This document shows positions 1 to 37,640 of a DNA stretch of 37,640 bases, piece after piece; positions within the stretch are counted from its first letter, which is position 1; the number at the start of each line of letters is the position of its first letter. The notes under the pieces were generated by a model, which did not search any database, was not told the origin of the DNA, and was given only the letters and a program-made list of their open reading frames with translations. Made by a program: the position numbers and the translations under genes. This DNA is from Streptosporangiaceae bacterium. GTDB taxonomy: Bacteria > Actinomycetota > Actinomycetes > Streptosporangiales > Streptosporangiaceae. Location of the stretch: NCBI GenBank assembly GCA_035260365.1, contig DATFVJ010000265.1, positions 1-37,640 of the forward strand, in the 5' to 3' direction.

Positions 1-2055
1 TACCGCCTCGCGCAGCCCGGGTGGGATCGTAGCTGTCGATCTCCACTTGCCAGCCTTGTCCGGCCCGGCAGGTGGGCATCGTGAAGCCGAGCTGTTCCCA
101 CCAGGCGTTGACCAGGACGAGGAAGTCGTCGTCGATCAGTGGTGAGCCATCCGCGGCCCGGTCGGGCGCGTCGGAGCCGTCGAGATAGATGGCCACGGCG
201 CGAGCGCCGCTGTCGGACCAGTCGGCTGCGGTCATCGGGGTACCCGCGGGCGTGAACCAGGCGAGTTCGGAGGCATCAGCGCCGGCCAGGAACCGCCGCC
301 GGCGAAACACCGGGTGGGCCCTGCGGAACGCCACCAGGTCCCTGGTGAACGCGAGGAGCGTCTCGTCGGCCGCGGACCAGTCGAACCAGGAGATCTCGTT
401 GTCCTGGCAGTAAGCGTTGTTGTTGCCCTGCTGGGTGCGGCCGATCTCGTCGCCGCCCAGCATCATCGGGATCCCGAAGGACAGCAGCAAGGTGGTCAGC
501 ATCGCACGGGACTGGCGCGCCCGCAGAGCCAGCACGTCGGCGTCCTGCGTCGGGCCCTCCACGCCGCAGTTCCACGACCGGTTGTCGTCGGTGCCGTCGT
601 GGTTGGACTCGCCGTTGGCCTCGTTGTGCTTGTCGTCATAGGACACAAGGTCACGGAGGGTGAAACCGTCGTGGACGGTGATCAGGTTCACCGAGGCGGT
701 CGGGCGGCGGCGCGCGCGGCCGTACATGTCGGACGATCCGCTGAACCGTGACGCGAAGTCGCCGAGGCAGGCCGGGTGGCTGCGCCAGAAGTCGCGCATG
801 GTGTCGCGGTACTTGCCGTTCCACTCGCGCCACAGCGATGGGAACCCGCCGAGCTCGTAACTGTCCATCTGGCCGACGTCCCACGGTTCCGCGACCAGCT
901 TCGCGCGCGACACCACCGGATCCTGCGAGACCAGGTCGAGGAACGCCGACCGCTGGTCGAACGCGCCCTCCTGGCGCGCCAGCGTCGGCGCGAGGTCGAA
1001 GCGGAACCCGTCGACCCGCATCTCGGTCAGCCAGTAGCGCAGCGAATCCATGATCAGCTGCAGTGTCACCGCGTCACCGACGTTGAGCGAGTTGCCCGTC
1101 CCCGTGGTGTCGACGTAGTACCGCTGATCCTCGGGATCGAGCCGGTAGTAGCCGGGATTGTCCAGGCCGCGGTAACACAGCGTCGGGCCGAGCTGGTTGC
1201 CTTCGGCCGTGTGGTTGAAGACGACGTCGAGCAGCACCTCGAGCCCGGCGCCGTGCAACGCGTCGACCATGGCCTTGAACTCGGCGACCTGGCCGCCGGG
1301 GTGCCCGCCCCTGACCGCGGCCGAATATCCCTGATGCGGCGCGAAGTACCCGATGGTGTTGTAACCCCAGTAGTTCGTCAGCCCGCGCTGGCGCAGGAAG
1401 TCCTCGGGCACGCTCTCGTGCACCGGCAGCAGTTCGACAGTGGTCACCCCAAGATCGAGCAGATGGGCGGTCGCCGCCGCGTGCCCGAGCCCGGCGTAGG
1501 TACCGCGCAGCTCGGGCGGCACCCCCGGGTGCCGCATCGTGAAGCCCTTGACGTGCACCTCGTAGATCACCGTGTCCGCGTAGCGGTACGCGGGCCGCGA
1601 CCGGCCGCTCCACGTGTATCCGTCGTCGACGACGAGGCTGCGCGGCACGTGCGCGGCCGAGTCGAGCGTGCTCGGCGCGTCCGGGCTGCCGGCCGCGTAG
1701 CCGAGCACCTCGGGCCCGAAGGTCACCGCGCCGGCGACCGCGCGGGCGTAGGGGTCGAGCAGCAGCTTCGCCGCGTTGAAGCGCAAACCCGAACCCGGAT
1801 CATAACGGCCTGCGGCGCGGTACCCGTACGCCTGCCCAGCGCCCACGCCTGGTACGAAACCGTGCCACACGCCGTCGTCGTAGTCCCGCAGCGGGACCTG
1901 GGTCACCGCGCCGTCGCCGTCGAACAGGCACACCAGCATGGCGTCGGCGGCCGTGGCGGCGACGGCGAAGTTCGTCCCGCCGTCCCGCACGGTCGCGCCG
2001 AGCGGGAACTGGTTTCCCGGGAGCGCTTGGCCGGTCCGCACATCACTGGTGACGG

Positions 2056-2059
<4 letters not shown>
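1..2059 (-). CDS. glgX: Glycogen debranching enzyme GlgX (GH13 isoamylase type); the C-terminal end runs off the window
   Basis: The gene is absent from the ORF track because it is open to the window edge. My translation of the minus strand from GTG at 2059 gives VTVTSDVRTGQALPGNQFPLGATVRDGGTNFAV...VIYEVHVKGFTMRHPGVPPELRGTYAGLGH...VELLPVHE...NYWGYNTIGYFAPH...VNLITVHDGFTLRDLVSYDDKHNEANGE...GIPMMLGGDEIGRTQQGNNNAYCQDNEISWFDW. These are the canonical GlgX conserved blocks. The GTG start overlaps the upstream gene's TGA stop as GTGA at 2056-2059. Confidence 0.93.
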
Positions 2060-4797
<2,738 letters not shown>

Positions 4798-4950
4798 CGC
4801 TGTTCCCCTGAATGTCGTTGCGTCGCTGGCTGTCGCTGCTCATTGGCACCTACCCCCGGTGCCAGCGAAATCATCCTCCTGGCCTTGCGCCGGCGGTACC
4901 ACCGCGTGGACGCAGCGGCAGATAGGTGCATGTCGTGGGCCTTGCGCTTG

Positions 4951-5025
4951 GATGCCGGTCACGCTGGGAAGCCGTGTCATGGGATGCGGGGTAACGGGAT
5001 GCCGGGTCATGGGGTGCCGGGTCAA
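4951..5025. repeat. Tandem repeat, 15 bp x 5 (consensus GGGRTGCCGGGTCAT)
   Basis: The units read gatgccggtcacgct / gggaagccgtgtcat / gggatgcggggtaac / gggatgccgggtcat / ggggtgccgggtcaa. The array lies in the divergent intergenic region between the GH63 start (4797, minus) and the MIP gene (plus). Confidence 0.85.
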
Positions 5026-5133
5026 CTGTCAGTCCGGGCACGCTGGCGGCGCGTCACCCAGGAAGGGTGATCCACCGCGGGCCGCACTCGCGCATAGTTC
5101 AGCGTGTACCAGGCCGGAACGGGGGACAGTGCG

Positions 5134-5934
5134 ATGGCTGAGGCCACAGGCCAGATGGATCAGGAGCACGCCGACGCTCTGCGCCGCCGCTACCTCATCC
5201 GGTTCGAGGAGGACACGCTCAGGCAGCGGCCCCTGTGGATCCGCGTGATCATCGAGTTCATCGGCACGTTCGTCCTGGTGACCGTGGCCGCGGGCGCTGG
5301 CGTGATCAACCACTACGCCGGCGGCGGCCCGATCAGCCGGGCGGCCGCGGTGATCGCGCCCGGCGCGGCCGTGATGGCCATGATCTATGCGTGGGGCCCG
5401 CTGTCCGGGCTGCACATCAACCCCGCCGTCACCTTCGCGTTCGCGAGCCGCCGGGTGTTCCCGCTGCCGTGGGTGCTGCCGTACCTGGTGGCACAGCTGG
5501 CCGGCGCCATTGGGGCCGCGCTTTTCCTTCAGCTCATGTTCGGCGACGTCACCCAGGGCGGCAACTACCCCATCGCCAAGCCGGGCGGCGACTGGCGGTC
5601 ATTCGTGATGGAGATGGTTCTCACGGCAATGCTGGTGAGCATCATCCTCAACACGGCGACGGGGCACCGGAGCATCGGCCACAACGCCGCCATCGCCGTC
5701 GGCTCGACGGTCGCGCTGCTCGGCCTGTTCGCCAGCCCGATCAGCGGCGCGTCGATGAACCCGGCCCGCACGCTCGGGCCCGACATCGTCGGCCACGACT
5801 ACACGGGCTGGTGGGTCTACATCGCAGGCCCGGTGGCCGGCGCCGCCATCGCCGTGATGATCATTATGCTGGTGCGGGGCATCCCGGACAAGCAGGAGCA
5901 GGAGGCCGCGGAGGGCGGCGAGCTGCCCGGTTAG
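5134..5934 (+). CDS. MIP-family channel (aquaporin/glycerol-facilitator-like)
   Basis: Two NPA boxes are present (GLHINPAVTFAF and GASMNPARTLGP) within a six-TM-like hydrophobic pattern. The ORF track starts at GTG 5104. I prefer ATG 5134 because it is preceded by GGGGGA at an SD-like distance. Confidence 0.9.
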   Translation: MAEATGQMDQEHADALRRRYLIRFEEDTLRQRPLWIRVIIEFIGTFVLVTVAAGAGVINHYAGGGPISRAAAVIAPGAAVMAMIYAWGPLSGLHINPAVTFAFASRRVFPLPWVLPYLVAQLAGAIGAALFLQLMFGDVTQGGNYPIAKPGGDWRSFVMEMVLTAMLVSIILNTATGHRSIGHNAAIAVGSTVALLGLFASPISGASMNPARTLGPDIVGHDYTGWWVYIAGPVAGAAIAVMIIMLVRGIPDKQEQEAAEGGELPG

Positions 5935-5940
5935 GGCTCC

Positions 5941-7473
5941 TTAGATGTCGCGCTCGGCCTTGATCCGCCCGGACGCGGCGGCCGCTTCGAGCGCGGCGTG
6001 GTCGCGCTCGTTCTGGTCCGCGTAGGCGCCGGAGAACGCCGCGATCGCGCGGTCGAAGGCGTCACCGCCGCCGAGGTAGGCGGCGATGGCGATCCGGTCG
6101 CCGGACCGGGCGTGCGCCCGCGCCAGCGTCCACCCGCACAGCTCGCCATACAGCCGCAGGCCGTTAGGGATCATGCTGTCGACGTCGACTGAGAACTTCC
6201 AGTCGCGCAGCTGACGGACATAGAAGTCCCGCTGCCGCCCGTCGAGCCCGGCTTCAGTCCGCTGCCAGCCGAGGAAGATGTCGCTCGACGCCTGCATGAG
6301 CCGCTGGCCCGCGACGACCCGCTGGCCCTGGTTGGGGTACCTGCTGGCGCCGGCGAACGCGCTGAGCACGGACCGCTCCGCCTCCTTGACCTGGAGGAAC
6401 AGCGGATCGGAGTCGTCACGGCCGAACATGAGGACGATCCAGCACCGCGTGCCCACGCTGCCGACCCCGACGACCTTTCTGGCCATGTCCGCGAACTGGA
6501 ACTGCGCGAACAGGTAGCGGCGATCCGTTTCCAGCGTGCGCTGGTACTTCCCGATGAGCTCGCCCAGCTGCTCCTCCAGACCGGCCGCGTCCGCCTGGTC
6601 GGGCAGCAGGTCGGCGATCGGCACGAGCAGCGGCGGGTCGGCGATGATGCGCGGCCGGCCGTCGACCACGTGGCACAGCTTGTCGAACGCCTGCAGGCTG
6701 TCGCGCGTCCTGGCCTTGGCCATGCCCTTGGCGACGACCTTGCGCTGCCGCGTGTCGAGCATGGACCCGAACTGCGCCTGCATCTCGTCAAGTTCCGCGT
6801 GCGCGTACCAGACGTCGAGTTCGCGCATCCCGGCGAAGCCCCGCATCGCCGTCCGGTAGCGGGCGACGGAAGCCATCAGGATCTCGCGGCGCTGCTTGGC
6901 GGAGAAGCCGTTGCCCCGCGCCGCCACCTCGAGGCTCGCCGCCAGCCGCTTGACGTCCCATTCCCACGGCCCGGGGAGTGTCTCGTCGAAGTCGTTGACG
7001 TCGAACACCAGCCTGCGTTCGGGTGAGGCGTAGACGCCGAAGTTGGCCAGGTGGGCGTCACCGCACGCCTGCACGGTCAGGCCCGACACCGGGGTCGTGG
7101 CCAGATCGCTCGCCATGGGCAGGGCGGCGCCGCGGTAGTACGTGAACGGTGACACGAGCATCCGCCCGTACCGGACGGGAACCAGCTCGGGCAGCCGCGA
7201 CACCGCCTGCTGTTCCAGCAGGCTGACCGGGTCCGGGCGGTTCGCGGGCGGGTCGAACACCGCGTGCGCCTCGCGGGGCACGCTGGCGCGCGCCGCCTTG
7301 CCGCGGGCGGCTCGCTCCGCCGGTGTCAGGTGCGCGGGTGCCGCGTCGAGCCGTGATCGCTGGACCGGCCCCGGCGCGGCGTCAGGCCCGGATCGTTTCG
7401 CGGGCTGGCCCGTCGCTTGCCGTGCACGCCTCGTTTGCGCTTTGGTCTCTACCACGACACCACGATGCCGCAT
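5941..7473 (-). CDS. DUF2252 family protein
   Basis: The block VPVRYGRMLVSPFTYYRGAALPMASDLATTPVSGLTVQACGDAHLANFGVYASPERRLVFDVNDFDETLPGPWEWDVKRLAASLEVAAR is the DUF2252 signature as I recall it. The track ORF (to 7815) overlaps the EamA gene, so I trimmed it to ATG 7473 (MRHRGVVVETKAQ...). Confidence 0.8.
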   Translation of the reverse strand: MRHRGVVVETKAQTRRARQATGQPAKRSGPDAAPGPVQRSRLDAAPAHLTPAERAARGKAARASVPREAHAVFDPPANRPDPVSLLEQQAVSRLPELVPVRYGRMLVSPFTYYRGAALPMASDLATTPVSGLTVQACGDAHLANFGVYASPERRLVFDVNDFDETLPGPWEWDVKRLAASLEVAARGNGFSAKQRREILMASVARYRTAMRGFAGMRELDVWYAHAELDEMQAQFGSMLDTRQRKVVAKGMAKARTRDSLQAFDKLCHVVDGRPRIIADPPLLVPIADLLPDQADAAGLEEQLGELIGKYQRTLETDRRYLFAQFQFADMARKVVGVGSVGTRCWIVLMFGRDDSDPLFLQVKEAERSVLSAFAGASRYPNQGQRVVAGQRLMQASSDIFLGWQRTEAGLDGRQRDFYVRQLRDWKFSVDVDSMIPNGLRLYGELCGWTLARAHARSGDRIAIAAYLGGGDAFDRAIAAFSGAYADQNERDHAALEAAAASGRIKAERDI

Positions 7474-7490
7474 TCGGCGGCCGCCGCGCG

Positions 7491-8525
7491 TCACCCATCG
7501 TGGGTGACGCCGCCCGCCGCCGCCCCGGTGCGCGCGCCTGCTCCTCCGGTGCGCGCGCTTGACGTCCCGGTGCGCGCGCTTGACCGGAGGATGAGCGCGA
7601 CCGCGGCGACGATGATCGCTCCGGCGGCGATGGTCTGCACGGTGGGGCGCTCGCCGAGCAGCGGCCAGCCGATCAGCACCGCAATGATCGGGTTCACGTA
7701 CGCGTAGGTCGAGGTGGTCGACGTGGGCAGCGCCCGCAGAGCGTAGATGTACGCGGTCAGTGCCACGATGGATCCGGGGACGGCAAGCCAGCCGAGCGCT
7801 GCCACGGTGGCCCACGACAGCCGGCCGGCGTCAAGCCGGGCCCACTCGCCGCTGACGGTGGCGGCGCCGAGCAGGACCAGGCCGCCCGCGAACATCTGCA
7901 TGGCGGTGCCGAGAAACGCCTGCCGCGGCTGCGGCGCTTTTTTGCTGTACAGCGATCCGGCCGCCCACGAAACCGACGCGGTGAGCACGATCGCGACGTC
8001 GAGCGGGTTCAGCCGCTGCGCCGCGGTCGGGTGGACGAGCATGGCCACACCGGCCAGCCCGAGCTCCAGCCCCGCCGCGACCATTGGCCGGATCATCGCG
8101 CGGCGGCCGAGCGCGTCGAACACGACGAGCCACAGCGGCACCGTGGCCACGAGCAGCGCCGCGATCCCGGCCCCCAGCCGTTGCTCGCCGACCGACACCA
8201 GGCCGTTGCCGCCGAACAGCATGAGCGCCCCGACGACCGCGGCGCCCCGCCAGTTAGCGCGGGTGAACCGCCGCTCGCCCGGCTGCTGGCCGCGCACCGC
8301 GATCGGGAACAAGATCGCGGCGGCGATCAGGTAGCGGGTCCCCGCGAAGATCAGCGGCGGCATGTCCCGCACACCGATCCTGATCGCGTCGTAGGTCGAG
8401 CCCCACAGGAACCAGACGGCGATCAGCGCGGCCCAGCCGAGCGCTCTGCTCGTCGCGGCGCGAGGCGTGCCAGGTCGTGGGGTTCCGGTGGACCGCTGGA
8501 CGTCGACCAGCTTGATATCGCTCAC
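7491..8525 (-). CDS. EamA/DMT-family transporter
   Basis: About ten hydrophobic helices form two EamA-like halves (ALIAVWFLWGSTYDAIRIGV..., SWAAGSLYSKK...). I trimmed the start to GTG 8525 (VSDIKLVDV...), which leaves a 147-bp divergent region to the GlxA gene. The choice of start is uncertain. Confidence 0.8.
   Translation of the reverse strand: MSDIKLVDVQRSTGTPRPGTPRAATSRALGWAALIAVWFLWGSTYDAIRIGVRDMPPLIFAGTRYLIAAAILFPIAVRGQQPGERRFTRANWRGAAVVGALMLFGGNGLVSVGEQRLGAGIAALLVATVPLWLVVFDALGRRAMIRPMVAAGLELGLAGVAMLVHPTAAQRLNPLDVAIVLTASVSWAAGSLYSKKAPQPRQAFLGTAMQMFAGGLVLLGAATVSGEWARLDAGRLSWATVAALGWLAVPGSIVALTAYIYALRALPTSTTSTYAYVNPIIAVLIGWPLLGERPTVQTIAAGAIIVAAVALILRSSARTGTSSARTGGAGARTGAAAGGVTHDG
7525..7584. 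repeat. Tandem repeat, 21 bp x about 2.9 (CCGGTGCGCGCGCTTGACGTC)
   Basis: The units read ccggtgcgcgcgcctgctcct / ccggtgcgcgcgcttgacgtc / ccggtgcgcgcgcttgac. The array is in frame in the EamA C-terminal tail, giving SSARTG-type heptads. Confidence 0.85.
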
Positions 8526-8672
8526 GGCAGTCAAGCCTGCGGGCCGCGACGGCGGATTGCTGGCAGGAACCGGACATGTGGTCCCGCGGTGCGTCGTCGC
8601 ATGACACCAGCCTTCGGCATGTGCGGAGGTAGCGAAAGTGACTGGAACGACATCATGCGCTAAATTCCAGCC

Positions 8673-9680
8673 ATGCACACGGTTGCGATCGTCGTCTGGG
8701 ACGATGTCGAGGTATTCGAGTTGGCCCCCGCGTGCGAGGTCTTCGGGGTCGATCGCCCCGAACTCGTCTCGCCCTGGTACCGGATGGTGCTGTGCGCCGC
8801 CCGGCCCGGGCCGGTGCCGATCTCACCCGGCCTGTCGGTGCCCGCACCGCACGGCCTCGACGCCGCGGTCGGCGCGGACACGGTGATCGTCCCGGCCGGC
8901 GCGAACGTGCCGCCGGGCGTTCCTGAGCCGCTGCTTCGCGCGCTGCGCGAGGCGCACGCGCGTGGCGCGCGCATCGCCTCCATCTGCACGGGCGCCTTCG
9001 TCCTGGCCGAGGCGGGCCTGCTCGACGGCCGCCGCGCCACGACCCACTGGATGCACGCGGCGGAGCTCGCCCGGCGTTACCCGCGGGTCCTGGTCGACCC
9101 GAGCGTGCTCTACGCCGACGAGGGGGACATCCTGACCTCCGCGGGTTCCGCCGCCGGGATCGACCTGTGCCTGCATCTCGTCCGCAAGGACCACGGCACG
9201 CGCGTGGCCAACGCGCTCGCCCGCCGCATCGTCGTCCCGCCGCACCGCGACGGCGGGCAGGCGCAGTACGTCGACCAGCCGGTGACCTGCGGCGACGAAC
9301 CGGGCCTTGGCGCGGTGCTCGACTGGGCCCGCGCGCGCCTCGGCCGGCCCATCGAGGTCGCCGATCTCGCCCGCCAGGCCGGAGTCAGCCCGCGCACGTT
9401 CACCCGCCACCTGCACGCGGCGACGGGCACGAGCCCGCTGCAATGGCTGCTGCACGAACGGATCCGCATGGCGCAGCAATTGCTCGAGAGCACGTCGGAG
9501 CCGGTCGAGGAGATAGCGCGCAAGTGCGGCTTCGGCGTCGCGTCGGGGATGCGGCGTCACTTCGCCAGGGTCGCGGGTGTGTCACCGCAGGCATATCGCA
9601 AAACTTTCCATAACGGCTCCGCGGATGCGGAGTCCATTGATGCGGGGTCGTCCCACCGGGGCATGAGGCGGCCGGGGTGA
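8673..9680 (+). CDS. GlxA-family transcriptional regulator (DJ-1/PfpI domain + AraC HTH)
   Basis: It has an N-terminal DJ-1/PfpI-like domain with a nucleophile-elbow Cys (ASICTGAFVLAEAGLLDGRRATTHW). The C-terminal AraC-type double HTH reads LARQAGVSPRTFTRHLHAATGTSPLQWLLHERI...IARKCGFGVASGMRRHFARVAGVSPQAYRK. Confidence 0.9.
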   Translation: MHTVAIVVWDDVEVFELAPACEVFGVDRPELVSPWYRMVLCAARPGPVPISPGLSVPAPHGLDAAVGADTVIVPAGANVPPGVPEPLLRALREAHARGARIASICTGAFVLAEAGLLDGRRATTHWMHAAELARRYPRVLVDPSVLYADEGDILTSAGSAAGIDLCLHLVRKDHGTRVANALARRIVVPPHRDGGQAQYVDQPVTCGDEPGLGAVLDWARARLGRPIEVADLARQAGVSPRTFTRHLHAATGTSPLQWLLHERIRMAQQLLESTSEPVEEIARKCGFGVASGMRRHFARVAGVSPQAYRKTFHNGSADAESIDAGSSHRGMRRPG

Positions 9681-10240
9681 GCCACGACGGATCCGGCGGC
9701 CCCGCGATCAGGCGGTTGTCGTCGCGGGTGGTCTACGAGAACCCGTGGATGATCGTCCGCGAGGACGAGATCGAACGGCCGGACGGGTCGCGCGGCATCT
9801 TCGGCGTGATCGACAAGCCGGACTTCGCGCTCGTCGTGCCCGCCGAGGACGGCGGATTCCACCTGGTCGAGGAGTACCGTTACCCGATCGGGCGGCGCAC
9901 CTGGAGTTTCCCCCAGGGCACGGTGCCTGGCCGCGCGCAGGCCGATCCGGAGCGCCTGGCGCGCCGCGAGCTCGCGGAGGAGACCGGCCTGCGCGCGGGT
10001 GCGCTCACCCATCTCGGCTTCCTGCACTGCTCGCACGGCATGAGCAGGCAGGGCTGCAACGTCTATCTCGCCACCGACCTCAGCCACGGCCGGGCCGAGC
10101 GCGAGCACGAGGAACAGGACATGCGCCAGGCCTGGGTCGACAGGGACACGTTCGAGCGGATGGTCGCTGACGGCGTCATCACCGACGACGCGACCATGGC
10201 CGCCTACGCCCTGCTAATCATGCACGAGCGCGGCCACTAA
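9677..10240 (+). CDS. NUDIX hydrolase
   Basis: A Nudix-box core is present (RRELAEETGL) within ...WSFPQGTVPGRAQADPERLARRELAEETGLRAG. The GTG start overlaps the GlxA stop as GTGA at 9677-9680. Confidence 0.85.
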   Translation: MSHDGSGGPAIRRLSSRVVYENPWMIVREDEIERPDGSRGIFGVIDKPDFALVVPAEDGGFHLVEEYRYPIGRRTWSFPQGTVPGRAQADPERLARRELAEETGLRAGALTHLGFLHCSHGMSRQGCNVYLATDLSHGRAEREHEEQDMRQAWVDRDTFERMVADGVITDDATMAAYALLIMHERGH

Positions 10241-10289
10241 CCCCCGATGCGCCGCCCATCGTGCGACGCGTTCAGCCGCGACTCGGGGT

Positions 10290-10339
10290 GATCGATGGCC
10301 GGCAGGGCACCAGATCCGGGGCCCTGCCGGCCATCGATC
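10290..10339. terminator. Perfect 19-bp stem hairpin (likely a bidirectional intrinsic terminator)
   Basis: GATCGATGGCCGGCAGGGC (10290-10308) pairs with GCCCTGCCGGCCATCGATC (10321-10339) around a 12-nt loop. The hairpin lies 50 nt after the NUDIX stop. There is no clear U-tract, which is common in actinomycetes. Confidence 0.7.
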
Positions 10340-10412
10340 TTGAGGAGTCAGTCGGCCAGGCTGACCCGCACCATCGGCCACCGAACAGCACGTAACCCTT
10401 TGTATCCATATA

Positions 10413-10442
10413 TTGACTGATTCGTACCTTCGGGCTTAGGGT
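10413..10442 (+). promoter_or_regulatory. Sigma-70 (HrdB)-like promoter
   Basis: TTGACT (10413-10418), an 18-nt spacer and TAGGGT (10437-10442) sit in a locally AT-rich patch. This predicts a leader of about 125-130 nt before the ATG at 10575, which has the SD GGAGG. Confidence 0.5.
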
Positions 10443-10574
10443 CCGGATCATGCCACCACCAATCGTGGTGACGTGACCCCTGGGTGTCACCGCGCGGCAG
10501 CCGTTACGGATCCGGCTCGTCAACACCCGTGGCGCTGGTGATGCCCGATCGCTCGGCTCACTGGAGGAACACCG

Positions 10575-11738
10575 ATGACACCCCTCATCCCTGCCCCTCG
10601 GCGCGCAATCCGCGCCGGCCTCGTCTTATTCGCGTCACTCGCCGCGGTCGCCGCCGCGCTGGCGGGCGCGTCGGGCGCCTCGGCCGCGTCGGCCCGGCCG
10701 ACCGGGGCCGGCGCCGCCGCCGTGAACCCGTACTCACCCGCTGCCGGTCACGCCTACCGGCACGGCGTCGTGCCGACCGCCGGGGCCGCCGCCCGGATGC
10801 GCGCGTACGCGGCGGCTCACCCAGCCATCCGCCCGGCCAGGCGGTCGGCGAACCTCAGGTTCGGCGGCGGCATCGACGGAATCGGCGTGACCACCGGCGC
10901 CGAAAAGGTCTACCTCGTGTTCTACGGCTCACAGTGGGGCACGGTCGGCAGCTCGGGCGGCTACACGACGCTGTCGGGCGACCCGTCGGGTGCGGCGCCG
11001 TACGTACAGAAGCTGATCAACGGCCTGGGCACCAACGGCGAGCTCTGGTCGGGCGTTATGACCCAGTACTGCGAGGGTGTCGCCGTCGGCGCCACAAGCT
11101 GCCCGTCGACCGCCCCGCACGTCGCCTACCCGGCCGGCGCGCTCGCGGGCGTCTGGGTGGACGAGTCGACGGCGTCGCCGAGCCAGGCCACCGGGCATCA
11201 GCTCGGCGTGGAAGCGGTGAACGCCGCTGCCCACTTCGGCAACACCAGCGCCGCGGCCAACCGGGACGCACAGTATGTGATCCTGTCGCCGACGGGTACC
11301 CACCCGGACGGCTTCAACACGCCGTCCGGCCAGTTCTGCGCCTGGCACGACTACAACGGCGACACCACCCTGTCCGGCGGCGCCGTTTCCTCGCCGTACG
11401 GCGACATCGCGTTCACGAACAGCCCGTACGTCACCGACCTCGGCCCGAGCTGCGGGCAGAACTTCCTGAACCCCGGGTCGGCGGGAACCGATGACGGCGT
11501 CTCGATCGTCGAGGGCCACGAGTACGCGGAGACCATCACCGACCAGAACCCGCCGGGCGGCTGGACCGACTCGTTCGGCGCGGAGAACGGCGACAAGTGC
11601 GCCTGGATCACCCCGGGTACGACCGGCGGCGTGTTCAACCTGTCGGTTTCGACCGGCACCTTCGCCATGCAGACGACCTGGGCCAACGACGCCAACGGCG
11701 GCCGGGGTGGCTGCGAGGCCTCGCACCCGATCGTCTGA
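10575..11738 (+). CDS. Secreted protein of unknown function (signal peptide; HEYAE motif)
   Basis: The N-terminus has RR plus a hydrophobic core and an Ala-rich cleavage region (RRAIRAGLVLFASLAAVAAALAGASGASAASA). It has a good SD and high GC3. Conserved-looking blocks are KVYLVFYGSQWGT, CAWHDYNGD and VEGHEYAETITDQNPPGGWTD...GDKCAW. I cannot assign a family with confidence. Confidence 0.8.
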   Translation: MTPLIPAPRRAIRAGLVLFASLAAVAAALAGASGASAASARPTGAGAAAVNPYSPAAGHAYRHGVVPTAGAAARMRAYAAAHPAIRPARRSANLRFGGGIDGIGVTTGAEKVYLVFYGSQWGTVGSSGGYTTLSGDPSGAAPYVQKLINGLGTNGELWSGVMTQYCEGVAVGATSCPSTAPHVAYPAGALAGVWVDESTASPSQATGHQLGVEAVNAAAHFGNTSAAANRDAQYVILSPTGTHPDGFNTPSGQFCAWHDYNGDTTLSGGAVSSPYGDIAFTNSPYVTDLGPSCGQNFLNPGSAGTDDGVSIVEGHEYAETITDQNPPGGWTDSFGAENGDKCAWITPGTTGGVFNLSVSTGTFAMQTTWANDANGGRGGCEASHPIV

Positions 11739-11768
11739 CCCCGAGCGCGATCGCGCGCTGCGCCCGCG

Positions 11769-11807
11769 GCCGGCGAGCCCGCCCGGCCGCGGGCGGGCTC
11801 GGCCGGC
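11769..11807. terminator. GC-rich hairpin after the secreted-protein gene
   Basis: GCCGGCGAGCCCGCCCG (11769-11785) pairs with CGGGCGGGCTCGGCCGGC (11790-11807) around a 4-nt loop, with one bulged G. Confidence 0.6.
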
Positions 11808-11825
11808 CGCGTTACGGTCGTGCGT

Positions 11826-12782
11826 ATGGCGGATCCACGACCTGACGTGCTGGTGATCGGGGCCGGGGTGTCCGGCCTGACGACCGGGATCTGCCTGGCC
11901 GAGGCCGGGCTCCGCGTCGTCATCCGTGCGGACCGGCCGCCCGGGGAGACGACGTCGGCGGTCGCGGGCGCGCTGTGGGGCCTGCATCAGGTCGAAAGCG
12001 GCGGCCGCGCGCTCGGCTGGGCCCGCGCCAGCCTGGCCGAACTCACCCGCCTCGCCGGCCAACCCGGGACCGGCGTGCGCATGGCAAGCGGCGTCCTGGC
12101 GGCCGGGCGCGCCGGCACTCCACCGGACTGGACCGCTTTTCTCGACGGCGTGCGGCCCTGCCGCGACGGCGAGCTGCCCGGCGGCTACGAGGCCGGCTGG
12201 CGGTTCACCGCACCGGTGGTGGACATGCCCGTCTACCTCGGCTACCTGCTCGGCAGGTTCCGCGGCGCCGGCGGCACCGCGCAGACGGGCGTGGCGGGCT
12301 CGCTGGCCGGCGCCGCGCGGGAGGCGCCCGCGGTGATGAACTGCACCGGCATCGGCGCGCGTGACCTCGTACCCGATCCGGCGGTGACGCCCGTGCGCGG
12401 CCAGATCGTCGTCGTGCCCAATCCGGGCCTGGACGAGTTCTTCGTCGACGACAGCGGGCCGCCGCCCGAGCTTTTGTACATCTTCCCGCACACCGGCCGG
12501 GTCGTGCTCGGCGGCACCTCGGAGCCAGGGAGCTCGGCCCTGCGGCCCGATCCGCGCACCGCCGCACGCATCCTGGACCGGTGCGCCGCGGTCGAGCCGA
12601 AGCTGCGCGGGGCCGAGGTGATCGCCCACCGGGTCGGGCTCCGGCCGGTACGCCCGACGGTCCGGGTCGAGGCGCAGCGCCTGCCGGGTGGCACGCTGCT
12701 GTGCCACAACTACGGCCACGGCGGCGCGGGCATCACCCTCTCCTGGGGCTGCGCCCGCGACGCCGCCGGCCTGATCATCTAG
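11826..12782 (+). CDS. FAD-dependent oxidoreductase, D-amino-acid-oxidase-like
   Basis: It has an N-terminal dinucleotide fold ([22 protein letters not shown]) and the C-terminal DAO signature [20 protein letters not shown] 11820 is an alternative start. Its stop overlaps the arcA stop by 4 nt (CTAG, 12779-12782). Confidence 0.85.
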
Positions 12783-13999
12783 CTGTCGCGCTCCACCGGG
12801 CAGGTCATGCAGTGCGAGCCGCCCCGGCCGCGGCCAAGCTCGCTGCCCCTGATGGTGATCACCTCGATGCCGCTGCGCCGCAGGAACGTGTTGGTGGTGA
12901 CGTTGCGCTCGTACGAGATCACGACGCCGGGCTCGATCGCGAGGACGTTGCAGCCGTCGTCCCACTGCTCCCGTTCGGCCGTGTAGACGTCGTGCGTCGG
13001 GGTGAGCATCGTGACGTCGTCGAGCCCGAGAGCGCCGGCGATCGCCTTGTGCATGTCGTCGGGCGGGTGATCGGTCACCTTGAGTTCCTTCTCGTTGTCA
13101 CCGGGCTCGATCGTGTAGGACGGGAGCATGCCCAGCCCGGCGTACTTGGTGAACACGCCGCGGTCGACCATGGTCATGACCGTGTCGAGGTGCATCACCG
13201 CCCGCGCCTTCGGCATGTTGACGGCGACGATGCGCCGCGCCCCGCCCCCGGCGAAGATGCGCCGCGCGAGCATCTCGACCGTCTGTGGCTGGGTCCGCTC
13301 GCTCATCCCGATCAGCACCGATTCGTTGCCGACCGGCATGACGTCGCCGCCTTCCATCGTCGCGGGTGCGGTGGCGCTGCCCGACAGCCAGGTCTCGAAC
13401 CGCTCCCGCGCGAACATCGGGTGCCACCGGTACAGCGCCTCGTAGTGAATGGTCTCCCGCCGCCTGGCCCGCTTGCGCATCGCGTTGACCGACACGCCGC
13501 CGTAGATCCAGCACGAGGTGTCCCTGGTGTACAGGTGGTTCGGCAGCGGGCTGAGGACGAAGTCGTCCATCGCCAGCGAGTGGAACCACACGCTCGGCGG
13601 CTGCGAGGTCCGCTGCAGCAGTTCGCGCTTGGTGATGCCGCCGATCAGGTACTGCTCCAGCGTGTCGACGTCCATCGCGTCGAACGCGTTGCGGACCGCG
13701 TCGATGGCCATCGGCCCGTAGAAGCGCTCGTCGAACGTGTGGTCGAGGACGTAGCTGCGCGCCGCCGGGTCGGCGAGCGTGTGCCGCAGCAGTTCGCCGA
13801 ACAGGTGCACGGTGACGCCCCGGGCCCGCATCGCCGCCACGAACTCGTCGTGTTCCTCGCGCGCCCGCTGCGCCCAGAGCACGTCGTCGAACAGCATCTC
13901 GGCGGCGTTCGACGGGGTCAGCCGGCTCAGCTCCAGGCCGGGCCGGTGCACGATGACCTGCCGGAGCCTGCCCACCTCGGAGCTGACGCGCAGAGCCAT
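12779..13999 (-). CDS. arcA: Arginine deiminase
   Basis: [29 protein letters not shown]...LFDDVLW... at the N-terminus and ...[15 protein letters not shown] at the C-terminus (catalytic Cys) are typical ArcA. I trimmed from the track ORF (14341) to ATG 13999, which is preceded by GGAGG. Confidence 0.92.
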
Positions 14000-14459
14000 G
14001 ATCGCCTCCAGTCGGATACGGGAACCCGTGCTCAGAAATGCCCACAACCACCTGTTCCCGAACGGCTGCGCACGCGAATCCACCGCGCACAGCGACCCCA
14101 GGCCCCGGCTCGCATCACTCGTCGCCGACGCGCAAGATCCTGCTGACACGTTTTCGAGGTGGCACTTGACTTGGCGGTAAGACGACCCCGTGGGGTCTGC
14201 GGCGCCGCTGAGACGTGCGGGTGCCGGGCCTAAGCCCGAACGCCCGGTCCCCCGCACGTCCTCAGCACCGCCGTGACCGAACCTCGCGGGACGATGCCGT
14301 AGGGGCACAACATCAGTACGCTCGTCAAACTCGGTGAGCACTTCAGGTCGACCAGAGCGCAGTCTGGTCGGGGCTCAAGCGGCAGGGCGTGGTGATGCGG
14401 CGGCCGTGGGAGCGGGGGTCGTGGCCCGAGGAGAGATCGCGGCGACACGCCACTCGTGC

Positions 14460-15362
14460 TTAAACGAAGTGGGTAAAGAGCGGTGGCGTGAGCGCCTTGG
14501 CGCTTCTGGCCGCCGCAGCGATGCGCTCATTCGAAGCAGCCACCTGATTGGGGTCGATCTCAAAACCGACGTATGAGCAACCCAAGCAGCGGGCTACCAC
14601 GCCGGTCGTGCCGGAGCCGCTGAACGGGTCAAGCACAACGACCTCGATGCCAGACTTGCCGTACGCCTCGATGCATCGCCTGGGTAGCTCCTCTGGGAAG
14701 CGGGAGTAGTGCTTGAGGCCGTCGATTTTTTCGTTGGGGAACTCCCAGACCGAGCCGACCGGCGGTGCCGTACGGAAATCATGGCGCTCATCCCGGGCAA
14801 ACAGGAAGATCGCTTCATGTTGCCGGTGCGGCCGGCGGCACTTCCCTTCTGGCATGGGGTTGCGCTTCCGCCAGATGACCTCACCGCGGAAGAGCCAGCC
14901 CGCATCACAGAGGGCAATGACCAGCCGGTACGGCAGGGCGAGCAGGTTGCCGTAGCGGAGCCACGGCTCGTCTCTGTCGATGAATGCCCGGCGCTTGTGC
15001 CGGGGCTTGACGTAGGCCGAGTTATCGGGCGCTAGCCCAATCTTGTCCGGCCCCAGCGTGCTGTAGGAGTGGTCCTCCAGCCGCCAGTTCACCGGGGTGT
15101 TGTAAGCGTCGCCGATGTTGACCCACAGCACGCCGCTTGTTTTCATCTTCGGCAGCAGACCGCCAAAGATGTCGGTCAGCTCAGCCACGTAGGCGCGCGG
15201 ATCTCCCTCGACGCCGTTGCCTTCGGACAGTCGCTGTCCCCAGTACGGCGGGCTGGTCACCGCTACGTCGATGCTGCTGTCTGGTAGCTCAGCAATAAGC
15301 TTCCGACAGTCGCCCTCGGTCACCTCGTTCAGCGGGAATGGCCCCAGTGACGCGGCTGTCAT
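14460..15362 (-). CDS. Beta-class DNA methyltransferase (N6_N4_Mtase family), SPPY motif suggesting N4-cytosine specificity
   Basis: Motif IV (DVAVTSPPYW) lies near the N-terminus and motif I (VLDPFSGSGTTGVVA) near the C-terminus, which is the beta-class order. The SPPY tetrapeptide is characteristic of m4C enzymes. I start at ATG 15362 (MTAASLGPFPLNEV...), which is preceded by GAGGAG. The track start is 15392. Confidence 0.88.
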   Translation of the reverse strand: MTAASLGPFPLNEVTEGDCRKLIAELPDSSIDVAVTSPPYWGQRLSEGNGVEGDPRAYVAELTDIFGGLLPKMKTSGVLWVNIGDAYNTPVNWRLEDHSYSTLGPDKIGLAPDNSAYVKPRHKRRAFIDRDEPWLRYGNLLALPYRLVIALCDAGWLFRGEVIWRKRNPMPEGKCRRPHRQHEAIFLFARDERHDFRTAPPVGSVWEFPNEKIDGLKHYSRFPEELPRRCIEAYGKSGIEVVVLDPFSGSGTTGVVARCLGCSYVGFEIDPNQVAASNERIAAAARSAKALTPPLFTHFV

Positions 15363-15381
15363 GGTTAGCTTCACTCCTCTC

Positions 15382-15414
15382 ACCGGTAGCAATCACCGGT
15401 ACTATAAACCGGTA
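15382..15414. promoter_or_regulatory. Divergent promoter/operator: three ACCGGTA boxes at 13-bp spacing around back-to-back -10 elements
   Basis: The three units read CACCGGTAGCAAT / CACCGGTACTATA / AACCGGTAGCGTG, with boxes at 15382-15388, 15395-15401 and 15408-15414. TACTAT (plus strand, 15400-15405) and TATAGT (minus strand, 15406-15401) are -10-like hexamers for the two divergent transcription units. The whole intergenic region is only 64 bp. Confidence 0.65.
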
Positions 15415-15426
15415 GCGTGTGATGTC

Positions 15427-15939
15427 ATGCCCGACACGCCGAAGCAAGCGCGCTCGCTCTGGCCGCTACCAGGCGGCGCGGGCCAGTACCTGGCCAGTCT
15501 GGACACCATCCTTCACATGGTGGACGAGACCACTGACACTGGCGCGGTACTCGACCAGATCGTTGCGACGTTTGAGCGGGTTCGGAGCCGCAAAGCCGGC
15601 CGCTCCTACCTCCATGTGGTAGCTGACCTCGGCTTGGTAAACCTTGACGGCCCGGCTGTGCGCTTGACGGCGTCCGGCCGGAGGTACCTGAAGACCGGCG
15701 ACGTTGCCCTCGTCCGCAAGGCGCTCCTTGAACGGGTTGACGGTATTGCGGAGCTGCTGCTCCTGCTTGGACAGCGGCCGATGCGAATTGGCCTGCTTCA
15801 CGAGCGCATGCAGACCAGCGGCTACCGCTGGAGCACGATGAGCCAGGTTCGGTATCGGCTGCGCTGGTTGGAAGAGGTGGGGGCAGTGACGCGACACGGT
15901 ACAGCTCGGCCTGAGTATCGCATGCGGACAGCCAACTGA
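15427..15939 (+). CDS. Stand-alone winged-helix (Mrr_N-like) DNA-binding protein, 170 aa
   Basis: I trimmed the track ORF (15217) to ATG 15427 because the upstream part overlaps the MTase gene. The C-terminal RWSTMSQVRYRLRWLEEVGAVTRHGTARPEY resembles the recognition helix plus wing of the wHTH found at the N-terminus of Mrr-type restriction proteins. This assignment is from memory and has not been searched. Confidence 0.6.
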   Translation: MPDTPKQARSLWPLPGGAGQYLASLDTILHMVDETTDTGAVLDQIVATFERVRSRKAGRSYLHVVADLGLVNLDGPAVRLTASGRRYLKTGDVALVRKALLERVDGIAELLLLLGQRPMRIGLLHERMQTSGYRWSTMSQVRYRLRWLEEVGAVTRHGTARPEYRMRTAN

Positions 15940-15958
15940 TTGTCCTACGCTCTCCCTT

Positions 15959-17089
15959 GTGCACCCGGCGATACGTCAGCTATTCCAGCAGCTTGCGCAA
16001 TTGAGGAAGTCTGCCGGACGGTCACCCGAACAGGTAGAGGCATCATTGCTGCTCGGCCCCGGCTGGGTGGAGCGCTTCGAGTCCGGGCAATATGAGCCAT
16101 CACTCGGCATGCTGGCGGCGCTGATCCAGCTCTATGGGACCGATCTACCGACCTTCTTTGCCAAGCTTGACTTGGGCAAGGAGGCGCTCGTGCCTGATCG
16201 TCACCTGAGCGCGAGCCGCGCCGGGCACGACTTGCAGCTCCACTTCCCTATGGGATCGTACGCCGCGACCGTCATACTGCCCAAGGCCAACTTGGCAGAC
16301 CTCAACGCGGTCGTCGGCAAGCTCCGAGACGAGCTAGCAGCAGGGCGACCCAGGGAAGCCATCATGCTTGCCTTCCTTGAAGCGGTGCGCAAGTGGCCGC
16401 ACGCCAACCCATCCGATCTCTGGTATTTCCTGATCGCCCACGCATACCAGGACGACTACAATCATCCGGCTTCCGAGGCTGGTCGGGATTGGGGCCAGAG
16501 CTGGAAGCGAGCCAGCGGTTGGGCGCTGGAGGCGGTCATCGTCCGGCACTATGAGTCGCAGCTCGGCAAGCACGGCATACGCCTGGAGATGCCGCCACCA
16601 AACCGACGCATCGAGCTGCTCCGCCAAATGGGCATTCCGAATCCAGCGGAAATGGCCGAGAAAGCGGATGTTATCGCCATCGGCATGGCGGCTGCCGGTA
16701 ACGAACACCCTTTTGGCGTGGTACATATCAAGGCCAGCTTTGCCGAGCGCCGAACTGATGATGTGCCGCTCAGCCAGCAGTTGATTGCGCGAGGCCTTGC
16801 TAGTCCGCTCGTCACCATGGACTGCAAAGCCTCACCAGGTCCAACGCCGGTCAACCGCGGCGAGCTGGGCCCAACGCAAGGCGGTAACGAAGCGGTCAGC
16901 GCCAAGCGCTACGACATTGAGCGCGATAACAAGTTCGACGCATGCTTCAGCTACAACCAGAGCACCAAGCCGACGCCAGCGGGACAAGCTGCTCCAGCGC
17001 GGATCTATGTTCTCGATCTCGCCAACCCGAATGACAGGTTTTCACAACACTTGATGGCGCGATGGCGCCAGCGGCAAGGGCTGGCGTGA
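15959..17089 (+). CDS. XRE-type HTH fused to a PD-(D/E)xK-like (type II restriction endonuclease-like) domain, 376 aa
   Basis: The N-terminus LRKSAGRSPEQVEASLLLGPGWVERFESGQYEPSLGMLAALIQLYGTDLPTFF fits the XRE/Cro HTH pattern. The C-terminal half has a nuclease-like arrangement: GWALEAVIV...EKADVIAIG...GVVHIKASFAERRTDDVP. This gives E...D...xK followed by a K-x-S-x-x-x-R-x-x-D stretch reminiscent of CCGG-family REases. The start is GTG 15959 with no obvious SD. It lies 19 nt after the wHTH gene. Confidence 0.6.
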   Translation: MHPAIRQLFQQLAQLRKSAGRSPEQVEASLLLGPGWVERFESGQYEPSLGMLAALIQLYGTDLPTFFAKLDLGKEALVPDRHLSASRAGHDLQLHFPMGSYAATVILPKANLADLNAVVGKLRDELAAGRPREAIMLAFLEAVRKWPHANPSDLWYFLIAHAYQDDYNHPASEAGRDWGQSWKRASGWALEAVIVRHYESQLGKHGIRLEMPPPNRRIELLRQMGIPNPAEMAEKADVIAIGMAAAGNEHPFGVVHIKASFAERRTDDVPLSQQLIARGLASPLVTMDCKASPGPTPVNRGELGPTQGGNEAVSAKRYDIERDNKFDACFSYNQSTKPTPAGQAAPARIYVLDLANPNDRFSQHLMARWRQRQGLA

Positions 17090-17263
17090 CGCGCGAGCTA
17101 ATTTAGTGCTGAACACTCAGCGCTTCAGGTCCTCACGCAGACACTTCGCTTCACAAGCTTGCTATATCACGCCTTGTGCCCAACGCTTTCCCCGATGCCC
17201 CACGGCTTTCCCTCGATCCTGTCCGGGTGGGTACCAGTCCCACCTAATGCGAGGTGCGAATAA

Positions 17264-17446
17264 ATGAAATGGGTCAAATCAAGCTACTCGTCAAACGAAG
17301 GCGATTGTGTCGAGATATCACCCATACCTGACGGAATGGCTGTCCGCGACAGCAAAGACCCTGACGGCCCTATCCTGCGATTCTCCGCCGACGCGTGGCG
17401 GGCATTCGTCCGCGAGGTCAAGGCCGGTCGGCGGGAGGTACGCTGA
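17264..17446 (+). CDS. DUF397 domain protein, 60 aa
   Basis: MKWVKSSYSSNEGDCVEISPIPDGMAVRDSKDPDGPILRFSADAWRAFVREVKAG is a textbook DUF397 sequence (W.KSS.S...G.CVE.....V.VRDSKDP.GP.L.F....W..F). The SD GAGGTG lies 7 nt upstream. Confidence 0.9.
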   Translation: MKWVKSSYSSNEGDCVEISPIPDGMAVRDSKDPDGPILRFSADAWRAFVREVKAGRREVR

Positions 17447-17524
17447 CTCGCGAGCCACGCCGGCAGGGCCAGTCTCGTCAGGCACGTCGCGGGCGTCACA
17501 CCCAGGTGTGTTACCCGTCACCCG

Positions 17525-17845
17525 TTATGAACACGCGGCGTCATACATCTTGAACAGGACGGGGACCGGAATCCTCTCACCGGCGGCGACAGCTCCGTGA
17601 ACGTTGTGGCCATCGGGACCGTCCGGTGACAGCCGCCAAGTCAGGCAACGACTGTCACGGAGCGTAAGCGTTCGTGGCGCTCGATCGTGCAGATCCTCCC
17701 TGCCGATTACGCGCTGCTCGATCGGCAGGACTAGTACGACGCAGCCGCGGTGTTCTGCGCGGATGTGCGACCCGCGGTCAGGCTGTCCGCTGTATTGGAA
17801 GGGATCACACGGCGACATTGCGAGAGCCCCCACCTGAACCGTCAC
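17525..17845 (-). CDS. Hypothetical protein, 106 aa (orphan ORF, weak support)
   Basis: This is the only sizeable ORF in the 17.45-18.04 kb gap. GC3 is moderately biased and the start is GTG. I recognise no motif. Confidence 0.3.
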   Translation of the reverse strand: MTVQVGALAMSPCDPFQYSGQPDRGSHIRAEHRGCVVLVLPIEQRVIGREDLHDRAPRTLTLRDSRCLTWRLSPDGPDGHNVHGAVAAGERIPVPVLFKMYDAACS

Positions 17846-18109
17846 GACGACGGATCGGCAGGACCCGTGTGTGCGGACGTCAGTGCGGTTGGCTAGCTCG
17901 ATAGAACGGTCAAGACACAGAGACCACCGGTCGCACCTACGGTCGCTGACCGGGGTGCCCGCGGCGCGTGGACGGTGTCGTCATCGCGCAGTCGCTCCGG
18001 ATATCGGGGCTTGGTGCGAGCTTCCTAGGTTTCTTTAAGGCCGTTGGACGGTCCGTCTTGGGCGGTGCCGCTGGACTGGGACGCATCCGATCCAATGAAG
18101 GAGTGCGTC

Positions 18110-18679
18110 ATGTCAGCACGTAACCGTCGTGTCGCCGTTGCGGGCGTCATCGCCGCGGCGGCGATCGCGGTTCCGACCGCGGCGTTGGCCTATGGTTCCC
18201 AAACGCCGTCCGTCAACCCGCCGAAGCCACCCGCGTCGGCCGCCGCGGCGAAGACGTCGCAGGGCCCGACGGACCTGTCTGGCCTAGCCTCGTCCGCCGG
18301 TATCAGCACGAGCCAGCTCAACGCCGGGCTTGTTGCCGCGAAGCGGGCTGGTGGCAACAGTTCCGCTGGGATCGCCGCGTTCGCCGTCTCAACCGGTGTC
18401 ACGAGCGCGACCGCACAACGGATCGTCTATGCCGTCTTCGGAACCCATGTCGAAAACGGCCCGACCGGGAAGTCGATGGCGGCCGCACTCGCCACCCAGC
18501 TCGGCATCAGTCCGAGCGCTGCACAGCATGCGATGAAGCAGATCATTACGCTCAGCGGCAACCACGGCGTGGACCCAGCCAGTACGGCGTTCGCCGCGGT
18601 CGCCCACGAGCTCGGGGTGAGCCCGGCCAGGCTGGCCCAGGCACTCGTCGCAGCCAAGCGGAGCGTGGCGGGCGGGTGA
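18110..18679 (+). CDS. Secreted/anchored protein with four helix-hairpin-like repeats
   Basis: ATG 18110 is preceded by AAGGAG with 7-nt spacing. The signal/TM segment is RRVAVAGVIAAAAIAVPTAALAYG. Four related segments follow: AGISTSQLNAGLVAAKRAG, TGVTSATAQRIVYAVFG, LGISPSAAQHAMKQIITL and LGVSPARLAQALVAAKRS. It sits directly upstream of a two-component pair. Confidence 0.75.
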   Translation: MSARNRRVAVAGVIAAAAIAVPTAALAYGSQTPSVNPPKPPASAAAAKTSQGPTDLSGLASSAGISTSQLNAGLVAAKRAGGNSSAGIAAFAVSTGVTSATAQRIVYAVFGTHVENGPTGKSMAAALATQLGISPSAAQHAMKQIITLSGNHGVDPASTAFAAVAHELGVSPARLAQALVAAKRSVAGG

Positions 18680-18727
18680 GCGCGCCTGACCAGCGCCGGG
18701 CGGCGTGAGCCCGCGCATAATGGTCGC

Positions 18728-19399
18728 GTGCGCGTTCTCGTGGTGGACGATGACCCGGCGGTCCGCCGATCACTGGCCACCGCGCTCGGGCGTGACGGCT
18801 ATGAGGTGCTGGCCGCGGACGGTGGCAGCGCCGCATTCGCCCACCTCGCGGCCGCGCCAATCGACGTGATCGTTCTCGACGTGGCCATGCCCGAGCCGAA
18901 CGGGCTTGAGGTGTGCCGGCGGCTTCGCGCGCGCGGCGTCCGGACCCCGATCCTGATGCTCACCGTCCGCGATCTGGTGGATGATCGCGTCGCCGGGTTG
19001 GATGCGGGCGCGGACGACTACCTCACCAAGCCGTTCGCGCTCGCGGAGCTGCGGGCCCGGCTGCGCGCGCTGCTGCGCCGCACCGGGACGGGTGCCGAGC
19101 AGCTCAGCTACGCGGACGTGGTTCTCGACCTCGCCGCGGCCCGGGTGACGCGGGGCGGGCGCGAGGTTTCCCTGACCCGGACCGAGTACCTGCTACTCGA
19201 GCTGTTCCTGCGCAACCCCGGCCGGGTGCTCAGCCACGCAAGCATCTACCAGGCCGTCTGGGGCTACGACTTTGGGCCGCGCTCGAACAACCTTTGGGTG
19301 TACATCAGCTACCTGCGCACCAAGCTCGAGAGCGCCGGTGAGCCACGCATCCTGCACACCGTGCGAGGGCTCGGCTACGTGCTGCGGGACACGCCGTGA
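18728..19399 (+). CDS. OmpR/PhoB-family response regulator
   Basis: The receiver domain reads MRVLVVDDDPAVR...VIVLDVAMPEPNG...LTKPF. The winged-helix output domain reads LTRTEYLLLELFLRNPGRVLSHASIYQAVWGYDF...VYISYLRTKLE...LHTVRGLGYVL. Confidence 0.93.
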   Translation: MRVLVVDDDPAVRRSLATALGRDGYEVLAADGGSAAFAHLAAAPIDVIVLDVAMPEPNGLEVCRRLRARGVRTPILMLTVRDLVDDRVAGLDAGADDYLTKPFALAELRARLRALLRRTGTGAEQLSYADVVLDLAAARVTRGGREVSLTRTEYLLLELFLRNPGRVLSHASIYQAVWGYDFGPRSNNLWVYISYLRTKLESAGEPRILHTVRGLGYVLRDTP

Positions 19400-20811
19400 C
19401 ACTGCGAAACCGGATCTCGGCCGCGGCCGCCGTCGGTGTGCTGGTGGTCGTCGCCGCGGTCAGCAGCGTGCTGTACGTGTCCTACGCCGCGAATTTGCAC
19501 TCCCGGGTCGATGCCGCGCTGGTCGACGCCGCCCAGCAAGCCTCCACAATCGCTCGGCGCATCAAGCAATCGGCCGCCAGCGACAAGGGATCCAGCCCGG
19601 ATCTGAGCAAGCCGGTCACCGTCGGCAGCATCGAACTCCAACTCTTTCCTGGCCCGGTCAGCGCCGGTCAGCCCACCCAGTTCGGACCGCTCGACAGCCG
19701 CGATGTCGCGGTAGCCGAACGTGCCCAGCCCGCGTACTTCGCCGACGCGCGCGACGGCGGGCAGCGGTACCGCGTCTACACCGCGGCCATGCCGGAGATG
19801 TCAGGCGGTGCCCTGGTCCGTACCAGCCGGGCGGCGAACGCCGATGACGGCGCGCTACGCACCGCGACGCTGCTCCTCGCCGGGCTCACCATCGCGGCCG
19901 CGGTCGTCACCTACGGCATAGCCCGGCTGACGGCAGGCCGCATCCTCCGGCCGATCGCCGAGCTCACCGCAGCCGCCGAGCACGTCACCCACACCCGCGA
20001 CCTCACCGCCCGCCTCGGCTCCACCGGGACCGACGAGGTAGGCCGGCTCAGCGCGTCGTTCGACACCATGCTGGCCGCGCTGCACGACTCGGTGACCGCA
20101 CAGCGGCAACTGGTAGCCGACGCGTCCCACGAACTGCGCACGCCACTGACCAGCCTGACCACGAACCTCGACCTGCTCGAGGACGGCAAGGGGCTGACCG
20201 ACCCGCAGGCACCCGCTCTGGTCCGAGCGGCACGTGAACAGGCCGGCGAACTCAACCAGTTGATCACCGACCTGCTCGACCTCGCGCGTTATCGCGAGTC
20301 CGCACCACACCGCGAAACCGTGCGCCTGGACCTGCTCACCGACGAGGCAGTGCGCCGCGTGCGGCAGCGGATGCCACACGCAGCCATCGACACCGACCTG
20401 CACCCCTGCCTAGTGCACCTCGACCCCGCCGCGGTCGATCACGCCATCAGCAACCTGATCGACAACGCGATCAAGTGGAATCCCCCCGACGCCGCGGTGC
20501 GCATCGTCGTCGACAACGGCCGAGCCTCGGTCACCGATCACGGCCCCGGCATCGCCGACGAGAACCTCCCACACATCTTCGAACGCTTCTATCGAGCACC
20601 CGCCGCACGAGGAATGCCAGGCGCCGGGCTCGGCCTGGCGATCGTGGCCGGCGTCGCGCACGCCGACAGCGGGACGGTCAACGTGCGCACCGACTCAGGC
20701 GGCTCGACGTTCACCCTCGCGTTCGCTCCCCTCGCCCTGCCAAGCGATGCGCACGTCTCGACCGACCCGCACGCTCGTATAACGCCAGACGGCACCGGCC
20801 AAGGCAGCTAA
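19396..20811 (+). CDS. Sensor histidine kinase (TM-HAMP-HisKA-HATPase_c)
   Basis: It has an N-terminal TM segment, a second TM segment plus HAMP, the H-box ADASHELRTPLTSL, the N box NLIDNAIKW and the G boxes DHGPGI and GAGLGLAIV. The start is coupled to the RR gene by GTGA (19396-19399). Confidence 0.92.
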   Translation: MTLRNRISAAAAVGVLVVVAAVSSVLYVSYAANLHSRVDAALVDAAQQASTIARRIKQSAASDKGSSPDLSKPVTVGSIELQLFPGPVSAGQPTQFGPLDSRDVAVAERAQPAYFADARDGGQRYRVYTAAMPEMSGGALVRTSRAANADDGALRTATLLLAGLTIAAAVVTYGIARLTAGRILRPIAELTAAAEHVTHTRDLTARLGSTGTDEVGRLSASFDTMLAALHDSVTAQRQLVADASHELRTPLTSLTTNLDLLEDGKGLTDPQAPALVRAAREQAGELNQLITDLLDLARYRESAPHRETVRLDLLTDEAVRRVRQRMPHAAIDTDLHPCLVHLDPAAVDHAISNLIDNAIKWNPPDAAVRIVVDNGRASVTDHGPGIADENLPHIFERFYRAPAARGMPGAGLGLAIVAGVAHADSGTVNVRTDSGGSTFTLAFAPLALPSDAHVSTDPHARITPDGTGQGS

Positions 20812-20928
20812 GCCTCAATCCGTGGATGCCCGTTCACCGCTGATGCGGTGCGCCGCGCTGCGGAACTCGACCAGCGCCACCTGCAAAACGATACCCCCTT
20901 CCCGGATAACAACCCATCGTCTGGCATG

Positions 20929-20949
20929 CACCGCCTTCTTGCGGCGGTG
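20929..20949. terminator. Small hairpin in a convergent intergenic region
   Basis: CACCGCC ttcttgc GGCGGTG forms a 7-bp stem with a 7-nt loop, about 118 nt after the HK stop. Support is weak. Confidence 0.3.
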
Positions 20950-21087
20950 GAGCCGCCTGGGCACTGAAACTGGTATCTGCGCAGGAGGAGCCCGAGTTGA
21001 GGCCCAATGGCGTCATTCTTTGAACTGCGGCATTAGCCCGCGGGGAGCATCCGCGAACACTGACGGGGGCGCCAGCGGATCGCGGGG

Positions 21088-22959
21088 TCATCTCGTGACG
21101 GGCAGGACGATCGCGGACGGGTGCGCCGGGTCGTGGAAGACCTCCTGGTCGGCGGCCACCATGCTGGCGGCGCCGAGCGGCTGCCCGGTTCCGGTGTTCC
21201 TGTCGACCCGCGGGTACGCGCCGCTCGCGACCTGGATCCTGACCCGGTGACCGGGCAGGAACCGGTGCCCGGCCGGCCACAGTTCCACCGGCACGCGCCG
21301 CACGCCGTCGCCGCCGGCTTCGGGGCTTCCCGGCACCAGGCGGCGCACGCCCTCGCAGACGTTGATCGACGCCCCGGTCGGCCCGACGTCGCAGACCCGG
21401 ACGACGACGTCGGTGTGCGCGCGGCTGGAGCGGACGTACAGGTCGGCGGTGACCGGCCCGATGATCTCCAGGCCGTCCGGCAGCACCTGGCTGGTGAAGG
21501 TCAGCACGTCCCTGCGCGCCTCGAGCCTGCGGTTGTCCTCGGGCTCGGAGTTGCCGACCAGGGTGGGCCCGCTGACCGCCGGCGTGGGATGCGCGGGGTC
21601 GTAGCGGTAGGAGTCAGGCGGCGACCCCGCCGGCGGCGCGGCGGCCAGGCCACGGCCGGGCTGCAGGTGCCAGCGCTGCGGTGAGATGCCTGGCACGGGC
21701 CAGTCCGGGTAGTCGCGCCACTCGCCGGCACCGGTGACGAACAGCCTGACCGGCTGCCTGCGCAGCAGCGACTGCTCGCCGAGCAGGTGGGCGCGGAACC
21801 AGGTGAGCGCGTCGGCGCTCGCCGCGCGAAGCTGCCGCGGGTCGGCGTGGTACCACGGCCCGATCGTCAGCTGCGGCGTGCGGCCCGCGGCGCGCAGTTG
21901 TGCGTAGTCCCGTAGCTGCCAGGGCAGGAACACGTCGTACCAGCCGCCGAGCAGGCTGACGGGTACGCCGACCTCGCCGACGCTGCCGCTGTGGTCGCGG
22001 CGCTGCCAGTAGGGCTCGTTCGTCCCGGCGTTGCGCAGCAGGTCCTGGAAGAACGGTACGGGCGCACCAGCGGACAGCGTGTCGAGCTCGGCGAGCGGCC
22101 GCCCGGACATGGCCGCGCGCCTGGCCCGGCGGATGGACGTGATACCAGCGGTCAGGCCCCCGAGCGGCCGCTCGATGCGGGTGGTCAGGTCGCTCCAGGT
22201 GAGCGTGGACTCCAGCGCGAAGGCGCCGCCGACGTAGGCGGCGTCGCGGAACTGCGACGCGGCCATCTGCGCGGCCATCGCCCGCAGCTCGGGCCCGGCG
22301 TCGGCGGCGATCGCCCATTGGGAGTAGCCGAGATAGCTGGGGCCGTACATGGCGAACACGCCGCCGAACCACGGCTGCGCCTTCAGCCACGCGACGGTGG
22401 TGAGCCCGTCCTCCCGCTCGTTGCCGAGTGGGTCGAACACGCCGCCGGACCCGAACGTGCCGCGCACGCTCTGGACGACGGCCTGGAAGCCGTGCCGGGC
22501 GAAGAAATGCCCGTAGACCAGGCCGACGAAGCCGCTGCGCCCGTACGGAGACCGAACCAGGATCACCGGGGGATGGCCGGCGCCGTGGTCCGCGGTGCCC
22601 GCGCGGTCCGCCGCGTCGGCGGGGAAGTACCTGTCGGCGCGCAGCGTCACGCCGTCCGCCATCACCACGGCGAGGTTGCGCTGCACGGCGACCGGATGCG
22701 GCCCGGGCGGCAGCCGCAGCGCGGCGGCGCCCAGGTTGCGCGCGGCGGTCGCGGCGCGGCCGCGGGCGGCGACCACGCTGATGCCCGCGGCGCGGTGCCT
22801 GGCCGTGACCACCGCACCGTCGCTCGCCACGACGGTGCTGCCGCCGAGATGCCGGCGCTCACCCCTGGGCCGCACGGCGGTATGGACCGTGGCCTGCATG
22901 GTCGCCCGGGCCACCGCGGCCATCCTCTTGGCCAGCTGCTCGCCAGGAGTCCGCACCAT
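21088..22959 (-). CDS. CocE/NonD-family hydrolase (S15 X-Pro dipeptidyl-peptidase-like)
   Basis: Recognised blocks are VVMADGVTLRADRYFP...PVILVRSPYGR...VVQSVRGTFGSGG...EREDGLTTVAWLKAQPW...AMYGPSYLGYSQW (the GxSYxG nucleophile). A C-terminal beta-sandwich region (LYVRSSRAHTDVVVRVCDV...HRVRIQVASGAYP) follows. The first 90 aa or so look like an extension, so the true start may be internal. Confidence 0.85.
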   Translation of the reverse strand: MVRTPGEQLAKRMAAVARATMQATVHTAVRPRGERRHLGGSTVVASDGAVVTARHRAAGISVVAARGRAATAARNLGAAALRLPPGPHPVAVQRNLAVVMADGVTLRADRYFPADAADRAGTADHGAGHPPVILVRSPYGRSGFVGLVYGHFFARHGFQAVVQSVRGTFGSGGVFDPLGNEREDGLTTVAWLKAQPWFGGVFAMYGPSYLGYSQWAIAADAGPELRAMAAQMAASQFRDAAYVGGAFALESTLTWSDLTTRIERPLGGLTAGITSIRRARRAAMSGRPLAELDTLSAGAPVPFFQDLLRNAGTNEPYWQRRDHSGSVGEVGVPVSLLGGWYDVFLPWQLRDYAQLRAAGRTPQLTIGPWYHADPRQLRAASADALTWFRAHLLGEQSLLRRQPVRLFVTGAGEWRDYPDWPVPGISPQRWHLQPGRGLAAAPPAGSPPDSYRYDPAHPTPAVSGPTLVGNSEPEDNRRLEARRDVLTFTSQVLPDGLEIIGPVTADLYVRSSRAHTDVVVRVCDVGPTGASINVCEGVRRLVPGSPEAGGDGVRRVPVELWPAGHRFLPGHRVRIQVASGAYPRVDRNTGTGQPLGAASMVAADQEVFHDPAHPSAIVLPVTR

Positions 22960-23032
22960 CGTCCCCCATCCGCTTACTTACCGGTTAGTACCATAGTGAC
23001 TCATGGGTGCGGGCAAGGGAAGGCGCGGGGGC

Positions 23033-23542
23033 TCAGGTCGCCGACCCGGCCGCGGCGCCGGTCACCAGGTCGCCCCAGCGGGCCAGCGCCGCGTCCAGGT
23101 CGAGCGGGGCGATCATGCTGCCCTTGCTCAGCTCCTCCGGCCAGTCCTCGGCCGGGACCCGCCACATCACCTCGAACTCGATTCCGTCCGGGTCCTTCGC
23201 GTACAGCGACTTCGACACCCGGTGGTCGCTGCCGCCCACGAGCGCGCCGTGGGCGGCGAGCTTGGCGCGGGTCTCGGCCAGCTCGGGCAGTGACCCGACC
23301 TCCCAGGCCAGGTGGTACAGGCCGGGCCGCGGCATGCCGCCCGGGTCGGACGGCTGCGCGGCATTCCCCACCTGGAACAGCCCGAGGTCGTGGTCGTTGG
23401 AGGTACCGGCGGCACGCAGGAAGGCGGCGCGCCCGGCGATCTCGGTCGCGATCTCGAACCCGAGTGTCTCCTGATAGAACTTTACCGATCGTGACACGTT
23501 GCTGACGTAGAGCACGGCATGATTCAGGCGGCGAACCGACAT
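23033..23542 (-). CDS. VOC-family (glyoxalase/bleomycin-resistance/dioxygenase) protein
   Basis: MSVRRLNHAVLYVSNVSRSVKFYQETLGFEI...HLAWEV...SLYAKDPDGIEFEV is the typical paired beta-alpha-beta-beta-beta VOC pattern. I trimmed the 473-aa track ORF to ATG 23542, which is preceded by GAGGAG. Confidence 0.88.
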   Translation of the reverse strand: MSVRRLNHAVLYVSNVSRSVKFYQETLGFEIATEIAGRAAFLRAAGTSNDHDLGLFQVGNAAQPSDPGGMPRPGLYHLAWEVGSLPELAETRAKLAAHGALVGGSDHRVSKSLYAKDPDGIEFEVMWRVPAEDWPEELSKGSMIAPLDLDAALARWGDLVTGAAAGSAT

Positions 23543-23619
23543 GGCGCCATCTCCTCGCGGGTTTCTTCGGCTAACGACCAGAATGCCGTCGGGGCCGCCG
23601 GCGATTCCCGCCGAGCCGC

Positions 23620-24369
23620 TCAGCCGCCTGGCCGCAGCGCTGAGATCTCCTGCCACAGCTCCCGGTAGCACTGCGCCGCCCTGCTGCGCGGCGCGTACAC
23701 GGGCAGCGGCGCCCGGCGGACCGCCATCTGCTCGACGAGCGAAAGCGCGGGCACGACGGCGGTGGCAAGGTCCTTGCGCTCGGCCGGCAGGTTCTGCGTG
23801 ATGTCGCGGTGCAGCCGCTTGCGCCTGTCGACCATGGAGAAGAACGCCAGGATGGCCGGCTGCGGGCCGTCGAACGAGTCGACGAACCCGGTGAGCTGGT
23901 CGAGTGTGCGGGTGCACAGTGTGGTCGGGATCAGCGGCACGATCAGCATGTCGGCGGCGTGCAGCACGTTCTCGGTAACCAGCGAGATGCTCGGCGGGCA
24001 GTCGAGGAAGACCGTGTCGTACTCCCCGGCCAGCGGCGCGAGCAGCCGCGCGATCTGCCTGGTGGGCTTCTTCGCCGCGTCGAGGAGCAGGTCCATCCGG
24101 CGGTAGGTGAGGTCCGCGGGCAGCAGGTCGAGGTGGTCGAAGTCGGTGCCCTTGATGGCCGCGTCGAGCGGCATCGCGCCGCGCACGAGCGCCTTGCCTC
24201 CGCCCTTCACCCGCGGGCGGATCCGGAACAGGAACGTGGCCGCGGCCTGCGGATCCAGGTCCCAAAGCAGGGTGCTGCGGCCCTCGCGGCTGGCCAGGTA
24301 GGCGAGGTTGACCGCCGCTGACGTCTTGCCGACGCCGCCCTTGACGTTGTACGTGGCATAGATCCTCAC
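23620..24369 (-). CDS. Orphan ParA/MinD-family P-loop ATPase, 249 aa
   Basis: It carries the deviant Walker A YNVKGGVGKTSAAVNLA, the Walker A' LLWDLDPQ and the Walker B VFLDCPPS. It has no N-terminal HTH extension and there is no parB nearby. The GTG start overlaps the CYTH-CHAD stop as GTGA (24366-24369). Confidence 0.9.
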   Translation of the reverse strand: MRIYATYNVKGGVGKTSAAVNLAYLASREGRSTLLWDLDPQAAATFLFRIRPRVKGGGKALVRGAMPLDAAIKGTDFDHLDLLPADLTYRRMDLLLDAAKKPTRQIARLLAPLAGEYDTVFLDCPPSISLVTENVLHAADMLIVPLIPTTLCTRTLDQLTGFVDSFDGPQPAILAFFSMVDRRKRLHRDITQNLPAERKDLATAVVPALSLVEQMAVRRAPLPVYAPRSRAAQCYRELWQEISALRPGG

Positions 24370-26003
24370 GCGGCCGCCGCCTTGGCCAGGCTGGCGATCC
24401 GGCTGGCGTTGCGATCGCTCGTGAACCGGGCGAAACGCCGGCCGAAGTCGTCACGGGCCTCGCTGGCCGCCGCGTCGAGCTGCGCCGCCAGCTCGCCCAT
24501 GGCCAGGAGCGTGGCGGCCGGCGTGGCGCGTTCGGCGACCATCCGTGCGGCGAGCGACCTGATGGCCTCGCGTTGGACGTGCCCGTCCTGGATCTCTCCC
24601 AGGCAGTCCTGTAGTGCTTTCAGCTCCCGAACGGCGCTGCGGTGTGTCGCTGGTTCGTGCAGTGCGGCGAAGAACTCGAGCAGGTAACGCAGTTCCTTGC
24701 CGCGTTTGCGCACCGTGTGCAGGTCCTCTTCGGGCGACGCCGCCGTGATGGCCGCGCCGGTCCTCGCGAGCCTGCGGTACGCGCGCTCGATCCGCGCCGT
24801 GGCGAGGTCGCCGACGGGTGTTTGCGCCACCCCGCCCCGGCCGGCCGCGGCGCGGCGGGACGGCGCCGCGCCGGCCTGGTGCGCGCCGCGCGCACTGAGT
24901 TTGCCGAGCGCGGCGCGCCACTGGCTGGTGAGGCGCGTGAAGCGGGCCGAGCGCAGCCCGCGGGCCAGGCGGCGCCGCTCGGCGGCGCGGTAGCGGGTGA
25001 GGCTCTCGTGCATCGGCGCGAGGTCAGGCGGCGATGCCGTGACCAGACCGGCGGCGGCGTCGGCGAAGCCGAGCAGATGCACGTCCAGGTCGCGCAGTGG
25101 TGTCGTCAGCTGCCCGAGCCACCTGAACTCGAGTGCGTACCGCGGCGCCAGGTCGCCCGGCAGCGCGTCACCGGCCAGCTTCAGCGCGGCCCGGGTCCTG
25201 CGTACCGCGATCCGCAGATCGTGCAGGAACTCGGTGTCGATGTCGCGGACGGCGCCGTCGACGTTGGCTTCGATGATGTCGAGCAGCCGGAGCAGTACCG
25301 CGGCGACCGCGGCGCGTGCGGGCATGGCCGGTGTCAGTGCGACGTCCACCTGACTGCTGTAGTCGCCCGCCCGCCGGCCGGCGGCGGCCAGCGCAAGCTG
25401 GAAGGACGACCGGTCGGCCGCGGTCACGCTGGGCAGGCCGGCGAGGAGCCGCTCGACGCGGTCGGCCTGGCCGCCGTAGCCGCGCACCGGCGTGACCGTC
25501 AGGCGCGCGGGCAGCGCGATACCGGCCGGTCCGCGCACCGAGGCGAGGTCGACCGTGATGCGGGCCACCGTCTTGTCCTCGCCGTCGAGGACGCGCAGGG
25601 TCCGCTGTGCGCTCGCGCACGCGGCGACGGGCAGCAGCGCGCGGATCCCCGCGACCGGCTCGACGAGGTCGCGGACCAGCGCGCCGGGAACCGAGCCTGC
25701 CGCGGCTGGCCAGCTCATCCTCGGCACCGCGCACGCTGTGCGCTCGCCGTCGCTCGCGGCAAAGGCGAGTTCGTGCGTGCCGGGACCGCTGGTGTATTCG
25801 AGCGTGCTGCCCGCACGGTAAAGGCGCCAGTCGAACGTGTCCAGCCACACCCGCCGCACGCTACGAGCACCGTCCGTAGCGACCTCGAACCTCGGCCGCA
25901 GCGCGGCCGCCATCTCGCGCCCGGCCGCCGCGTCCGCGGCTTCGATCGTGAACTCGTGAAGCTGCTGGGGCAACGCCCGCCTCCCCAGTCGATGTCGTGT
26001 CAC
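24366..26003 (-). CDS. CYTH + CHAD domain protein, 545 aa
   Basis: The N-terminal roughly 200 aa are CYTH-like (EFTIEA...VRRVWLDTFDWRLYRAGSTLEY...LTVTPVRGY). The C-terminal CHAD domain has its hallmark His/Arg helices (FLHDLRIAVRRTRAALKLAG and LHTVRKRGKELRYLLEFF). The canonical CYTH ExExK appears as EFTIE with no Lys, so the domain may be degenerate. Confidence 0.85.
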   Translation of the reverse strand: MTRHRLGRRALPQQLHEFTIEAADAAAGREMAAALRPRFEVATDGARSVRRVWLDTFDWRLYRAGSTLEYTSGPGTHELAFAASDGERTACAVPRMSWPAAAGSVPGALVRDLVEPVAGIRALLPVAACASAQRTLRVLDGEDKTVARITVDLASVRGPAGIALPARLTVTPVRGYGGQADRVERLLAGLPSVTAADRSSFQLALAAAGRRAGDYSSQVDVALTPAMPARAAVAAVLLRLLDIIEANVDGAVRDIDTEFLHDLRIAVRRTRAALKLAGDALPGDLAPRYALEFRWLGQLTTPLRDLDVHLLGFADAAAGLVTASPPDLAPMHESLTRYRAAERRRLARGLRSARFTRLTSQWRAALGKLSARGAHQAGAAPSRRAAAGRGGVAQTPVGDLATARIERAYRRLARTGAAITAASPEEDLHTVRKRGKELRYLLEFFAALHEPATHRSAVRELKALQDCLGEIQDGHVQREAIRSLAARMVAERATPAATLLAMGELAAQLDAAASEARDDFGRRFARFTSDRNASRIASLAKAAAA

Positions 26004-26007
26004 TTAT

Positions 26008-26032
26008 GCCGATGTTCGGAAGCCGATGTTCG
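26008..26032. repeat. Direct repeat GCCGATGTTCG x2 (14-bp period) abutting the CYTH-CHAD start codon
   Basis: The copies lie at 26008-26018 and 26022-26032. They begin 5 nt upstream of the GTG at 26003 on the transcribed (minus) strand. Confidence 0.8.
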
Positions 26033-26062
26033 CAGCCCGCTGGGCGTCACCGGATACGACGC

Positions 26063-26068
26063 ACTATA
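26063..26068 (-). promoter_or_regulatory. Candidate -10 element (TATAGT on the minus strand) for the CYTH-CHAD/ParA/VOC operon
   Basis: The plus strand reads actata at 26063-26068 in a locally AT-rich intergenic region. I saw no convincing -35 element. Confidence 0.35.
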
Positions 26069-26140
26069 GCCATCTCCGGTTAACTTGTTGTTCGTCGAAC
26101 CGTGTCCCTTTAGTTATACGCGAGGCCGAGTGCCGTAACT

Positions 26141-27367
26141 CTACGCCACGCTTTCCGTGCCCGAACCGGCCCGCACCGGCACGGGGCCGGCGAGCCGCCG
26201 CCGCCGGGTCAGCGGCAGCGCGAACACCACCCCGGCGGCCATGACCGCGAAGGCGGCGGCGGGCTCGTTGATCAGTCCCTGCACGATGAGCGAGACGATC
26301 AGGCCGCCGGCGTTGCCTGCCAGCCACAACAGGGCGGCCGCCGTGGCCCCCGCGTCCCCGGCCCGGCGCTCGGCGATCTCGAGGACGACCGGCAGCGCGG
26401 TCAGCAGCATGGCGCCGATGCAGAACATCGCGACCGCGCCGACGGCCACCCCTGGCGCCACGGCGAGCGCGACACAGCCGGCCGCGGTCACGATCACCAC
26501 GAGCCGCAGGAGCGGCGCCTCGGCGCCCCGCGCCGCGACCCAGGGCGCGAGCAGCGCGGAGCCGACCACGCCGGCCAGCACCATCTCGACGAGCAGCACG
26601 CCAGCGGCCGACGACGACACCCCGGCCGGCTTGAGCAGTGCCTGGAGCCAGGTGGACATCGCGACGAAAACGCCGAACCCGGCCAGCACGAGGCCGGTCA
26701 GCGTGCGCATCACCGGGTCCGACCAGACGATCCGGAGCCGCTGCGCCCCGGCCGCGACGAGCACCACGCCCTCTCGCCTGCCCGGGTGCCGCACCGCGAC
26801 GAGCAGCGCGATGGCCCCGGCCGACGCGTAGGCGGCGCCGATGACAAGCAGCAGGCCGATCTGGCTGCCGTGACTGAGCACCGAGCCGAGCACGAGCGCG
26901 AGCACGAAGCCGCCGAAGATGCTCGCCGAGCCGATGGCGATCCCCGTCGGGCGGTGCCTGGGTTCGAGGTACTGCCCGGCCAGTTTGGTCAGTGCGTTAA
27001 GTACCAGCGGCTGGGCGATCGCGATGATCAACTGCCCGGCGAGCACCCGGTCGTAACCGCCGCCGATGCGCAGCAATGCCCCGGCCGCCGTGAGCACCCC
27101 GCCGATGGCGAGCCAGCCGCGGAACCAGCGGTCGAGCAGCGCCCCCGCGGGCAGCGCCAGGACGACGTAGACGAGGGGGAAGACCTCGGCCGTCCAGCCC
27201 ATCGCGCTCACCGAGACGCCGTAATGACTCGCCGCCACGGTCGTGATCGGCGCGAACGTCAGCCACAGCATCTGGTTGGCGGAGGAGACGAGGCAGTAGG
27301 CGGCCACGACCGTCCACCTGTTCGGCGCTGGCCCTGCGGCCGCCACCTGCCCTCCTGCGGGGCTCAT
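26141..27367 (-). CDS. MFS transporter
   Basis: The 408-aa protein has about 12 hydrophobic helices, and loop 2-3 (LPAGALLDRWFRG) resembles the MFS signature. Confidence 0.85.
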   Translation of the reverse strand: MSPAGGQVAAAGPAPNRWTVVAAYCLVSSANQMLWLTFAPITTVAASHYGVSVSAMGWTAEVFPLVYVVLALPAGALLDRWFRGWLAIGGVLTAAGALLRIGGGYDRVLAGQLIIAIAQPLVLNALTKLAGQYLEPRHRPTGIAIGSASIFGGFVLALVLGSVLSHGSQIGLLLVIGAAYASAGAIALLVAVRHPGRREGVVLVAAGAQRLRIVWSDPVMRTLTGLVLAGFGVFVAMSTWLQALLKPAGVSSSAAGVLLVEMVLAGVVGSALLAPWVAARGAEAPLLRLVVIVTAAGCVALAVAPGVAVGAVAMFCIGAMLLTALPVVLEIAERRAGDAGATAAALLWLAGNAGGLIVSLIVQGLINEPAAAFAVMAAGVVFALPLTRRRRLAGPVPVRAGSGTESVA

Positions 27368-27619
27368 GTACGTTTCACCAACCTCACGGGTCGCAGATCG
27401 TCACCTGGCATGGTGCTCGTAACCGAGCGCGCTGCTCATTGCCGGGCACGCCGCTCGTTACGGGACATGCTGGATCATGAGCGCTTCGACCACCAGAGGC
27501 CCGCGGACAAGATTGCGGGCGGGTATCGGCTGAAGTCGCTGCGTCTGGTCTGACAATTCCAGCCCGGGTACCCAGGCAAGATGCTGAAACGGGTCGCCCG
27601 GGCCGGGCATGCTGAGCCC

Positions 27620-28453
27620 ATGAAGATCCTTATCTCCGCGGACATGGAGGGCGCCACCGGGGTCACCTGGCCCGCCGACGTCGAGCCAGGGACCGAGCAG
27701 TGGCAGCGCTGCCGCCGGATGTTCACGTCCGACGTCAACGCGGCGATCGCCGGGTTCTTCGACGCGGGAGCCACCGACGTCGTGGTCAACGAGGCGCACG
27801 CGACAATGCGTAACCTGCTTCTCGAGGAGCTCGACGGGCGGGCTGCCATGCTGACCGGCCGCCACAAGGACCTGGGCATGGTGGAGGGCATCCAGCATCC
27901 CGAGGTGAGCGGCGTCGCTTTCGTCGGCTACCACGCGGCGGCGGGAGCCGACGGCGTGCTCGCGCACACGTACCTGCCGAACTCGATCGTCGGCGTGCGG
28001 GTCAACGGCGCCCGGGCGAGCGAGGGACGGCTCAACGCCCTGGTCGCCGCCGAGTACGGAGTACCTGTCGTCCTTGTCACCGGCGACGATCGCGCGTGCG
28101 CGGACGCGGCGGGCTACGCTCCGGACGCGCGGACGGTCGCGGTCAAGGAGTGCGTCAGCAGGTACTCGGCCATCTGCGCGGCACCGTCGGTGACGGCCGC
28201 GGCCATCAGGTCCGCGGCCGCCGGCGCGGGCAAGCTCGCGGCCAGGCGGGCACCGGTCACCGACGGGCGCTTCCACGTGGAGGTAGAGGTCGACGCCACC
28301 CAACTCGCCCAGGCGGCGGCGATCGTGCCGACCGTCGAGCGACTCGGTGATCGGACGGTCGGATACGACAGCCCGACCGCGCGCGAGATGATCCGCTGCT
28401 TCAAGGCGGTCGCCACGTTGATCTCCGCGGCCACCGAGGCCCGTTATGGCTGA
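27620..28453 (+). CDS. M55-family metallopeptidase (D-aminopeptidase DppA-like)
   Basis: MKILISADMEGATGVTWPADV...VVVNEAHATMRNL...FVGYHAAAG...HTY is the characteristic M55 N-terminus. I start at ATG 27620. The track start 27581 adds 13 aa. Confidence 0.85.
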   Translation: MKILISADMEGATGVTWPADVEPGTEQWQRCRRMFTSDVNAAIAGFFDAGATDVVVNEAHATMRNLLLEELDGRAAMLTGRHKDLGMVEGIQHPEVSGVAFVGYHAAAGADGVLAHTYLPNSIVGVRVNGARASEGRLNALVAAEYGVPVVLVTGDDRACADAAGYAPDARTVAVKECVSRYSAICAAPSVTAAAIRSAAAGAGKLAARRAPVTDGRFHVEVEVDATQLAQAAAIVPTVERLGDRTVGYDSPTAREMIRCFKAVATLISAATEARYG

Positions 28454-28547
28454 CCCCGTCAGGTGCTCGGGTTCTGCCCGCCCCGCGTCCCACTGGGTAG
28501 AGCCGGGGATACCAGACGGGTAAGGGCCGAAGTATCGGGGTGACAAC

Positions 28548-30776
28548 ATGAGCGAACAGGAAAAGCCGGGCGTGCCGTTGGCCGCGCCCGTGCCCGTGCC
28601 TGTCGCGGTGCGGCGGGCCCCGCAAGCGGCGGTCCCCACGGCGCCGGTCGAGCCGCGTTTCCGCACCGCGCACGGGACGGTGACCGCGGAGCCGTTCGGC
28701 TGGATGACCGACCGAAGCGACCTGCGGCTGCACACGTACCTGACGGCAGAAAGGGAGCACTACCAGGCGGCCGTGAGCGGGCTGGCCGGGCTGCGCAGCC
28801 TCCTCGGCGCGGAGTTCGCCGCGCGCCTGCCGACAGAAGAGGCCGCGGTGCCCTGGCGCTGCGGGCCTTATACCTATGTCGAGCAGACGCGGGCTGGGTC
28901 AGAGTTCCCGCAGTTGGGCCGGCGCCGCAACGGCAGCGACGCCGGCTTCGAGGTGGTTCTCGACGGCGGGACGGCCGCGGCTGCCCCGGCCACCCAGGCG
29001 GGCGCGGGCAGTTACTTCCGTTTCGGCGTATGTGAGCCGAGCCCGGACGGACGGCTGATCGCCTACTCGGTGGACTTCACCGGAGACGAGGTCTACGAGC
29101 TGCGCTTCCGCGACGCGGCCAGCGGCCGCGACCGGCCCGATCGCATCGCCCGCAGCTATTACGGATGTGCGTGGAGCGCCGACTCGAGCGCCTTCTTCTA
29201 CGTCGTGCACGACACATCGTTCCGGCCCTGCCGGGTGATGCGGCACGTGATCGGCATGCCGCAGGCCGCCGACAAGATCGTTTTCGCCGAGCCGGACGCG
29301 CGCTACCACGTCACGGTCGGCGCGACCCGCAGCGGCGACTGGATCGTGATCTCCGCCGACGCGCGTGACACGAACGAGCAGTGGATCGTCCCTGCCGCCA
29401 GGCACGATGCCGCGCCCCGGCTGGTCGAGCGCCGCCGCCGCGGCGTCGAGTACTTCACCGAGCATCTGGGCGGGCCAGCGGCGGGCGGGGCGGGACCGGG
29501 CCGGTTCGCGATCCTGACCAACGACGGCGCGCCCGAGTACCGGGTGGTGACGGCGCCGGTCGAGGCCCCCGGCCGCGGCAACTGGCGTGAGCTCGTGCCT
29601 GGCCACCCGGACATCAGGTTCCACAGGCTGGACGTGATCGGCGGCTACCTCGTGCTTTCCTGCCGCTCCCGCGGTGATCCCTTCCTGCGGATCGTGCGTC
29701 CGGACGGCAGCCACCATGACCAGCATCCGGAAACACCCGCCGGGTTCATCGAGGCGGCGGTGCGGGGCAGCTACGACGCGGCGGACGTGGTCGTGTCCAC
29801 GCAGTCCCTCGTCGCGCCCAAGTGGTGGTGGTCAGTCGACCTGCACACGGGCAAGCGGACGCCGCTGCGGGCGACCCGGGCACCCGGCTACGACGAGGCC
29901 GCCTACGTGACGCGGCGGCTCTGGGCGCCCGCGCCCGACGGCGAGCACGTCCCCGTCACGATCGCTTACCGGCGCGGCCTGCGGCCAGACGGCAGCGCAC
30001 CGTGCCTGCTCTACGGTTATGGCGCCTACGAGTCGTGCGCGGACCCGCGGTTCTCCGCCACCCTCCCGAGCCTGCTCGACCGCGGCTACGTGTACGCGAT
30101 CGGGCACGTACGCGGCGGCGGCGAGCTTGGCCGCCACTGGTGGCAGGACGGCCGCCTCGCCGCCAAGCGCAACACGTTCACCGACTTCGTCGCGGTCCGC
30201 GATCACCTGGTGCGGGCGGGCTGGGCCGCTCCTGGCCGCGTGGCGTGCCGTGGGCTGTCCGCGGGCGGGCTCACCGTTGCCGTGGCCTATACGTTCTGGC
30301 CGGACCGCTGGGCCGGTGTGATCGCCGAGGCCCCCGCCGTGGACCTGCTCAACCAGATGCTCGATCCGGCGGTACCGCTCACCGTCAACGAGTACGACGA
30401 ATGGGGCGACCCGGCCGACGAACCGCAGTTCCGCTTGATGCGCTCGTACACGCCGGCCGAGAACGTGACCGACGTGCCGCGCCCGCCGCTGCTCGCCACG
30501 GGGATCCTGCACGACCCACGGGTCATGATCTCCGAGCCCGCGAAGTGGGTGGCGGCGCTGCGCGCCGCCGACACCTGCGGCAACCGCATCCTGTTGCGCG
30601 CGGAACTCGGCCCGTCCGCGCACCGTGGGCCGGCCGGCCGTTCGGCCTCGCTCGCGTACGAGGCCGAGCTGCTGGCCTGGGTCATCTCGCTCACCGGGCG
30701 GCCGGCCCCAAGGCTCCGGGGTGACCCCAGTGGCCGGGGTGGCCCAGTGATCGGGGTGATCCAGTGGCCGGGATGA
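28548..30776 (+). CDS. S9A prolyl-oligopeptidase-family serine peptidase (oligopeptidase B-like)
   Basis: An N-terminal beta-propeller region (HGTVTAEPFGWMTDRSD...) is followed by the catalytic domain. The catalytic residues appear in CRGLSAGGLTV (nucleophile Ser), GILHDPRV (Asp) and GPSAHRGPAG (His). The last 25 aa or so are encoded by the tandem repeat at 30721 onward. Confidence 0.88.
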   Translation: MSEQEKPGVPLAAPVPVPVAVRRAPQAAVPTAPVEPRFRTAHGTVTAEPFGWMTDRSDLRLHTYLTAEREHYQAAVSGLAGLRSLLGAEFAARLPTEEAAVPWRCGPYTYVEQTRAGSEFPQLGRRRNGSDAGFEVVLDGGTAAAAPATQAGAGSYFRFGVCEPSPDGRLIAYSVDFTGDEVYELRFRDAASGRDRPDRIARSYYGCAWSADSSAFFYVVHDTSFRPCRVMRHVIGMPQAADKIVFAEPDARYHVTVGATRSGDWIVISADARDTNEQWIVPAARHDAAPRLVERRRRGVEYFTEHLGGPAAGGAGPGRFAILTNDGAPEYRVVTAPVEAPGRGNWRELVPGHPDIRFHRLDVIGGYLVLSCRSRGDPFLRIVRPDGSHHDQHPETPAGFIEAAVRGSYDAADVVVSTQSLVAPKWWWSVDLHTGKRTPLRATRAPGYDEAAYVTRRLWAPAPDGEHVPVTIAYRRGLRPDGSAPCLLYGYGAYESCADPRFSATLPSLLDRGYVYAIGHVRGGGELGRHWWQDGRLAAKRNTFTDFVAVRDHLVRAGWAAPGRVACRGLSAGGLTVAVAYTFWPDRWAGVIAEAPAVDLLNQMLDPAVPLTVNEYDEWGDPADEPQFRLMRSYTPAENVTDVPRPPLLATGILHDPRVMISEPAKWVAALRAADTCGNRILLRAELGPSAHRGPAGRSASLAYEAELLAWVISLTGRPAPRLRGDPSGRGGPVIGVIQWPG

Positions 30777-31551
30777 CCCCCAGTGGCCGGAGTGACCCAA
30801 GTGACCCAGTGGCCGGAGTTACCCCAGTGGCCGGGGTGACCGCGGCGCGGCGTAAGCCCGCCCGCGCCTGGCGGTTGCGCATGGCCGCAGGCGCCGGGCG
30901 ATCGCGGGTCAGGTCGGCGTCGAGCAGCCGGTAGCGCACGGCGAACGAGGCGGCCTCGAGACGTGAGTGCACGCCGAGCTTGGTGAGTAGCGCCTGCACG
31001 TGGGTGCGGACGGTGGTGCGCGAGACGCCGAGCTTGGCGACCATGGCCGCGGTGTCAAGCCCTTCGACGAGCATCGCGAGGCACTCACGTTCCCGGTCGG
31101 TGAGGTAGGAGGCCAGCCGGTGCGCGTCGTCGGCCCGCGCCGACCTCCTGGCCGCGGTCGCTTTGGGCACGCTGACCACCACTTCGCCGCGCAGCACCCG
31201 GTCGATCGCGGCGGTGAGTACCGCGACCCCCTGGGTCTTGTGCAGATAGCCGGATGCGCCGGCCCGCAGTGCCCGCAGTATCCCGTCCGTGTCCGGGTCG
31301 GCACTGAGCACGAGGATCTTCGTGCGCGGGCTCGCAGCGATCATGTTCCCGATGGCCTCGACGCTGTCTTCCGCGGCGAAATGGCGATCCACCAGGCAGA
31401 TGTCCGGCTTGACGCGGCGCAGGCACTCGATCGTCTCAGCCGCGCTCCGGGCCACGGTGACGGCGAACCCGTGCTGGGTGAGCACGGCAGAAAGCGCGTC
31501 GAGGAATACGGTGTGGTCGTCGCCGAGTACCAGGTCAGGCACGCTGGTCAC
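30691..31551 (-). CDS. NarL/LuxR-family response regulator (RR1) with a repeat-encoded C-terminal tail
   Basis: The receiver domain reads DLVLGDDHTVFLDAL...DICLVDRHF...ILVLSADPD...GASGYLHK. The LuxR HTH reads LTDRERECLAMLVEGLDTAAMVAKLGVSRTTVRTHVQALLTKLGVHSRLEA. The GTG start at 31551 overlaps the HK stop as GTGA (31548-31551). The tail VTPATGVTPATG...VIPATG... comes from the 18-bp array. The gene overlaps the S9 gene by 86 bp. Confidence 0.8.
   Translation of the reverse strand: MTSVPDLVLGDDHTVFLDALSAVLTQHGFAVTVARSAAETIECLRRVKPDICLVDRHFAAEDSVEAIGNMIAASPRTKILVLSADPDTDGILRALRAGASGYLHKTQGVAVLTAAIDRVLRGEVVVSVPKATAARRSARADDAHRLASYLTDRERECLAMLVEGLDTAAMVAKLGVSRTTVRTHVQALLTKLGVHSRLEAASFAVRYRLLDADLTRDRPAPAAMRNRQARAGLRRAAVTPATGVTPATGSLGSLRPLGVIPATGSPRSLGHPGHWGHPGALGPAAR
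30721..30840. repeat. Degenerate tandem array, 17-19 bp x about 7 (TGACCCCAGTGGCCGGGG)
   Basis: The units read gtgaccccagtggccgggg / tggcccagtgatcgggg / tgatccagtggccggga / tgacccccagtggccggag / tgacccaag / tgacccagtggccggag / ttaccccagtggccgggg. The array lies in the overlapping 3' ends of two convergent genes. Confidence 0.85.
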
Positions 31552-32255
31552 CCGGTCAGCCCGGCGCCCGCGCGTGCCGGGGTGGCCGGCCGCCCTGGCA
31601 GCGCGATGCGGACCCTGGTCCCGCCGGCCGGCGGCGCGTGGACCTCGAGCGCGCCGCCGACTGATTCGAGCAACGACGCGGCCACGCGCAACCCGAGTGA
31701 CGCCACTCCCGGTGGCCCCTGGCCGAAACCGGGACCGTTGTCGATCACGTCGATGACCGTCCGGGGCGCCCGCCCTATCACCACCTCGACCCGGCCGGCC
31801 CGGCCGGCCGCGCGCGCGGCGTTGTCGACCACGTTGGTCAGCGCACGCCACAGCAGCGTCGGGCTCACCTTGATGCGCACCGCAGGCCCAGCACGCAGCA
31901 CGACCTCGGTACCGGACGCGGCGCTCGCGAGCCGGGTGACCTGGCTGGCCATTGCCCGCACGTCAACGGGATCGGTGGCATCACCGCCGGTAAGCGCGTG
32001 CGTGACAATATCGGTCAGGCGCGACACTTCGAGCGACACGAGTTCCATCCGGGCACGCGAGCCGGATGGAAGCGCCGGGTCGCCGCGCACCGCCTGGGCC
32101 AGATAGGACAATGTGGTCAATTCGTGTCCGAGATCATGCAGCAACCCGCGCATCGCCAGTACGTCGCGGCCATCCGAGCCCCGGCGGCCCTGCCCGGCCC
32201 GCCGGTCGAGCGACCACTCCATCCGCGCCTCCCCTCCCCGCTCTGACCAGCGCAC
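31548..32255 (-). CDS. Small soluble histidine kinase (DHp + HATPase_c only, no sensor or TM domain), 235 aa
   Basis: It has the H-box-like LLHDLGHELTTLSYL, the N box LTNVVDNAARA, the G1 box DVIDNGPGF and the G2 box LGLRVA. I see no hydrophobic segments and no PAS, GAF or HAMP domain. The start is GTG. Confidence 0.75.
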   Translation of the reverse strand: MRWSERGGEARMEWSLDRRAGQGRRGSDGRDVLAMRGLLHDLGHELTTLSYLAQAVRGDPALPSGSRARMELVSLEVSRLTDIVTHALTGGDATDPVDVRAMASQVTRLASAASGTEVVLRAGPAVRIKVSPTLLWRALTNVVDNAARAAGRAGRVEVVIGRAPRTVIDVIDNGPGFGQGPPGVASLGLRVAASLLESVGGALEVHAPPAGGTRVRIALPGRPATPARAGAGLTG

Positions 32256-32296
32256 CCGGCACTGACGCGGGCCGGCCGCGTGCGATGCGATCAGGT

Positions 32297-32373
32297 GGTA
32301 CCGGTGTCCGGTACCACGATCGGTTGATACCGCTGTCCGGTACGGCGATCGGTTGGTACCGCTGTCCGGTACC
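32297..32373. promoter_or_regulatory. Three 19-bp palindromic boxes (GGTACCG-N5-CGGTACC) at exact 29-bp spacing; candidate operator array upstream of the HK-RR1 operon
   Basis: The boxes are GGTACCGGTGTCCGGTACC (32297-32315), GATACCGCTGTCCGGTACG (32326-32344) and GGTACCGCTGTCCGGTACC (32355-32373). The linkers are acgatcggtt and gcgatcggtt. The array lies 42-118 bp upstream of the HK start. Confidence 0.6.
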
Positions 32374-32446
32374 GCGACATTTGATGACGCCGGTGAGATC
32401 GCCGTACGCGCATGATTTCAAGATCCTCGGAGAACCAGAATAATTC

Positions 32447-32482
32447 GTGCGCGCGTCTAATGCGAGTACGTCGCGCGCGCAC
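32447..32482 (-). terminator. Intrinsic-terminator-like hairpin downstream of RR2
   Basis: GTGCGCGCG (32447-32455) pairs with CGCGCGCAC (32474-32482) around an 18-nt loop. On the minus strand it is followed by GAATTATTCTGGTTCT, a U-rich tail. Confidence 0.55.
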
Positions 32483-32546
32483 CGTGCGGCCCACACCACG
32501 CGGCAAGCACTATGCGGCACAGACCGTGCAACAAACACCATGCGCC
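32477..32546. repeat. Decayed tandem array, 14 bp x about 5 (nnnCACCRTGCGGC)
   Basis: The units read gcgcaccgtgcggc / ccacaccacgcggc / aagcactatgcggc / acagaccgtgcaac / aaacaccatgcgcc. The array lies in the 3' untranslated region of RR2. Confidence 0.6.
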
Positions 32547-32668
32547 AAACACATCTCCCACTGAATCATGAGTAGCGCGTCCGGCCGGCCGGCGTAAGTG
32601 CCGGAAGTCCCGACTTTCCCTGTGGCCACATGCTCACCGGAAGCTGGCGGCGGCGCGTGGCGGGCCGG

Positions 32669-33388
32669 TCAGCCCGCGCGCTCGGCGCGCTGAAGCCCGG
32701 CGGCGACGGCGACGCTGACTGCCTCGAGGCGGCTGTGGACGTCCAGCTTGGCGAAGATGTTGCGGGTGTGGGTGCGCACGGTGTCGGTGGAGATCAGCAA
32801 ATCCTCGGCGATCTGGCGGCCGCGCTTGCCGTCCATCATGCTCAGCATGACGTCTTTTTCCCGCGGGCTGAGCATGTGCAGCGGGTTGGCGCCGTCCATC
32901 GCGCCGTTGAGGCCGGTCCGCATGTCACGCAGGATCTCGCCGAGCATGTCCGGGGGAAACCAGGACTGGCCGTGGCAGACCCCGCGCAGCACGGCCTCGA
33001 GTTCCGCCGCGCCCTGCTCCTTCGCCACCCAGGCGACCACGCCGGCCCTGGCGGCTTCCACCGCGTGCTCGACGTTGCGGTCGGAGCTCAGCACCACGAC
33101 GCGCGCGGCCGGCCGAGCCTCGACGAGCCGCCGCAGTACCTCACCGAAAGCGGAGCCGAGCGGCTCGATCTCGATGGTGATGACGTCAGGCCGCACCCCG
33201 CGGACGATGTCGATCAGGTTCGGGTCGAGCGTGGCGCAGCGGCCGGCCACCCAGAGATCCAGCGCCGCGGACAGCCGCGATGCCAGCGCTTCGGTGACCA
33301 TCAGATGGTCGTCGACGAGCAGCAGTCGCAGGATGTCCACCTGCCCACTGTGCACGCCGGGAACGGCCCGGTCCTCATCCAGATGCAT
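32669..33388 (-). CDS. NarL/LuxR-family response regulator (RR2)
   Basis: The receiver domain reads ILRLLLVDDHLMVTEAL...DVITIEIEPLG...VVVLSSDRN...GVVAWVAK. The LuxR HTH reads LSPREKDVMLSMMDGKRGRQIAEDLLISTDTVRTHTRNIFAKLDVHSRLEA. I start at ATG 33388 (MHLDED...), which has GAGGG upstream. In-frame alternatives are ATG 33412 inside the repeat and GTG 33571 (the track start). Confidence 0.8.
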   Translation of the reverse strand: MHLDEDRAVPGVHSGQVDILRLLLVDDHLMVTEALASRLSAALDLWVAGRCATLDPNLIDIVRGVRPDVITIEIEPLGSAFGEVLRRLVEARPAARVVVLSSDRNVEHAVEAARAGVVAWVAKEQGAAELEAVLRGVCHGQSWFPPDMLGEILRDMRTGLNGAMDGANPLHMLSPREKDVMLSMMDGKRGRQIAEDLLISTDTVRTHTRNIFAKLDVHSRLEAVSVAVAAGLQRAERAG

Positions 33389-33403
33389 GACAACGCCCTC
33401 ATC

Positions 33404-33480
33404 CGAATCCATGGGCACCCGAATCCATGGGCACCCGAATCCATGGCACCCGAATCCATGGGCACCCGAACCATGGGCTG
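33404..33480. repeat. Tandem repeat, 16 bp x about 4.8 (CGAATCCATGGGCACC), each unit containing CCATGG
   Basis: Units lie at 33404-33419 and 33420-33435 (identical to each other), 33436-33450 (one G missing), 33451-33466 (identical to unit 1) and 33467-33480 (degenerate). The array is immediately upstream of, and overlaps, the RR2 start region. Confidence 0.9.
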
Positions 33481-33720
33481 CGCCCGGCCCACCGGCCGCC
33501 TCCCGTGCGGTGACGTCAGGGGGCGTCAGCAGCAACACCAACCGGCCATCGCCGTGGCCAGAGCCCTCCAATCGGAGCCGGTAAACAGACCAAGATCGGC
33601 AACTATGTCAATCTGCTTGCGCTATGTGCAGGCAGAGTTCCACAGAAACGGATCTTGGGCGCGCCGGGCGCGGCGGGGTTGATCGGGCTGCCGTCCCGCC
33701 TTGATCGCAAGGGGTGGCGC

Positions 33721-34485
33721 TCAGCTTGGCAGGGTCACGCGGATCTTGGGCTGGTGGTCCCACGGGTCGTGCCAGTCATCCATGAGCCGCGCCGCGAGCC
33801 CGTACTTGGCCGCGAGCGAGACGAGCGTCTGCGTCCGGTAGTAAAAGTCTTCGCGCAGCACCTGGTAGTCGGCTTCATCGGAGCGGTAGAAGGTGAAGTC
33901 GAAGATCGCGCCAGGGGCCATGACACGTCCGACGTGCGCCAGGCACTCGTCGATGACCTCGATCGGGCAGTGCGTGAACACGCTGTTCGCGTGCACCACG
34001 GTGAAGTACCCGGCCGGCAGGAACTCGAAGGTCAGGTCCGAGACAATGGTCAGCCTGGGTAGTTTGCCCTGGAGCCCGGACTCGGCGAGCACCTGCTGCG
34101 CCGCCACCATGATGTCCGGTGAGATATCGATCCCGTAGTAGTTGCCGGTGTCGAGGTAGTCGATGAGCAGCCGGCCAGCCCGCAGGTTGCCGCATCCGAT
34201 CTCCAGGATGCGGTCGGCCGGCTTGAGCCCGTGCGTCAGCAGGTAGTCGAACTGCATCTGGCCGAACTCGAGCCATTGGTCGTGGCTCCTGCTGCCCACG
34301 GCGACGTCGACGTTGTGTGACGCCTTGTACTTCATCACGGCCCGGTAGTAGCTGACGTGGTCACCGGCCCGGGCGCGCAGCCACGCGTCGACGAGGACTC
34401 TGCGCACGTACGGCAGGATCTGATCCGGGTGCTTAACCGCAAAGATGATCTTGTAGGAAAGACGAGACCTGTTCTGGGTTGTCAT
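33721..34485 (-). CDS. Class I SAM-dependent methyltransferase
   Basis: Motif I is ILEIGCGNLRAGRLL and post-I is YYGIDIS. I trimmed from the track ORF (34815) to ATG 34485 (MTTQNRSRLSYK...). Its G+C is visibly lower than that of its neighbours. Confidence 0.82.
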   Translation of the reverse strand: MTTQNRSRLSYKIIFAVKHPDQILPYVRRVLVDAWLRARAGDHVSYYRAVMKYKASHNVDVAVGSRSHDQWLEFGQMQFDYLLTHGLKPADRILEIGCGNLRAGRLLIDYLDTGNYYGIDISPDIMVAAQQVLAESGLQGKLPRLTIVSDLTFEFLPAGYFTVVHANSVFTHCPIEVIDECLAHVGRVMAPGAIFDFTFYRSDEADYQVLREDFYYRTQTLVSLAAKYGLAARLMDDWHDPWDHQPKIRVTLPS

Positions 34486-34868
34486 AGCACCAGTGAAGCT
34501 AGATGTTGAGCAGGACTTCTCCTCCGAATAGGGTACCGGGATCCCCCGGGCAGCCAAGCCGCACCGCCGCGGAGCGCCAGTGCGCTGAGCGCGGCGCATC
34601 GACCACCCCCGCGTGTGCGGCAGCGCCCCGGCCGAATGGATCACCGCGCGTCCTCCCCGGCACGGCTCCGGTCCGTGCCACCCGCAGGCTGCGCAGCACC
34701 GCGATCGGCACCGGCCGGCACCCGCGGGCGGCACCGCTTCTCCGCCATTTCGGCGAGGGCAGCTACCCCGGATGAATGAGCAAACCCTAGGCGCCCCGAT
34801 GCCACAGTCGGTCACGGATCACCACAACGGGGGCACCGTGCCTTCCACACGGGCTTGGGGGACTTGCA

Positions 34869-35762
34869 GTGTCACAGCACCGGCTGTCGCTTGACAGCAG
34901 CCGCAAGAAGGGGGACCGGCGCACAAAGCCGGTCCCCGCCAGGGCGCCGGCGATCGCGATCGCCGGCATGGGCCGCGCCGGGCTGTTGACCGCGCTGGCC
35001 CTGTACTCCAACTGCCCCCGCGTCATCGGGATCGACGCGAGCGCCAGCCGGCTGCGCGCCATCGCCTCGGGTACGGCCGGCCTCACCGCGGCCGACGGTC
35101 ACCTGGTCGGCGCGGCGTTCGAGGACGGCAGCCTCGAGCTGACGACCGTGGCCAGCGCGGCTGCCCTCGCCGACGCCGTCATCGTCTGCGTACCCGCGCA
35201 GGCCGGCGGCGACGGCGTGCCTGACGTGTCCGCGCTGCGCCGCGCGTGCGGCACCGTCGTCGCGCACGCCCGAACCGGCCAGACGATCATCCTCACCTCG
35301 ACGGCCTACGTGGGCACAACGCGCGAACTGCTCGTCGGCCCGCTCGAGCGGCGGGGCATGCGCGCCGGCGAGGACGTGTTCGTGGCCGCCAGCCCAGAGC
35401 GGATCGAGTCGCGTCCCGACGATCATCCGCGGCAGGCTCCACGGGTCATCGGCGGCGCCACGCAGTCGTGCACCGAGCGCGCGGCGCGGGTGATCCGCCT
35501 GCTCACCGACGTCGTCCACGTGGTCAGCTCGGCCGAGGCGGCCGAGGCGGCCGAGATCTACCAGAACATCTCCCGCGCGGTCACCCTGGCTGTCGCGAAC
35601 GAGTTCGCCGGCATCTGCCGCACGCTCGGGCTTGACCCGATCGAGGTGACCGCCTTCGCGGGACCCGGCGCCGGCGGCGACCGCATCCCACGCGACCCGC
35701 AGCATCTGCTGCGGCAGCTCCAGCTCAACGAGCGCAATTGGGACGCTCCGCTGGTCGCTTAG
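34869..35762 (+). CDS. Nucleotide-sugar (UDP-Glc/ManNAc) dehydrogenase homologue, C-terminally truncated and catalytically degenerate (possible pseudogene or pseudoenzyme)
   Basis: It has a Rossmann N-terminus (IAIAGMGRAGLLTALAL) and the blocks VIVCVPA, ILTSTAYVGTT, ASPERI and AVANEFAGICRTLGLDPIEV. Where the family normally has GGHC(I/L)PKDP, this protein reads GAGGDRIPRDP, so the Cys nucleophile is lost. It stops about 25 aa later, so the whole C-terminal UDP-binding domain is missing. Confidence 0.7.
   Translation: MSQHRLSLDSSRKKGDRRTKPVPARAPAIAIAGMGRAGLLTALALYSNCPRVIGIDASASRLRAIASGTAGLTAADGHLVGAAFEDGSLELTTVASAAALADAVIVCVPAQAGGDGVPDVSALRRACGTVVAHARTGQTIILTSTAYVGTTRELLVGPLERRGMRAGEDVFVAASPERIESRPDDHPRQAPRVIGGATQSCTERAARVIRLLTDVVHVVSSAEAAEAAEIYQNISRAVTLAVANEFAGICRTLGLDPIEVTAFAGPGAGGDRIPRDPQHLLRQLQLNERNWDAPLVA
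34911..34937. other. Perfect 10-bp stem hairpin (GGGGACCGGC gcacaaa GCCGGTCCCC)
   Basis: The arms lie at 34911-34920 and 34928-34937 with a 7-nt loop. A second small hairpin, GCTGTC gctt GACAGC, lies at 34883-34898. Both fall inside the predicted first 23 codons of the next ORF. Confidence 0.7.
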
Positions 35763-35765
35763 GCC

Positions 35766-36686
35766 ATGGCTACGACCGGACAGGGAGCTTTGCCCGCCAT
35801 GGGTTCATCAAAACCCGCCATGGGTTCATCAAAAGCCGTCAACGGCGTGGGTCAGCTGGTACCGCCGCACAGTTTGTTTCCCTATCGGCCCGTGTCAGCG
35901 GCCTTGGCCATCACGCCGAGCGTGAGCGTGGTCATACCGGCGCTGAACGAGGCGCGCAATATCCCGCACGTGTTCGCCACGCTGCCCTGGTGGGTGGACG
36001 AGGTCGTGCTGGTCGACGGGCATTCCACGGACGACACGGTCGCGGTGGCGCGGGGAATCCGCCCGGATATCAAGGTCGTGACGCAGCAGGGTGCCGGCAA
36101 GGGCGACGCGCTGCTCGCGGGCTTCGCCGCGTGCACCGGCGACATCATCGTGATGATCGACGGGGACGGCTCGACCGACGGCAGCGAGATCGTCCTGTTC
36201 GTTAGCGCGCTCGTGGCCGGCGCCGACTTCGCCAAGGGATCACGTTTCGCAAGCGGCGGCAGGAGCGACGACATCACGGTTGGCCGCCGCTACGGGAACA
36301 GAATGCTCAACGTCCTGGTCAACCGCATGTTCGGTACTCATTACACCGATCTGTGCTACGGCTACAACGCTGTTTGGGCGCGCCACCTGGGCGCGATGGC
36401 GGTCGACTGCGCGGGGTTCGAGGTGGAGACGCTGATGAGCATCCGCGCGGCCAAGGCCGGGCTGTGGATCCAGGAGATCCCCAGCTATGAACGGCCCCGC
36501 CTGTACGGTACGAGCAACCTGCGGGCGATCAGGGACGGCTTGCGGATCCTCAAAGTGATCCTGCGGGAACGGTTCGGTGACCGCCGTCGGCGCGCCGCGG
36601 CTCTCGACCCGGTGCCGGCCGAAAGCCAGTGGCCGCTGCGGCCCGCGGTCGTGGCGGTCCGCGAAGCCGATCAGGACGTCACGTGA
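35766..36686 (+). CDS. GT2-family glycosyltransferase
   Basis: The sequence VSVVIPALNEARNI...VVLVDGHSTDDT...GKGDAL...IIVMIDGDGSTD contains a GT-A fold DxD. The N-terminus carries a perfect PAMGSSK duplication. Confidence 0.88.
   Translation: MATTGQGALPAMGSSKPAMGSSKAVNGVGQLVPPHSLFPYRPVSAALAITPSVSVVIPALNEARNIPHVFATLPWWVDEVVLVDGHSTDDTVAVARGIRPDIKVVTQQGAGKGDALLAGFAACTGDIIVMIDGDGSTDGSEIVLFVSALVAGADFAKGSRFASGGRSDDITVGRRYGNRMLNVLVNRMFGTHYTDLCYGYNAVWARHLGAMAVDCAGFEVETLMSIRAAKAGLWIQEIPSYERPRLYGTSNLRAIRDGLRILKVILRERFGDRRRRAAALDPVPAESQWPLRPAVVAVREADQDVT
35793..35834. repeat. Perfect 21-bp tandem duplication (CCCGCCATGGGTTCATCAAAA x2)
   Basis: Copies at 35793-35813 and 35814-35834 are identical and in frame in the GT2 N-terminus. 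Each copy contains an in-frame ATG. Confidence 0.95.
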
Positions 36687-37640
36687 CCGCGGCCGCCGTC
36701 GCGCGGTCAGGCGGGGCGCCCGGCCCGGCGACGGGTCCAGCGGACTCGGCGCACGCATCGGCTGCCACGGGCGTGCGACCGGTGCCAGCGCCTGGCGGTG
36801 GGCCAGATATTTCCGTGGTCATCTGTGCGCATACCGAGCAGCGGTGGGCTGACACGTTGGCCGCGGTGGCGTCGGTGCGGGCGCAGAGCCTTGCGGCCCG
36901 GGAGATCATCGTGGTGGTCGATCACAACCCGGTGCTGTTGGGGCGGCTGAGGGCGGCGCTGGGTGATGTGACCGTGGTGGAGAACCGCGCGGGGCGGGGT
37001 CTTTCTGGTGGCAAGAACACGGGTGTGGCGGTGGCCCGGGGCGAGATCGTGGCGTTTCTTGACGATGACGCGGTCGCGGAGCCGGACTGGCTGAGGTTTT
37101 TCGCCGATTGTTACGCCGATGCGGGGGTGCTGGGCGTGGGTGGGCGGACGCTGCCGCTGTGGGCGGCCGGGCGGCCGTGGTGGTTTCCCCGGGAGTTCGA
37201 CTGGGTGGTCGGGTGCACGTATGTGGGCATGCCGGCGGGCCGGGCGCCGGTGCGGAACGTGCTGGGTGGTAATGCGTCGTTCCGGCGCGGGGTGTTCGGG
37301 GTGGTCGGCGGGTTCAGCAGCGGGATCGGGCGGTCGGCGGGCAAGCGGCCGCTGGGGTGTGAGGAGACCGAGTTTTGTATCCGGCTGGGTCAGCGGGTGC
37401 CCGGTGGGGTGGTGTTGTTCGATGACCGGGCGGTGATTTGGCATCGGGTGCCGGCGGCGCGGTGCCGGTTTTCTTATTTCCGGGCCCGGTGTTTTGCGGA
37501 GGGTTTGTCGAAGGCGCTGGTGACGGAGAGTGTCGGCGTCGGCGATGGGTTGTCGTCGGAGCGCCGGTATGTCACGAGGACGCTGCCGCGGGGGGTGGCC
37601 CGCGGGGTGGCGGACGCGTGCCGGGGGCGGGGGTCGGGGC
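36683..37640 (+). CDS. GT2-family glycosyltransferase, 3' end off the window
   Basis: The gene is not in the ORF track because it is open to the window edge. My translation from GTG 36683 (GTGA overlap with the previous stop) gives ...ISVVICAHTEQRWADTLAAVASV...IIVVVDHNPVLL...NRAGRGLSGGKNTGVAVARGEIVAFLDDDAVAEPDWL...GGNASFRR...LGCEETEFCIRL. This is a typical GT2 sequence with a DDD motif. Confidence 0.85.
   Translation, partial: MTAAAVARSGGAPGPATGPADSAHASAATGVRPVPAPGGGPDISVVICAHTEQRWADTLAAVASVRAQSLAAREIIVVVDHNPVLLGRLRAALGDVTVVENRAGRGLSGGKNTGVAVARGEIVAFLDDDAVAEPDWLRFFADCYADAGVLGVGGRTLPLWAAGRPWWFPREFDWVVGCTYVGMPAGRAPVRNVLGGNASFRRGVFGVVGGFSSGIGRSAGKRPLGCEETEFCIRLGQRVPGGVVLFDDRAVIWHRVPAARCRFSYFRARCFAEGLSKALVTESVGVGDGLSSERRYVTRTLPRGVARGVADACRGRGSG

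Follow-up and report, generated by a model that had tools for sequence, protein, structure and literature searches.

An AgeI-like restriction-modification locus with three copies of its predicted target site in the divergent promoter region

Do the divergent genes at 14460-17446 of this Streptosporangiaceae DNA (37,640 nucleotides, here termed the window) form a new type of defence cassette, or are they a familiar enzyme pair with an unusual mode of control? A preliminary description had favored the former, with a methyltransferase, a winged-helix protein, an endonuclease fused to an XRE-type helix-turn-helix (HTH) controller and a DUF397 protein as components. All four ORFs were found where it had placed them, and the lower-G+C, apparently acquired islet was also confirmed, with a G+C content of 0.61-0.65 across ~14000-18000 compared to 0.68-0.75 in the flanks on either side. 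Among close relatives of the module, one setting was a conjugative element and another a plasmid, and others were defence islands.

The enzyme pair and its neighbor

The 376-aa HTH::nuclease gene lies at 15959-17089 on the forward strand. The endonuclease proper occupies residues ~80-376 (16196..17089, forward strand) and includes an AgeI-type N-domain, a catalytic core and an outer-A:T element. Residues 130-368 matched AgeI (5dwa) at 2.9e-34 by phmmer, and Foldseek aligned the protein with AgeI 5dwb_A at E 3.3e-21 over 290 columns (33% identity). The two share one fold over all of AgeI (R.AgeI, PDB 5DWA/5DWB/5DWC; TMt 0.86). PADLOC identified the protein as REase_II (9e-36), and its Pfam matches were confined to HTH domains. 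Alignment to the AgeI residues listed in PMC5389614 equates E191, D237, K258 and D268 with the active-site residues E97, D142, K168 and D178, in the same permuted PD...K-X12-13-(E/D) arrangement. By the same alignment, E263, R264 and R184 correspond to the CCGG-reading residues E173, R174 and R90, and K290, E302 and K316 to the outer-A:T-reading residues K200, E214 and K224. All ten are invariant across 110 nuclease homologs, and AgeI residues D142, K168, E173, R174, D177 and D178 are present within ADVIAI and HIKASFAERRTDD. The PD-(D/E)xK nuclease suspected in the C-terminal half is therefore borne out by fold and by intact catalytic residues. Because the active site and readout elements are shared, the predicted target of the system is also that of AgeI, ACCGGT, as read off a homolog with 33% identity, and the protein is predicted to cut such sites when they are unmethylated. 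The CCGG family also includes BsaWI, NgoMIV, Bse634I and SgrAI. The window contains 19 ACCGGT sites where 11.8 are expected by chance, and so shows no depletion.

The methyltransferase is encoded on the reverse strand (longest ORF 14460-15392) and matches Pfam PF01555 (N6_N4_Mtase, 2.8e-33) and PADLOC MTase_II PDLC03387 (1.3e-54). Motif IV, TSPPYW, is found at residues 46-51 of the ORF and motif I, DPFSGSGTT, near the C-terminus, which is the beta order; TSPPYW is kept in 74/74 homologs spanning that motif. The beta-class SPPY assignment, with an m4C-type motif, was thus correct. The replacement of D/N by S in motif IV suggests that the product is N4-methylcytosine; since the best PDB sequence match is CcrM, an m6A enzyme, the methyltransferase might instead make m6A on the outer A of ACCGGT. 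We take the start to be ATG 15362 (MTAASLG..., 300 aa), which is more likely than TTG 15392 because it is preceded by a GAGGAG Shine-Dalgarno sequence, homolog alignments begin at query residues 8-16, and gene callers give 300 aa on contigs of the same genome. An ORF initiated at TTG 15392 would overlap the promoter ACCGGT sites described below.

A homolog of the methyltransferase (50-74% identity) adjoins the nuclease gene in all 80 genome loci, and the claim of a restriction-modification module holds. Judged by homology, 14460-17089 encodes a basically ordinary enzyme pair, a restriction-modification system of type IIP that belongs to the CCGG/AgeI family and whose methyltransferase would protect host sites. 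Compared to AgeI, the nuclease (~33% identical) carries an extra N-terminal HTH domain of ~75 residues, and the partner methyltransferase is of the beta-class TSPPY (m4C-type), whereas M.AgeI is an m5C enzyme. To our knowledge, AgeI is not reported to have promoter sites or a winged-helix gene.

The DUF397 gene (17264-17446; Pfam 6e-24) begins after a gap of 174 nt downstream of the nuclease gene. No DUF397 gene was found at any of the 80 loci, nor in L081, L082, L098, L113 or L203-L209; it is absent even from relatives at 82-89% identity, and its presence beside the module was confined to contigs from the window's own genome. DUF397 is an unrelated neighbor that lies outside the module. A conserved XRE/DUF397 (WhiJ/BldB-like) gene pair was also considered and rejected, with adjacency to DUF397 in 0/80 loci.

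The N-terminal HTH domain

Residues 1-70 of the nuclease (15959..16168, forward strand) form a five-helix, XRE/C-protein-like HTH domain, matched by HTH_31 at 7e-11 over residues 10-62. Aligned by hhalign to controller (C) proteins of the same family, it scored a probability of 95.7% at 17% identity. Its fold resembles ClgR, ImmR, C.BclI and DdrO, and C.Esp1396I was also among the fold matches. Four of its residues (R16, G35, W36 and E41) are invariant in 110 sequences. The fusion is not the singular find it had appeared to be. This architecture is standard in a large AgeI-like family, present in 119 species genomes from many phyla, and C::REase fusions as such have been described: in CR.NsoJS138I and other PvuII orthologs, too, a type IIP endonuclease carries an N-terminal, covalently joined Cro/C1-type HTH (Liang & Blumenthal 2013, PMC3850674).

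Nor does the domain appear to be a fused C-type controller. Among the 80 loci examined, 41 also encode a separate, classical C protein with a conserved C-box, and in 14 a genuine C::REase fusion is encoded, again with this C-box; a sister clade (L063-L080) represents this genuine fused form. Both the separate C proteins and the fused-C clade keep the C-protein signature ...DR(T/S)Y(I/V)GG(V/I)ERGERN... intact. It is absent from the window HTH, which has LGPGWVERFESGQYEP at the aligned positions; LGPGWVERFESG stands where C proteins have DRTYIGGVERGERN, and in the hhalign alignment the DNA-reading R-T-Y is replaced by P-G-W. A search for the family C-box, TAGTCCGTGGACT, found no match with three or fewer mismatches within 14400-17100. 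With the DNA-reading residues lost and no C-box, the window HTH looks like a relic domain. It differs from the CR.NsoJS138I-type fusions in that its nuclease is AgeI-like rather than PvuII, and in that its clade has lost both the C signature residues and the C-box. Because half of the family also has a separate C gene, "C fused to R" is too simple a description of the domain, and in the window's clade it would not be a working controller. The domain is ancestral and family-wide, and its role in this lineage is probably in structure or dimerisation and not in gene control.

The promoter region and the tandem winged-helix protein

The most unusual feature of the locus was missed by the preliminary description: three copies of ACCGGT(A) (15382..15413) lie in the 64-bp divergent promoter region, with starts at 15382, 15395 and 15408 and a start-to-start spacing of exactly 13 bp. 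Consensus matches predict two interdigitated divergent promoters at 15400..15428. P_M, on the reverse strand, has a -35 element ATGACA (15428-15423), a 16-nt spacer and a -10 element TATAGT (15406-15401); P_wR, on the forward strand, has a -10 element TACTAT (15400-15405). Between sites 2 and 3, these -10 boxes overlap one another. P_M is the sole sigma-70-like match in 14300-18100 and agrees at 10/12 positions, as a consensus prediction in a high-G+C actinomycete. The TACTAT/TATTAT element between the sites is conserved in orthologous loci, and we infer that both P_M and P_wR function as promoters.

The triple is tied to the adjacent winged-helix gene. The same three sites, with the same 13-bp spacing, are found upstream of that gene in L002, L032, L081, L082, L098, L113, L206/207 and L208/209, although the winged-helix proteins of these orthologous loci are only 46-85% identical to that of the window. 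Altogether, nine independent loci with the gene have three sites and one has two; none of 77 loci without the gene has the triple. The Gordonia plasmid locus L203/204 has two full ACCGGT sites only. L217 has a permuted gene order and only two sites, within a hairpin, and again directly 5' of the winged-helix gene. L208/209 has lost the nuclease gene and retains the sites, the methyltransferase gene and the winged-helix gene.

The winged-helix gene itself (15427..15939, forward strand) encodes a protein of 170 aa for which AlphaFold2 predicts two winged-helix domains (pLDDT 94, pTM 0.88), WH1 at approximately residues 21-80 and WH2 at approximately residues 107-166. No PDB relative was found by sequence, and a fold search gave none at E<1e-3. 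Over the whole protein, the fold came closest to the two-winged-helix DNA recognition domain of BpuJI (TMq 0.56), and FokI was also among the fold matches. The protein had been called "Mrr_N-like". It has no match to the Mrr_N profile (PF14338) at E<0.1, and in Pfam only a weak match to HTH_12 (1e-3), so that the label finds no support at the Pfam level. Homologs of the tandem module, however, mostly occur in fusion with Mrr_cat nucleases: among 75 multidomain relatives the module is fused to Mrr_cat in 36, to HARE-HTH in 17, and to Mrr_N in one. Mrr-type (type IV-like) HARE-HTH + Mrr_cat nucleases carry a C-terminal tandem winged helix homologous to the 170-aa protein, with E down to ~1e-38. 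In the window the module is free-standing, lacks a nuclease domain and accompanies a type II system that is methylation-sensitive, whereas those nucleases are methylation-dependent.

The close family of the 170-aa protein is small (50-72 proteins), and all members adjoin either this restriction-modification system or BREX-related systems. Linkage of the winged-helix and fusion genes to the methyltransferase was found at every related locus; the winged-helix protein is missing from 76 of the 80 homologous systems. In Type-1 BREX-related operons the stand-alone homologs lie between helicase-nuclease and DUF1156 methyltransferase genes, with overlapping stop and start codons. The most conserved motif of the family, SQVRYRLRWLEE, is also kept in these operons, which have no ACCGGT clusters, and may therefore not be the reader of ACCGGTA. 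We propose a role for the 170-aa protein as controller, or as reader of the ACCGGTA sites.

A proposed methylation-coupled switch and its alternatives

The arrangement has partial counterparts in known systems. In CfrBI, as in the window if the predicted promoters are correct, divergent M and R genes have overlapping, mutually exclusive promoters that hold the system's own target site, and the methyltransferase is an N4-cytosine enzyme, as is predicted here. The window differs in having three sites at a fixed 13-bp spacing instead of one, and in adding a tandem winged-helix gene, predicted to be co-transcribed with R, that always accompanies the sites. For CfrBI, methylation at the one site governs the overlapping promoters (review PMC12707154). 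The 170-aa protein also resembles C.PvuII, C.AhdI, C.Esp1396I and C.BclI in being a small, predicted DNA-binding protein whose gene directly precedes that of the nuclease and would be co-transcribed with it, and it is presumed, like these, to time M versus R expression. The C proteins are five-helix HTH dimers that recognize a C-box palindrome, whereas the window protein is a tandem winged helix whose presumed operator is three direct repeats of the restriction-modification target. A C protein that works solely by blocking P_M has been described (review PMC12707154).

We favor, with a probability of roughly 0.6, an ordinary AgeI-like pair that in this actinobacterial sub-clade is under a CfrBI-like, methylation-coupled switch with its own reader protein, DUF397 being unrelated. 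P_M would read leftwards and P_wR rightwards into the winged-helix and nuclease genes, with the three ACCGGTA sites overlying both. In a newly entered cell the sites would be unmethylated, P_M would prevail and the methyltransferase would build up, then modify the three promoter sites as well as the genome. The methylated state, sensed by the winged-helix protein and/or RNA polymerase itself, would turn P_M off and free P_wR, and the winged-helix protein and nuclease would be produced only once protection is established. On/off control of this kind, combining three of the system's own target sites in the promoter with a dedicated DNA-binding protein, has apparently not been described so far. 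More tentatively, the 170-aa protein could be a reader of the m4C state of the three sites, an Mrr-related module turned transcription factor that licenses the nuclease. If this is true, the nuclease is licensed only after the methyltransferase has worked, type II control would gain a fifth mode, and relatives of the protein may serve the same role in BREX-related systems.

It is conceivable, but unlikely, that site methylation alone moves RNA polymerase from P_M to P_wR, as in CfrBI, which itself requires no protein reader. [quoted passage not shown] The placement of its homologs in BREX-related operons looks more like that of a subunit than of a regulator. Against this, the triple was never seen without the winged-helix gene, even in the divergent loci L001 and L037, the sites lie directly 5' of that gene, also in the permuted L217, and the great majority of homologous enzyme pairs (76/80) do without such a subunit. 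Somewhat less likely again is a bistable switch of the agn43/OxyR type, in which the methyltransferase and the winged-helix protein compete for the triple, the latter binding it solely in its unmethylated form, with heritable ON and OFF states and phase-variable restriction as the outcome. The promoter of agn43 is overlain by a single operator that contains three methylation sites, formally the same layout as the ACCGGTA triple, and the survival of methyltransferase, winged-helix gene and sites after nuclease loss in L208/209 would suit an epigenetic regulator module. However, unmethylated ACCGGT in a nuclease-making cell would be cut unless permanently shielded, and a naive host holds no winged-helix protein for repression. 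The module's relatives occur in Mrr-type nucleases, and methylated DNA is what triggers the archetypal Mrr (review PMC12707154); this would suggest that the protein binds DNA in its modified and not its unmodified form.

The cassette originally proposed, with the fused XRE HTH as controller and DUF397 as functional partner, as in actinomycete XRE/DUF397 pairs, now seems improbable. The homology of the HTH to C proteins argues for it, as do true C::R fusions in the sister clade and among PvuII relatives, the latter combining C-protein and nuclease functions (PMC3850674), and the DUF397 gene does lie close by in the same lower-G+C islet. Gene neighborhoods largely refute it, with DUF397 at none of the 80 loci and on no other related contig; the window has P-G-W for R-T-Y and lacks a C-box, and 41/80 loci combine the same HTH with a separately encoded C protein. 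Least probable of all is that the 376-aa protein is a mere transcriptional regulator with a dead nuclease-like domain, and the methyltransferase an orphan. NCBI and JGI do name it "helix-turn-helix domain-containing protein" or "transcriptional regulator with XRE-family HTH domain"; the invariance of the AgeI catalytic and DNA-reading residues in 110 homologs, the strict pairing with a methyltransferase and the PADLOC REase_II match all argue against this reading.

The AgeI-like core and its family

The core of the module is an AgeI-like type IIP restriction-modification (R-M) system, a known type, and PADLOC models already detect both enzymes. The methyltransferase ORF (14460-15392, minus strand) matches Pfam N6_N4_Mtase (2.8e-33) and the PADLOC type II methyltransferase model (1.3e-54), and carries the motif TSPPYW. 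Its true start is probably ATG 15362, giving a product of 300 aa, because a GAGGAG Shine-Dalgarno sequence lies upstream, alignments to homologues begin at query residues 8-16, and contigs of the same genome have the protein called at 300 aa. The plus strand encodes the winged-helix (WH) protein of 170 aa (15427-15939), for which Pfam returned a weak winged-helix match only, and the nuclease of 376 aa (15959-17089), with HTH_31 at residues 10-62 (7e-11). NCBIfam gave no match for the nuclease.

Residues 130-368 of the nuclease match AgeI (PDB 5DWA) at 2.9e-34, and the protein matches PADLOC REase_II at 9e-36. Its AlphaFold2 model, with 110 homologues as input (pLDDT 95, pTM 0.89), was aligned by Foldseek to the AgeI-DNA complex over 290 columns (E 3.3e-21, TM 0.86 normalised to AgeI, 33% identity), with BsaWI as runner-up. 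The length of this superposition indicates that the AgeI-homologous part begins near residue 80 and extends to the C-terminus, leaving only some 75 extra residues. In AgeI the active site consists of E97, D142, K168 and D178, CCGG is read by E173/R174 with V89/R90, and the outer A:T pair is read by K200, E214 and K224 on an element unique to AgeI (PMC5389614). All of these residues except V89 are identical in the window nuclease (E191, D237, K258, D268, E263, R264, R184, K290, E302 and K316), and none of them varies among the 110 homologues. On the strength of these identities we predict that the nuclease is an active enzyme that cuts ACCGGT. The preliminary description had placed a nuclease fold in the C-terminal half, and the model bears this out, with an AgeI fold and the catalytic residues kept. 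A literature search combining ACCGGT and m4C returned nothing useful, and the AgeI paper does not state the methylation type of M.AgeI (PMC5389614).

A protein search identified 835 nuclease relatives, mostly of 370-400 aa and with an HTH. With one genome taken per species, 119 loci encode such a relative, in Actinomycetota, Pseudomonadota, Chloroflexota, Planctomycetota, Nitrospirota, Acidobacteriota and other phyla. NCBI and JGI label the window nuclease an HTH regulator, and a large AgeI-like nuclease family is annotated by them as "XRE transcriptional regulators"; predicted ACCGGT-specific enzymes are on offer from many phyla. A methyltransferase gene, whose product is 50-74% identical to that of the window, adjoins the nuclease gene in all 80 loci retrieved, a conservation of neighbourhood that had been proposed as a check, and every one of the 74 methyltransferase homologues that span the motif has TSPPYW. 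The two genes are usually convergent; in a few actinobacterial loci they are divergent, as in the window.

The ACCGGT array, the winged-helix protein and a proposed control circuit

Between the methyltransferase and WH starts lie 64 bp, tcACCGGTagcaatcACCGGTactataaACCGGTagcg, with three copies of the predicted target at 15382, 15395 and 15408, exactly 13 bp apart. ACCGGT occurs 19 times in the whole 37.6-kb window, against 11.8 expected by chance. An identically spaced triple is found just 5' of the WH gene in related loci from genomes and metagenomic contigs (L002, L032, L081, L082, L098, L113, L206/207 and L208/209), while a Gordonia plasmid has two sites; the WH proteins of these loci are only 46-85% identical to that of the window. 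The link to the WH gene is exclusive within the family, the triple being found in none of the 77 loci without that gene, including L001 and L037, in which the enzyme genes are divergent. In the metagenomic loci L208 (4062-5513) and L209 (225-1676), a methyltransferase gene, a WH gene and three ACCGGTA sites are present and the nuclease gene is missing downstream; these may represent an orphan methyltransferase with its own regulator. Since these loci keep the sites and loci without a WH gene have no triple, the sites follow the WH gene and not the nuclease. A permuted order is seen in L217 (3732-6642), where the methyltransferase gene is divergent from the nuclease gene and the WH gene lies downstream of the latter, with two ACCGGT sites, 16 bp apart, in a hairpin with an 8-bp stem just before the WH start; its neighbours are SMODS/S_4TM (CBASS-like) and PIN_8 genes.

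A metagenome scan for ACCGGT-N7-ACCGGT-N7-ACCGGT gave at least 120 matches, nearly all of which are perfect tandem repeats of a 13-bp unit with no connection to R-M, and among the matches listed only L098 and L113 were further loci with methyltransferase and WH genes. Metagenomes abound in perfect 13-bp tandem arrays whose unit starts with ACCGGT, for instance L083, L097, L114, L139 and L159, and these have no relation to the present R-M family. No R-M genes lie near four look-alikes of the ACCGGTA type (L094, L104, L105 and L188), so the motif alone is not diagnostic.

The only sigma-70-like match in 14300-18100 is a predicted leftward methyltransferase promoter, P_M (15428-15401, minus strand; ATGACA, 16 nt, TATAGT), which agrees at 10 of 12 positions. 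Its -10 element overlaps a plus-strand TACTAT (15400-15405), and most orthologues have a conserved TACTAT or TATTAT element in the same position, between sites 2 and 3. Because of this overlap, P_M and P_wR, the predicted rightward promoter of the WH and nuclease genes, would be interdigitated, each lying over the three sites.

AlphaFold2 predicts two winged-helix domains in the WH protein (pLDDT 94). Searches of PDB by sequence found no specific relative, and searches by fold gave generic winged-helix matches only, none at E<1e-3; over the whole protein, the BpuJI recognition domain, itself made of two winged helices, matched best, and FokI and SelB were further matches. Close relatives of the protein are few, 50-72 among 5.8 billion proteins, and many of them lie on contigs equal in size to those of the nuclease homologues. 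An exhaustive profile search extended this set to 826 cluster representatives at E<=1e-3, 47 of them at E<=1e-30. Half of the best 150 of these 826 (75) are multidomain, with Mrr_cat in 36, HARE-HTH in 17, Mrr_cat_2 in 5, HSDR_N in 3, and GmrSD_N and Mrr_N in 1 each; several AAA ATPases also occur among the fusion proteins (P0207-P0331). The WH module thus serves mainly as a DNA-binding extension of Mrr-type nucleases, which lends some support to a role in reading methylation. An earlier view of the protein as "Mrr-like" is partly borne out by these Mrr_cat relatives, although Pfam Mrr_N itself gives no match; no Pfam winged-helix model reaches its curated cut-off on the window protein.

A sister subfamily of stand-alone WH proteins, 35-40% identical to that of the window, occurs in Type-1 BREX-related systems (L205, 4267-4824; L213, 6001-6558; L214, 3784-4350; L215, 1975-2541; L219, 1940-2464). 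The gene lies between those for a Snf2 helicase-nuclease (NOV_C) and a DUF1156 methyltransferase, the ATPase being DUF499/HEPN_Swt1, and in L205 and L213-L215 the overlap of the WH gene with the adjacent genes includes its start and stop codons. The components of these systems in the 2026 survey that defined them are an ATPase, a methyltransferase and a helicase only (PMC12839542). The distant WH loci L205, L213-L216 and L219 have no ACCGGT clusters, yet the SQVRYRLRWLEE helix is retained in the BREX-related homologues, which calls above all for caution on sequence-specific reading by that helix.

Keeping a restriction enzyme in check before the genome of its host is protected poses a control problem on which the cell's survival depends. 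Four modes of control for type II R-M systems are described in a 2025 review: promoter methylation, as in CfrBI, which is "apparently rarely used"; methyltransferase-HTH fusions; antisense RNA; and C (controller) proteins, one of which acts only by blocking P_M, thereby freeing an overlapping divergent promoter (PMC12707154). The window has the layout of CfrBI, but adds a dedicated protein. We propose that P_M would fire first, on unmethylated DNA, and that the methyltransferase would then methylate the three promoter sites. The methylated state, read by the WH protein and/or RNA polymerase, would shut P_M and open P_wR, from which the WH protein and nuclease would be made afterwards. The locus and about ten relatives thus suggest a compact coupling of nuclease expression to the methylation of three sites, with a dedicated DNA-binding protein in addition. 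A control module of this make-up, with a tandem WH protein and interdigitated promoters over three target sites, appears to be undescribed, and the design, at three small genes and about 60 bp of DNA, is easily tested.

Free, fused and putative relic C domains

A separate C gene of 73-80 codons, which ends at or overlaps the nuclease start, is present in 41 of the 80 loci. The products bear the classical C-protein signature (...LDRTYIGGVERGERNISL...; HTH_3, 3e-16), and a conserved box, TGATACTTATAGTCCGTGGACTTAT, lies upstream of the genes. Fourteen loci, mostly labelled Dehalococcoidia, have no separate C gene; the same box, here TGGTACGATTAGTCCGTAGAC, lies upstream and the nuclease N-terminus carries the canonical C signature. 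These are true fusions of controller and nuclease (C::REase), an arrangement for which dual activity has been shown in relatives of PvuII (PMC3850674). Within the fused-C clade (L063-L080; for example L066, about 5900-7077) the N-terminus reads ...DRSYIGGVERGERNP..., and the upstream box matches the C-box (controller operator) TGATACTTATAGTCCGTGGAC of sister loci with a separate C gene.

In all members of the family other than these fusions, including the window, the nuclease has LGPGWV.RFESG in place of the C signature. Compared with the C type, R-T-Y is replaced by P-G-W and ERGERN by ESGxxEP in the window-type HTH, and a profile comparison of the two types gives a probability of 95.7% at an identity of only 17%. 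Fold matches of the nuclease model include PDB entries for the C.Esp1396I mutants T36A, Y37F and R46A; we take T36, Y37 and R46 of that protein to be the equivalent positions and to contact DNA. A search of the window found no C-box in or near the module. In a rough neighbour-joining tree of the nuclease domain, rooted with AgeI, three clades were resolved: the window falls in an actinobacterial one, the fused-C loci form a second, and the third is large and mostly has a separate C gene.

Judged by its sequence, the window HTH is homologous to C proteins, yet it is not simply a fused controller. We infer that it is a relic C-type domain, which may have been kept for structure or for dimerisation, the latter because AgeI, itself monomeric, has to dimerise on DNA (PMC5389614). 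The HTH::nuclease fusion of the preliminary description is real, but the concept is not new, HTH::REase fusions having been published (PMC3850674). The presence of free, fused and relic C domains in one nuclease family appears to be undescribed; side by side they form a natural series for the evolution of R-M control.

Genomic neighbourhood

All four ORFs of the preliminary description were found where it had placed them, and its lower-G+C islet is also present (0.61-0.65 at about 14000-18000, versus 0.68-0.75 on either side). The fourth of these, the DUF397 ORF (17264-17446; Pfam 6e-24, no NCBIfam match), had been counted in the cassette and has to be removed from it. DUF397 is found in none of the 80 family loci, in neither of the closest metagenomic relatives (89% and 82% identity) and in no other WH locus; only contigs of the window's own genome have it next to the module, and the proposed four-gene system does not exist. 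Here DUF397 is an orphan, without an XRE/DUF5753 partner. Pfam gave zero matches for all ORFs in 17100-17900 and 14334-14576, so neither a vestigial XRE partner of DUF397 nor an integrase lies in these intervals. At the island borders a tRNA scan found none and a repeat search gave no convincing flanking direct repeats.

Several relatives lie in mobile or defence contexts. Of two close relatives, L081 is within a conjugative element and L082 is beside integrase, ImmA/IrrE and NACHT genes. The single record with the module in a plasmid collection, Gordonia hongkongensis p1, has it flanked by a toxin-antitoxin pair and an IS3 element, and the vicinity of CBASS-like genes is a further setting. 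These contexts fit a mobile defence cassette.

About 600 bp of lower G+C follow DUF397 (17450-18040); the ORFs in this right-hand part of the islet have no Pfam match. An alanine-rich ORF of 211 aa (18044-18679), with internal repeats and a hydrophobic N-terminal stretch, then lies directly upstream of a response regulator/histidine kinase pair (18728-20811). Pfam places only HTH_10 in it, over residues 178-209 at the C-terminus (E 2.5e-5), with no single stretch passing the threshold. A second lower-G+C islet (32630-34815, about 0.64) contains a 350-aa ORF without a Pfam match and a class I SAM-dependent methyltransferase (33721-34815, minus strand), and is neighboured by UDP-glucose dehydrogenase and GT2 glycosyltransferase genes.

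Follow-up and report, generated by a model that had tools for sequence, protein, structure and literature searches.

Several described systems bear on the gene pair analyzed here, which encodes a CHAD-domain protein and a ParA-like ATPase in a window of 37,640 nucleotides (contig DATFVJ010000265.1, assembly GCA_035260365.1) from a Streptosporangiaceae bacterium. In the McdA/McdB system, a small ParA-type ATPase without a helix-turn-helix (HTH) extension is encoded beside a partner other than ParB, as it is in the window. Its cargo, the carboxysome, is a cytoplasmic inclusion and not DNA, which is the class of cargo proposed here. McdA/McdB operates as a nucleoid diffusion ratchet, and by analogy the same mechanism would be expected for the window pair. 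On the other hand, McdB is unrelated to the CYTH-like/CHAD partner of the window, and the cargo in the window would be a granule of an inorganic polymer. The McdA of S. elongatus lacks the signature lysine, whereas the window ATPase keeps this classical residue, and no McdA structure is present among the PDB sequence matches to the window ATPase at E ≤ 1e-8.

The ParA and Soj proteins of ParABS systems, represented by M. xanthus ParA (PDB code 8RAY) and T. thermophilus Soj (1WCV), share with the window ATPase the fold class, the Walker A, A' and B motifs and an arginine at the DNA-binding position, with about 30% identity over the full length. The window ATPase differs in being strongly basic rather than acidic, in containing an invariant RPRVKGGGK segment and in having no ParB partner. 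The protein encoded upstream resembles the CYTH-CHAD proteins, or phosins (E. coli YgiF, 5A60; C. tepidum, 6QV7/6QVA; Streptomyces PptA, 6RN5), in that a TTM/CYTH fold is followed by a CHAD bundle. In contrast to these proteins, its CYTH part lacks the ExExK motif and the tunnel arginines and lies below Pfam detection, and a ParA gene invariably stands downstream of its own gene.

A parA gene located beside a CHAD gene and ppk1 has been described in Acidithiobacillus, in a cluster that is highly conserved within the genus (PMC10892726). That report mentions the ppk-parA-CHAD cluster only as gene context, interprets the ParA as a plasmid-partition protein and proposes no function; as published, the cluster resembles the window pair in its gene neighborhood. 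Even spacing of polyphosphate (polyP) granules has been linked in P. aeruginosa to the histone H1-like AlgP (PMC9239181), so far the only protein with such a link (PMC9239181, PMC13081873). AlgP, a passive protein that is rich in Lys and associates with DNA and granules, constitutes no ATPase system and has no sequence relation to the window module. For E. coli, Caulobacter and Synechococcus, a 2026 cyanobacterial study regards the way in which polyP granules are positioned as undefined and states that a ParA system plays no part (PMC13081873). A 2024 review of ParA/MinD proteins includes no polyP cargo among the systems (PMC11407121), and our literature searches found no described ParA-polyP system.

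Gene pair and reading frames

The two genes of the pair, and the gene next to them, are located as follows.

24366..26003, minus strand: longest ORF of the CHAD-protein gene, from GTG 26003, 545 aa
24366..25973, minus strand: probable extent of the degenerate-CYTH/CHAD gene, 535 aa from TTG 25973, based on the Shine-Dalgarno sequence and orthologue starts
25971..25986, minus strand: Shine-Dalgarno GGGGAGG, 6-nt spacer and probable TTG start, read from the sequence
24366..24369, minus strand: GTGA, 4 bp shared by the CHAD stop codon (TGA) and the start codon of ParA (GTG); the plus strand reads tcac
23620..24369, minus strand: ParA-like ATPase gene, 249 aa, from the ORF
23033..23542, minus strand: glyoxalase/VOC gene (Pfam Glyoxalase, E 1e-15), 77 bp downstream of the ParA-like gene

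Both ORFs were found on the minus strand where the first-pass annotation had placed them, and the GTGA overlap at 24366-24369 is read directly, indicating a predicted translational coupling of the CHAD and ParA genes. For the upstream frame, the annotated extent of 24366-26003 stands as the longest ORF but is less likely to mark the coding start. Translation probably begins at TTG 25973 rather than at GTG 26003, because GGGGAGG precedes the TTG at 6 nt, the resulting length corresponds to that of P0121 (a database protein of 535 aa that is 99% identical to the CHAD protein), and most orthologues start at this position, where the alignment places the equivalent L/MPQQLREF as the start of the CHAD-protein orthologues.

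The segment MTRHRLGRRA precedes the probable TTG start and is, therefore, probably untranslated. It is not conserved in the orthologues either, so that the N-terminal basic peptide expected earlier to activate the ATPase was abandoned. The alignment of CHAD-protein orthologues shows no conserved basic peptide at the N terminus like that of ParB or McdB.

The VOC gene, formerly considered a possible member of the same operon, was detected by tblastn only in the window and its nearest relative among 126 loci, and is consequently not retained as part of the module. A promoter and terminator scan of positions 22900-26200 returned nothing above chance. Among public sequencing runs the region is present in soil metagenome DNA only, and no RNA run holds it.

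Conservation of the pairing and its variants

All 78 assessable species-level loci, each from a different species, have CHAD immediately upstream of the ParA orthologue; it is a same-strand adjacent gene in 77 of them and forms an in-frame fusion in one. The adjacency thus extends far beyond this strain. The identical 4-bp overlap is found at 60 of the 77 adjacent species loci and, among the class-sample loci that were fetched and have CHAD next to ParA, at all but one of 27. Among class-sample matches with at least 51% identity, 31 of 33 have a CHAD gene upstream, and the overlapping CHAD-ParA pair occurs in more than 100 other genomes. The CHAD-ParA pairing is far beyond chance. No conserved third gene was found around the pair: the commonest neighbor cluster, which reaches at most 31 of 110 loci, resembles synteny within lineages or antisense ORFs.

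In the ParA trees, the CHAD-coupled ParAs group together, with one loss on a long branch. The distribution is patchy, as the module is present in 45 of 401 class genomes and in none of the 20 listed genomes of the same family, which means that polyP granules in general can do without it. A few unusual reading frames were set aside. The in-frame CHAD-ParA ORF of locus L076 is not accepted as a true fusion, since it belongs to an MFD-series MAG and a long-read indel error is suspected; the long ParA ORFs of L117 and L085 are regarded as read-through or frameshift junk and not as domain fusions.

Relatives of the ParA also occur in Pseudomonadota, where about 20% of the 401 genomes sampled have one, and in MAGs labeled as other phyla. 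In five Pseudomonadota genomes, a two-domain PPK2 instead of a CHAD protein is encoded directly upstream of the ParA relative. Some relatives carry a fused CYTH domain whose ExExK motif is intact, and one such ParA-CYTH fusion is encoded directly behind a CHAD gene. Other members of the family are orphans or lie beside unrelated genes. For the uncoupled actinobacterial relatives (44-50% identity; f33, f40 and f55) no conserved neighbor was found. These are basal in the first tree and nested inside the CHAD-coupled set in a wider, outgroup-rooted tree; because the latter places them among CHAD-coupled ParAs, the lack of CHAD in f33, f40 and f55 suggests losses, as far as the trees can tell.

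The associations with PPK2 and with an active CYTH domain are also compatible with a metabolic or regulatory role. The module may act on polyP without positioning granules: the ParA-like protein would be an ATP-dependent switch for granule nucleation, size, fusion or turnover, or for the recruitment or regulation of polyP enzymes (PPK2, TTM/CYTH triphosphatase), with the CHAD protein as granule anchor. PPK2 and CYTH proteins are enzymes and not typical cargo adaptors, which together with the coupling of relatives to two-domain PPK2 or their fusion to intact-ExExK CYTH, and with the retention of a TTM-like domain in the CHAD partner, argues for such a switch. However, the CYTH catalytic residues are lost across phyla, which leaves the core pair without an enzyme to regulate, and every characterized small ParA/MinD protein known with such a motif set is a spatial organizer (PMC11407121). 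We regard this switch as possible but rather unlikely.

Domain structure of the CHAD protein and the ATPase

The CHAD protein consists of two domains, numbered here on the 545-aa frame.

25383..25958, minus strand: CYTH/TTM-fold domain, residues about 16-207, from a fold match; catalytic motifs lost
24372..25319, minus strand: CHAD helical domain, residues about 229-544, presumed polyP-binding module, from Pfam, PDB and Foldseek

Pfam CHAD (PF05235) matches residues 236-481 with an E value of 8e-49 and 167 bits, against a gathering score of 25.6. By sequence, the CHAD protein of Chlorobium tepidum is matched in the PDB (6QV7/3E0S, E 5e-31), and the CHAD part superposes on the CHAD-polyP complex of this species (6QVA) with a Foldseek TM value of 0.88. 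The domain displays a helical-bundle fold with a conserved basic surface of His, Arg and Lys residues, and the invariant columns comprise H261, R264, R268, R269, R271, R304, H429, R432, K433, K436 and R439. Binding of polyP and localization to granules are established for CHAD homologues (PMC6537752; Tumlirsch and Jendrossek 2017). By analogy, we infer that the CHAD domain of the upstream protein would bind polyP and localize to granules.

The N-terminal domain, which contains an invariant WLDTFDWRL motif and invariant RGY residues, had been annotated as CYTH. Pfam CYTH (PF01928) has no match in residues 1-234, even at E ≤ 1, whereas a canonical CYTH-CHAD paralogue of the same genome, encoded on contig C182 and not followed by a ParA gene, matches it with an E value of 4.6e-10. 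The AlphaFold (AF2) model of the CHAD protein (pLDDT 87) displays the eight-stranded tunnel fold of CYTH/TTM proteins, and a Foldseek search revealed that the domain resembles the TTM enzymes 7NSF, 2GFG and 3BHD (TM 0.5-0.7 of target), with E values of 1e-4 to 1e-10 for these entries, 5A65 and YgiF (5A60). The CYTH assignment therefore holds as a fold, in the AlphaFold model only, and fails as a Pfam domain.

The suspected degeneracy of the ExExK motif was borne out by comparison with the canonical paralogue, which has EIERK, LRQR and EIEFE where the window protein has EFTIE, LEYT and LTVTPV. Degeneration of the three signatures, namely ExExK, the Arg/Lys residues of the tunnel and the acidic motif at the C terminus, extends to each of the 35 orthologues and also to 6 ParA-coupled CHAD proteins of proteobacteria. 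The CYTH-like domain is predicted to be a pseudoenzyme domain that has lost its catalytic residues.

In the 249-aa ATPase, three stretches deserve attention.

24322..24342, minus strand: deviant Walker A KGGVGKT, residues 10-16, with the signature lysine K10; invariant in alignment A2
24193..24225, minus strand: family-specific basic loop R49-I-R-P-R-V-K-G-G-G-K59; R49, R53, V54, K55, G56 and G57 invariant in A2
23809..23829, minus strand: basic cluster D181-R-R-K-R-L-H187; columns invariant in A2; aligned to 8RAY and 1WCV

Pfam assigns the protein to AAA_31, CbiA and BcsQ. As annotated before, it has a deviant Walker A motif and lacks an N-terminal HTH extension; N-V-K10-G-G-V-G-K15-T16 is invariant among the 19 orthologues of A2. 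The Walker A'/switch I segment LLWDLDPQ (D37, D39) and the Walker B segment VFLDCPPS (D123) are also invariant, and align with 8RAY and 1WCV. At the place of the basic loop, M. xanthus ParA and T. thermophilus Soj have a variable sequence. Within the basic cluster, R183 is aligned to the Arg that is conserved in the 'D-x-R' segment of Soj/ParA, the DNA-binding Arg (R189 in B. subtilis Soj). The net charge of the family is about +6, compared with -9 and -11 for the two other ParAs of the genome. The window ParA is assigned to a distinct, basic, polyP-linked ParA subfamily.

These data also bear on whether the ATPase is an ordinary partition ParA for a plasmid, an island or the chromosome, with the CHAD protein as an unrelated neighbor or as a centromere-binding partner of an atypical kind. 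Among solved structures, chromosomal ParA/Soj proteins come nearest (closest PDB entry 8RAY, E 9e-24), and the best sub-threshold NCBIfam match is the ParA partition ATPase model (ParA_partition). However, all NCBIfam scores fell far short of the equivalog cut-offs (75 versus 180 bits for this model), and in the trees the family is set apart from the genome's canonical ParAs by a long branch. The partner has a polyP-binding fold and no DNA-binding domain, and the flanks are ordinary chromosomal genes that vary between lineages. In agreement with the first-pass annotation, no parB gene is adjacent: the sole ParB_N match of the genome lies on contig C401 beside a different ParA, in a separate parAB locus. 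DNA partition is thus already disfavored and, in our judgment, highly improbable.

Possible role in granule positioning

The reading that we favor, at about an even chance, is that the two genes form a dedicated, co-translated module acting on polyP granules and resembling McdAB: the CHAD protein would mark the granules and the ParA ATPase would space them. The CHAD domain would attach to the granule surface, as the established polyP binding of CHAD domains suggests, and the ATP-bound sandwich dimer of the ParA would bind a polyanionic matrix via its unusually basic surface. This matrix would most likely be nucleoid DNA, since the protein has an Arg where Soj binds DNA, together with additional basic clusters. 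The dead CYTH-like domain or a conserved C-terminal helix may touch the ParA and stimulate ATP hydrolysis, a contact suggested by the ParA-CYTH fusions. Local depletion of the ParA would then move and space the granules along the nucleoid, as McdB and McdA do with carboxysomes.

Granule positioning is supported because the pair is conserved, its domains fit polyP, and relatives are linked to PPK2, CYTH or ppk. It is also supported by the intact Walker A, A' and B motifs, the Arg at the Soj position and the charge of +6, and by a host genome that encodes PPK1, two PPK2 proteins and a separate parAB locus. The missing conserved basic N-terminal peptide, the patchy distribution of the module and the orphan members of the family count against it. 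A further point against it is that deletion of CHAD proteins in other bacteria does not visibly disrupt granule formation (quoted in PMC13081873).

The same basic surface may be read differently, with the ParA-like protein patterning on polyP instead of DNA. The RPRVKGGGK loop and DRRKRLH would then bind polyP, and ATP cycling would organize the granule coat or bridge granules. The contrast in net charge with the canonical ParAs of the same genome points in this direction, as do the invariant basic loop, which is specific to the family and missing from Soj and ParA, and the fact that every conserved partner is polyP-related. Nevertheless, the protein retains an Arg where Soj contacts DNA, a basic surface suits DNA equally, and an inorganic polymer is not known to serve any ParA/MinD member as matrix; polyP as the matrix is considered unlikely. 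Similarly doubtful is the claim that this family represents the first ParA/MinD system with an inorganic polymer as cargo, in its boldest form with polyP itself as the matrix and the dead tunnel domain as activator of the ATPase.

With respect to granule positioning, the CHAD-ParA pair is a strong, genetically testable candidate for a machinery that places polyP granules. If this proved true, the so far functionless 'phosin' CHAD proteins would acquire a role, and the dead CYTH domain a pseudoenzyme role. The module is carried by cultured organisms, namely Prauserella muralis DSM 45305, Antrihabitans spp. and Fodinicola feengrottensis.

The CHAD–ParA gene pair and its host

The gene pair is encoded on the minus strand of the window and is surrounded by peptidase genes (S15, M55 and S9), whose synteny is kept in the nearest relative, locus L001, and not elsewhere.

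21088-22959: S15 X-Pro dipeptidyl-peptidase
23033-23542, minus strand: 169-aa ORF, VOC gene (Pfam Glyoxalase)
23620-24369, minus strand: 249-aa ORF, ParA-like ATPase (Pfam AAA_31, CbiA and BcsQ-type P-loop families)
24366-26003, minus strand: 545-aa ORF, CHAD (Pfam CHAD at residues 236-481, E 8e-49)
26141-27367: MFS transporter
27581-28453: M55 D-aminopeptidase
28548-30776: S9 prolyl oligopeptidase

The sequence bears out the described gene overlap, with the CHAD and ParA-like genes sharing GTGA at 24366-24369. By contrast, the CHAD start assigned in the first-pass annotation, GTG 26003, probably lies 30 nt too far upstream, and TTG 25973 is favoured: a GGGGAGG box is found 6 nt ahead of this codon, a 99%-identical database CHAD protein comprises 535 aa, and the position equivalent to L/MPQQLREF is the start of most CHAD orthologues. 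Consequently, the N-terminal basic peptide sought as a ParA-stimulating element, MTRHRLGRRA of the 545-aa ORF, is not conserved and probably not made. A direct repeat of two copies of GCCGATGTTCG (window 26008-26032) is located upstream of the SD sequence, about 35-60 nt 5' of the revised TTG start, and could represent an operator or promoter element, not a translation signal. Its 14-nt period does not match the PHO-box array, which has a spacing of 11 nt.

The host genome, a soil MAG of 3.25 Mb that is 73% complete, contains PPK1 and two PPK2 genes, a second CHAD protein (contig C182) in which CYTH is recognised by Pfam, and two further ParA-like genes with 30-32% identity to the window ParA, one of which adjoins the only ParB of the genome. 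The window ParA is therefore a third, separate ParA of a polyphosphate (polyP)-competent organism; ordinary DNA partition is considered a most improbable function for it.

Conservation and phylogeny of the pairing

In all three homologues looked up by identity, the CHAD gene ends 4 bp inside the ParA start, and the flanks are wholly different each time. In a sample of 401 genomes evenly drawn from the host's class, ParA coordinates were compared with a CHAD search of the same genomes. A ParA match (E<=1e-35) was found in 45 of them. A same-strand CHAD lies directly upstream in 31 of the 33 matches with at least 51% identity, the exceptions being one genome without CHAD and one match at a contig end; it does so in none of the 12 matches of 44-50% identity (families f33, f40 and f55 of the sampled genomes). 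When one genome per species was scanned, more than 598 matching stretches were obtained. Among the best 80 of these, CHAD is adjacent in 77, with the identical 4-bp overlap in 60 of the 77; the others are one in-frame CHAD–ParA ORF and two stretches at contig ends. The adjacency is thus conserved beyond this strain, contrary to one of the refuting conditions set out at first. Carriers include Prauserella muralis, Fodinicola feengrottensis, two Antrihabitans species, and MAGs labelled Sedimenticola, Trichloromonas, Dormiibacterota and Acidimicrobiales.

Clustering of all ORFs from 110 loci revealed that CHAD and ParA are the only common genes, the next cluster reaching 31 loci. The VOC gene occurs only in the window and L001, and its suggested operon membership is not upheld. 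The module is patchily distributed and occurs in none of the 20 genomes listed for the host's own family, which counts against a universal role. So does the statement in PMC13081873 that CHAD deletions in other bacteria do not abolish granules.

Genomes of family f16 carry a weaker second CHAD-like match about 1.5-2.3 kb 3' of ParA on the same strand (genome:contig:positions G384:C151:29379-30023, G226:C6:974558-975160, G210:C43:10942-11430 and G289:C25:83004-83525), and in genome G016 a divergent CHAD gene precedes the pair by about 1.4 kb.

The window ParA displays KGGVGKT at residues 10-16, lacks an N-terminal extension, and scores far below the NCBIfam cut-offs for every named ParA, MinD and BcsQ equivalog. 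Its nearest solved structures are Myxococcus xanthus ParA (8RAY), a Mycobacterium smegmatis ParA-like protein and Thermus thermophilus Soj. Walker A, A' and B are all invariant among the aligned orthologues, as is a family-specific basic loop (RxRPRVKGGGK, residues 49-59), and within a DRRKRLH cluster R183 falls at the position of the conserved Arg in the 'D-x-R' segment of Soj. The net charge is +6, whereas the host's canonical ParAs have charges of -9 and -11. Patterning of ParA on polyP itself is regarded as quite unlikely.

In a maximum-likelihood tree of 123 ParAs, the CHAD-coupled proteins constitute one supported group (99/90), with a single nested long-branch member, L028 (G259:C3), that has lost CHAD. 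No CHAD was found in its 73%-complete genome, and a LacI-family gene lies upstream of its ParA. Its branch is long (1.24), as would fit a relaxation or change of constraint once the partner had been lost. ParA relatives of 38-61% identity occur in 78 of 401 Pseudomonadota genomes. In an outgroup-rooted tree, the branch between the family and canonical ParAs measures about 3 changes per site, the whole family has CHAD-coupled members distributed over its base, and an uncoupled actinobacterial group nests within it; also resolved are a set coupled to PPK2 and a large clade with a divergent RnfH gene upstream. We read CHAD coupling as probably the ancestral state, from which CHAD was later lost or the partner switched several times, in a tree whose deep nodes are weakly supported.

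The CHAD partner protein

An AlphaFold model of the CHAD partner was generated from 35 orthologues (mean pLDDT 87). A Foldseek search with this model revealed that its C-terminal half resembles the Chlorobium tepidum CHAD-polyP complex (6QVA, TM 0.88) and its N-terminal half triphosphate tunnel metalloenzymes; full-length YgiF was also retrieved. The earlier CYTH-CHAD label holds for CHAD by Pfam and for CYTH by predicted fold, while Pfam detects no CYTH in residues 1-234 of the window protein even at E<=1. The CYTH signature is degenerate, as first described, the catalytic motifs being lost with respect to the host's own canonical CYTH-CHAD paralogue.

CYTH motifs of the window protein and of its canonical paralogue
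ExExK motif: EFTIE in the window protein, EIERK in the paralogue
Tunnel arginines: LEYT in the window protein, LRQR in the paralogue
C-terminal acidic motif: TVTPV in the window protein, EIEFE in the paralogue

Proteobacterial ParA-coupled CHAD proteins show the same degenerate CYTH together with an invariant (W/Y)LD(T/S)FDWRL, which defines a CHAD subfamily that is specific to ParA and carries a pseudo-CYTH domain.

Links to polyphosphate and other partners

In five Pseudomonadota genomes, a ParA relative is immediately preceded by the gene for a PPK2 of two domains (Pfam PPK2, E 1e-141, two stretches). In loci L131, L133, L134, L160-L163 and L169, whose ParA relatives have 48-52% identity, this protein of about 495 aa occupies the usual place of CHAD and its gene stops no more than a few bases from the ParA start. 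In Acidithiobacillus, folD, ppk, parA and CHAD form a highly conserved neighbourhood, reported as gene context only (PMC10892726, 2024).

An exhaustive search over 1.84 billion representatives (E<=1e-30) returned 459 clusters of ParA relatives, many about 500-560 aa long. Pfam recognises a C-terminal CYTH in five of ten long representatives tested, and all three of these five that were read retain an intact ExExK (EIEFK or ELEFK); one fusion gene lies directly behind a 524-aa CHAD gene. Since such natural ParA-CYTH fusions exist, the pseudo-CYTH domain may form the ParA contact. Another of the ten, the database protein P0309 (561 aa, 44% identity), carries a sucrose-6F-phosphate phosphohydrolase (S6PP/HAD) domain in place of CYTH.

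The conserved two-gene unit very probably acts on polyP. A positioning or partition system resembling McdAB of carboxysomes has about an even chance of being correct; here the CHAD protein would serve as the granule-bound adaptor and ParA would pattern on the nucleoid. A regulatory or metabolic switch centred on polyP is a tentative and somewhat doubtful alternative. Literature searches found no description of a ParA system for polyP granules, a 2024 review of ParA/MinD proteins does not mention polyP (PMC11407121), and a 2026 study calls the granule positioning mechanism undefined (PMC13081873); the window pair is therefore an instance of a recurring module undescribed in the literature.

A large clade of Pseudomonadota ParA relatives (41-44% identity; loci L140, L142, L143, L155, L177 and L178) has a divergent RnfH-type ubiquitin-fold gene upstream (Pfam Ub-RnfH, E 1e-31); RnfH is present in 15 of 30 fetched loci. 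In the encoded proteins of the clade, a long repeat tail rich in Lys and Ala, DDKAAKIAAIKAKAAAAKKAK, resembles histone H1-like or AlgP-type tails.
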